Of a stretch of DNA of 64,000 bases, positions 1 to 64,000 are shown piece after piece; position 1 is the first letter of the stretch, and each line of letters opens with the position of its first letter. The stretch lies in assembly GCA_021613535.1 (NCBI GenBank), contig CP075492.1, positions 3,348,001 through 3,412,000 on the forward strand, in the 5' to 3' direction. Below the pieces are notes generated by a model, which had not been told where the DNA came from, did not search any database, and saw only the letters and a program-made list of their open reading frames with translations. Made by a program: the position numbers and the translations under genes. This DNA comes from Adineta vaga (taxonomy: Eukaryota; Animalia; Rotifera).

Positions 1-3000
1 TTTTGTCTACATACCACTAACAGAATCATTATAAGGTTCAGCAACTTGTCCAAATACTTTCCATATACCCCAATTGAATAAATCTCGTAATAATTGCCAA
101 TTCCATAATTCACTACTATCCACGATTATTCTTGGAATTTGTAATGATGTATTATCCGATGCATTTGGCCAAAGAATTTGTGAATTCGTTGTTAAAAGTG
201 CCCAAGACGAAACCGAAAAACCAAAAAGAATAATAAGAATAAAACAGACAAAGATCATCATCGCATCTTTTGTCTAAAAGAAACAATTATTAAATGAATT
301 TTTATAATCTTCAATATAATTTCACCATTTCATAGATCATTGTTAATTTTGGTCCTAATTGTTTCGATGTAGCAAAGAAGAACAGTATTCGAATATACCA
401 AATGACACAAGAAATCGACATGAATATTCTATATAAAAAAAGATAATCAAGATCTTTGGACAAAGAGACAAGTTTGTACTCCATACACCATAAGTTTTCT
501 TTTCAATCTCTCGGTACTCTCGATGAATAGGTGATCTGAACTGACATAAGAAGGATTAGAAAAAGCATGTTTCTGACAGACGAGATATATGAAACGCGTT
601 CTCTAACCGTTCGCCTTGATCTGGACGTTCACTCCGGAAAGAGAAAGAAATAACTTACTTTGACCAAATGAAAAATATTCGTTGTTCAGACCATCGCGTA
701 CCAAATGCTAATAAATAGAAAAGTATACCAGCTTGATCCATCCAATTCCATGAATTTGTACTATAATTATAATTCATTAGAAGTTGTGAAATAAACTAAA
801 GATAAATAATTCATTTTCAAAAATTCCAAAGAAAGAAAAACAAACTTGATATAATTCATCAATAATTAAACTCCACATACAAATATGTAAGATTAATTCT
901 GTGAATGAAATTGGTAAATTAAAATATCTATAATGATATTCCATATCAACATTGAATGGAAAATAGCCAACCAAAAGAATATAACTGAATACGAATAAAA
1001 AAGCAACGAAAAATACCTAAGTAAAAGAAATGAAAGAAAAGAATTTTCATTGAATTGATGCAAAACATCTTGTTTTTACTAAATTATTATAAAAACGTAT
1101 CACTGGTGCTTGATAAAACCATTTGATTCGTTTTAAATTATTTGAAATACTCCATCGATTTGATAAACCATCTTTTGGTGTTGCTACTTTATAAACAACA
1201 GTTGCTTCATAAGGATTCGATGAATTCGATTTCTTGAAAACATTTAAACAAAAACAAAAATTCTCAAATCATTCATTTTCATTTGTAATTACCGTTTTAG
1301 AATTATTTAAACTATTCTTAAATAAAGATGGACATAAAATTGGTAAAATTGGTATTAACGGAAAAAGTAATGCAGCAAATTTAATCTATAACGAAAGAAA
1401 ATAAAGACAAAATCTTTTCATTGAAATCTTTTTAACAAACCCAAAAAGTCGCCGAAATATTTAATAATCTTTGTTGATAATTAAATCGATGATACCACAT
1501 GATTTCTAAATGTTTTTGTATTGTATCACTTGCAAGAAATATTCGACAATTAGCACGTTGGGCAATATCCAATGGAAAACAATTATAAAATGTTGATGCT
1601 TTACATTCAAGTAATTTCAATGCAAAATCTTTATCTGTCGATAAACATTTATCAATAATCATTCGAGAATGTTGATCAAATTCTCTACAAAAAAGGAAAA
1701 TAATCATCAAATACGAAGAAAAAGAAATTTACTCGGCTGTATTTTCTAAACATCGTTTATTTTTTCTCACAATTTTTTCAGCTGAACTATAAATTTCAAC
1801 AGCAAGAAGACTTGCAACTATTTGATTCTAAAGAAAAATAATTTTCAATAAATATGAATAATTCAAATTACAATTCGTTTTACTCGACTTCTTGAACAAA
1901 GATATTTGGCAATTGCGGGTTTATTCATAAATATAAACCAAAGATAAAGTGCTTCAGTTTTTCTTCCATCGAATATTTTTGATAATGAAAGAAAATTTCG
2001 ATGAGTTTTATCTTCATTTAAATAATCTTTTGTTACATAATGATCGATATATTCTCGAAGATAATTATTATATTTTTCTTCAAGATATTTCTTCAATTCA
2101 TGAATTTTATTTTCATAATTAAATAAACTTAAATCAATTTTAGATTTAGTCAAAATTAGTGCATCATCATTCTTAAAAGAAGACAAAAATGTTTTTTATC
2201 AAATTTCTTCAATTTACTTTACCATTGTTTTAACACAGATAATAATCAATTGTTCGTCAGTTAAATCGTCAATTGATGCTCCATATTGCATTAATAAACT
2301 TACAAATGATGCATTATTTCGATATAAAGCTTCGAATAATAATTGTTGCATTAATGGAATTATCTAAAACAAAAAGAAAATTCTTTAAATAAATGATGAT
2401 TTCAATTTGTTTTTCATTTACTTGATTATTATTATCTGTTGACGTCGTATTTTCATCATTACGATCAACAAGTAGTTTTTGTGCATAATCACTTTTGTTC
2501 CAAACCTGAGAAAAATTTTTGTGAAAATGAAATGAAAATTCGAAATGAATTTTTACCATTGACCAGATGAGATCGGCTCTTCGAGTATCCGGAGTAAAGA
2601 AATGTTCCCAATTTTCTTCTCGATATTTAATTCCTTTCAACATTGCATCAGCAATTGAATCTTCAAGTTTTGTATGTTCAATCGCATCAAAAATGATTAC
2701 AAGTTCGTCCATTTCATTGAGAATATTCACATATTTTTCAATTTCTTCATCCGGATCAATAATTTCATCATTTTCAAGACAAAGTTTTTTCAATTCAATT
2801 TTACATTCTCCAATATATGTTCGTTTCCGAAATTGTCCTAATTCATCATTGGGAGATAATTTTCGACAAAGTTGAGCAATTATATCCGCAATACCACCAG
2901 TATTCTTTAAAGAAAAATATTTCAAATCTTAATCTTCCAACAAACTTTTCCAGTCTCGTTCTCTTATTCGAATGGGAAGTAGAAAAATCGACTTATTTTA

Positions 3001-4563
3001 GAACTTTTCGCCTTAGACATTCGAGCCTTTAAAAGAGTTAATTTTGTTAGCATCAACGGCTCTTGCGTTATGACGTAAAATTCTATTCACTATACATAAT
3101 GCGTGTTGTATTATCGATCATCTTGAGGTCATTGTGACCTTCTCCTGTTCCTTTGTTCTATTTTTTTTTTCATTTATGATATAGAAATGAAATGACATAC
3201 TCGAACAACGACAACTGGTGTTCCTGCTGCTAAACCTTTTCCTATCATTGCTAATGTTGAGAAGTCGCCACCGATTGATAACATTATAATTGGAATATCA
3301 TGATCAGGTACTAAAAAATGAAGAAGTTTTTCTTTTTTTTTTATAAAATGATGAAGAATAATAAGAATCTTACACGGAATTTTTGATGGATAATTCAATA
3401 TGGGAGATTTTAAAATTCTATTAATACTTAATTCATGTTCGATTTCTTGTCGTTTATATAAAATATTTGTCCTATCTATAGATTGATCATTAAATAAAAT
3501 AAAATGTGTATGATTTGGTTGAAGTTTTCTATGAATATATGATCTATTCGATAATGTATTAGTTCTCATAATATATGTATGAATTGACGAATATTCATTG
3601 TCCAACTATAAAACGAAACATCAAGAATAAAGAAAAAATAACTGAAAATTCATTTACAAAAGATCGAATTTCATTATTAATTGAAACTCTTGTAAATTGT
3701 TCGATTAATAAATCATCACCTAATGACGAATTCCAATTTGAAAATCCTAGACATGGAATATCATGTCCACAAATATCTTTATGTAAAGCATTTCCAATTA
3801 ATTTCATCATATCATCATTCTTACAATCGGTTGTTATCCATGGATCTAAAAGATTTTCATTTATTAATCAAAATCGATTTGATTTGGCAAATTTTTACTT
3901 GTAATTTTTGCCATTGCAGTAAGACCGGATTGAATTGCACGTTCTGTTTCGGTTTTAATTCCGGATTTTTGTTTATGTAAATCGTTTTCATTAATTGCAC
4001 TTGTTCGAATTGATAGAATGAAATCAGGAGCTGGAAGTTGACATGCTTCAAGATATTTTCCGATTGCTAATGGTCTCGTACTAGGTGCAAGATGAATAAA
4101 CTTGAAAAAGAAAGCTATTTTAGTATTTGTTTAAAAGAAAAGAAAATTTTACTAATGGAAAACGATCATTTTCATCATTAGAATCAATATTTTGATAATT
4201 TTCATTGTAATTTTTAAATTCTAAAAATCCAAAATGTGCTGCTTCACTAAATAAATAATCAATCATAGAAATTGTTCATTGATTTTCAAATTATTTACTC
4301 GGATTCATCTTGAAATTTAATTGTCAATGTTTTAATTGCCTAAAAAGAAAGTCGAATTCTCAAAACTTTTGAATTATTTCGTTTGAAAATCAACTTACAT
4401 TTTTCACACGTCGATGTAAATCCGATTCGATCGACTGCTCTTCAGTTAAATCTAAATATATTCTCATATTTTTATTGAAAACAATACAAATGAATTTACC
4501 TCGTGATTTTCCATGTATTGTATTTGTTCGTAATGGATCATTTTCATCCAATTTCGAAATCAT
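1..4563 (-). CDS. TRPM-like cation channel (SLOG/MHR N-terminus and TM region), multi-exon, 3' end outside the window
   Basis: Exons carry TRPM motifs: LQPNHTHFILFND, GGDFSTLAMIGKGLAAGTPVVVV, NTGGIADIIA, LYLWFIFMNKPAIAKYL, IQKHLEIMW, pore-region LFNWGIWKVFGQV. Short GT-AG introns. Start ATG at 4563 is tentative. Confidence 0.85.
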
Positions 4564-5544
4564 TTTTCATCAAATCTAAAATCAACGAAGTATCATTTTC
4601 AATTCTTGATTATACAACAAAAAAGAAAAAGAAAAGCACCTTGAGTGATACATACTCGTTTTGATCACATTCGAGACGCAAAATCAATCAGGTAGAAAAA
4701 TGTGATTTTTTTCTACTATACATTTCGAACGAATGATATGATATTAGAATAGAGAGCGTTGTGATATTATTATCATCGAGATTTATTTGACAAAAAAAAA
4801 ATGAAATGATCATCCACGAGTCAGAATTCAATATGAAGTATTTGACTGACTGAATAAATTTGTTTTAATGAGCAAGAAAACAATGTATGTTAAAAGGTAT
4901 AGTGCACTGTTTTGTGTTTATGCGAAAATGTAAAAGAACGAAAAACAACGTGCGTAGATATTTCTTAATTTTATCAATAATTTGATGAAAAAATATAATT
5001 AATGTATTCCAACGATTGAAAGAATGATTAGATACTCTATATATATCATTTGTATCATTAGGATTTTATTAGAGATAGAAAAATCATACGACTAGTAAAC
5101 ACATCACTATCAGAATCTTAGTTTTATACTAAAATGGATTTATTAGTTATTGAAAAAAAAGAATAGATGGGTGAGTTATAGTTTTATTTCCATGTTTAAG
5201 TAATGTTAATTGCTAATACCATAATTCGCGAACAACTTCAGATTCTTCGAATCAGACCTGCTTCTTCTTTTTTATCCATAAGATTATAAAGAAAAGCATC
5301 TGTAGAAGACTTGAGTAAACTTGTGAATACCATATTCATTTGTATAAATACAAATACTATCGAAAATACGATTGAAATTGGTTTTTCACTGCAATCACAG
5401 TTCGAGCGATATCACCATGAAATATATTAATTAAGAAATTTCTCAATGCCGAACCTATCCAAAAAGGATTAAATAATTGATTCATAAGTTATTTGATTAA
5501 TTTGAATATTTTTCAATTTGAAATAATTCCACTAACGCACATGT

Positions 5545-5650
5545 TACCCAAGAAGACAAAATTTCGGAAAAATGCATGTAAACGTACAAAAAAAGTGTAT
5601 GAATTTTGTAAGTTCGCATGCGTTTTTCCCAAATCTTGTCTGCTTGGATA
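5545..5650. mobile_element. MITE-like foldback element (~105 bp)
   Basis: Left arm TACCCAAGAAGACAAAATTTCGGAAAAATGCATGTAAACGTACAAAA matches the reverse complement of the right arm (TATCCAAGCAGACAAGATTTGGGAAAAACGCATGCGAACTTACAAAA); TA at both ends. Confidence 0.65.
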
Positions 5651-6944
5651 GTATAATTAAACTATAAGATCAATTTTTCTGATTGACAAAACAATGTACT
5701 GCTCATCAGAGTCTAGATTAACTTGGAAAATTAAAGATTATATGAGGAAAGTTGACGAGTTATAGAAACTGAAGAAAATGTTGCTGCGCTAAAAATTCTT
5801 TTGGAGAAGAATTCAGAATAATGTCTTGCAGCTGTGTTAGAGAGAATAGGGAATCAGAATAGAATGAAATTTTCTTAGAATATCGGATGGAAAAAATTTC
5901 TCGAAGTATTTACTTTTCTGACTAGTTTTTGCAGAACATATCGCGTTTGAGTTGAGTGTCACATCTTGGAAATTTCCAAATAACAAAAAATCGTTCTGTA
6001 GAATAACAACAACAAGAAAGAAAAGAATTTTCAAAGCACAGCGAAAACACGGATGTTTCTTTCAAATTATTCTATTGGGTAAACACTCTCTTTATTATAA
6101 AATCATTGCAAATAATACCAACAAATTCCGAAAAGTCGCATACTGCTCTTTCTCTCTCTCGTTATCACTGTTTTGGAAGATTTTTACACGTAAATGTCTT
6201 TTGATCAACATCAAGATCTAATTATTTTAGAGGAGTGCCAGTCGTATTCATTAATTTTTGACTATCTACACATTTATGAAATCGACAATATTCTAAAGTG
6301 CGTATATCGATGATCTGTAAACGTTTTATTTTGTTTCTCAATTTTTAAAAGAAAAAAAATATATAATGTTTATGAAAGATATAAAGGATTAACATCATTC
6401 GTACTATTTACATTACGAATTTCAAATCGGCGTCAATTCGATCCTGTTGAAATATTTCATTGGTTTTGAACATTACAAACAACTGAATTGATATCCAAAA
6501 ACAAGATTTTTTCTCGTATCGTAATAATTAGTGTACTGCAGATGTCGCTACTATTCTAAATGAATAAAATATTTGATTAAATTTTCATATAAATAGTATA
6601 TTACAATCAATTCAATCGTATACCACGTGGTGTTTACCTTTAATTTGATCAAGTATGACATATATGTGAATACGAAATTACCCTACCTATTCAATCGAAG
6701 GACAGATTTGCTTCTGAGTATTTTTTTTCTTTTTCTACACTATTCGACTTTCTTTTTTTTCTTGGAGAAAAACAAATTAATTTCAATTCTTTATGTAATT
6801 TTTTACGTAATTTCTGTAGAAATACTTAAAAGAGTGGTATCTAAATAATTATTGTATTCATTATTTGGATTATAAAGAAAAAAATGCACTCTTTTTATTT
6901 GTATTCTAAAAAAATATTGAATATTCATATGCAACTTTTTCGTC

Positions 6945-8070
6945 TTATGCAGTGCAATATCGTAAACTGCAAAATTCTGTATCAATTAAAAGAAAAACAT
7001 AGAAAGTATCACAATGAGTAATTAATATTGTATTTGACCATAAACATGAATCACTCGACCATGAATAGCAAATAGTACCATTGACTGTTATACCAGCTGA
7101 TGCTGGATAAGAATCTCTATACCAACCAGGTGCATCAGTACCACAATAATAATGACCTGGATCATAGGTAATGATACGTGTTCCAGCTGGACTTAAAAAA
7201 CGAATCCATTCGCCTGTAGTTCCAAATATAGATTGATCACAATCAGAATTGCTGTTTGAATAACCAGCATTACGTGTAGAATCTGTATTTGTTGTGTAAC
7301 TGAGACATTGACTTGGAAGAGCAATTGAAGTTGCTAAGAAAATTTATTAAAAGGTTGTAAAAGTCTTAAGATTATCAGTGTCTTACTTGATGTGGTTGCG
7401 GATGTCGTAGTTGTTGTTGTCGTTGCTGTAGAGGTTGAAGATGTCGTGGAAGTTGTCACCGTTGTTGTTGTTGTTACTGATGTTGTTGATGTCGTTGCCG
7501 TAGAAGTTGAGGATGTCGTGAAAGTTGTCACCGTTGTTGATGTTGTTACTGATGTTGTTGATGTCGTTGCCGTGGAAGTTGAGGACGTTGTGGAAGTTGT
7601 CACCGTTGTTGTTGTCGTTGTTGTGTCTGATGCTATTTAAAAATAAGTAAAATTAATATCATCTATCGTAATTTCGAACAACATTTCCGTAAGACTCTCG
7701 ATCGATTTGTTAAAACTGAAATGGCATACAACTTTTAACTTAAAATCAATACAAACTAGTAGAAGTTGTTGAAGTTGTTGTCGATGTTGTTTCACTTGTT
7801 GTAGAAGTGGTAGTACTAGTCGTAACTGTACTTGTCATTGATTTTTGTGAATCTAAATGCAATATTAAATATAAAATAAAGATCATAGATTCGTTTAAAA
7901 CCTTGAATATATTGTGTAGTAATAACTCCCAAAGTAATTCCAGCACAAAGTGCACCAATAATCAATCCACTTAAACATGGTTTCCAAAATCCTGCTCGAC
8001 ATCTTTTCGGCGTGTCTTCACCGCTTTCCTCATCAATATTCCATTCTCCTGTTTGATTATTTTCATTCAT
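6945..8070 (-). CDS. Type II membrane protein with Thr/Ser-rich stalk and C-terminal UMOD/GP2/OIT3-like D8C domain (4 exons)
   Basis: Exon 1 has a TM segment (LIIGALCAGITLGVI). Exons 2-3 are Thr-rich. Last exon (~7333-6945) reads LPSQCLSYTT..CDQ..WIRF..CGTDAPGW..GTICY..CLWS..ITHC..FYVFLL..FCSLRYCTA*. Confidence 0.8.
7400..7625 (-). repeat. Coding tandem repeat, 72-nt period, about 3 copies (Thr/Ser-rich mucin-like unit)
   Basis: GTCACCGTTGTTG recurs at about 7455, 7527 and 7599. Confidence 0.8.
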
Positions 8071-8303
8071 TCGATAAAAAAAAAATCTTCAATCTTCTTC
8101 TGAAATTTCGTTCGATATAAATGAAGAATTCATATTAAACGAAACCCAACTTATCCATGAATAATAACATATTAATAAGAAAAAACACCATGGACAAATA
8201 AAATTGATTGAATAAAATCATCTCTATGAATTCTCAATATTTGTCTTTAGAAAGAATGTTTTTTTTTTGAAACTTATGTATTTTGTAATTCTTTGCAAAC
8301 ACC

Positions 8304-9252
8304 CCTAGTCGAACATCTTGTAAGCAAGATCTTGACCAAGATCTTGGGTACAGATAAGTGAACAGATCTTGAAAATTTAGGTACAGATATTTCAATTATC
8401 TTGTACATAAGATCTTTGGTACAGATTGTAAAGATCTTATGTAGGATCTTTCATTATCTTACGTATACCTTTTCAAGATCTTAGCTAGCGATAATTAATA
8501 TCTTAACTGTAAGATTTTGTATTCGCTGCGATATCATTTTATTTTCATCATGTAAAATTAAACTTTACAGAAAAATAATCATTATTTCAAAAACTTATAC
8601 AAATATATTTACATCTGACAATTAAAACAAACCACATACAATAATACATACATAAAGAACGCATAGAATACAAAATTAGAAAAAAAATATTAAATAAAAA
8701 ATAAAAACGATAAATCTTCGCTAATTTTGAATTGAATTAACCTTCGTCATACAAATACATTTCCGCACTCGATGAAAACAAGATGATAAAAATCGTTTGA
8801 TCGAATTAATTATATCTAGAATAAATATTAGACAGTTCATGAATATCTGAAAAAAAGACAGTAAATTATCATTGATAGACGTGTATTAGATTATTTAACA
8901 AAGTTTTAAAACATTATCCATCGAATGAATATGAAGATTTGTTTTCTATATTCTTGTGTCTATTTATGTCAACATGAAAACGGTATGAATAATTTATTTT
9001 CAATATATTTTATATTTCATATGATTTATATATGCTTTTAAGCAATTAATTAGATTTTTTTTCATTATTTTGATATATTAATGGTGTCGCTTTAGTCTTT
9101 TCAAGATCTTACAAGATAATTTTCAGTTTGAATTGCTACAAGCTTGAGATCTTTCACAGATTTTCTTGATCTTTACAGATCTTTTTAAGATATGTATTTT
9201 TCATAAAAGCAATTTTTTGTTTCAAGAAATTTATCTGATTGTTCTACTCGAA
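8304..9252. mobile_element. Putative non-autonomous DNA transposon with AGATCT-rich subterminal repeats
   Basis: Dense (A)AGATCTT motifs at 8325-8485 and 9100-9195; weak inverted ends CCTAGTCGAACA / TGTTCTACTCG; non-coding AT-rich interior. Confidence 0.4.
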
Positions 9253-9433
9253 TAGTTTTGTTTTTTAATCTGCTTCCGATCGAAAATAATTCTTTACTTA
9301 CTTTTTTGCAGATTTTATTTATTTTACTTTACTCCTTTTTTTTCTTTTGCAATAATTATATTGTTATTTTGTTAATCATTTGTAATAATATCGTGTTTCG
9401 ATTTTTCATACAAATATGAATTTTTTTGTTTTC

Positions 9434-9707
9434 TGTTGTAGAAGTGGTAGTACTAGTCGTAACTGTACTTGTCATTGATTTTTGTGAATCTAAATGCAAT
9501 ATTAAATATAAAATAAAGATCATAGATTCGTTTAAAACCTTGAATATATTGTGTAGTAATAACTCCCAAAGTAATTCCAGCACAAAGTGCACCAATAATC
9601 AATCCACTTAAACATGGATTCCAAAATCCTGCTCGACATCTTTTCGGCGTATCTTCACCACCTTCTTCATCAATATTCCATTCTCCTATTTGATTATTTT
9701 CAATCAT
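9434..9707 (-). pseudogene. Truncated tandem duplicate of exon 1, intron 1 and part of exon 2 of the 6945-8070 gene
   Basis: Near-identical to 7798-8070 including the intron; similarity stops abruptly after TTSTTTE; no stalk or D8C exon follows. Confidence 0.8.
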
Positions 9708-10377
9708 TTGAAAATCAAAACGAGTTTTTTTTCGCTATAAGAATGATGAATGAACTCAATAGACTAAAAATATCTTAATAAAATTCAGTTTGTATTTCTT
9801 CTTATTATTCAAAAATTGACAAAAACAAAACTATTTGTACAGTATTTTTTTATTTGAAAAGACCTACAATAATTAATTGAATCGAATCACAAGATTTGGT
9901 TTGCATTTTACGAAGAATTATAAGAACATTTCTATATACGCATGAAAGAATTGATCATGATTGCATACCTTTGATAATAGAATAACAAAGAATTTTCATT
10001 TTATATTGAGGTATCATGATGAAGAACTATGTATTTTTGAATAAACAAATTAGATTGAATAAATTTATTAGAGAAGAAAATCGAAAAAGGATGGAATTGA
10101 GAAGAAAAGAAAATTTTTTGCTTATCATATTTCAAGGTAAAGTAACTAAGTGCAAATCAACGACTGTTCTACTCTATTAGTTTCTTTTGAATGCGAGTAA
10201 TGCGTGTTTGTATTTACCTATTTATCAATTTGATTTTTCTTTCTCCGCTTCATATCTTATTTGCAATAAGATATTTACATACAAACAATGTTTTCTTTTT
10301 GAAATACATCATTTATTCGTATGCATTTTTAGATTTTTGATCGATAAAATTCGAAAAAAAAGTTTTTCTAAATCGTC

Positions 10378-12549
10378 ATGGAAAAAGGTGTTTTTGACGA
10401 TCCCAATCCGATTTATTTATATTCCGATGGAGAAATTACTCAATTCGAAGAAGTAGCTGGTACTTGTTCAAATAAAGATAATTTCGATGAAGATTGTTGC
10501 ACAATTCGAAGTATTTCTATCGGAACTATTTTTGTCGTTGGTATTTCATATCTTCATCAATGGACAAAATATACTTATAGTAATACTTATATTAGTCCAA
10601 TTTTGAGTATTATATTATCATATCCGTTTGGTCATTTATGGACATGGATTGTTCCAAATTCGACGAAATTTACTCAAAAAGAACATGGATTGATTCTTAT
10701 TATGACAAATATAGCTTGGATGTATTTTACGGTATTTAATTATGCAACATCAGCAACAATACCTTTATTAGAATATGATAATCGAAATTTTGTTCATTAT
10801 TTTTTTCTTGTTGTTGCACTTCAATTTATCGGATTTGGCCTTGCTGGTAAGTATAGTTTTTCAATATGTGTGCCTGTTACATGAGTAAAGATAAAAAAAT
10901 ATATTAAAACGTTTTTTTTTACTCTTCTCTAAGGTATTATGCGACGATTTTTAGTATGGCCAACTGAAATAATTTGGCCACAAAATTTACCCTTAATCGC
11001 TATATTACGTACATTACATGAAAATCAATTACCTGCCATACATTTTTATAACAATAATAAAACAATTCAAAAATTGAAGAAATATTTCTTTGAAAATAAA
11101 TTGAAATTTTTCATTCTTATCACAATAGTTACATTTATATATGAATGGTTTCCACTTTATATCTTATCTGTCTTATCAGTCTTTTCCTGGATGTGTTTAT
11201 TCAAACGAAATAATTATCTACTTGCACAATTAACATCTGTTCGTGGTTTAGCATTAGGTGCAGGAGGTTTAACATTAGATTGGTCACAAATAACAATGTA
11301 TCTTGGTTCACCACTTATCGTTCCTCGATGGGCAATTATTAATATTACATTTGGTTTTGTTTTAATCATTTGGTTTATTGTTCCCATTGTTTATGGATCT
11401 AATGTACGAAATATTAATGATAATCCTATCGGTGGAATAATGTTTCCAGGATTAACATCGATGAGTCTTGTAACAGCATTTACTTCATTTGCTTGTCTTC
11501 CAGCTGTATTTGTTCATATGATATTATATCATTCGATAGATCTTTGGAATCAATTAAGAACGAAAAATTTAAATAATATGGGAAATGATATGCATGCACG
11601 ATTAATGTCATTATATAAGAAAGTTCCAGATTGGTGGTATTTAATATTATTTTGTATTTCATTAATAATTATTTGTGTTCTTTGTGATTATAATAAATGG
11701 TTAAAATGGTATTTGGTTTTATTATCTCTTGCAATCAATGCATGTCTTGTTCTACCATTTGGTCTTCTATCATCAATAACTGGACAATTTCTTCATAATG
11801 CACCTGTTTATTATCTTGGTGTAATTATAGCTCAAGGTTTATCATTAGGTCAAGAATCTCGTGAAAGTTATACTTATTTAACAGTAGGTTATGTTTTATT
11901 TGTTCAAACTCTTTCATTAATTCAAGATATGAAATTAGGTCATTATTTAAAAATTGGTCATCGTTCATTATTTTTTGCTCAATGTTTATCAAGTCTAATT
12001 TGTTCATCAGTTAGTATTGGTATTCAATATATGTATTATAAAGAGTATGGATTAAATAATGAATTTGATTCAAGTTTTTCAATATTTGATTATACATTAT
12101 TAGGTGGAAGTATTTTTACTGATAAAAATGGTTTCTTTTCCGATGTAAATTCAGAAAATCGAAAATTACTTTGGGGTTTTCTAGTTGGTGCATTTCTACC
12201 CATATTAACATGGTTTTTAGCACAATGGCCACGTTTTTATTGGTTAAAACATTTTCATTGGCCATTAATTTTAATAACAATTAGTTGGATGCCATCACTT
12301 CTATCTGCAGGCGCACTTTGTACATGGATTCTAATTGGTTTAACTGTTTGTTTAACTATTGGAAAATATTCTTTTCTACAAAGACATATTTATTTAACTT
12401 CTGCAGCTTTAGATTTAGGTTTAAATTTAACACAAATTATTATAAGTAACGCATTTATTAATACTGAACGTTTATTTCCAACATGGAAAGGAACACAAAA
12501 CAATAATGGATATGATAGTTGTAAATTAGCTTTAACAACAAAAAAATAA
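10378..12549 (+). CDS. OPT-family oligopeptide transporter (fungal isp4/OPT or plant OPT type), 2 exons; likely horizontally acquired
   Basis: Intron 10847-10933 joins QFIGFGLAG/IMRRFLVWP..IWP. OPT motifs FTQKEH, YEWFP, LTLDWSQI, LGSPL, DMHARLMSLYKKVPDWWY, QDMKLGHYLKI. Confidence 0.9.
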
Positions 12550-12867
12550 ACATCTTGAAGTCAGAACAGAACTTCTGAAGTGTTTACCTTGTAATTGAAG
12601 ACATCGTGTAAATAAAACTTTAACAAAAACAAATATTGAACGTTAAAATCAGAAACTTTTTTGTCTTAAAAAAGATTTCATTTTGCAAAATCATTAACAA
12701 TTCTTCAAGGTCATTCATAAAATAAATTTTTTATCTTACTTTGTTCGACTTTTTTTTCTATGTTATTTAACAAATGTTCTTATTGAAGTTATGTATGCAG
12801 TAATTGAATAAGGAAATAAAAGACTTAAAAAGAGAGTAAAAAATCATCAGGAAATTTCTTGTTCACA

Positions 12868-14544
12868 ATGCTGTTCAATAACAAACTGAAGTTTTATGTA
12901 TTTTTGCTCATTAGTGAACAAATATCAGGTAAGAAATTCAAGTTTTATTCTGAGTTTTAGAGGAATATATCTTATTTTTACGATATGGAATAAGTTCTGG
13001 GAACTCGATCTTCTCGGTCATCCTAACCTTTGTCACCATACCTCTAAATTACTCAAAACGATATTTAATCTAACCCAACACTATAGCAGATAAATTTTTC
13101 GTAATAAATGACTTTTCTTTTGTTTGTTCAGCGGTACCTTTTAATCAACCTCAATTTTCTTCGAGTTCGACATGGAATCCAAATGGAACAACGATTGCAA
13201 ATTTAAGTTCAATTGGAAACAATTCTTTTGATATATTTATTGATAAGAATAATACGATTTATATTCCAAATCAAAATAGTGGACAAATTTTAATTCTGTC
13301 CGATCAAAATCAAACATTAATAAGAAAGATTTCGACTAATTTGTTCAATTCATCAAGTTTATTTGTTACAACAGAAGGTGAAATTTATCTTGATGCGTTT
13401 TATTCTATTGGTGGAGTTAGTAAAATAATGGTTAATTCAATAGTTAGTTCGATTTCACGAATGAATTTATGTCAACAATGTTTTGATATATTTATTGATA
13501 TTAATAATATTCTTTATTCTGCATTCGGTGAACGTCATCAAATTCTCGAAAATCTTTATCAAATGATGAGAGTTATTTAACAATTTTTGCAGGAACAGGT
13601 ACTCAAGGTTCAACATCAACAACACTTTCAAATCCTCGTGGAATATTTGTTGATTCAAATTCAGATTTATATGTTGCAGATTGTGGAAATGATCGAATTC
13701 AGTTATTTCCCTCCGAAAAATTAACTGGAATAACAATTGCTGGAAATGATTCATTGTATTTTCCAGTATCACTCAATTGTCCAACTGATGTTCTATTAGA
13801 TAATGATAAATATTTATTTATTGTTGATTCAAATAATCATCGTATTTTCAGACAAGAATCAAATGGTTTTCAATGTATTATTGGATGTTCAGCTTCATCG
13901 GGCTCAACATCAAATCAATTGTTTCATCCAAGAAATCTTCATTTTGATAGTTATGGAAATATTTTTGTAACTGATTTTGGAAATAATCGAATTCAAAAAT
14001 TTAACGGTGAGGATATATATATATATTAGAGATCTAGTCGAAGTTCTTGTCATATTATTCTTTGTTCCACTATTAGGAACAAATTTGCTTTTATACTAAA
14101 AAATCACTTTCTTTGTTTTCAGTAATTACAACAGTAGTTTCAACACCAACGATATCAACTAATATTACTACGATTCCTCTTCCATCTCAATGTTTCACGG
14201 CAAATGGAATATCAGATAGTACACGAAATGTTGCGCGTGTATCTCAAAGCTATCTGTGTGATTCATCATTAACATCTCGGTGGTATCGTTTTTCTGGTAT
14301 AGGTGGAAGAATGCTCGCAACCTATGCTGTTCCAATCTATCGATGTGATACACATGCACCTGGATGGTTTAATAGTACTCATCCAACTACAGTTGGTGCA
14401 ACTACATCCGGTAATTTTTGTTATAATTGGAATGGAAATAGCTGTCTTTGGTCAAATTCAATATCAGTAACAAATTGTAACTCATATTATGTTTACTATC
14501 TCAATCCGTCGCCAGTCTGTAGTTCACGTTATTGTACAGTTTAA
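12868..14544 (+). pseudogene. Secreted NHL-repeat protein with C-terminal D8C domain; frameshift near 13550
   Basis: Signal exon 12868-12928, large NHL exon (WNPNGTTIA; LSNPRGIFVD..LYVADCGNDRIQ; LNCPTDV..IVDSNNHRI; FDSYGNIFVTDFGNNRIQKF), last exon with D8C. Frame changes at ATTCTCGAAAATCTTTATC; could be a real lesion or an assembly error. Confidence 0.75.
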
Positions 14545-14689
14545 TTTAAATTATACATGTACTTTGAGGATGTGGGTATTGAGAATACGTTCTATTCCAC
14601 GTTGTTGCACATTCTGGAATTGGTAGCGATTCCGAAATTCCATGGTTCAATCACTCTGTCAGTTAAAAGGAATTCCAGAAATGGGTAGG

Positions 14690-15620
14690 AACTGATTAGA
14701 TTTATTTCCTTGTCCATTTTCTCCAATAATAATATCCTACACTTCCTTTGATGAAACCATCAAATAATTCTTCGATTTTCTGAATCACAAATAAGAAGAC
14801 TGTTTGTATTTTCATCAAAAATAACATCAGTTGGGCAATTTAATTGATCTTTTCCATTTCCACCGGAAAAAATTTGTTCATTATTTGATTTAGTATTCGA
14901 TTCAACAATACGATGATTTTCATCAATAAAAATTCCTCTCCGACATAATAATTGATTTAATTCTTTTCCCGCTCGATTTCCACCAGCAACTATAATGCTA
15001 AAATTCAAGCGAAAAGATATTTTAATAGATGCAAAATCAAACTTACTTCTGTTCGTATCGATTGATGATGAAGATTCCGTTGATTTTTAATGACATTGAA
15101 CACTTTTATCATAATCTCCTAATGGTGATGCAAGTTCACCGAGATCTTCATATAAAATTGAATAAAACGGATCATTTGATTGATAAAACGAATAAAATAT
15201 TTTTATTCTAAACCAAATTTTTCCGTAAGTTCAAAGATTTGTTTCTTCATCATCAATTTGCTCTTTCATATAAGATAAAACTTGAGGGTGGTCATTTAAT
15301 CGATTTTCATAACAATACCTTTGATCTGTACAGAATCAATTTTACTTTGGAATATTTCGAAGACCATTCTTCATTGATCTTTCTATTCATACAAAAAAAT
15401 ATAAATTGAAATAACTTGTCATAAATTATGTATTAATGGAATTAAACGATCTTTTTCTGATTTATTTTCAATATATTCTTGACATTGTTTAAGATCGTGA
15501 AATTTTTGACAATGATCTATAATTGAACGTAATTTTCCTTCAGTATCACGAGTTTCTATCAATTTTGGATCAAGCCATACGAGATAAAATGTTTCTATCG
15601 GATAAAATTGCAGTTACCAT
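14690..15620 (-). pseudogene. Heavily deleted relic of a TPR/NHL gene of the bdelloid ART-TPR-like class
   Basis: Collinear broken fragments: ETFYLVWLD..KLRSIIDHCQKF..CQEYI..DRLIPLIHNL*QVISIYIF..NEEWSSKYSKVK; TPR-like LYEDLGELASPLGDYDKSVQCH*; NHL IVAGGN..QLNCPTDVIFD..LLICDSENRRII*. Confidence 0.6.
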
Positions 15621-16112
15621 TTTTAAGAAACACTTTTTTAATTTCTTTTCACAATTGAATGAATTATCAAATATTTTGTATATGTTCTACGGTCGTTTTT
15701 CTTCAATAAGATTTTATCGACAGTCGTCAACGAAATTCTTGCTTTTCATCAGAAGAAATAAAAAATAACAACAATACTATCAATCGCACATGGCACGTTA
15801 TAACAAGGTCAAATATGGTTAAAGAAATTGATTACTAATGTATCAATAAATCATACTCGAGCATTAAGACTAATAAAGTGCTGATGTAACGTTTGGGTGG
15901 TTTTCTCTTATTGGCTATGAATAATGCATTTGACACCACTGACGATATGACTCATATGTAATTTCTTCAATAGAAGAAAGAAAAACACATGAATGAATAT
16001 TTTGGTTTAGAGAACACGTTTTCTTACTGTATAAAACACATTTAACCAAGCAAAATACATTGCAAAATAGCTCGTATTTTTATTTTTTGTTATTATTCAA
16101 TTTATTTCAATT

Positions 16113-16859
16113 ATGTCTAACGAAATTGAAGATCATCGATTGTTAATCAATGATGAAGAACCAAAACAATGTCGAATATGTTTAGATACTGATAACTCAA
16201 CTGATCTGATCAGTCCATGTCTTTGTAGTGGTGGTTCAGCTTTTATTCATAGACAATGTTTAGATAGATGGCGATCTGAAAACATACGTGGTATTGGTTT
16301 TAAATCTTGTGATATTTGTCATTTTGAATATGTGATTGAGTCTGTTAATAATGATGAAATAGCTGAAAGAACAAGACGTTTGAAATATTATTTGTATGTT
16401 ACTCGTGATACAACAGTATTATTTCTATTGGTTCAACTAGTTATTGTCGGTGTTGCTTTCATTATAAAACTTATTGATAAAAATAGCGAACATATTAAAG
16501 ATAATTTTCCACAATGGATGAATGTATTTGTGATCTATTATTTGTCTGCTGTTATTGTATTATTAGCATTGATTGGTTTCATTACTTTAATTATTGCTCA
16601 ATGCTCAAGTAATAGTCGTGGTGGCTGTAACCTGAACGGAGGGTCTGGGTGTGGTATAGTTTTATTGATTTTCTTTGTACTCATTGGCTTAGTCGTTGGC
16701 ATAGTTCTTAGTGCAAAGATTCTTCAAGAAATCGTGGAACGTCATACCAATAAATTATGGTTACGACAAGAAGCAAAAAAATATATTGTCAAAGATTTTC
16801 AAAGACATAGAGACGAATTAGAAAAGTATAATTTAACATTGGCTGCATTAGCTATATGA
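16113..16859 (+). CDS. RING-CH (RINGv, MARCH-like) transmembrane E3 ubiquitin ligase, single exon
   Basis: C4HC3 pattern CRIC..LISPCLCSG...IHRQCL.RW..CDIC followed by three hydrophobic segments. Confidence 0.9.
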   Translation: MSNEIEDHRLLINDEEPKQCRICLDTDNSTDLISPCLCSGGSAFIHRQCLDRWRSENIRGIGFKSCDICHFEYVIESVNNDEIAERTRRLKYYLYVTRDTTVLFLLVQLVIVGVAFIIKLIDKNSEHIKDNFPQWMNVFVIYYLSAVIVLLALIGFITLIIAQCSSNSRGGCNLNGGSGCGIVLLIFFVLIGLVVGIVLSAKILQEIVERHTNKLWLRQEAKKYIVKDFQRHRDELEKYNLTLAALAI

Positions 16860-18440
16860 TGATGGTCTTGGATATTCAGGCGAAGAACAAACATTCCAAT
16901 TCTCAAGATATAAACAGATTTTCTTTATGTTTTTTTTATTTAACAGTAAATGATTAGTAGAACAACATGTGAAACCAGAATAGCATTAGCAGTTGTTGTC
17001 GATAGATGCTTACATGCCGCATTTTCAGCAAAGTCCAGACCTATACTTGTGTTTGAGTTTGTTCTTCCTGAGTTTTGCAAAGTGAATTACCAGTTCGACA
17101 AATGTATTTGTACTTTACACACACACATGCCTCATTACTACATGTTTGTTAGATCGTGTATTGGAATAAAAGAATAAATATATATCCACTTAATATATAC
17201 CGAATCAAAGAAGAATTATAATCAGTATGAAACGTAGTGTATTATATATATTGAAGAACATCATACATTGGTATAAAAACTATTTAAGTATCCAACTGAG
17301 CTATATACACGTATTATTACTTCCTTTTTTTTTCAATATAATACATGATTTGCGTACTAGAAATTCATAATAAATAAATCTATAGTGAATCGATTATATT
17401 CCAGTAATTGATGTACGCGTATTAGTATATGATTGACAAGAACATATTAAACATTTCATATAATAGAAGCCCATATCGTTTTTTTGTTATGAGACCATCA
17501 ACTTAATGAGGAATTTATGTACATAGAAAAGCAATATTATTCACAACCGAAACGATGTGCTTTGACTGATAATTTTAATTTTCAATCCTATTTTCTCTAG
17601 CAAGATCGAGAGGGTCTATGATTTTGATAACTCCTGTATATGCTTTATATGTGTGTCTTTTTGTTTCGTTCACACTGGCATTTCTCTTTTGCATAATCTT
17701 TTAATGCTTTTTGCGAGTAAATATTTATTTATCTGATCATGCTCTACAATAAAATGAAGCTAATCCTTTTAAATATGGATTCATTGTACTGTTTCAAATT
17801 ACTAATAAAATTTCTCTGCTGTTTTTTGTCCTTATGGATCAAGCAAATTCTACAATTTTTTCATTTTATTCTTTTTTATTTCAATTAGCGTTGTTATAGT
17901 TCAATGTGCGGAAAATGGTTAGTATAGAAAGAGGAAGAAAAACGCATATGATAACATTTACTGAACAAGGAGTTTTGAAAGAAGGTAAAGATTATCGTTT
18001 CTGTCGTGGACAAGGTGCTACAGATTTATGTATCGATGAAGCTCAAGGTATTATGCCAGGTGTACGATGGATTACTGATATACTCGTATCTCCATTCAAA
18101 TTCAATGGCATATTTGCAGTGGCTTCTATGCGAATACGTGACAGGTACTCTAGATGAAGAGATAATAACTATTGATGATAGACCTAGTACCGATAATGAC
18201 TTCGTATACGTACGCGCACAAAGTATTCATCTTACAAAACTGAAACGAAAAACTATTTAAGCATAGAAATTATGACTATGATGTTCCTGTTGGGTGCTTC
18301 GTTGATATTCAATTTCTTTCGTATACTTTTAGAATTGTAAAATCTCTTTTCCACATGTATACGCAACAAGAATTATAGTATATGGATGAAAAAGTGTATC
18401 AATTCTATTCTATACTCAATATATTTAAATATTGGACTAT

Positions 18441-19349
18441 CTAAAAATTGCTAAACAATGATGCGAGTAAGAAAATACACAGAAATATCAAACAGGAAAT
18501 TGAAAATTGGTGTCGAATCGTTGAGTTTGTGCCGCATGTATATGTTACTTGATAAGTATAAACACATTTTGTGTATTGTGAACACACTGATGAACATGTT
18601 GTACAATCACCACTTGTATATATATCATAATCTAAACATGTAATACTCCCACAACATTTACATGCACATCGTGTTGATCCGCTCGAAAGAGTTGAACATT
18701 GACCCAATGATTGTCCAACGCTTGTTGATGATGGACATAACGATGAATATTGGTTTTGACAAGCTAATGTACAAGCATATGTAGAACATAAAGAAGCGGA
18801 TGTATTTCCAACAAAAGTTGTTGGAGCACAATATGAATTCGTTTTACAACAATAACATGAACACGGATTACCCAACCATGGGCCAATTGTTGTTGTAGTT
18901 GTTGCTGTTGTTGTTAATCCTTGACATGTACCTTGTGTTTGTCCATTTTGATTTGAAATACATACAAGTGGATAAGTCGAACTACATGCTACACTACATG
19001 CTCCAGCTGCACATGAATAAGCTGTTGTATAACCAATGAGAATAGTTGCACACGTAGCACTTCCTGTATTACAGCAATCGCATCGGCAATTGTACGGACC
19101 AGCGATAGGCGTTAGAGTTGTTGCACTTAAACATTGTCCAACTGATTGTCCATAGGGAGTGGTGGCCGAACATTGATAATATGTATTAGCACATACTTGA
19201 CGACAACTGTTGGCTGTACAAGTTGAAGCATAAACATAACCTATGGATGCTAATTGACAACTTTGACCAATACAACATGAACATGAACATGGATATTGTG
19301 CGTGAGTAATTGTTATTAAAAATATGAACAATAAGAAAGAATTTTTCAT
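18441..19349 (-). CDS. Secreted, probably GPI-anchored protein with four Cys-rich repeats
   Basis: Signal peptide from MKNSFLL (19349); four CxCxCC-initiated units; hydrophobic C-terminal tail; no introns. Confidence 0.8.
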   Translation of the reverse strand: MKNSFLLFIFLITITHAQYPCSCSCCIGQSCQLASIGYVYASTCTANSCRQVCANTYYQCSATTPYGQSVGQCLSATTLTPIAGPYNCRCDCCNTGSATCATILIGYTTAYSCAAGACSVACSSTYPLVCISNQNGQTQGTCQGLTTTATTTTTIGPWLGNPCSCYCCKTNSYCAPTTFVGNTSASLCSTYACTLACQNQYSSLCPSSTSVGQSLGQCSTLSSGSTRCACKCCGSITCLDYDIYTSGDCTTCSSVCSQYTKCVYTYQVTYTCGTNSTIRHQFSISCLIFLCIFLLASLFSNF

Positions 19350-20584
19350 GATGAAAGATTTTATGTAGATCGATACTGTATATCCGATAAAAGACAAAGA
19401 ATCTGAATATAATTCATATAATCAAGGTTTTATATTTTGACAGAATGACTAAAAGAAAAGAACAAGAAAAGAACCGTATACGACTGAGTCAAAGTTTGTG
19501 TAAAACTTACCAATGTCATGAATAAATACAGACTTCGATCTTTGTGCAAAAAAAGTTTAATATACTTATGTTTGTGATGGCAAAAAGATCTAAAACAGAA
19601 AAAAAAGAATATAAGATGTCCATGTTTTCTACTAGTAAACTAAATAATTTTAATCGAAAATAAACAAGTCATTCATTGCCGACATAATTTATTCGTAGTT
19701 TTAGACAAACAACATGTTTCTGCTTTGGTAAGATGATTATTTTTATTCTACCAGGTGACAGAAGGTATAGTACTGTTGTCATAAAAAATATTTTTCTAAC
19801 CATTATAAGAAAAATACATCCTTGAATAGCAACGAAGAGAAAAAAAGGAAAAGAAACGTCTACGAGTTATGGAGGACTGAAAAGACTAAAGAACAAACAT
19901 CTATGAGAGAATAAATAAGGAAAGAAAAAAATCTCATCATCTATAAAGGAAGAAATGAAAAAAAATTTTTGTCCGGAGTTACGACAGATGGTGCCGGTAG
20001 AATAACATAGTTTACATCGTTGGAAAATCAACTTATGAATAGAAATTTCAATTGAAAACATTGCCAATTTTTATCGCAGATGATCGATAATGAAATCAAA
20101 AAATTATATATTGACTGTGAATTTTCTTATAGTACTTGAAAGAAACACCTCATCATCGTATAGTTTTAATATCACTCGATCAAGGTGAGTCAAATATTCA
20201 GTTGAAATAGAATCACATAGATTAAAGCGATCTCATTAGTACACTTGATAAATGGTTTCAATTGTAAATGTGTATTCATTTAAAACAAACCACAGTCTAT
20301 CTATGATCATGCTATAAAATCACAATTATCAGACATAAGTGTCAATTCGATTGGACATGTGAACGCAAACAGCTTCTATATGTTTCCATTGAATATTCTA
20401 TTCAACATGACATCCTCAAGATGCAATTCCGTATTAAATTAATGAAAAATTCCTTGTCGTCAACGATGAATGTCATGTTTCTGACATCGTTTACCTAGAA
20501 TATTTTTTTTAAAAGGACATTGTCTAAATATATCATGCGTATAAAAATTTATACGATGAAAAAAAAGATTTCTCATTTATAAAC

Positions 20585-21593
20585 ATGATATTTTTTGAAA
20601 TGAAAGCATCTCTTTCAAACGAGAATGAATTTATCAATAAAATTAATAATATAACGACAATAGCAATTTCTCGTTATGGTATCCTTATTTTAGTTATACT
20701 TGGTACAATCGGAAATACATTAAATATTATTGTGTTTTATCAAAAAAAGTTACGTACTAGTCCTTCCACTCTCTATTTGTGTACTGGTGCTTGTATTGAT
20801 TTAATTTTGACATTAACAATAGCCTTACCGCGAATATTAACTATCTACAATTTAGATTATTCGGCGATTATTGGAATTCTTTGCAAGATACGTCATTTTA
20901 CTTATTAGAGTTTATCAAGTTTATCAGTATGGATGGTAGTTTTAGCAACACTTGATCGATATCTCATTAGTAGTCCTTTAGCAACATATCGTCAAAAGAG
21001 TTCCTTTCGTAATGCATGTCGATTGATACTTGCTTCATCAATCATTCGCATTCTAATCTTCGGAAATTTATTGTACTGCGCTGATATTGATTCGAACAGT
21101 GTAATATCATCATGCTCAATATATGTTTCAAAACTATGTGGTTTTTACAATCAAATTGCACGACTTCTGACAGTTTTCTTCATTCCGGAAATCATGATTT
21201 TAATGTTCACAATTGGTATCATTAAAAATCTAAGACTTCTTCGAGTAGGTACCGTGCAACGATATCGTGTTCGAAAAACTGACAGAGAACTTATGAAAGT
21301 AAGAATTTCTATTATATGATGTATCTAAAAATAATTTCTAGTTGGTAGTTTGTCAAATTGTGATGCTCATCATTTCATGGTTACCTCTTGGCATACATCG
21401 TATTTATGCATTAATTACTTCTGATATGTCGAAAATTGCATTACGTAAAAGTGTAGAAGGTCAGTTGGATGAAATTACATCAATGATTGATAGATTTGAA
21501 AATTCTCTTTTATTTTACGTTTATCTTCTTGTTGATGGTACTCTTTATAGACAAACATTTTTACGTTGGATAACACAAAGAGCTGGACAATGA
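20585..21593 (+). pseudogene. Class A (rhodopsin-like) orphan GPCR with in-frame TAG at 20906-20908
   Basis: TM1 GTIGNTLN, TM3 LCKIRHFTY*SLSSLSVWMVVLATLDRY continuing in frame through the stop, intron 21299-21341, TM6 SWLP, TM7 FYVY. Confidence 0.8.
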
Positions 21594-22494
21594 AGAATTA
21601 TACCGATGAATGGTATTCTTAAAACCACTAAATAATGGTTGAAATACGTTATTCTATTCAATTTTTGTGGACAAACCAGTATTTATCTTTTTTCTTTATT
21701 GAAATTATAAATATGATCGAAGCAAAATGCATAAGAATTATATTGTTCCTATATAGAAATAAAAACTGACTTTTTATCAGTGAAAATGAAACACAAAAAT
21801 GATTTGCACTTTTTCGGATTATTGAGCATTGATGAATTTTCGATTCCTATTCCGACAATATATATTAAATTCTTCTTGTTATTCAAAGAGCGCGTCGAGA
21901 TGTAGAACATCGCTAAATACTTTTTTAAATTAGCTTCGTTTTTTTATCATATATTCAATTCTATGTAACTGGATAAAAGTTTTATATAAGCACACCGACG
22001 CTCCGAATATAATGATTCACTTTTGAAAATGACACAAGTTATAGTGACGAGTATTATTTTGAATTTGAGCTGTCACGAAAAAAATACCCAAACTATACGC
22101 GTTTTATTTTTCTTTTCAATGTTGGAAGTTTCCGTTAAACCATCAGTTTTGTTTGGTTTCTCTTTTCTCCACTCGAAATGAGAAAGAAAGAGAAATAAAA
22201 TATAAGATAACAGAAATATATGTTGACTAAGCAACTCGTAAACTGCAAAACATTTTAGTCAGTTCTGTATACGTGATTGTGCGAAAAAAACCTTGCTTTT
22301 TACCTTTGAATGTGAAATATGTTTCTATGATTTCTTGAGAATGTTTGTTTTTCACCTACATTCATCAAATCATGTGCATTTATTCTCATGAAGATTAAGT
22401 GTTTGTTTTCTTTGAATTTAGAAAAAATTCTAGTGAACCATTTGTCAAACTTTTAATTGTAGAATTACTTATTTTTACGTTAAATCATCGTTCG

Positions 22495-25400
22495 ATGGAT
22501 CAAGAAATGCAATCAGGATCTCAATACGATTGTTCTTCGTTCGAATGTTTCGCTACGACATCTACATCACATCAGATTCAAGAATCACTTGAACTTCAAA
22601 TTGTCAACGATCTTCAAGAAAAATATCGACCACGCTACAAGTCCGATATGATTTTGTCTATGGAAGGAGATCAAATACTACGCTGTGTAAGAGATCGTTT
22701 TGGCAACAACCACGTGACACTAAAAGTAAGTTAAAACTGATGGGGAAACAGCGCAAACTCTGGGACTCTGAGGATTCGAAGTTCTCTCCTCCCTTCAGTT
22801 ATCGTTTAATCTCTTGTGTTTGTACTTATATAGATGACACCACACATTCAAGGAAAAATTCGAGTCAATTGGCTTACGATTTCAGATAAAACCGGACAGC
22901 GATATATCATGCCGTATCATATTCAAGCAAGAGATGGCTCACATCTAATTCCCGATTCTAATTCGATCATTTTCGATATTAACACTGATGACGATGGATT
23001 TATGAAGTTAGATATATCTTTGTTTGTACTAAACTGCGGTAATTATTTTTGCATTGAATTTAGATTAAAATTAGGTTTATGCAAAACTACATGGAGAGAG
23101 TTGGAAGGATCTCAACCGTTATCTCTTTTCCAACCAATCACTGATGCATTACATACATCTAATATATTACCGCATGCACACTTGTCACCTAAACGCTTGA
23201 TTAGAGAATTTCGGCTCGAAAGATCTCAACTGGCATTCACTTTATGCACGAGAGGTCAGAATGAATCATCTGTTCCTCAATGGCATACAACTGTATTTTC
23301 AAATGTGATGACAGGTATGTCAAAGTATTTATTCCTCATTTGACTTTGCAAATTACTTTTATTTGACAGAAGTGTCAAGCAGTTTTGGAACACAACCTAA
23401 AAAATTGAGTCATTTCTATATGTTCCCATCAAACACTGACATACGAAATGATCACGAACAACAATTATCGACGGTTGAAGATACAGTGGAGCGCAAAAAA
23501 CGACAAAAACTAGATGCCACAGAGGTAATGATCATCAAATAAAAAGCGATTTGACAATTTCTATGCACAATTGTTTTAAAAACAAGAGGTTTTTTTATTG
23601 TAATGAATCTATTTGAATTATATAGAATATGGAAGAACCGCAATCAACAATCAATGCCGAATCAATGGTCAATGTATCTCTTCTCTCTTTACCTACCGAA
23701 ATAGTTCATTGTATTTTCGATCATTGTGATACGCGAACAATTTTTTCTATGCGTCGTGTCTGCTAGTAGATATATGCTTGTGCTAACGCCTACAATCGGT
23801 TCAAACTCATTTGCAATGCAACACCGTCATCGTTTGCAGAGTCTATTTTTCGACATCTTCGACCCGAACGAGTTGTTTCACTGATCATCTTCGATACGAA
23901 TGACATTTTTAGTTCCAAACATGATGAAGTCAATTCATTCTATTCACTCTTGGATAATCTTGACTTTACTCGACTGCGCTCGTTAACTTTTCACTCAGTG
24001 TCCGACGCATCGTTAAAGTATTTTGTAGAAAATTGTTTGAAGTTGAATTGTTTAGTTTCAATTTCAGTCGAATCGGAACAGTCCCTTGATAAGAGAACAT
24101 GGGCGTTTGTTTTATCAACATTTAGTCAATACAATCTTCGAAAACTGTGCATGAGTAATATGGAAACTTTGATGGGAAATATATCATGGCCAAATCAATG
24201 GAATCTAGAACACTTGGAGATTGATGATTGTACTTACAATTCGTATCTTGCCATTCTTCAACATTTGCCTCATTTGAGAACGTTCTCTATGCGTACTTGG
24301 ATTATTGATGATGTTGATGAACAGGCATTATCATCATCAGACAACACATTTACTGCGCCATTAGAATCATTGACCATGCGAAACTGTTCACTTTCTACAT
24401 ACTATCTCGAAGCATTACTGTCGCTGACACCTTCACTTCGATATCTTAAACTTGTTTCTGCTAGAGAAGTGTTTGACTCGTTTTTTGATAACGTTTATTG
24501 GGAAAAACTCATTTCTGATCGACTACAAAAACTGCATAAATTCGAATTTATCTTCTTTCATACTTACAACAAAAAGGATGATTCAATTAATCTTGACGTT
24601 CTTGTTGCATCATTTCGATCATCGTTTTGGCACGATGATAAACGATGGTTTATAGTCGGTGCTTACTTCTTAAGGAAAAATGAGATCTGGCTCTATACGA
24701 CACCTATACATTTCCCTGGTATTACAGATTTACTTCGACTTGAAACATCATGGACGAATAATGCCTATCACTTAACACAGAGACCACTGAATCGAACACT
24801 TGACACATCTTTAGATGAGGTATATATGAAAATTTATTAGATACGACAGATATACACGTTCGTTGTTTTACTATTCAAAATTATCAGACACTCACTATAC
24901 TTGATCTTCATTCGGTTGAGATCAGTCATCAAATGATACAACATTTGATTGGTGCTTTACATGAAAACACGGTAAACTTCATTCTCTAATGATCAGTCAT
25001 ATTCATATTTACATGTTTCTATTTAGTCACTTGTTGAACTCAATCTTGGTGGAATTAAAATCGGAAATGAAGGAGCAAAAGCTCTTGTCCACACTTTACA
25101 AAATAATAAAGTGGACCGCATTTTCTGATCTAATCTTTGTCAACATTATCTATATTTTCTCTTTCAGACACTTACAATACTTTACCTATGGCAAAATCAT
25201 ATTCAACAGACAGGCGCAAAATATCTCGCCGATCTTTTACGTACCAACACGGTCAGTTCTATCTTCTACTATTTGTTTAAATTATTATTTGTATTTTTCT
25301 CTATAGACACTAAAAGAATTGTATCTTGGAAACAATCCGATTCGAGATCAAGGTGCACAATATCTCGCTCATGCTTTACAAAACAACACAGTAAATAGCT

Positions 25401-25800
25401 GTTTTCTATTCATTTTTCTCATCAACCTATAATTCTTCACGCAGACACTCACAACACTCGATCTTCATGCTAATGGAATTGGAAATCAAGGCATAAGAGA
25501 TCTTGCTAATGTCTTAAAGAATAACAAAGTAAATCGAATTTTTTCGTTATCATTTCTAATTACAATTTTCATTTTTCTCTTCGTACAGACACTCACTACC
25601 CTTGGAATTGGATACAATCATATCGGTGATGAAGAAGCACAATATCTTGCTAATAGCTTCAGAAATAACTCGGTAAGCTACACTTTCTGCATATTTCTTT
25701 CGTTTTACAGTTTCATATCTCTAAACAGACACTTCAGCATTTGTATCTTGGCGAGAACGATATTTCGACGGAAGTATGGCAGCATTTTCAAACTGATTAA
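22495..25800 (+). CDS. Rel-homology-like domain + basic NLS + F-box + LRR protein (12 exons); in-frame TAG TAG at 23764-23769
   Basis: Exons 22495-22725, 22834-23006, 23064-23314, 23370-23525 and 23626-24819, then six 84-nt LRR exons and a final exon ending TAA at 25800, all GT-AG and phase-compatible. RHD-like LQIVNDLQEKYRPRYKSD ... FRLERSQLAF..TVFSNVM; NLS RKKRQKL; F-box LLSLPTEIVHCIFDHCD..MRRVC. Confidence 0.7.
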
Positions 25801-26183
25801 TGCATCCGATCCGATTTTGTTCTTTTAGAAACTTTTTTCGAGATGTTCCTTTTCTGAGATGGCTAATTTCTAATAAATGTACTTAATCTTTACTAGAGAC
25901 ATGGATTTTGACTTCCGGAACCAATCCAAAAGTAGAAAATCAATCGTTTTTATGAATGGAAAGTATCGAAATTATATACATAGCACGAAAAAAAAGCCAA
26001 CATTTCCGATAGAGAACACTGGTCTATGAAGAAATCGAACTTCTATTTCTCTATCACAGAGTAAAAAGTGTTTTCATGACCAATACTTTTGGTATTTCCT
26101 AAGTATAAATGATTTTATTTCGATATTACAAAAGTATAACAAAAACAAAAATGAGATCGTAAAAAAATCACATATATTAAAAT

Positions 26184-27359
26184 TTAATTTGCCTGAAAAT
26201 GTATTTGAATCCACTGATTAATATTGTTCAATGTATTTTGTGCTTCGGGAAAGAAGGAGAAAAACAATGGATAAATATGTATCATATGTAAACCTTCCTC
26301 AAAGATAACATTCATATTTGCTTCTTGTGCTTTTTGAAATACTCGTTTTGAATCATCGTATAATAGTTCAGCAGTTCCTACAGTGATATACATTGGTGGA
26401 AATCCTTTGAATGAACCAAAGAGAGGACTGTAGTGAGGATTGTGTGGAGATTGATTGTTAGCCAATACTTGTGCAGTAACCCATCGAACATCGTCATGAG
26501 TAAATAATAAATCAATTTCAATATTATGAATAAAACTTTCACCGGATGCAGTCAAATCTGACCATGGCGATAGAACAATTACTCCAGATGGAATTTGTAA
26601 TTGTTGTGTGACTAGAGTTTGAATTGTAAGAAGAGCAAGACCACCACCTGCAGAATCGCCAATAATAATAATCTGAGATGGCGAAATACCCTGACGCAGT
26701 AGAATTTGATAAACTGCAATGGTATCATTAACAGCAGCAGGCACGGAATGTTCAGGACTCAGACGATATTCTACATGAAGAAATGACTCATTAAACATTC
26801 GAGATAATTCGCATTCAAATCCGCTATAACCTAAGAAAACAAAATAAACATGAATTATATCCTAAATGGATGAAAACAATGGAGAATTTACTGTGAATAT
26901 CTCCTATTAAATATCCTCCACCATGCAGATAGATAAATAATTTATCTGAATTTTTTTGAAAACTTCGTACAGGATAATCAATCCAATAGGTATCGACTGT
27001 ATGCCTATCATATTCAAATGTGTCTTTGATGATTCGACATTGTGACGATTTCGGAATCATATCAGACATAACTGATTTTGAACGCATGTCTTTGAGTAGA
27101 GTAATTGCATCAGCTAATGGATCATATTCTGGTATCGGTCTTATACGTATTAAGTTTTCAAAAGCACGATATTCTGCACTTAATGTTGGTCGAGTTGCAT
27201 CAGATATGAAAGAATGTTTCAATGTTAAGAAACAATGTCACGAATGAGAAGATACTTGATGTTCGTTGATTTGTACCATAGAGGAATGACAATCGTCAGA
27301 ATCAAAATGAAGAAGCTTAATTTCTTGAAAAATCCAAGAAGATGGTTAAGTAATAACAT
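26184..27359 (-). pseudogene. Hormone-sensitive-lipase family alpha/beta hydrolase with N-terminal TM; frameshift near 27240
   Basis: HGGGY, EYRLSPEH, GDSAGG, LSPWSDL, catalytic E and H motifs; intron 26831-26891; the ATG at 27359 is in a different frame from the 27222-26892 segment. Confidence 0.8.
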
Positions 27360-27816
27360 TAGTTGTATAAACCAAAATGACGATATTGTTAGTAAGGTCT
27401 ATGAGTACAATATAATCGATCATTGGCGAATGATATATACTTATCATTGTTTTTTCGACAGAGGTCTCTCTCTTTCTTTTGAAGGAAACAAAAAAAAAGT
27501 TAGAATATACTTTCGTTTTAGTTTAATCAACTCGAAAGAAAATAATGAAACTATAATAATGCTTTGGCAGTATCAACTTTTGATTGACTGATAAAAGATA
27601 ATAGTTGAGTAGTATATCATCTACTATGATTCCAAACACGCTAACACAGTATAAATGAGGATGTTGGTGTCGGTTTACGTCAGTGTCTCTATTAACTCTC
27701 ACATCCTTTGTATCGGTCCACCAGACCTAACTTATATTCTGTTACGATCTTATGTACAACGGTATTTACGAACATCGAAAACAATCATCAAAGAAAAATT
27801 TTTGATTCCCCCTAAT

Positions 27817-27930
27817 CAGTGGCGTAACCAGGATTTTCAAATGAATGGGCAGAAACGGCTAATTTTGACAAAAATGTTGAGCGAGAAGAGGCAAAGTTTT
27901 TTTCGATGGGCAGAGGGTTTTAAACGCGGT
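27817..27930 (+). mobile_element. Possible solo end of a DNA transposon/MITE
   Basis: GC-richer start CAGTGGCGTAACCAGG with repeated GGGCA/AGGCA motifs; no partner end found. Confidence 0.25.
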
Positions 27931-28292
27931 AAAAATTTATAAAAATAGCGAAACAAAGAAAAGAAAAATCCAGTAATAATATAAAATAGAAAGAATCTGG
28001 TAATAAATATACTTTAGACAAACTTTCTTCATCTTTTATTGAGCCAAATTGGTCTCAAAATATGTCATTGGTACAACACAGTCTTGATCAAGGGACTCAG
28101 AATCTTCATGTGCATAACTCATGCAGAATACTGTGTATATGAGAAGTCTACCACTGGGAAATATTTTCTTTTTCTTATTTAAAACGTCTCAATATCTTAT
28201 TGATACAGAACAAAAAACTTGACAAAAACGATAATTTTGTACAGTCATTCAAATGCAAATTTTCGACAGATCTAACTTCATACAGTTCTTAG

Positions 28293-28350
28293 TTGAGGAT
28301 GGGTGTAAGTATGAGAGTTGTTTTGATACATCCACACCCACACCCTCAAG
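28293..28350. repeat. Short hairpin element, TTGAGG(G/A)TG... / ...CACACCCTCAAG family
   Basis: TTGAGGATGGGTGTAAGTATG ... CATCCACACCCACACCCTCAAG; related copies elsewhere in the window. Confidence 0.6.
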
Positions 28351-29248
28351 ATTGAAATCACCCTGAAATAATCAACATTCATTTAAGACAACTTCATTGA
28401 GATCAAAGACTCGACAAAGAATATTTTCATTACATAAAATTAAACAAGATCTTGACAAAATTTGACCTTGATAATTAGCCGATTGAAATTGAAAACCAAT
28501 GGAAGAAAATTGAATTGTCGATTGATAATTATATTGATAAATAGGAATTATAGAACAAAGCGAATGATATTATTCACTTCAATTTTGATTGAACATCGTC
28601 TATAGTAAAAAGTACTTTTTCTTGAAGAGAAGTTTATCATGCCAGAACAAAAATACCGAAAATACCCAAGGTCATGAATAACATCGATCCATTAAATACT
28701 TATTCTTACTATATTCATATAAATATTCGAAACTACTTCAACCAGAAAGAAAAGATGATACATTAACATATTGTTTTTTATTACGGAGGTGAAAACTATA
28801 ATCCTTGTATTTGAAAATTCACAAAATTATAATTGATTTGATCTTCTATTTCCATCAATGATAATCGAACTTCATTCTACATTTTCTGATCAATGTATTC
28901 TTCATACAATCAGTAAATGAATCTTCAGAACAAGAAATTATGTTCGCTGACAACAAATTAGTATCTTTAGAACGTGTTTGTCTCTCTCACACCCACACAC
29001 TTCAATGTATAAAAAGATATTAAAATATCAGATTTCTATCTAACGATTGTGCATACCTAAAAAAATGTAAATGATTGATGACCAACTCTTTATGTGCGAT
29101 AGTAACAGAACGATAGTATTCTATCGGCTAAATCTTCACTCATGTCTTCAAGATTAAATTTCAATTTATTAATAAATGAGAATGAATTAGTGATTAAATA
29201 AGATTTCTAAACTATATTGTTTATAATTAATCGATATCAAAGTTTATG

Positions 29249-31905
29249 TTAGAAACATTCCATAGTCAAACCAGAATTCCTTTTAGATTCAAGAACTTGA
29301 CGACTTTTATATCCAATATTGTTCATCGCAAGAGAAAGCTTAGTTAGTGTCTATATAAAATTTAGAGGAAGATATTAGAAATTTAAAAAAAGATTATACC
29401 TTGTTATTTGGTAACATATCAGCAAAATATTGAGCACCTTCATCGCCGATTCTATTACCTGACATGTTAAATTCAGTCAACGTCTATTATATGATCAAAT
29501 GTGGTTACAATTCTAAGATCATTGAATAAAAATAAAAAGATTACCGTATTATTTCTCAAAGCATCCGCCAAATATCGAGCACCTGTAACTTCAATTTTAT
29601 TAAATCCAAGATCCACTGAAGTTAACATCTGTATGAAGAAGCATAGAGAAAAAATATTTGATAAAGAATAAAATAATCACCGTGTTATATTGTAGAAGAG
29701 TAGCAAAGTGTCGTGCACCTTCATTTCCAAGTTGATTCGATGAGAAGCCTAGTGTAGTAAGCGTCTATTTGAAGATAGATCATTAATCAAAGAATGAATA
29801 CATAAACATAACTTAAGTACCGTATTTTTTTTCAAAGAATCAGCAAGAGGTTGAAGAGCGTTTTCTTCGAATTTATTAGATCCCATTTCAAGTGTTTTTA
29901 ATGCCTATACGAATATAAAAAAACATGAGGAAAACAATAAGATGATACAGAGATAAATTTACCGTGTTAGTTTCTAACGCATTAATCAGGTGTTGAAGAC
30001 CTTCGTCTCCAATTTCACTTTCATCAATGGTGATAGTCGTTAATGTCTATGGAAAAACTTTAGGAGAAAATGATAGAAAATAATCAATGTACCTTATTGG
30101 TGCGTAAGATACTGGCTAACTGTTCAGCTCCCTTATCTCCTATGTTACTACCACCCATTTGGAGCGAAGTCAGCGTCTAAAAGGTGTGATCAGACGGAGA
30201 GAAACAAAGATAAACCGAAAATTACCCTGTTATCTCGTAGACTATCAAGGAGATGTTGAACACCTGTCTCTCCAATTTCATTTCGGAAAACACCTAATTT
30301 CTTAAGTGTCTATGAAGAAATAGAAGACAAGAATAATCATGACAGAAAGTAAAGAATATCAACTATTCACTGTATTATCTCGTAAAAATTCTGCTACAGC
30401 TTGTGCTCCTTGATCGCCCATTTCGTTAGCTTGAATGAAAAGTTCATCGAGTCCCTATGTTAAAATTAAATAAGAATAAGAAAGTAGATGTGTAAACTGC
30501 AGAAGATTTTCACTGTATTTGTTCGTAATCCATCAATTATATATATTGTGCCTTCGCTTCCAATTCGAGTAAATCCAATATCAAGAGATTTGAGTGTCTA
30601 TAAAAATAAAAACATAAAAATGAAAATAGGATGGGAACGTACTGTGTTTATTCGTAATGAATCAGCTAGATATTTTGCTCCTTCACTGCCAAGCTCGTTG
30701 TTGAAAAGTTCGAGAGAAGTAATTGACTATATGTAAAGAACAAATGAAGATGAATTCAAGAGATAAGGATATTTAATGAAAAAAATTACCGTGTTAGCTT
30801 TTAAAGCATTTGCCAAATGTTCAGTAGCTTCAGATGTAATACCAGCATTAGAAAGATTCAATGAAGTAAGTGTCTTTAGTCAAAATAAAAAATAAAAATT
30901 GGAGTATCAATAAAAAGGAAGAAGACTACCGTATTTGTTTTCAATGCATCCGATAAGAGTCGAATTCCTTCGGTATCACATGAGGTAGCTACAAGACTGA
31001 GTCCAGTAAATGTCTAAAAACCAAATATTCAGTGAATTATAACTTACATAAGTCAATATATTTTCGAAATTTTCGTTTATATTTGTTCTTTTCTTTATAT
31101 AAAATAGAAAAGATCTATATTCTTACTGTATTGTTTCGTAAAGCCTCAGCTAAGGCACCCATATCTTGACCAGTCAACTCTTTCATTGATAAGTCTAGCA
31201 TTGATGAATTTACATTTTCTGCAATGAATTCTTCGAGATTGAACGGTACTTCTGGAACAATGTCAACAGATGACAGTGGTTCTTGTTGCTCTTCATCTTG
31301 TTGTGTAAGATCTGTATAATGAAGAATAAATAATCAACATGTTTTCTTGTTTACTTACCGAATGAAAAACTATTATTTGGAAAAAAACGAAGATTAACCA
31401 AACGGGCACCAGTGTACATAAACCAGATGAGAAAAATACATTTACCAAGCCAATAAAAAAGCAAGAAATCAAATAGACGATGTGCAAAATATTCAATACA
31501 TCCAAGTAAGGAATAAACGATCCAATAAGTTAACCAGCTTCTTTCATCATATATTCCTGGTAGTTTAAGAGCTAATATTCTTTTAAGAGAAATAGATATA
31601 CAAATGATTTCCCTTAACTTACGATGCGAACGTAGGATAGAGAATACCGATGAAATTGCAAACAAAATCATTTCCCCATCCAACGATTAGATAACTAACA
31701 AGAATACCAACTAAACCTAAATGTAAAAGAATCGATTAGATAGGTGAAAAAACATGGATAGAAATATACCAAGTCCAAGAATTGAACGTTCTAAATGTAT
31801 TTTTTGTTCGATAATTTCTAAAAACGGACTCATTTGTTCGTTGTATAAATATGGATTGAGTTTATTTTTCAGTTTAAGAAAGCCAGATTGAAATATCGAA
31901 ACCAT
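29249..31905 (-). CDS. REEP/DP1/Yop1 (TB2/DP1/HVA22) domain fused to ribonuclease-inhibitor-like LRR array; apparently intact
   Basis: REEP motifs CNFIGILYPTFAS..WLTYWIVYS..FYWLGKCIFLIW splice in frame to an acidic linker exon (DLTQQDEEQEP..LAEALRNNT), twelve 84-nt phase-0 exons (TLxxLxLxxNxIGxxGAxxLAxxLxxNT type) and a last exon ending TMECF*. Confidence 0.8.
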
Positions 31906-33892
31906 GTTTATTGATTTCGATCCGATATCAAAACTCTAATAAATAAAACTAAATTTTGTCAGTTAATAAAACAGAATGTCCTCAAGAAAAAGAATTGAAA
32001 CACTCGAACATTTCGACAACTATGTGTATTATGTATATAAGATCAAGGTGACATCATATAGAAACATGGATGATGTGTACATGTCTACAGTGGATAAGAA
32101 AATGAGTTTTCTCTTATATTGAATAGCGAACAACTTACATATCACGCACACACATACAGAAAAATAAATGAATGCAGTAAGCAATTTACCTGGCTGACTA
32201 AGTACGTTTTTTTTCTTTCTCTTATGTTTCATTTGAAAAGAAAACAATCATTTGTTTCAAAAATATGTATCTATGCAAAAATCAATTCTATTTTGTTGGA
32301 ATAAGAAATTGAGGATTTGATATATATATGCGCGAAATTAATTTTCATCAAATCAAATGAAAATAAGAAAAAATACCATATTGTGTCATAATGATATGTT
32401 AAAAGAATTTCAAAGTTTCTTTTTATCACTTCTAATACAAAAATGTGTGTATAAAAAAAGCTCGCAAAATAATATTTCTTTTTCTAATTTTCTTTGCTCG
32501 TTCTACACGTGTCTATGCATTGCTTCGTTACTTGCACATAATTCATTATAAATTGTCAAAAGAAAAAACGAGAAGAAACGATCGCTAGTAAAATGTATCA
32601 TTAGAAGAAAAGAAAAAAACCTAGTTCTCGTCAGTATTAGTGCACATTGACCTGTTGAGTATATAATTGGCCACAAATGAATGTTCCTGATATCGTCAAA
32701 AAAACAATCATACAGGGGTATATTACTATGCAGATTTTTTTCATTGAGAAAGTCAGTGTCGATTAAATAACAATTCATTTTAATTCTGCACACTATCAAT
32801 CGCGTCTCGTACAAAGATATAAATACGCTATTACATTGACTGCGCGCCATATGGATGAGGTGTATCTCTTCATATTGAACTCGATCTTGTTCGATTTGAA
32901 ACAGCTTGAAATAAATTTTACATTGTTAAAAATTAGAATTTTTTGTGCTTATTTATTGATTTCAGAGTGTTTCCATTTATTCTAGGATATTGTCGTTTTA
33001 GACCACGTACAACATTCCATGAAATAGCATTTCGAGAGAGAGACATAAATCATGAAGTGTCTAAATATAGAAGAAAATATGATTATGAAAGAAATGAAAA
33101 AAAAAGATGAGAATCATCGCATTATAAATAAAGCGTCAATGAAATGTTGTGTTCTAGTATCTTTAATTTCATTGTATTTCGAAAGATACCAGCAATATAT
33201 GGTGTGCACCGGTCTCTTTGATTTGATTGATTCGAAGTTCTAATGTGGTGAATATATTTTGTCTTGAGAAGAAGATAGACGTGAGAAAGATGAAAAGAGG
33301 ATAAAAAGTACCGTATAGCACTTGGAACATACTCTAGATCAGAAATGCTGTAATATTTGTAGTCAAGATCTCATTTGATAAGTGTCTATATGTTGAAAAG
33401 AAGATGACTATGCAATTTACGTATTAATCTTTTATGGGTATTTCCGTTAACATCATGCGAGTGATTTAGTAAGTATTTGTGATTGGAAAATGATAAAAGT
33501 AGTTTCCATAGCGAAATCTCAATTAATAATAGCTGTAGTTTTTTTAACGGCTTTGAGAAAACATTCCTAGTGTAAAGGAATCTCAGATCCCATATCGTGC
33601 TCATAGTAATGAGTTTTCAGCTATATTCCGTTTTTATGTCTCATTCCTTAATGGAATCTGATTGGCGTAGAAAAACAGCGAAAAAGATGAAGCGTACACT
33701 AACTTTGCTTTAATTAAACTAGAGTAAAACATTGATCAAGCATTAGTGGTACATGTTTCTCAGTATCAAAACCAGAAAATCAATGGGATAATAATTTTAT
33801 GAATGATACGTATTTGTAATGGTTAAAGATTATCAAGAGTTTTATAGACCAACCCAACGCGTAATATCTGCAGAGAATAATTCATATTCGTG

Positions 33893-36610
33893 AGGATTAA
33901 TTGTATTATTTTGTAAACAATGTGTTATTCAATCTCTTTTAATGATGGTTTAGTTTTTTTCGATCTCTATATAATTGAAAGGTATCATAAGAATGAAAAA
34001 CAAATAGTTCTACGGGAATTAGTCTCATTTTATTGTAGAGGAGATATAATAAATACATTTATTTTATTCTTCTATAAATGTTTAATATTAAAATTAACTT
34101 TCGTTAAGAAAGAAAAAAAAAGTTCCTTCAATCTTTATTCTGCTTCTGCTGCAGCCAATGCTCTTTCCATTGCATCAATAGTTCGTCGTAAATCATTTCT
34201 TTTCTGTTCTAAAATAGGTAATTCCTTCATAACTTTTAACAATTCTGAAGGAGTCAATGCTGTATTTAACTTATTATCAAGAATAAGAACACCATTACGA
34301 ATAAACCAATATTCACAACGTTGAGATAAATGATCATTAATTCGAGCATGTACAATTGAACAGTAAGCTCTTAAACCAAGTAGAGCATCATGAGCTGCTA
34401 TATCACTATTCGGTGTTGTTGTTGTTGCTATAGAAATAGAAATAAAAATCAATTTCATAGTTTAATCAAATTCTAACTGACTTGATTGTTTTTTTAATTC
34501 CATAAATGTATTCATATATTGTGGATTAACAGTAAACACTTTTTCTTCGATTTCTAACATTTGTTGAACATGTTCCATACATTTTTCTTTACTTATTCCA
34601 ATAGTTTTCTTAATGATTTTACTTAATTCTTGACCTAAAGGTAGTTTATAAGCTGCTTCTTTTGGTAAAACACTTTCCAAAATATACATGAGACAACAAG
34701 TGATATAATCTTCTACCCAAACAACTAATTCTTTACAAGGTCTTTCCAATTTCTTATGACATGGCTGATACAATTGTTGAATAATATTAAATGTTGGAAA
34801 ATTCGGTAAACCACCACCATAATTTTCTTCAATTAATTTCAAAGTTATGCCACGTTGTTTTTCCGAAGCAAATTGTGATAAAATCTGTTGAATTTGATTT
34901 GAAGTTTCTTTTCCAATCATTTTCAAATGAAAAGCAATACGTTCATCCCATTTATTACGTGCCTTGGGATCGAATGTTTCTCCTGCTTTTTCCGTATTGA
35001 TCGCATAATCTCCTTTGGCACATTTTTCTACAGCTGTTCGATAACTTCGAAGAATCTCAATAAAAGCAATTCTCGCATCATTTTCTGTCAAAATCGCTGA
35101 TGGAAATCGTTTAAGTTCTTCTCGTGCTAATTCAATTCTGTGTTTAACTTGTTCAATAATTATTGGTAATGTTGATCGAATTCGATTTTGTTGAACTGAA
35201 ACTAATTTCTTAACTAATTCATAACTTCCTAAATATTGTTTCGGTACATTCGTAAATGCTACATTTTTACGAAAGAAATCTTGTTCTCGTCTTCTCATTT
35301 CTTCAAATGAAATGTTCGCATCGATTTCTTCTTGTTTACGATTAAGGACAGCAACACAACCTAACGAGAAAGCGATTGAACCAGGTCCAACACCTTGTAG
35401 TTTATCTCCAATGCCTTGATCATGTTTGTCAATTTTAGAAACCGCGATGATTTGTCGTTCATCTAAAACAAAACAAAAAATATTCGAATTAAAACAATTT
35501 CAATCGTTCTTTCGAACATCTTGGATCATATTGTTGACAGATTTGAATCGATTCAGATGTTGTAAAATCAACACATGATGGAATGACATGTAAAACAATC
35601 GCTGATTCAGGTTCAACACATTTATGAATTAATGCAACAATATCTTGATAGACTGTTGCTTTTTGACCTTTTTCTTGTGCACGAACAATTCCTATAATGA
35701 ATTCGAATACTATTCATTTGTTTCTTCTACAAAGAATTCTCACCTGGTAAATCAATCAATGTCAAATCATCTTGAACATTTTGTTTGTAAACAGTAAGAA
35801 AAATAGGTGATGAAGAAACACTGATCGCATCACCAGTTAAATGATTCGTACATTGAACAACCGCATCAGATATTTGTGAAAGATCTTCCAACGTCGTCTC
35901 TTCAACTCCTTCACATCGAATTGTAGCATGATCTTTTTTATCAGCTGGAGCGCGTTTGATACGTAGTTCCAATGGACAACGTGTACAAATTCCTTGTGCT
36001 CGTGGTAATTCAACGCCACTGATAGCTTCTAATATCGATGATTTTCCTACCTGAAGAAAAAATATCGAATTATTCTCAAATGAAAAATAGCAACCATTTG
36101 ACTTTATACTGATTGTTCGCCAACGACAACAATTTGTGGAAGTGCAATCTTTTCTAAATGCAAGATTTCACGCATTTTATCGACTTTTTGAAGTAATCGA
36201 CGACATTTTTCTGAATTCACTTCTTCATTGATAATATCAATTGGATTTGAACTACTCATCTTGATGTAGTTACGATTTCAATGTATTACGATTTTATGAT
36301 CTGAAATGTTTGGTAAAATTCTGTATGAATTTACATGAAGAATTTCGCGTCTTTTTTATCAGAAAAAAAGTGCACAATCTTACGTTTTTTACTCTCATTA
36401 TATTTACCATCACATATCTTGAAACAACAAAAAGAGAATGCATTCTGATTAAGTTTTGCATATTGTGTTTATTTAGTAATAAGTGACAGAAAAAATACTT
36501 TAGTTTTTTGTCTTTCTCGTTGACAATATAATTCTTACACGACAAAACAACCTCACAAAACAACCACTTTGAGACATGTCGTTTGTGTTTTTAGATACAG
36601 AAATACGAAT
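33893..36610. repeat. Left arm of a ~2.7 kb inverted duplication (partner 46391-49108)
   Basis: Reverse complement matches 46391-49108 through upstream region, exons, introns and 3' flank. Confidence 0.9.
34135..36259 (-). CDS. Mx-like dynamin-family GTPase, copy A (5 exons)
   Basis: LPQIVVVGEQS/VGKSSILEAISGVELPRAQGICTRCPLELR, DLTLIDLPG, SKID, middle domain and GED; no PH or proline-rich domain. Confidence 0.9.
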
Positions 36611-36847
36611 GCGGGCGAGGATGAGCGAATGCATATTTTCTCACGCCTACATCCATCTTCTATCAAACGGCTGGCCGATTAAGAATGGCGGGCTCTGCAT
36701 TTTGATTATAACCTTTTGTTGTTTTATCGTTGGAGCTAATTCTATTGTCAAAAGATGCGCCGTCAAATTTTCGACAAAATTGCGATGAAACATATTTCTA
36801 TAGGAATTGAAGAAGAAAACTAGACGAAAATTATTTTACAGATATGA

Positions 36848-37229
36848 AGTACTCAACTTTCAAACCTGGTATATGCCTCACGGACGGATAATATTTGTAT
36901 GCTTTTTATTATTGCTAATAGCATTTATTTTGAACTCAGAGTATATGCTGAGGTGCAGCGTGAAAAGCTCTATAAGCTGCAATAAAAATCTGATAATATG
37001 AATGCACAGAATCGCACGTAATCAAGTGTCGACACTAGAAATAAAATCGTTTTTGGTTATGTAGTGGGTTCTGCTTATTTTAAGAACCAATGATATGTAG
37101 ACTGTTCGTTACCAGTTGTAGAGCTTTTCATGCTACATCTTCTAGCATAACTTGATTTTAAAACAAACGATGTAAACTATAAATCTTTTTATTCAAAAAA
37201 CAGTCTTTATCTTTGAAAGTTAAGCATTT
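36848..37229. mobile_element. Degenerate foldback/MITE-like element
   Basis: TATGCTGAGGTGCAGCGTGAAAAGCTCTATAAGCTG (36944) pairs with CAGTTGTAGAGCTTTTCATGCTACATCTTCTAGCATA (to 37149); outer arms ACTCAACTTTCAAA / TTTGAAAGTTAAGC. Confidence 0.55.
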
Positions 37230-38311
37230 TATATAGAGGGAAGGTCGACAGATGGTTGGCATGGTCATGTGGGCTGGTTGTGACGATTTTCAATCGAAGA
37301 GGCTCTAGCGCTGCTAGAGCTACGCTTTTCTTTATTTCTTCATATGATATATCGCATCGTTCTCACACAAAACATTCACTTATATACCTTTCCGAAAGAG
37401 AAAAGAAAGTACAAAGGATTATAAGGATAAAATACAGAATAGAAACAAAGTGCAAAGTAAGGACACATATAAGCATGTAACATTTTTTCACTGATTCATT
37501 ATAGTTGTAGTACAATTTTTTTAATGATCTATTCTAAGACACTTAAAATATTCAGAAATTGTCTCACTTAAACACTCAAAAACGAATAGAAAGATATTAA
37601 ATTTGATCACAGTTTTAGTTGTGTGCAGGATCCCACGAATATTTTTATTATGACGACGAGATTTTAGTATTCTTCTCTTATACCTACACACACTCAATTC
37701 ATTGAGATACATCTGACACTAAACGATGATAAATATTTGTCGTTGAGAATATTGTCGATGGTACATAGGTATTCAAAAGACAACGATAACGAATTAAATG
37801 ATATGAATGTCAATTCATTCATTTTTTTCTTACAATATTTCTTCAATTTTTAAAATAGATAAAATAAAAAAGATCAAATCGTTTCTAACAATTAACAAAC
37901 ACATATTTAACCTTTTTATCACAAGTACATATAATAAAAAGTACAATCGTCTACTATCATGTTTGAATAATTTACGTAGTAGAAAAATAACAACAAAGTT
38001 TACCTGTACTTTCCATTTTGCATAATCGATAACACCTTTTCTTTCGTTTCTGTGTATAACTTTCACAAGATACAACATTCTTCTTCAAGAAAAAAGTTAT
38101 TTATCACTCACATGTTCATTTATAAAATACGCAAATAAATTCCAACATACCAATCAATAGATGTGTACAAGCATGTGATCACACACTTATATATACAGTA
38201 GTCATGATTGATAACATCTTATTATATCCCGCAAAGACTTGATGGTATACGATATCTATCTGATATAAATAGCTCGAAGATTTTTCTTGTTTACCATATT
38301 CATACTTACTT

Positions 38312-39976
38312 ATGTCAGGCAAAGAAAAAACCAAAATGTCCGATGGTGTCTACTCAAAACTTCGTGAAAATCCAATGGCAATTGTTGTTTCAGCATTTGC
38401 TGCATTTGGTGGATCTCTATATGGTTATGATATAGGTACAATATCTGGAATTATCGATATGCCATATTTTCTTCAAATATACGATCATTTACAACAAAAT
38501 ACTACTTTAGAAACAACATATATTCTTGATTCTCGTGATAAAAGTTTAATTGTATCAATTTTATCAGCAGGCACATTTTTTGGTGCATTACTTGGTTATC
38601 TATCGAGTGATTATCTTGGTCGTCGATGGGGTTTAATCTTAGCATGTTTGATTTTTTCAATTGGTGTGGCATGTCAAACAGCAGAAACAGCCACTCCATT
38701 ATTCGTCGTTGGTAGGATTATTGCTGGTTTTGGTGTTGGAATTATATCTTGTATTGTTCCAATGTATCAGAGTGAATGTGCACCAAAATGGATTTGAGGT
38801 GCAATTGTATCTGCTTATCAATGGTTTATCACAATTGGTTTACTTATTGCTGCAATTATTAACAATGGAACAAAAGATATTATGTCTTATAATTGTTATC
38901 GAATTCCACTGGGTATACAATTAGTTTGGGCAGCGATTCTTTCTATTGGAATGTTTATTCTTCCTGAATCACCTCGATATTTAGTTTTAAAAAGACGAAT
39001 TGATCAAGCCCAAAAATCACAATCTCGACTTTCTTCGAAAAAAGTTGAAGATCCTGATGTTTCTAAAGATATTGACGAATTAGTTGCAAATACCGAATTA
39101 ATGAAACAATATGGTAGTGGATCATATTTAGATTGTTTTAAAATGGGTCCACAAAAAAATCTTCTAAGAACATTAGTTGGAATCTTTCTTCAAGCTTGGC
39201 AACAATTAACTGGTATAAATGTTATATTTTATTATGGTACATCATTTTTTCATTCTTCGGGAATCTCACAACCATTTTTAATAACAATTGCAACTAATGT
39301 TGTCAATGTTGGCATGACAATTCCCGGAATGTTATTAATGGATAAACTTGGTCGACGAAAAATCTTAATTATTGGTGCTGCCGGAATGTTAGTTTGTGAG
39401 TATATCATTGCAATTATTGGAACTGCTGTTGGACAATCAAATCAAGCAGCTCAAAAAACATTAATTGCCTTTGTTTGTGTTTATATTGCATTTTTTGCAT
39501 CGACATGGGGTCCAGCAGCATGGGTTGTTACCGGTGAACTTTATCCGATTGCAGTTCGAGCAAAATGTATGTCATTATCAAGTGCTTCAAATTGGTTATT
39601 TAATTTTGCACTGGGTTATGCTACACCATATATGGTTGATGAAGATAAAGGAAATATGGGATCGAAAGTTTTCTTTATATGGGGTTCGACTTGTTTAGGT
39701 TGTCTCATCTTTGCAATATTTTGTATTTGGGAAACAAAAGGTTTATCACTTGAACAAGTTAATTATCTTGTGAGAAATTCATCACCAATTACATCGGCGA
39801 AACTTAATGAAAAACTTAAATCAGGTGCAATTATGGAACATGAAATGAGTAATACTGCACAAATTCAATTTTCTAAAACTTCTCTTCAAGTTGAAGACAT
39901 CTCAACTGATATTAAAAGTCCAAGAGAAAAGAATATATCTTCTGATGATATATCAGCTGTTCATGCAAGATTATAA
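38312..39976 (+). pseudogene. Fungal-type MFS sugar porter (high-affinity glucose transporter-like), intronless; in-frame TGA at 38795-38797
   Basis: AAFGGSLYGYDIG, DYLGRR, VPMYQSECAPKWI*GAIVSAYQ (stop at the normally conserved Arg), PESPR, QQLTGINVIFYYG, WGP, ETKGLSLE; frame is continuous across the stop. Confidence 0.88.
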
Positions 39977-40171
39977 ATCTCAACAGTTTTTACTCAAAAC
40001 TGAATAAACTTGTGTTTTTTTATATGAAATAGATTTTGAAAGTTCATTGTTTTGTATTATTTTGAATCTCTAATAAAAATGAATCAAAGAATAAATTGGT
40101 CAGACGAATTGAGTGTTGTTGTTTTTACTATTGAATTTGTACCATTATCTTGACATAATGACAGTGGTGTT

Positions 40172-40232
40172 AAACTTGAAATTTGGATTCAATTGAAACA
40201 CAAAATTTTAATTGAATTCAGATTTCAAGTTT
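40172..40232. repeat. Inverted repeat between convergent genes
   Basis: AAACTTGAAATTTGGATTCAATT ... AATTGAATTCAGATTTCAAGTTT (21 of 23 positions pair). Confidence 0.55.
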
Positions 40233-40393
40233 CAAATGAACTATCCTATTTGAAAATCCGCTATAACACCCTCACCTTCACACATCTTTCAATTCAAAAT
40301 AACTTTCAAGTTTTACATGTATGTCGGGGTTTTTCCATGCATTCGTTCTCAAACATATAAATGAGTCAAATTGTGTTGTCTACGAGAATTATT

Positions 40394-41071
40394 TTATTCA
40401 TTTATCAAATTAGGAAGAAATTTAAGTGATTCATGATATCCATAGCGTTTTGGAATCATCCAATCTGGACCATATTGTTCAACTAAGAACTGTTTGGGAG
40501 CTATTCGAAAATATTGTTTATACATTTGAAATATCATTGGTTGAAAATCTGAAAACCACCAACAACATTTTCGATATTTCATTTTATTACATCTTCCATT
40601 ATAAGATGCTGTCCACCAGGTAAATGTTTCATTCTGCAGAAGATTTGCGTGATAAAATACAAATATACCAAAATGTAATTTCGAACGAGGACATGCTAAT
40701 GTCCAACCTTGACCATGTGATCGATTTCCATAATTTACAAGTAATTGAAAACCATGTTGACGAATAGTTGAAAGAAATTTCTTATCTGTAATATTATTAA
40801 ATTGTAAATCATCAATAAATATTCCAATATCGATATCATCCGATATGAAATGATTTGATCGATAATACATTAATGCTGTACCAAATGCAAGAAACCAAGG
40901 TAATGATAGATTTGAAAATGTCTTTTGAGCATCGAGTAAACATTGAGTGAATTTATCTAATGGAGGATTAGAAGTTTGAGTTGATTGAAAAGATGAATAT
41001 ACCATAAAATATGTGATGATTAGAATAACTCCCGTGATCAATAGAATAAAACGACGATTTGTATACAACAT
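40394..41071 (-). CDS. LicD/fukutin-family nucleotidyltransferase-like type II membrane protein, copy 1
   Basis: N-terminal TM, WFLAFGTALMYYR, SDDIDIG (DxD), FLVEQYGPDWMIP. Confidence 0.8.
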   Translation of the reverse strand: MLYTNRRFILLITGVILIITYFMVYSSFQSTQTSNPPLDKFTQCLLDAQKTFSNLSLPWFLAFGTALMYYRSNHFISDDIDIGIFIDDLQFNNITDKKFLSTIRQHGFQLLVNYGNRSHGQGWTLACPRSKLHFGIFVFYHANLLQNETFTWWTASYNGRCNKMKYRKCCWWFSDFQPMIFQMYKQYFRIAPKQFLVEQYGPDWMIPKRYGYHESLKFLPNLINE

Positions 41072-42745
41072 TGTTTCTATAGTAGTAGAAATACCTAGAA
41101 ACAAAAAAGTGTTATAGGCAAAATTAAACTTGATGATCAAACTTCGTTCTTAACTAAGGCGCAAAATAAAATACCGCCCTTTTTCATCCGATTTGAAACA
41201 ACGTTTATTCATCAATTTGAAGAAAATACTTCAATTACCTATCATTCCGTAGCAATTATTACTGCTGATCTTGAGAATATTAAATCGATTTCTAAATTCT
41301 ATATCTTCTTTACGGAATTACTACGTTACAAACAACGATGAAAATCATAACTTAATCTAAAATTCAATTGTTTTCAAAAATAAAGAATAGATAATCGAGA
41401 ACCTAACACTGAAAAATTTCTACAAAATAAATGTTTATTCTCATTAAATATATTATTACCAGATTCTGAATTCTCTTCCTGTTTGATGTAACTTTTTTTG
41501 CATGAGAAAGACATTTTTCTATTCATACTACACACTAGACAAAGATAATGGAAATCTTTTTTTTCTAAATAACTTTGATAATAACTTATTTCGTTGGACC
41601 ATGAATTGTTTTTAAACATCCTTTTCTCATATGTATCTAACATATTTGTTTTTAACTACGCTTTATATATGTTATGCCATTTTCCTATTGTTATTCTTCT
41701 TTTCATCCTTGTGTTTTATTCAAAGGAAAAGAAAAACGAATATAATTAACTGAATTATGTTAACGATATCTTATCGATATATATTTCGATGAATATTAGT
41801 TCATCCACTAACATCTGAAAAATCTTGATCAAACAGATTTTATGATGAAATATCAACAGATTTGTATTTGAAAAGAAAAAAAATCATCTATACTGTATGG
41901 TCATATATGGTATATCCTATTGTTTAATGTTTCTCCATATGACAAAATCGTGAAGGTCATAAGTTCTATTTATGTTGTATTGTAAATATTATTATAAACA
42001 TTGATCGTATAGGGGTTGAACTCAAGAGTGTTTCATTTAGAAAACTTCATAAAAACTATAAAGTTTCGTTCAAGGATAACGTCAGATAAAAAAAAAATTT
42101 CTTTACACATGTTTATCTTCTAATACTTCTTCTCTCTCTCTCTCTCGTGATTGAAGGAATTAATAATTTAGCGATTTTTACGTGAGAAAATGCTCGAATA
42201 TCAATATTTCTTGATGTCATTGTCCATTGATTGATACATGATAAAAAAAAGTATCACTTCTTGATAATGCTGACGTTGCCTGAATTGAATCTATTCAAAA
42301 TTTACAATAAAATGAAGTTCTTATTACATCAGAATTACAATCAGTTAAACATCGAGTGATAAAAAGACAATATGTATTGCAAGTAAATTCATAAAAGTAT
42401 TGCCAACAATATAATATGAACAGGACTTTTGTCGATAATTACGTCGAACAAGAACAAATAAATAGAATTTCGGAAAAGAAGCCGGACTGATACAATTCTT
42501 GAGTTTAACTTAAAATTATTTTCTCTTTGCTTTTTTATAATATTGAATTCTATTTCAGATCATGCGTTTAGGGTTTCTTCTAGAAATCATAAAAAATAAC
42601 AATATTGTTACCGTGTTTATTAAAATCTTTTTCGTTTTATTTCCATAGAAATCTAATTTATTTTAGAAACATAAGAAAAAAAACAGTGAAATATCGTTCG
42701 TCTAAAATATGATGTTGTTTCTTGTAGTTAATATTGATTTCAGTA

Positions 42746-44161
42746 TTAGATCTGTTGAAAATATCGATGTTTTTCCCAATCAGTCACAGCTTTCTCATAT
42801 GCATCTTGTTCGTTACGATAAAAAATAGTATAATGATTAACAATATGATCACCAAATGTTTCTCGAGCAAATTTACTCTTTTCAAATAGATCAATTGCTT
42901 CTGTGAGTGTTCGAGGAATCTGTGGTAGATTTTGAGTTTCATATGCATTTCCATCACATATTGGTGGAAGTGATAGTTGATCTTGAATTCCACGTAATCC
43001 TGAAGCTAAAACAGCAGTAAACACCAGATAAATATTACAATCAGCACCTGGAAGTCGAAATTCGATTCGTAATGATTGACCTTTTCCTAAAACACGATAT
43101 GTCGCTGTACGATTGTCATGACTCCATGAAACATTTGTTGGCGCATAAGATTTCGGAGTAAGACGCTTATAACTATTGATCGTCGGTGCATAGAAGACCA
43201 TCATATCCGGTGTATATTTCATTAAACCAGCTAAGAAAGATTTGAATAATGAACTACATTTAAAATTAGCACCAGGAATAGTTTCATCACCAACAAAAAC
43301 ATTTTTTCCATCAATAGAATTAATCAAACTAAGATGAACATGACAACCACTACCGATTTCATCAGGAAATGGTTTTGCCATAAATGTTATTGACATATTT
43401 AATTGATCAGCAATTTCTTTAAGACATTGTTTATAAGTAACATGTCGATCAGCCATCGAAAGAACATCACAATATTTGACATTCAATTCATGTTGACCTT
43501 TTCCACCTTCAAGTTCACTACTTTCAATTGGAACACCACTTGCTTTGAGATGATGTCGAAATAATGCCGTGTATTTTTCTTCATGTGCTGCTTGTAATAA
43601 TTGATAATCAGTAAAATGATCAGCAGTTCGTTTCATTTTCAATGGATCATAATTGACTTGACATGCATGACGATAACTATTTTCAAATGTATAATATTCT
43701 AATTCACTTGCACTTAATACTTTATATGAGAGCTTTTCTAATGCAGCGAGTTGTTGTTGTACAAGCGTTCGTGGTGCAATTGTTAAAAGTTCATTATTAC
43801 TATAAATATCACACATTACATTTGCTGTTTTATCTTTCCACGATAATAATCTTAATGATTTCATATCAGGCATTAAGAGAATATCACTGAATCTCAATTC
43901 AAAAGCATCACAATTGTATCTTAGATCTCGTTGCATATCCATACCACACATAAATAAATGATCACTACAATGTGTGCCATGATGAACGGTAGATTCGAGA
44001 AAAAATTCTCCATCTATTGTTTTACCCATTAGACGACCATACATATCAGGAAATGACATGGTCACTTGAGTTATATCGCCATTCTTGATACGTTCACGTA
44101 ACTCATTTAACGTTAACATACCTGTGACAGTGTTTAATTGAGATGAATTTGTTTCTGCCAT
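42746..44161 (-). CDS. Glutamine-synthetase-like gamma-glutamyl ligase of bacterial type (GlnA4/PuuA-like), intronless and intact
   Basis: FPDMYGRLMGK, ASELEY, EGGKGQHELN, TFMAKP..GSGCHVHLS, APTINSYKR, WSHDNRT, RIEFRLPGADCNIY, C-terminal VTDWEKHRYF. Confidence 0.88.
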   Translation of the reverse strand: MAETNSSQLNTVTGMLTLNELRERIKNGDITQVTMSFPDMYGRLMGKTIDGEFFLESTVHHGTHCSDHLFMCGMDMQRDLRYNCDAFELRFSDILLMPDMKSLRLLSWKDKTANVMCDIYSNNELLTIAPRTLVQQQLAALEKLSYKVLSASELEYYTFENSYRHACQVNYDPLKMKRTADHFTDYQLLQAAHEEKYTALFRHHLKASGVPIESSELEGGKGQHELNVKYCDVLSMADRHVTYKQCLKEIADQLNMSITFMAKPFPDEIGSGCHVHLSLINSIDGKNVFVGDETIPGANFKCSSLFKSFLAGLMKYTPDMMVFYAPTINSYKRLTPKSYAPTNVSWSHDNRTATYRVLGKGQSLRIEFRLPGADCNIYLVFTAVLASGLRGIQDQLSLPPICDGNAYETQNLPQIPRTLTEAIDLFEKSKFARETFGDHIVNHYTIFYRNEQDAYEKAVTDWEKHRYFQQI

Positions 44162-46161
44162 ATCAAATTTAATAATGATAATTTCGATCTAAAAGTTCAT
44201 TTGAAGAGTATGTTCTAAAACTGTTTTACTATTCAAAATGCGTGCATTTATCGCAAGATATATTATTTTTTACTAATGATCATGAAACAATATCGCAGAA
44301 AAGCAGACATCGATTGATCGTATACTCGAGAAAATCTATGAGAGTCTTTGTACCTGCCTATATCCGGCCTGTCGAATAAGGAATGAGTGCGTACAAAGTT
44401 TTACTCCGTCACTTTAATAATCCTCTCAGTTCGAGGCTGTATAAAAATTATACTCTACGTATTTTTATAATTTATACGTATATAAAATGAAACTTAATTT
44501 ATATTGTGCCTTGTCGACTAATGTAATATGTAGCCGATAATGAACTGCCTTGTCCGTATTTTTAGGTCTTCTTTATTTGCATTCAGGTGATTAAATAATT
44601 TTTTTTACCATTTGTCCCATTCTGTTAAAAGAACTAATCTAATAAAAACAGGGAACGAGCAGAGCGTTAACGTCATTGGCAGAAAACCACTTATTTTATA
44701 CATTCACTGTTTCTCTTCAAACTAAACACAATTTTCTTTGATTAAAATGCAGCCGTGAGAGAGCTTCATAGATTATTACAAAATGCATCTTGTAATGTAC
44801 TTTATATTATGAGAATCAAACATTTTCGCTTCACACCAAAATCAAATATTAATTCTAGATGATTGCAGTTGAGATGATAGGGAATTCGATTTTTGCAGCT
44901 AATTCAAACTATAATAGTAGCATTTTTTCCAAAGAAACGTCATTATATGTAAAGCATTGAATTTTATTAAAGATGAAGAAACACGAACGAGTTTACACTA
45001 AGACGTATAGAGAGTTTTACATATTTAAAATAAATTAAACATATACGTAGCTTTTCATCTTTAAAAAATCGTATGGCAATCTCACAGCCTTTCTTTTAAA
45101 ATGAAATTAATCAGTTCAATTCTTTGAAATTCATGATATAAAAAGAGGAAAATAAGGAACAGAAAGATTGGATAATGGATGGAGAATAGGCATATAATTG
45201 TCATGTTTTCCGGTTGTATGCATGTCTTCCAGTGCTTTTTTTCTGTCAATTATGAAATTTACTGTACATATTCGATGATTTATTCTCTCTCTTCTAAATT
45301 TTCGTATTCTTTTTATCTTCGAGCATTGAATTAAAATGCCTGATGATTGGTAAGAAGCTGAGTGTTGGTGATGTTTTTTGTTTGTTTAACAATTTTCAAA
45401 CGGGTGACTGGATGAGATTGAAGCTCATGATATAAATACTCTCCCAGTGATTCGAAACTACACTCACATCGTCAAGATAGTATTCATATGTCCTTGCATG
45501 TAAAATAACGAAGCGGTCAAAAAACGTTATTCGCTTATATGTTCATTATGAAACAAACAGATTACATAAATTAAGCACTTCTCTTTAAATCTTTTTTTTC
45601 TTCTATTATATACAGTAATATTTAAATGAATTAATTCTTTCATTTACAATTATACGACTAAATGAAAAAACATTCACTGCTAACTTGATGAAATACATGA
45701 CTGAAGGAACGATAAAAAGTATCGTATACATGGAGAATTACATTATCCAACAATGTTTAACATTTATACTTCACCAAGATTTGTCCATATGGAAACACGT
45801 TTTCATCAATCATCTTTCATCACCGAACATCCATAAAAATCATGAAATCAAATATACTATCTTGGCAGTGTGTAAAAGATTTTAGTTATTAGGGCGTCCA
45901 CACTAATATACATTTCATTCAAGATCAATCGAGAGATACTCGCTTCCTTCCATCCGTGCATGCTAATCTTTTGTTCAGATAGAAGGCAACGAGAGTTTAA
46001 CAAATGAAATGTAGTTCGCGAGAGAAGAATGTTAATCATATTTAGTTAAATTAACTCGACAACGACGAAACATACATTTGGGTCCTATTTATTATTGAAG
46101 TTTTAGTAAAATTTCTCTTTTGGCCATCAATCCACTTTCAGCAACAGAAGTACATAAGCAT

Positions 46162-46227
46162 CTTGAGGGTGGGTGCGGGTTTGGATTTGAAATAAACAGA
46201 GAAGCAACACACCCACACTCACCCTTA
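46162..46227. repeat. Short hairpin element, TTGAGGGTG family
   Basis: CTTGAGGGTGGGTGCGGGTTTG ... CACACCCACACTCACCCTTA. Confidence 0.6.
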
Positions 46228-46390
46228 TCTATCTCAGAACCACCTGGGTAAAATTTCACCCACGTCCCACTCCACCCCAGATGACCATGCCAACCATCCG
46301 TCAACTTTCTCTAGGATCTAAGCTTCTACCGTGGAAAGTTTCGTGACGCTAACTATAACAGAGACTGGATGCATAACGAACAGCCAAATT

Positions 46391-49108
46391 TTCGTATTTC
46401 TGCATCTGAGAACACAAACCACATGTCTCAAAGGATTGTTTTGTGAGGTTGTTTTGTCGTGTAAGAATTATATTGTCAACGAGAAAGACAAAAAACTAAA
46501 GTATTTTTTCTTTCACCTAATACTAAATAAACACAATATGCAAAACTTAATCAGAATGCATTCTCTTTTTGTTGTTTCAAGATATGTGATGGTAAATAAT
46601 GAGAGTAAAAAACGTAAGATCGTGCACTTTTTCTTCTGATAAAAAAGACGCGAAATTCGTCATATAAATTCATACAGAATTTTACCAAACATTTCAGATC
46701 ATAAAATCATAATACATTGAAATCGTAACTACATCAAGATGAGTAGTTCAAATCCAATTGATATTATCAATGAAGAAGTGAATTCAGAAAAATGTCGTCG
46801 ATTACTTCAAAAAGTCGATAAAATGCGTGAAATCTTGCATTTAGAAAAGATTGCACTTCCACAAATTGTTGTTGTTGGCGAACAATCAGTATAAAGTCCA
46901 ATGATTGCTATTTTTCATTTGAAAATAATTCGATTTTTTTTTCTTCAGGTAGGAAAATCATCGATATTGGAAGCTATCAGTGGCGTTGAATTACCACGAG
47001 CACAAGGAATTTGTACACGTTGTCCATTGGAATTACGTATCAAACGCGCTCCAGCTGATAAAAAAGATCATGCTACAATTCGATGTGAAGGAGTTGAAGA
47101 AACGACGTTGGAAGATCTTTCACAAATATCTAATGCAGTTGTTCAATGTACGAATCATTTAACTGGTGATGCGATCAGTGTTTCTTCATCACCTATTTTT
47201 CTTACTGTTTACAAACAAAATGTTCAAGATGATTTGACATTGATTGATTTACCAGGTTAGAATTCTTATGATAGAAGAAACAAATGAATAGTATTCGAAT
47301 TCATTATAGGAATTGTTCGTGCACAAGAAAAAGGTCAGAAACCAACAGTTTATCAAGATATTGTTGCATTAATTCATAAATGTGTTGAACCTGGATCAGC
47401 GATTGTTTTACATGTCATTCCATCATGTGTTGACTTTACAACATCTGAATCGATTCAAATCTGTCAACAATATGATCCAAGATGTTCGAAAGAACGATTG
47501 AAATTGTTATAATTCGAATATTTTCATTTTATTTTAGATGAACGACAAATCATTGCAGTTTCTAAAATTGACAAACATGATCAAGGTATTGGAGATAAAC
47601 TACAAGGTGTTGGACCTGGTTCAATCGCTTTCTCATTAGGTTGTGTTGCTGTCCTTAATCGTAAACAAGAAGAAATCGATGCGAACATTTCATTTGAAGA
47701 AATGAGAAGACGAGAACAAGATTTCTTTCGTAAAAATCCAGCATTTAAGAATGTACCGAAAGAATATTTAGGAAGTTATGAATTAGTTAAGAAATTAGTT
47801 TCAGTTCAACAAAATCGAATTCGATCAACATTACCAATAATTATTGAACAAGTTAAACACAGAATTGAATTAGCACGAGAAGAACTTAAACGATTTCCAT
47901 CAGCGATTTTGACAGAAAATGATGCGAGAATTGCTTTTATTGAAATTCTTCGAAGTTATCGAACAGCTGTAGAAAAATGTGCCAAAGGAGATTATGCGAT
48001 CAATACGGAAAAAGCGGGAGAAACATTCGATCCCAAGGCACGTAATAAATGGGATGAACGTATTGCTTTTCATCTGAAAATGATTGGAAAAGAAACTTCA
48101 AATCAAATTCAACAGATTTTATCACAATTTGCTTCGGAAAAACAACGTGGTATAACTTTGAAATTAATTGAAGAAAATTATGGTGGTGGTTTACCGAATT
48201 TTCCAACATTTAATATTATTCAACAATTGTATCAACCATGTCATAAGAAATTGGAAAGACCTTGTAAAGAATTAGTTGTTTGGGTTGAAGATTATATCAC
48301 TTGTTGTCTCATGTATATTTTGGAAAGTGTTTTACCAAAAGAAGCAGCTTATAAACTATCTTTAGGTCAAGAATTAAGTAAAATTATTAAGAAAACTATT
48401 GGAACAAGTAAAGAAAAATGTATGGAACATGTTCAACAAATGTTAGAAATCGAAGAAAAAGTGTTTACTGTTAATCCACAATATATGAATACATTTATGG
48501 AATTAAAAAAACAATCAAGTCAGTTAGAATTTGATTAAACTATGAAATTGATTTTGATTTTGATTTCTATAGCAACAACAACAACAACACCGAATAGTGA
48601 TATAGCAGCTCATGATGCTTTACTTGGTTTAAGAGCTTACTGTTCAATTGTACACGCTCGAATTAATGATCATTTATCTCAACTTTGTGAATATTGGTTT
48701 ATTCGTAATGGTGTTCTTATTCTTGATAATAAGTTAAATACAGCATTGACTCCTTCAGAATTGTTAAAAGTTATGAAGGAATTACCTATTTTAGAACAGA
48801 GAAGAAATGATTTACGACGAACTATTGATGCAATGGAAAGAGCATTGGCTGCAGCAGAAGCGGAATAAAGATTGAAGGAACTCTTTTTTTTCTTTCTTAA
48901 CGAAAGTTAATTTTAATATTAAACATTTGTAGAAGAATAAAATAAATGTATTTATTATATCTCCTCTAGAATAAAATGAGACTAATTGTCGTAGAACTAT
49001 TTGTTTTTCAGTCTTACCGTATCTTTCAATTATATAGAGATCGAAAAAAACTAAACCATCATTAAAAGAGATTGAATAACACATTGTTTACAAATAATAC
49101 AATTAATT
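46391..49108. repeat. Right arm of the ~2.7 kb inverted duplication (partner 33893-36610)
   Basis: Reverse-complement match to the left arm with scattered substitutions and small indels. Confidence 0.9.
46739..48868 (+). CDS. Mx-like dynamin-family GTPase, copy B (5 exons)
   Basis: Same exon structure and motifs as copy A, with about ten amino-acid differences. Confidence 0.9.
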
Positions 49109-49226
49109 CTTACGACAATGAATCGACATTTCCTGCATACGCTATCGATCTATCGAATTTTGATAACGTAATTTTTCAAGGGTATTATTTAATTGATTTC
49201 CTGCTTTCAAAATTCGTACAAATACC

Positions 49227-49270
49227 GAGGGTGAGAGTGAGCATGAATGGTATTTTCACACCTACACCCT
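49227..49270. repeat. Short hairpin element, GAGGGTG family (degenerate)
   Basis: GAGGGTGAGAGTGA ... TCACACCTACACCCT. Confidence 0.5.
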
Positions 49271-49558
49271 ATTATGAATTTCAAGATAATTCGCTCTGTA
49301 TCAGTTTATACCAGAAATCTGTGAGTTAGATAAAAAATCGCCTCGATAAAATTTTAATATGAAAAATGATCTTTAATAATCTGTAAGAATATATTAGTTA
49401 AGAAAAAAAAGAAAACGATTATTAGAATGAAAAACAGAAATAACTATACGCTTTTCGAAACTCAAATGATAAGTCATGCAAAAGAAAAGATACTAAAAGA
49501 AATGTAAATGAAAAGTCTGTCACGAATTGCTATTTTACTGCTCATATATTGATCTTCA

Positions 49559-50358
49559 TTATCCAGAGCTAGATGTGCAACAACAACGATAGCCACCATA
49601 AGGAGTATCGCAAACACCACGATTCGCAGAATAAAAAATACCAATACTAGTAGTATAATCACCATAAAAATTAGTACAATTGCGTCCAATAGATGCAGCA
49701 ATACTACAGCTATAAATAGCACCATTAAGAGCACTGACAGCATCAGCACTATAATCATAAGTAGGATAGTCGCTACCAGGAGCACCACTACTAAGGCTTC
49801 CATTACAAAATCTATCGCACGAATAATAACCAGCATGTTCTTCAAAAATTCCAGTTGCATTAGTAAATTTTTTACGAATATCAATACTACAAGCAGAACA
49901 CGATGGTTTTGTCACTGCAATAAAAAAAGAAGATTTAAAAAATGTCAGTTCTCATCACTTCAAGTTTATCATTATCCATAACATGATATTTCCTCCGGAA
50001 AAAACCTGTGTGTTAACGAACATAATAAGTCAGTTGACACCATTAACTGACCTGGTAGTTCTCGTTGTGAAAGGTAAATTGGGAGTAAGCTAACTATGAT
50101 TACTGTTGCAATTATTAGCAGGATAAGACCGATGCATATAAAAGATGCCACAATGGCGGACGAACCATGCCAACGTCTATAAGTACAACAATAGTGAAAA
50201 TAAAAGATCAATTTAATTTATTATTTTATGATTAATACACTAAAGCGTTAGAGTTTAGTACCAATGAACTTAATTAAAATGTTAATTGCAGAAAGAATAC
50301 AAGTGTGATATTACGATTGTGGTGGTGCAGCACCGCGTTGATCGCGTAAATTGAGCAT
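49559..50358 (-). CDS. Small type II membrane protein with Cys-rich extracellular domain (3 exons), unknown function
   Basis: MLNLRDQRGAAPPQS / RWHGSS-TM-(SLLPIYL)SQRELP / VTKPSCSAC...YRCCCTSSSG*, using the GTCAGT donor after CCA G; phases are compatible. Confidence 0.6.
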
Positions 50359-50440
50359 AATTCTTCTTTTTGTTATTGTCGGCGATTTTTCACGTCCAAT
50401 ATCGATTGAAATCAAGAATTCAAATAATAGTTACAAGAAA

Positions 50441-50689
50441 AAGTCCCGAAGTGATGACTCGAGTTAATGATTGACTTTGCTATGATTGCTACAGCGAGTA
50501 CCGTGATGTCAACTATAGCAGAACTTTCCAAAAGAAACCATTATATACTAGTTATCTTAATCTAAAAGTTCTCAGACTTTTATACAATGGTTTCTTTTGG
50601 ACAATCCTACCATAGTTGACATCGGGATACTCGATGTAGTCAATCACCGTAAAGTCAGTCTTTAACTCGAGTCATCACTCTGGGATCTT
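50441..50689. mobile_element. Long foldback element (arms ~105 bp), MITE-like
   Basis: AGTGATGACTCGAGTTAA..GATGTCAACTAT..TCCAAAAGAAACCATT pairs with AATGGTTTCTTTTGGA..ATAGTTGACATC..TTAACTCGAGTCATCACT; weaker outer pairing about 50388-50726. Confidence 0.75.
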
Positions 50690-51524
50690 CCCTTCTTAGT
50701 ATATTCATAATGTTGGACGAGGAAATATATCTACACTCTGATGTTGTCTACTGAAACAATCATCTTTATGTTATATTGTTAATTTAGACTAGACACCAAT
50801 TGAGTTATAACTGAAATTCATTTATGTCCTTCCTGCAGAAAGAGAGAGAGAAAGAGAAGTCAAGCAAGGTTATACAAATGAGGAAAAAACATGATGATAT
50901 CACGGTTACACAATACAATTATTGACAATTCGTTATAGTTCGAGAAATGAACAAAAAAGAACTAAAAACGCCAAGGAAAAAAAAGTGAATTATAGTTACA
51001 TGGTATAAAGAGAACCGTATAGGACGAAAATTGATATATAGATATATGCACACAAAATACAATTATAATATCACTTATACAAATCAAAAATAACATTGAG
51101 AATCAGAGAAGCAAACTTGTCCAGTACATATTTTATAATAAAGAAATACAATCTACTAAATACTTTTTCTTTGATTTATTTTATCAGAAATCTGAAACAA
51201 AAATTGAATGTATTTGATTTTTTTTTTGAAGTTTCGTAAATTCGAGACATCCAAGAAACGAAATTTCCGAATGTTGACGGATTGAGAAGTATCACCCCGT
51301 CGTTGTTGAGACATTTCTAGATCAAATTCAAATATACTGATGGATTCGAGTTAAAACAAACACATTTGATTAACATATCAAAATGTTATATGAATAAAAC
51401 AATAACATTTAAATTATATAAAGACAACGAAAACGAAAGAAAAAAATGATCATAATGGTAATTATACAATTATTTTATTTGTTCCAATTATTTTCACGTT
51501 TTTTTTCAATTGATATAAAATCTT

Positions 51525-52085
51525 CAGTTACATTTGATGAATTGTTTGATTATACAATTTATCCATTATTAAGTTTTTCACCTGATGATATCCATTAAGG
51601 AATAATAATATTGAAAATAAAAAATCTTCATCCAATAATTAAACCAATATGGTCATCAAGTGGAAATTGAAGATGAAATTTCTTTAGATTTTACATTGTT
51701 AAATAATGATTCATTATTTTATTTAGCTACATTTAATAAAGATAATCAATTAGATGATTATTGGAAAGATGCTATTCAATAAAATCCGCCATAGACCTTT
51801 ATCTTTACCTGGAAAAGATATTCTTTATAGCGTTGATAGTTTTGTTAATGACGGAATTGTTAATCCACAACGACTTGCTGTTGCTGGTTATAGTTATGAC
51901 AGATTTTTAACAAATTGGTCAATTACACAAGCAAACCGTTTCGATGTTGCTTTATCTGGTTCTATGGTGCAGTAGATCACACTTCTACATGGAGAACATT
52001 AGATATGTCCAGTACTTATTGAAAATTTATTTCGAGGTTTTCCATGAGATGTACCACATTTATATCAAGAAAAATCACCTATTGC
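51525..52085 (+). pseudogene. Relic of an S9 (prolyl oligopeptidase/acylaminoacyl peptidase) gene
   Basis: DIL..VD..V..GIVNPQRLAVAGYSYDRFLTNWSITQANRF (GYSYGG degenerated), then LFRGFP*DVPHLYQEKSPI; stops, frameshifts and large deletions. Confidence 0.7.
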
Positions 52086-53257
52086 ACATTGTTGCTAAAT
52101 ACTGCTAAAATGTCGCGAATATATCAACAGAAACAGCTGGCTTACGAGCGAGTGAATTTCTATTAGAAGACTTGAGCCGTTTCAGTACAAAAAGGGCAAT
52201 GACTGCATGCTTTGTATTCTCTTGAAATTTAATATTTTCTTTACATTTTATTGCACTTTCGCAAATTATGTATATAGCTAATCTTATAAGACTTTTGAAA
52301 AAACGTTTCTACGAGAAAGAACTAAATTAGTTTATAGATGAACGTTATCCGTTTATAATAGAATATTATCGAGTCATTTGTGAACTGTTTCGTATTCTCT
52401 TTGTCAATGTATAGAATCATTTGCCTATTACATATACTTTTCAAAAGTTGTTATTTTATAGGAATTGTATTTTATTTTATTTGACGATGTCATAAAAATG
52501 ATAAGATACCGATAGAGATGATAGATATATGATAATTATTTGTTCTGGTTTATCAATTTGTATAACCTATCAACTATCATCACATTTATTTGATTAATAT
52601 CAATGTACCTAACAACAAATATAACTTCGCTTCTATTGAATATTTTTGTTTGACTGTATCAATATTGAATTAACATTGAAATCTCATTCTCTTGCTTTGT
52701 TTCGAAACTTATATTCAGGAAACTACAATCTGAAATATTTTGTTCATGATCTTATAGTATATATTACCGATTATTATCATAAACTTTTCGAATTCTTTGA
52801 CAGACATGAAATAGGTGAGTTATTAATAATATGAATAAACTATCTTCATTCTTTTAGAATATCAATATAATCTCGAAGTTCTTTCGTTCTACTAACGAGA
52901 GAAAAGTGAGTTGATAATTAACTGACGTTGAGATTTGGTCTTCTTATAACTATACTTCACTTTCTAATTCAAATCTATTGACAACAGTCTATATATGTGA
53001 CTGGTGTCATTGGTAATATGTTTATTTCCATTGGTTACTTTACACAATTGACAATTATGCTTTTCTTATATATATATATGTTGCACATTTGATATATATT
53101 GTCGATGGCTAGTCAAAATCACCATTAAGAGTTGCTTGGGAAAACGATTATAATTCAAATCATTCGTTTGGTATCATATCTATTTTTTAGTGCCTCATTT
53201 TATGTTTCGATCATTTCTTTAACTGGCTTTCGAGATCAAATCTTACGTGCAACTTGA

Positions 53258-53306
53258 TTGAGGATGTGGATGAGTTTATGAAACTCGCGGCCATATTCAC
53301 CCTCAA
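53258..53306. repeat. Short hairpin element, TTGAGG family
   Basis: TTGAGGATGTGGATGAGTTT ... AAACTCGCGGCCATATTCACCCTCAA. Confidence 0.55.
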
Positions 53307-54640
53307 ACTATATTCTGCCTTTTTGTTTGAATATATGCAGAAATAGATCTTGTTGATCTTCTCCTTCATTCACTCTAGTGCCATTGCTACCCTTCCAGTT
53401 TATCGATGAGTTCTTAATAAAAGAAATAGATGCTGCAGCAGTAACATCATTATTTTTCGTCCCAGTTCTAATTCATTGATTGTCAAATGTCTTTTTGATT
53501 AGGATTTTGACAGAATATAGAAGTGTTACTCTACATGTAATTTATATGATAACAGACATCAGCAGAAGCTTCGTACTTCAATAGAAATAGAGATAAAAAG
53601 AAAAAGAGAAAATAAACTCGCATTTCTTCAACATGGAAATGAAATAAAATGTAACGAGAGATCTATTGCGGTAGGTAAGTAGGCTTTCTGATTATTCTCA
53701 TTCCAATTCTGCTGAACATTAGCAGTGAAATAAAGGACTTACTATATCGAGATTCTGATTATACTTGTTTGTCTACGTATGAAAAATATCTGTTCTTAAA
53801 TTCAATATTCATTTATGTTTGGTATAATTCTTGACTAGATCTTATAAAAAGTTCAAGTATATCTTGACGAAATTCTTTTTATATTTTTTGTTAGAATCGT
53901 GAAATCCGATTGGGAATGAACCTTTGCATGATCGTTCGAGGTCACATCAGGAAAATCTTTAATGGATCCTTACATTTTCTGATAAAGATTCTGGTTACAA
54001 TTGTCATTCTTCTCTAAACTTTGCTGAGTTCATTCTTGAGAATTTCCTAATAAGATGATGAGAGAAGCTTTTCATAACGAAGTTTGTGTTGTGTAGTAAA
54101 ACATAATAAATCTACTGTGAATATTACTAACACAATTTAGTCAGTTTCTTTGATCAACAGTGGTAGTGACAGTGAGTTTTTTTTTATTAGAAATATGAGA
54201 ATACATGTAGTTATTCTGTCATATAATGATTTATATGACAAAATGCAAAATTATAATTAAATTTTGAATATATTTAGAGAGAAACACAGGACGTATGACT
54301 ATATGAAATATTATTTTATTCTGTTGAAATGCAACATTATTGATATTTCATGATAAATTCTGTCTGATCTTGAAAGTGATAACTTTATCTTTACTTTAAA
54401 AGCATAAGTAAAGATTAACTTTACCGTTATTTCATAAAGAGTAAAGACTTATCTTTATCTTTATATTTATATTTATTATACGTATGGAAAAAAACGATAA
54501 AATAATCCTTTTGTTCAACATGATGGTAAAATAGAGAATAAATCTTTTTTTGTAATTGTCAGGAGAATAAAAGAATTATTGTTATACCGACAAATTAGGT
54601 CCATTGAAAGGTAGTTCTGGAAATAGACTGTTAACTTAAT

Positions 54641-54726
54641 TTAAGAGGCGTAAATGTGACTGAGAGTCAATATAAAATACTCGTATACACAGATCCTCTC
54701 ACTCTCACCACACCCACACCCTCAAG
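54641..54726. repeat. Short hairpin element, TTGAGG family
   Basis: Right arm ACTCTCACCACACCCACACCCTCAAG; degenerate left arm TTAAGAGGCGTAAATGTGACTGAGAGT. Confidence 0.5.
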
Positions 54727-55562
54727 AACTTTAACATAATCTTTTTTTGTTATTCTTCGAAGAATAACAGTAGAAAATGGCATTAACTTATCAATGATAA
54801 TTATACAAGAAAAAAAGAAATTCGTTATCAAATCGATTTAGAAGATCAACAAGAGAAAAACCTTGTATTGTGTTTGTCTATATTCTATAACATGTGTTAG
54901 ATTGACGAAAGATTAGATCTAACGATTTTAATCTTTTTTCTTCCGTATGTTGAAATAAATATTATAATCTATGCGCAAATATGGGAACGAATGACATAAA
55001 CTATTTCCAATGAATATCATCCGAATATATTGTATTTGTATAAGTCGTATCTGTTCGAATAAGAAAATATTCATTTATAATCACCAGACTTAACTTTCTC
55101 ATTTTCTCATATATACGTGATATCTATTGGATATATATTTATATACATTTCGTGGTATAACAGAACACGAAAAAATGAATACCAATTTCATCAGGATTAT
55201 ACCGATAATACGCAATTCGATGTAAAGTAAATGCAACTAAAAATGACTTATAGTGGTTCGTAGTAACTCGTGATCTCTAGTCACGATTTCTTTGCTTCAG
55301 TTATATGCGATATATTTGATATCTTGTTTGCTTTTATTTTACTTTCATTGTATTACATAACACAAAATACCAATATTTATTGAATAAATATCTAGAATCA
55401 ATGACAAAACGGAAAAACTGAGTCCCAAATATTTCTTCCTCTCCTAATGAAATCATTTAGTTTGTGATTGAACGTTTAGATATTCGTTTCCATTTTGGTA
55501 ATGCAGATGTGAATTAAAAACATTTTTTTTTGTTTCTAGGTATTTCTACTACTATAGAAACA

Positions 55563-56246
55563 ATGATGTGTAAAAATCGTCGTTTTATTCTATTGATCAC
55601 GGGAGTTATTCTAATCATCACATATTTTATGGTATATTCACCTTTTCAATCAACTCAAAAATCTAATCCTCCATTAGATAAATTCACTCAATGTTTACTC
55701 GATGCTCAAAAGACATTTTCAAATCTATCATTACCTTGGTTTCTTGCATTTGGTACAGCATTAATGTATTATCGATCAAATCATTTCATATCGGATGATA
55801 TCGATATTGGAATATTTATTGATGATTTACAATTAAATAATATTACTGATAAGAAATTTCTCTCAACTATTCGTCGACATGGTTTTCAATTACTTATAAA
55901 CTATGGAAATCGATCACATGGTCAAGGTTGGACATTAGCATGTCCTCGTTCGAAATTACATTTTGGTATATTTGTATTTTATCACGCGAATCTTCTGCAG
56001 AACGAAACATTTACCTGGTGGACAGCATCTTATAATGGAAGATGTAATAAAATGAAATATCGAAAATGTCGTTGGTGGTTTTCAGATTTTCAACCAATGA
56101 TATTTCAAATGTATAAACAATATTTTCGAATAGCTCCCAAACAGTTCTTAGTTGAAAAATATGGTCCCGATTGGATGATTCCACGAAGGTATGGGTATTC
56201 TGAATCACTTAAACCTAACTTTCTTCCTAATTTGATAAATGAATAA
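55563..56246 (+). CDS. LicD/fukutin-family protein, copy 2 (inverted relative to copy 1)
   Basis: Near-identical to 40394-41071, with a few substitutions and a 2-codon insertion near the C-terminus. Confidence 0.8.
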   Translation: MMCKNRRFILLITGVILIITYFMVYSPFQSTQKSNPPLDKFTQCLLDAQKTFSNLSLPWFLAFGTALMYYRSNHFISDDIDIGIFIDDLQLNNITDKKFLSTIRRHGFQLLINYGNRSHGQGWTLACPRSKLHFGIFVFYHANLLQNETFTWWTASYNGRCNKMKYRKCRWWFSDFQPMIFQMYKQYFRIAPKQFLVEKYGPDWMIPRRYGYSESLKPNFLPNLINE

Positions 56247-57022
56247 AATAATTTCCATTGAGATGGAAATTTCAGATATCTGTGTTATTCATCGTTGATA
56301 AAAGCAGCATATTTTATCTCTATAGTTAAGTCTCTCTATTCGAGAATAATATTAGTTTTTAAGATTGATATCAGACGAAGATGCATTGGATTTTTTATGA
56401 TATTCTTAATTCGATATGGATGAAATATTTCCTGGCGAAATAAATCTTCTTGAAAATATTTCGTGATTTTTATCATTTAAATTGACGCTTGAATGGCACT
56501 ATAGGTGAACTACGTGTTTATTTTTCTTCTGAATAAAATTAAGCAGAACAACAATACATTCGTTCGGAGCAAATAGGTTCATTTCATGTTCAATCAGTTT
56601 GAAATATGTTTCGATTCAATGTTGTAACAAATCAATATTTTATCGATCGCTTGAAAATTTACGGATTATGATAAGTTTTAGTTGTGCACTAGGTACATAC
56701 ACTTCCGGATCATTAACAAAACGCAATTTATCATTATGAACTTTAAATTTAGATACGTATGATAGATTAACACCATTCTATGGTTATGCTTCAATGATGT
56801 GTATCAATGAATTGATCGATTTATATACGTTCACTAACTATATCGATAAAATTAGAAAACGTTATCCCTTATTTCAAAACTGTTTAGGTTGTGTTTTGGA
56901 AGCGACAAGAGGTTATGAATGTCGAATTTGTAAATAACCATTTTGAGAGTATGGGCTAACAAATGACACACACTCACATCCTCGAAAATGCATTCATTTT
57001 TATTAATTTATAAAACAACATA

Positions 57023-59858
57023 TCATAACATAGTTTTATTTACTATCGCTTCTTTCGTTTTCTTTCTCCAGAACTGTAATCGATGAACTTTTCTCTCCAT
57101 CATCCATTTCATTAATGGTAGTAAACTTAATCTAATGATGACAAAAGCCAAAGCAAATAAACCAATAATAGTTGTTGTAAACAGTATACCATGAAATAAC
57201 ATTTCATTTGTTCGTACAATTGGTTGTTGTTCATTAATAACATAAAATTGTGTTTCACTGAAGCTTATTTTCAATATCTGTTGTGTAGCTAAATAGCGAA
57301 GATAATTACCTTGTTGTTTGTAAGCAAGAGCATCATTAAGTAATTCATAAGTCGTTGTTGGAATCCATCTACCACTATAATATCCTGAACCACTATAATC
57401 CAATACATCTGTTCGATTAATAACTTTCGTAAGTATAAAAGAGATTTTTGTCGTTTGACCAAGTGTTTGTTCAGATGTTGAAAATAACTGACAAAATTTC
57501 AATTCTTGTACAGTATATACTGAATCATTAGTCGTAGAATTAGCACCCGTTAGACAGATGAAAACACCACCGATATAATATTCTCCTATATGAAGAAAAA
57601 TGAAAATAGTTCGTTTTAATTTTCAAAATAGAATTCAACCTGTTAAATTCAATTGAATATCCATTAGATGATAAGGCATATCAATCGATACAGTAAGTGT
57701 AGCATTATCCGACTGTAATAAACAGGTGGTTGGAAGGAAATCAACAGCATACGAACCGAAATTGTTCTTAAAAGAAATTGAGAAAAACTATTGCCGTAAG
57801 AAATTGTTATTGATTTACCTGTAAACGAATATCTTGGCATAAAAAACCTGTCTGTACAAAATTAATTTGTAAAGTAAAATTTTGTGCTTCGAGAAGATCA
57901 AAAATTGGTTTTTCTTTATCAGATTTAATTGTCGATAATAATTGTAAACCTGAACTAAACTGAGCATTTCGTAATGATGCATCACATGCAAAATCAGCAT
58001 CGTTGGATGTTTCTATTGGATATAATTTAATAAAAACGGAACCAAACCAAAAACTAAAGATAACAAGAACGACAATAGCAAATGAAACAAGACCACCAAA
58101 CCAAAGTTCTCCATTGCCAATAAGATCTGTTTGACGAAAAATATATTGAAGACGTTTTAAATGTTTCTTTTTTGTTGGAGAATAATAGAAAATACCCATG
58201 ATAATAAGAATAATAAAACCAAGAAATAATGTAATTAATGCCCAGAAAAAAGGTGAAAGAAGAATACATCGAACAGGAGTTGTTTGAATACTAAAGACAT
58301 TCTCAATAAGAATATCATCAAATGATGTACTTGATGGTGAGGTAGGATAAGCATATGCTTGACTTGACGAAATAATTGTCGATAGATTGACATCATTCAC
58401 TGACCCAAGAGGACAAAATGAGTCATTCAAACATGCAGCACACATTATAGTTGGCATCGATGAATTCGTTATATCTGAAAGAAAGAAAAACAAATGGAAA
58501 ATCAAATTTTGATATTAAAAAATAACTTTACTTGTTGGCGAACTCTTGGTATTTGTTGGACATACTTGACATGGTGTTGGACCTGTAATACTTTTATAAG
58601 TACCTGCTGGACATATTTCTGGAAAGAAACTGGCACTATAAATATCATTTGTTTTTATAAAATAGCCTGCATCAGCCGAATGAATCAATAATACGGTTCC
58701 ATCGCTAGCTTGTACCATTAACTTATTATCGAATGTCGTTGCTAATCGATTAAACGTAGGCGGTAAGTCTGTCCATTGTTCAAATGTTTGTTGATTATTC
58801 GGATATGCTGAAATAATATCAGTCGATGATGTATTAATCATTAGAACTCGAGATTGTGTCCAAGGAAGTGTGGGAACGTTTGCTAGAAGTAAAGCAGCTT
58901 GTATACCTTCGTTATCAATCCAACTTATTGAACGTGCTGGTTGATTGAAGGTTTTGATCAATTGTAAATTTGTGCTATTGAATGAGAAAAGATAGGTTGC
59001 CGATGATTGTGATACACCGACAAGAACTTGTTGAGTTGAATCATGTATTGATACAGACATAGCATAATTAAATTGATAGGTAAAAGCAAAATTTGAACGC
59101 GTAAATTTCACACGATCATCAGTCATTAAAGTATAACTCTTAATCACCATCATAGTTGATGGAGGATTTAAACGAATAAGATAAAGAATAGGTAATGCTT
59201 TATTTGCATCATACTGATAATAACCAGCAACGAGAGCTATTGGAATTCCATCACTTGTTTCACTTACATCTAACGCATGCGGTTCGAAATAGATTGATGG
59301 TAGAATATCTTCCCATGAAATATCTTGTACACTTTTATTCTCAACGTCAAATATGAAAATACCATTTGAAAGAAAACCGTATGCATATGTTCCTGCGCGA
59401 TTCATCTGTAGAGTAGACATTTCAGATAGTGTATTATTCCAGACTTTTACTTCATATTCACCATTATTAGATCCTAGAATTTTATCACACATTGCTGCAG
59501 GCTCTTCTGTGTTTCTCATTTGTGAAAATGTGAATACACCCAATTTTTGATAAGTACCTGTTGAAGAATTCGTACGCAAATAAACAAATGACATTTGTGT
59601 AGAGTTTTGACGTCGACCGACAGCTACGTTCATGACAAAATCATCAACAGAACCATAACCATAATTACACGTAAATGGTGTTCCAAAAGGAGCCATGATA
59701 ATCGAATATCGACTAAGATCGTTCTGAGCAAGAACAACAAAATAATCATTACTAGCTATGCGTGTTCCATAGGCATCATAATTATATGGATCCAGAACAG
59801 AAACTTCAAGAGTAAGTGGAATAAACGTTAGCAGAAATACGACGAATATATTAATCAT
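57023..59858 (-). CDS. Signal-peptide-bearing 3-TM protein with large ectodomain and a TNFR/GCC2-GCC3-like Cys module (4 exons)
   Basis: Signal peptide, CPAGTYKS..GPTPCQVCPTNTKS..C..C....FCPLGS, three hydrophobic segments; three short introns. Confidence 0.75.
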
Positions 59859-60156
59859 GATCACTTATTTCTATATTTATGTCATGTAAATTACGTGCAT
59901 GGTTATATATATATACTCATATTAGTCACTGAAATCCATGATAAATCGTATTAATCATTGAATATGCTGTTAATTTTATATATAAATACAAAAACGAAAT
60001 GTTTGTTTGATCATACTTAGAAACCATATCCATTAAATTGTAAGTTCTGATATATGTATGTACTTTATTCTGAATATACAAGTGCTTATACTTATTTAGA
60101 CACAGCAGTGCACATGAATACAAAGCTTCAGTATCTGACAGCGTCGGAGAATCTAA

Positions 60157-60199
60157 TCTTGAGGGCGATAGCTATTCATATTCACCCACATCCTTAAGA
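60157..60199. repeat. Short hairpin element, TTGAGGG family
   Basis: TCTTGAGGGCG ... CACCCACATCCTTAAGA. Confidence 0.5.
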
Positions 60200-60532
60200 T
60201 GGAATTAGAGAATAAGAAAGAAAATTAAATAAAAATAGCGAAGAACAGTCTTGTTTTTTCCTTCTCGATTTTTATTAGGTTTCTTTGCCTTTCGACGTCA
60301 AATATGCTTCTTTGATCTTTTTTCTCTTCCTGTAGACACGCTTCTATACAAACGCATTTTTGCTCGACGTTGGTGTTTTCTTCGCACTTTTGCGTTGATG
60401 GCTTCTATTTGCGATGGCACGCTTTTCTATATAAATCGCTAAATTCTAGTCATTTGTCATGCATTGTAGCCCAAACTCGTCGCGTATATGTTTTTTAATT
60501 CTTCCTTCTTTTCTTTTTATTTTGATAGATTT

Positions 60533-60950
60533 TCTCAACGAAACATGGGACCAAGTAAATATATTCTTATTTATCTGACTTAGATCTAGTTTTTTTCAGG
60601 TAAACAGTAAAAATATGGATGAATTTTTAAAAGAGCTTGGCATTGGAATGGCTCAACAGTATGGCAGCTAAAGGCATGAAGATTCGCCTTGTTATTAACG
60701 AGAATGGTGGCAAGTAGACAATTCGATCCGAGAGCACAATTATAACGAAGACAGTCCAATTCACACCCGAAGTTGAGTTTGATGAAACGACAAGTGATGG
60801 ACGTGATGTTCAAGTTCGTCTATATATATTTGTGTGTTTTTTTCAGACAATTGTTCGAGTTAAAGGTAATACAATTGAACATACAATGTGAGGCAAAGAT
60901 GGAAAAGAATGCGTGGCCATTCGTTACATAAATATGATCAAGGTGAACTA
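60533..60950 (+). pseudogene. Fatty-acid-binding protein (FABP) pseudogene retaining introns
   Basis: LNETWDQ/VNSKNMDEFLKELGIG..(frameshift)MAAKGMK.RLVINENGGK*TIRSESTI..FTPEVEFDETTSDGRDVQ/TIV..EHTM*GKDGKECVAIRY. Confidence 0.8.
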
Positions 60951-61436
60951 TTTCTTTTGTTCGATTATCAGGTTGTTGTCGAACGGCATATTCTTTATTG
61001 AAATTTTTAAAAAACTGAAAATCTCTTTCATATCAATGGTATATGTAATTTATCACTCGAAGCAGCAAGCATCACAAGAATTTTATAAAAAAATTATGCC
61101 AAAATGTGTGTTTATACAACGTAGCACTGTACACTAGATCACAGGCAGATACTTGTATAATTTTCATCAAAATCACACCTACCCCTCAGAGAATAGGAAA
61201 TATGAGTGTCATATTCACTTTAAAGGTAGTTTAAGATCATCCTATGATAGAAATTGTGAACGAATAAAAATTTTTATTCTCTAGTTAGGTTTAAGTAGAT
61301 ATTTGCTTCTATGCATTTGGAAAAGATCTTATAACAATCACTGTGTACGTAAGAACGCACAAAAAAAGCATTAATATTGAAGAACAGAATGGATAGATAG
61401 AAACTTGTTTGAAAATAGTCTTGATTCATATTATAT

Positions 61437-64000
61437 TTAAATTGCTATCGGTGTGACCTTTGTTGTTCGATGCCAGAGTAATCTCACAATGGTCACTGCG
61501 ACCGCTCGACAAACGATCATCAATCCACCATAAAGTCCAATTAGATAGGTTATTCCATCGATAACAGAACTTCGATCATTATACGAATAAATACACGACG
61601 AAGGTTTACATTGATCAAAATATTTCTCGTAGAAAATAGTACTTGAGTATTCTTCTACCATAAGTTGATTTACAATCGATTCAATAGTTGCATTGACACT
61701 AAAATGATTTAATCCTAATGAAGAAACATTCATCGCTTGGAAATTGTTAGTCGGATCCGTACAGTTTTGATCATAGAAACAATGAAGTGTCGATTGCAGA
61801 AGAGCCTCAAGTGCATAACAACCAACGTGCATGTTTCTCGACGGTTGAACACATTTTGACGACACTCCACAACTGCATTCTCCATACATCAAGGGTTTCA
61901 TGTGCACTTTCGACTCATGCACTATGGTCGTCGGAGTATCGATTACCCAATTAGTAATCAAGCTACTTAACAACATATTTGAACCTGTCGTCTCACGAAC
62001 TATAGTTAATGTGCTCACGTATGAGCTGGGTATCGTCGCTTTGAATTCATCAATAGTTGATTGAATACGTTCGTTCAACGATTGAACTGATAAAAGATTG
62101 GCATTCATGAAATCACTTGTTACGAGCTGCATCAGTGTGTCATTGATAGCTCCCTGAGAGAATCGACAGAGAGAGGCAAGCAGTTGAAATTGTGCACTAG
62201 CTGAATACCGAAAATCGGTTGGAGAGAATCGTTCTATCAAATCACCTTCGCCATATAGATAGACAATCCAACGATCAGAAACAAAGTCACTCGAGCACAC
62301 TTGATGAAAACGAGGTTCGATTGTGAGAAATGATTCATATTCCATTGATACATCGGAACATGGACACTGAAGAGAACTAGGAAAGCGTTTGGCTAGATCT
62401 TCGTATGTTGATAGTGATGGTTTTTGAACTTGAATATTTACTAACCGATGAGTGAAAGTGGAAATCAAATATACGATCGAAAGTGTTATCACTATCAACA
62501 CGAAATGTAAATGACGAGTTGTTTGACGTTCATCACGGCAGATAAAAAACGTTTTAATAAAAGACATCAAAGTGGCGTAAGATACACCACTCATGATGTA
62601 CTCTATCAATTGAAGAATGATTAAGAGAAGAAATTTCAAGCCAAGTGAAAGTCCTCCAAAAATACTGACAATAGTAGTGATAACAAGAAACAGATCCATT
62701 CGACGCTCGTAATCATATGTACATGTCAAGGGAGCACATGCTTCGTAATAAGATGTGAAAGACGTATTTGACACCCAGTAATCAACCATAAGTTTATTGA
62801 CAAGCGATTCTATCGTTTCATTTGGCGAGTTAAGATTCGGATTAAGTGGTGTGAAATGAAAAGATTCTTCTTGTGACATATACATGTATTTATCAATCTC
62901 AACCATACAAGATCGATTGTAGAAGCATTCCAATGTTGATGCGAAAAAACTGTCAATTAAGAAGCATCCAACAAAGAAGTTAGGAATATCGAAAATGATA
63001 TTAAAATCGTTAGTGATAAAATTATATTCACTTATGGACATCGTCTCGCGACACGACTCTTTGAGTGCACATGAACAATTGTCATATGTTTGTGGCATCA
63101 TTTTTGTTTTTCTTGTTATTGGATCCAGTATAAAATCAATATTCAAGTGACCACTAGTCAGACCATTCCCATGTGTAGTTGCCAGAATGAGTTTCACTAT
63201 ACGAAGCAATTGACTAGTTGTAGTAAACTGCCAATTTTTTATGAGCGATTGAAATTGAGATTCAAATATTTGTGGAGAAATAACGTGTGAGTTAACAAAC
63301 TGCGTTTGAATGAATGCGTCAAGTGCATTGGTGACTACTTGTTCAGCCTGTGAACAAAATACTACTAAGGTTTGAAATTGAGAACCGGCATATAAACGGT
63401 AATCTCCAAGATAATAATATGAATCGTCGCCTATTGCAAAAGTGTACTCCAACCATTCGTACGTAACCAAATCACTTGAACATGCTTGATGAAACTGAGG
63501 GTGCATCGTTATAAACGTGGAGTAGGGTATTGAAATTACTGAACATTGACATGAAAGACTACTTGGGTATTTTTGTTCCAATTCAATATATTTCGATGAT
63601 GTTGGCTTGAACTCAGTCTCATGATAAATACTTACACTCAGCAGTGTATAGGTCGCCAAAACAGTAAGTGAACTGATAAGCATGCATATATATATTCGAG
63701 TAGCAATACGCTGATAATATACTTGACGGTCATTGCTCGATTGTTGCTGGAAAAGATTCAATTCAATAACAACTTTTTTCAAAAGAGTTTTATATTGATT
63801 TAGACGAGCATGCACTAAAAATGAAGAAGAAATAGACGAAATGAAATTATGTTGAAGATAAAAGAGTGCCCCACTCCCCATTGTCTCTTGTTTCCATAAA
63901 TATTCTGAACTTACAAGGTACTTTTGGAGTCGGTAACGTGTTTCGTGGTTGTCGTAGAAATCGAATAATGGACGGAATAATAAAGGAAAGTACCAATGTT
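61437..64000 (-). CDS. Large membrane protein built of tandem TM - Cys-rich ectodomain - TM modules; 5' end outside the window
   Basis: Two full repeats (LxCxCSxxSxxYxxFxTxxPxFHQxCSSDxV..W..DxR..AxxQFQxL..YYEACAPLTCTY/YFDQCKPSSCIY..GGL); an upstream exon (TLVLSFIIPSII..KVP, GTAAGT donor near 63914) supplies the end of another repeat. Confidence 0.8.
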   Translation of the reverse strand, partial: HWYFPLLFRPLFDFYDNHETRYRLQKYLVSSEYLWKQETMGSGALFYLQHNFISSISSSFLVHARLNQYKTLLKKVVIELNLFQQQSSNDRQVYYQRIATRIYICMLISSLTVLATYTLLSVSIYHETEFKPTSSKYIELEQKYPSSLSCQCSVISIPYSTFITMHPQFHQACSSDLVTYEWLEYTFAIGDDSYYYLGDYRLYAGSQFQTLVVFCSQAEQVVTNALDAFIQTQFVNSHVISPQIFESQFQSLIKNWQFTTTSQLLRIVKLILATTHGNGLTSGHLNIDFILDPITRKTKMMPQTYDNCSCALKESCRETMSISEYNFITNDFNIIFDIPNFFVGCFLIDSFFASTLECFYNRSCMVEIDKYMYMSQEESFHFTPLNPNLNSPNETIESLVNKLMVDYWVSNTSFTSYYEACAPLTCTYDYERRMDLFLVITTIVSIFGGLSLGLKFLLLIILQLIEYIMSGVSYATLMSFIKTFFICRDERQTTRHLHFVLIVITLSIVYLISTFTHRLVNIQVQKPSLSTYEDLAKRFPSSLQCPCSDVSMEYESFLTIEPRFHQVCSSDFVSDRWIVYLYGEGDLIERFSPTDFRYSASAQFQLLASLCRFSQGAINDTLMQLVTSDFMNANLLSVQSLNERIQSTIDEFKATIPSSYVSTLTIVRETTGSNMLLSSLITNWVIDTPTTIVHESKVHMKPLMYGECSCGVSSKCVQPSRNMHVGCYALEALLQSTLHCFYDQNCTDPTNNFQAMNVSSLGLNHFSVNATIESIVNQLMVEEYSSTIFYEKYFDQCKPSSCIYSYNDRSSVIDGITYLIGLYGGLMIVCRAVAVTIVRLLWHRTTKVTPIAI

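Follow-up and report, generated by a model that had tools for sequence, protein, structure and literature searches.

A Rel-like domain joined to an F-box and leucine-rich repeats in Adineta: a probable fusion family with a probably decaying copy in A. vaga

The Adineta vaga gene I4U23_011636, examined here in a window of 64,000 nucleotides (the whole stretch of DNA that was analysed), is probably a member of a small, Adineta-specific family in which a Rel-like DNA-binding domain is followed on one chain by an F-box and leucine-rich repeats (LRRs). The window copy itself is most likely a decaying pseudogene, and the intact copies of the family may serve as nuclear SCF receptors. Animals rely on Rel/NF-kB proteins as central transcription factors of immunity and stress, and ubiquitin ligases control them from outside in every case described to our knowledge. 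Immunity in A. vaga, which is without canonical TLRs, is essentially unknown (PMC8609888, PMC6043800). A Rel DNA-binding half that lacks a dimerisation domain and has been multiplied would be a natural experiment in pathway rebuilding; in one branch, this half seems to have been fused to an SCF adaptor that bears a recognition-type LRR array. Because the window copy is broken, its own value is limited; the copies worth study are its chromosome-6 paralog (C6) and the A. ricciae gene.

The gene model occupies positions 22495-25800 of the forward strand and comprises 12 exons with 860 codons including the terminal stop, every intron being GT..AG and all phases compatible. Exon 1 (22495..22725), defined by its open reading frame and splice donor, carries the start codon and the first Rel-like strands; the RNA contig covering it begins at 22468. 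Exon 2 (22834..23006) supplies the middle of the predicted Rel-like beta-sandwich, bounded by RNA joints 22725/22834 and 23006/23064, and exon 3 (23064..23314) the end of the domain, with an RNA joint at 23308/23364 that becomes 23314/23370 when the cut is shifted by +6. A linker with a basic motif occupies exon 4 (23370..23524), and intron 4 (23525..23625, 101 nt, GT..AG) connects the two halves of the gene. Exon 5 (23626..24819) encodes the F-box and an FBXL-type LRR region. Seven RI-type 28-residue LRRs follow at 24888..25800, one per exon: exons 6 to 11 (24888..24971, 25027..25110, 25168..25251, 25307..25390, 25445..25528 and 25589..25672) are 84 nt each, and exon 12 (25729..25800) is 72 nt including the stop codon at 25798-25800. 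The earlier note on this DNA had described 12 phase-compatible exons; coordinates, peptides and splice sites all stand, and the uninterrupted coding of the whole chain falls to a TAG TAG in exon 5.

Ten of the 11 introns (1, 2, 3 and 5-11) appear as exact joints in spliced contigs of three putative RNA runs, whose RNA nature is guessed. Contig depth for the window-copy transcripts is 3-7, that is, low expression. Two junctions had been singled out for checking: 24819/24888, across intron 5, is seen in the contigs, and 23524/23626 is covered by none of them; one short RNA contig starts inside intron 4, at 23597. The exon 4/exon 5 junction is used by an annotated A. vaga product (P0001) and by an A. 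ricciae product (P0078); among the Logan and JGI sequences of the protein collection no full-length transcript ORF contains it, the genome-annotated P0078 being the only entry. The C6 and A. steineri loci have an equivalent phase-0 intron of ~74-80 nt. Profile searches used single exons, with two database proteins standing in for the spliced product: P0001, whose sequence equals exons 1-4 plus parts of exon 5, and P0078.

The coding defect lies inside the F-box, where codons 317-318 (23764..23769, forward strand) are two in-frame TAG stops; the C6 and A. steineri copies have K-Q at this site (AAA CAA in C6). An alternative allele, represented by a DNA contig (depth 86.5 of 86.5), retains TAG TAG unchanged and has a C>T change at 23734 (forward strand) that turns codon 307 from CGA to TGA, adding a stop ten codons upstream. 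The letters at 23764-23769 are read from DNA, since 2-3 unlisted differences occur in the pair of RNA contigs running over TAG TAG. Since the stops fall inside the F-box, the product of the window copy should be at most ~316 residues, the Rel-like domain plus the putative nuclear localization signal (NLS). The single-chain RHD-F-box-LRR product proposed for this copy in the earlier note is thus forbidden by F-box stops on two alleles. Read-through or recoding of the stops was considered and rejected, given that two TAGs stand side by side, that the other allele adds a TGA and that the paralogs have ordinary K-Q codons. Listed allele differences number 17 non-synonymous and 9 synonymous, of which exons 1-5a hold 7 (including the extra stop) and 4, respectively. 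In the tree, the window copy has an exon-5 branch no longer than the one leading to the intact C6 copy, so decay must be recent; the window copy is probably a young, transcribed pseudogene.

Exons 1-3 are predicted, with high confidence, to encode a very diverged N-terminal Rel-homology DNA-binding fold (RHD-N). An AF2 model of window residues 25-228, built from only 17 sequences, reached pLDDT 85 and pTM 0.83. Foldseek against the PDB placed NF-kB, Rel, Dorsal, NFAT or TonEBP chains at all of ranks 1-44 (E 2e-7 to 1e-3), with moderate TM-scores of 0.53-0.57. By VIA-align, with a match spanning model residues 5-204, Rel/NFAT structures scored Z 11.3-13.9 at 13-18% identity, compared with Z 8.1 for velvet and 7.0 for p53 (identity 6-7%) and Z 8.1 or less at 6-12% identity for other p53-like folds overall. 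Shape searches of the ESM Atlas found arthropod NF-kB p110 clusters at TM 0.68-0.69 within a broader set of Rel, NFAT and Relish clusters at 0.61-0.69, Relish-type being among the closest shapes; one rotifer cluster of the same shape has PF00554 in 14% of its members. Language-model features ranked PF00554 clusters first (0.93). The Rel-type N-terminal domain suggested in the earlier note thus gains agreement from fold prediction, two structural aligners, ESM Atlas shapes and language-model features.

Rel proteins contact DNA bases through a recognition loop of the form R-x-x-R-x-R-Y-x-x-E. A recognition-loop-like motif, R-P-R-Y-K-S-D, lies in exon 1 at 22627-22647 (forward strand); among 17 family members its R, Y, K, S and D vary little or not at all, with E in place of the final D in the A. 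ricciae ortholog. At the level of structural alignment ranges, which set model residue 8 against p65 residue 19, the two loops may be equivalent. Pseudogene decay was rejected as the source of the divergent loop after R-x-R-Y: an intact gene, the A. ricciae ortholog, has diverged in the same way, and the pair groups at 100/98.

Sequence profiles do not detect the domain as an RHD. PF00554 (RHD_DNA_bind) in Pfam gave no match at E<=10 in single exons or in ten full-length family members, and a family profile run against PDB sequences returned no Rel protein, only chance matches (E>0.6). A six-frame genome scan with PF00554 also found nothing, but its positive controls likewise went undetected. 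With Pfam and PDB profiles blank, membership in the Rel family rests on the fold and a short motif. The parts reported as missing are indeed missing: neither P0001 nor P0078 contains a Pfam match to the IPT/TIG dimerisation domain (RHD_dimer), and only a linker of ~50 residues lies between the Rel-like domain and the F-box. No Ank match appeared, the C-terminal portion consisting of the F-box and LRRs. Exons 1-3 belong to a divergent Rel-like family that is bdelloid-only in the databases searched; a typical member is ~380 aa long, with RHD-N as its one domain and a basic motif in its C-terminal part. The linker of the window copy contains R-K-K-R-Q-K-L at 23492-23512 (forward strand, exon 4); this NLS-like signal, noticed earlier, is kept in all four fusion genes (window, C6, A. 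steineri and A. ricciae), and we infer that it may act as an NLS.

The second half of the gene also matches its first description, with F-box, degenerate (FBXL-type) LRR and RI-type LRRs in the claimed order by Pfam and structure modeling. The interrupted F-box spans 23680..23808 (forward strand); its PF00646 match (E 1.4e-6) covers profile positions 1-28 of 43 and ends at 23763, at the stops. The F-boxes of the C6 paralog (E 3.4e-9) and of A. ricciae P0078 (E 8.4e-10) match positions 1-41 of 43, so a full-length open-frame F-box is present in both and absent from the window copy. For the rest of exon 5 (23809..24819, forward strand), assigned as an irregular LRR domain from a structure model of the C6 equivalent, the model has pLDDT 80 and alternating strands and helices, with COI1, TIR1, SKP2, FBXL3, Dia2, FBXL17, FBXL2 and KDM2A as the best PDB matches; the predicted LRR solenoid lies C-terminal to the F-box. 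LRR_6 (PF13516) was detected in 4 of the 7 repeat exons (E 2e-4 to 8e-3, each under the curated cut-off alone) and above the cut-off in the ortholog P0078 (E 1.6e-11). Both exon 5 and the LRR exons of 84 nt fall within a bdelloid F-box/one-exon-per-LRR family; exon 5 has relatives at 71 or more loci in the A. vaga genome, and the closest F-box paralogs lacking a Rel domain already have RI-LRR exons.

Paralogs of the same architecture in open frame, for which the earlier note had proposed a search, were found along with orthologs: the collinear 12-piece layout recurs in the C6 paralog (about 942,700-946,100 on chromosome 6, minus strand), at an A. steineri locus and, as a single annotated gene encoding 861 aa, in A. 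ricciae (P0078). The Rel-like domains of the four fusion genes are monophyletic (98/92), as are their exon-5 halves (99/98); with both halves monophyletic, the trees point to one fusion event in an Adineta ancestor. These four loci in three Adineta species are the only lineage found with the Rel-like and F-box families joined. The literature on rotifer Rel/NF-kB and on bdelloid F-box/LRR genes yielded no description of such a layout or family, in keeping with the claim of an undescribed RHD-F-box-LRR architecture, and the F-box/LRR partner of the Rel-like domain is new. The layout is concealed by current annotations. Products bear the names hypothetical or uncharacterized protein or, in A. ricciae, 'F-box domain-containing protein', where the Rel part goes unannotated; gene models in A. 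vaga leave out either the stops or the F-box and end before reaching the RI-type exons; and in A. steineri the locus is divided into genes of 273 aa and 313 aa.

The history that we favor would place one bdelloid Rel-like gene of the RHD-N-only kind (lacking IPT), with its NLS-like linker, before an F-box gene that was itself one member of the large bdelloid F-box/FBXL-type LRR/RI-type LRR-exon family. Products of the intact copies could then be nuclear SCF substrate receptors with their own Rel-type DNA-binding module, or in other words ubiquitin-ligase adaptors tethered to specific DNA sites; the fusion protein would be expected to bind Skp1, judging from its F-box. The window copy is still transcribed and correctly spliced, with its F-box cut on two alleles. 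A more specific reading of the intact copies is offered tentatively, as a DNA-tethered, LRR-guided ubiquitin ligase receptor or as an LRR sensor coupled directly to a Rel-type transcription factor: one chain might read DNA through its NF-kB-type domain and dock into SCF through the F-box, while a variable LRR array might recognise a ligand or substrate. If true, the family would belong to a rewiring of Rel signaling around ubiquitin that is specific to bdelloids. The proposal of a sensor that brings in SCF to process itself is purely speculative.

Other explanations of the locus bear on its two halves. The halves could be adjacent genes, a Rel-like gene with the NLS-like motif (exons 1-4) and a separate F-box/LRR gene, an arrangement we consider unlikely. 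The first gene would end at a stop directly after read-through of the exon-4 donor, such a stop being met within 1-6 codons in the window, C6 and A. steineri loci; the second would start at ATG 23629 or at the family's usual Met, which lies a few codons upstream of the F-box at the equivalent place to where stand-alone F-box family members begin, and would be expressed from its own promoter or by spliced-leader trans-splicing, a process that occurs in rotifers, at the 23626 acceptor. The gap in contig coverage at 23525-23625, the contig beginning at 23597 and the divided annotation of A. steineri fit such a pair. However, just 74-101 nt lie between the halves in these three loci, with GT..AG borders and phase 0 at either end, and the 13-15 codons from the acceptor to the old start Met are open in all four genes. 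Co-inheritance of the halves in four loci of three species, and their joining in the A. ricciae and A. vaga annotations, likewise argue for one fused gene.

A decaying window copy must also be weighed against a functional truncation, in which a short Rel-like plus NLS factor is made and the F-box/LRR exons are an untranslated tail. Exons 1-4 are open on both alleles, both alleles are transcribed, and the truncated product would resemble the usual RHD-N-only members of ~380 aa with a C-terminal basic motif; even so, we give this little probability. A premature stop far upstream of the last exon junction normally triggers nonsense-mediated decay, which is expected here with the stop >1 kb and seven introns upstream of that junction, and the 7 to 4 ratio of allele differences in exons 1-5a gives no sign of constraint, nor does the low expression favor a working gene. 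Less probable still is a domain that is no Rel homolog, but an unrelated or convergent Ig-like beta-sandwich predicted in Rel-like shape. Blank profile searches against PF00554 and PDB Rel chains would agree with it, as would the dependence on a model from 17 sequences with modest PDB TM-scores. The clean gap between Rel/NFAT (Z 11-14) and other p53-like folds (Z ~8 or less) speaks for homology, as do the R-x-R-Y placed where alignment ranges put the Rel recognition loop, the independent language-model matches to PF00554 clusters, and rotifer clusters of the same shape that partly reach PF00554. A Rel-like fusion family with a decaying member in the window remains our preferred account.

Among known systems, NF-kB/Rel/NFAT proteins (PF00554 plus RHD_dimer, PF16179) share with the family a predicted N-terminal s-type Ig DNA-binding fold (Z 11-14), a possibly equivalent R-x-R-Y-x-x-D/E in the first loop and a basic NLS-like motif after the domain; unlike them, the Rel-like protein lacks an IPT/TIG domain, is Pfam-undetected at ~15% identity, comes from a family restricted to bdelloids in the databases searched, and here is followed by an F-box and LRRs. 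The NF-kB precursors p105/p100 and insect Relish combine an RHD with an IkB-like ankyrin tail and are processed after SCF-dependent ubiquitination. They too have a Rel-type head, a C-terminal repeat domain and an SCF link in one chain, but the tail of the fusion is F-box plus LRR instead of ankyrin, and whereas p105/p100/Relish are SCF substrates, the fusion protein would itself be an SCF subunit. KDM2A, KDM2B and FBXL19, which carry a CXXC zinc finger, an F-box and LRRs, likewise place a DNA-binding domain, F-box and LRR on one chain and so offer a precedent for a chromatin-tethered SCF-type adaptor. In the Adineta fusion, by contrast, the DNA module is Rel-like instead of CXXC, JmjC and PHD domains are absent, and an RI-type LRR array is added after the FBXL-type LRR.

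The earlier note had read the product of exons 1-3 (22495-22725, 22834-23006 and 23064-23314) as an NF-kB/Relish-like DNA-binding domain, a reading that the predicted fold supports and sequence profiles do not. Pfam, searched at E<=10, gave no match on the window exons or on ten full-length relatives, and a profile of the 17-sequence alignment of this divergent family (A2) found no Rel protein among PDB sequences. AlphaFold2, run with A2 and no templates on window residues 25-228 (taken from the deposited protein P0001, identical here to exons 1-3), returned a model with pLDDT 85 and pTM 0.83. Foldseek against PDB filled ranks 1-44 with NF-kB p65/p52/p50, c-Rel, RelB, Dorsal/Gambif1, NFAT1 and TonEBP, with E-values from 2e-7 to 1e-3; the first generic Ig folds rank below all of these. 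In VIA-align, Rel/NFAT structures scored Z 11.3-13.9 over 150-182 residues at 13-18% identity, against 8.1 for velvet, 7.0 for p53 (6-7% identity) and 6.9 for MRF/NDT80. The aligned ranges span RHD-N (p65 19-186, Gambif1 48-222) and end at or shortly past the domain end. An R-P-R-Y-K-S-D motif at 22627-22647 is invariant or nearly so across the 17 sequences; judged from these ranges rather than from a residue-level alignment, it may be equivalent to the Rel recognition loop. No IPT/TIG domain follows the Rel-like domain, and the F-box starts about 50 residues on.

Searches beyond PDB gave a similar picture. In the ESM Atlas, the top matches by shape were four rotifer-only clusters (TM 0.72-0.88), one with PF00554 in 14% of its members, followed by arthropod NF-kB p110, Rel, RelB and NFAT at TM 0.61-0.69; all best named matches of a language-model feature search were PF00554 clusters (0.93). 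Another rotifer-only Atlas cluster of the same Rel-like shape carries an OTU deubiquitinase domain in 70% of its members, a second fusion of this family to the ubiquitin system.

The linker encoded by exon 4 (23370-23524) ends in a basic motif, kept in all four fusion genes, that we take to resemble the p50 NLS. Exon 5 (23626-24819) begins with an F-box (PF00646, E 1.4e-6) and runs on over about 340 residues. A model of this part from the intact paralog on A. vaga contig C6 (pLDDT 80) combines an F-box three-helix bundle with a strand-helix solenoid, and its closest PDB matches are COI1, TIR1, SKP2, FBXL3, Dia2, FBXL17, FBXL2 and KDM2A. Exons 6-12 (24888-25800) encode seven RI-type repeats of 28 residues each.

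All 12 pieces were found in order at only four loci, in three Adineta species: the window; the C6 paralog (G000:C6:940500-946800, minus strand), open throughout; an A. steineri locus (contig CAJOAZ010005790), open to the contig's limit; and A. ricciae P0078 (861 aa), annotated as a single "F-box domain-containing protein" and matched by the F-box and LRR_6 models of Pfam. In the C6 paralog, RI-type LRR exons 8 and 9 are joined in frame, the intron reduced to a 15-nt remnant that adds five residues. Paralogs of the Rel-like exons occur at six places in the A. vaga genome by single-sequence search and at about 15-18 loci by profile search, including clusters of tandem RHD-N-only genes at C2:4.30-4.33 Mb and C5:13.10-13.12 Mb (L012 and L013), each gene having a C-x2-C...H motif and a basic tail behind the domain. 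A typical relative of about 380 aa has an acidic N-terminus, RHD-N, a zinc-ribbon-like C-x2-C...H motif and a basic tail; P0043 (Rotaria) and P0082 (A. ricciae) carry two Rel-like domains per chain. All 54 traceable matches among 1.84 billion cluster representatives are from bdelloids (Adineta, Rotaria, Didymodactylos). The Rel-like domains of the four fusion genes form one clade (98/92) nested among RHD-N-only genes, the window pairing with A. ricciae at 100/98, and their exon 5 modules form one clade (99/98) inside an F-box family with 71 or more loci, whose closest Rel-less members already have RI-type LRR exons. Because both halves are monophyletic and the nearest Rel-less paralogs already possess these repeats, the trees point to a single event in the Adineta ancestor that would have put a Rel-like and NLS unit before an existing F-box/LRR gene. 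No description of this layout was found in the literature searched; the new element is the joining of a divergent Rel-like family to an F-box/one-exon-LRR family.

In the window (G000:C3:3348001-3412000, from a source assembly of 100.8 Mb in six contigs), the 12 exons and all quoted peptides of the earlier note were recovered exactly from the DNA, every exon AG/GT-bounded and phase-compatible (860 codons, terminal stop counted); its description stands overall, with the omission of two consecutive in-frame TAGs in exon 5. Three runs guessed to be RNA, from two studies, supplied contigs that were placed on 22400-25900 at low depth (3-7). The locus is transcribed and correctly spliced, since these contigs show GT..AG joints exactly at the predicted sites of introns 1, 2, 3 and 5-11, among them the proposed junction 24819/24888 of exon 5 with the RI-type LRR exons, and place the transcript's 5' end at or before 22468 and its 3' end near 25878. 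Since alleles of each haplotype occur in these contigs, both haplotypes are transcribed. The deposited models of three of these loci are wrong: that of the window (UJR07350.1, "hypothetical protein I4U23_011636 [Adineta vaga]"; P0001, 551 aa, 22495-24840) adds a spurious intron that skips the TAG codons and ends inside intron 5, where RNA contigs instead splice exon 5 to exon 6; that of C6 (P0003, UJR34769.1) omits the linker and F-box; and the A. steineri locus (P0002, CAF4112970.1) is annotated as two genes, with the F-box in neither. Just downstream of the window gene, a minus-strand ORF of 204 codons (26184-26798) contains G-D-S-A-G-G, a motif of the kind usual in alpha/beta-hydrolase esterases.

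Intron 4 (23525-23625) decides between one gene and two, and no contig of the three presumed RNA runs spans it. That two adjacent genes lie here instead of one fusion would fit this missing exon 4/exon 5 junction, a 113-nt contig that begins inside the intron at 23597, the stop met at once on read-through of the exon 4 donor and the ATG offered at the start of exon 5; rotifers use spliced-leader trans-splicing. We nevertheless regard two genes as improbable, given a gap of only 74-101 nt, GT..AG-bounded and in phase 0 on either side at three loci, a reading frame that in all four genes meets no stop between the acceptor and the old start methionine, joint inheritance of the Rel-like and F-box halves, and their joining by two annotation pipelines. 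The frame past an unused exon 4 donor ends after 1-6 codons at three loci (window 23525-23542, and the C6 and A. steineri equivalents), and therefore retention of intron 4 would yield a Rel-like and NLS isoform of about 273-277 residues. This predicted form is exactly that annotated in A. steineri.

The window copy itself is disabled, and probably a pseudogene that is still transcribed. The two TAGs (23764-23769, plus strand; codons 317-318) fall mid-F-box, at a site where K-Q is encoded in A. steineri and in the C6 paralog (AAA CAA in the latter), and from the sequence its product would comprise at most about 316 residues: the Rel-like domain, the NLS and half the F-box. One DNA contig (X9 rec 15), from a run of 2013, shows 1.5% difference to the window over 22726-23798 and represents an alternative allele, since the difference runs through introns too; it keeps both TAGs and adds a third premature stop within the F-box (C>T at 23734, codon 307 CGA to TGA). 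The 26 exonic allele differences listed (34 further differences lie outside this list) comprise 17 that alter the protein and 9 silent ones, a ratio close to neutral expectation. Two RNA contigs cross the stop site with 2-3 unlisted differences from the window, the TAGs being known here from the DNA letters. Inactivation is recent, as the window branch of the exon 5 tree is not longer than that of C6.

For the intact copies, a plausible scheme has the F-box docking on Skp1/Cul1, the LRRs binding substrate or ligand, and the Rel-like head and NLS bringing the complex onto DNA. Self-processing, an idea raised in the earlier note, is speculation by analogy with p105 or Relish. The nearest precedent is KDM2A/KDM2B/FBXL19, in which a CXXC DNA-binding module, in place of the Rel-like head here, is combined with an F-box and LRRs.
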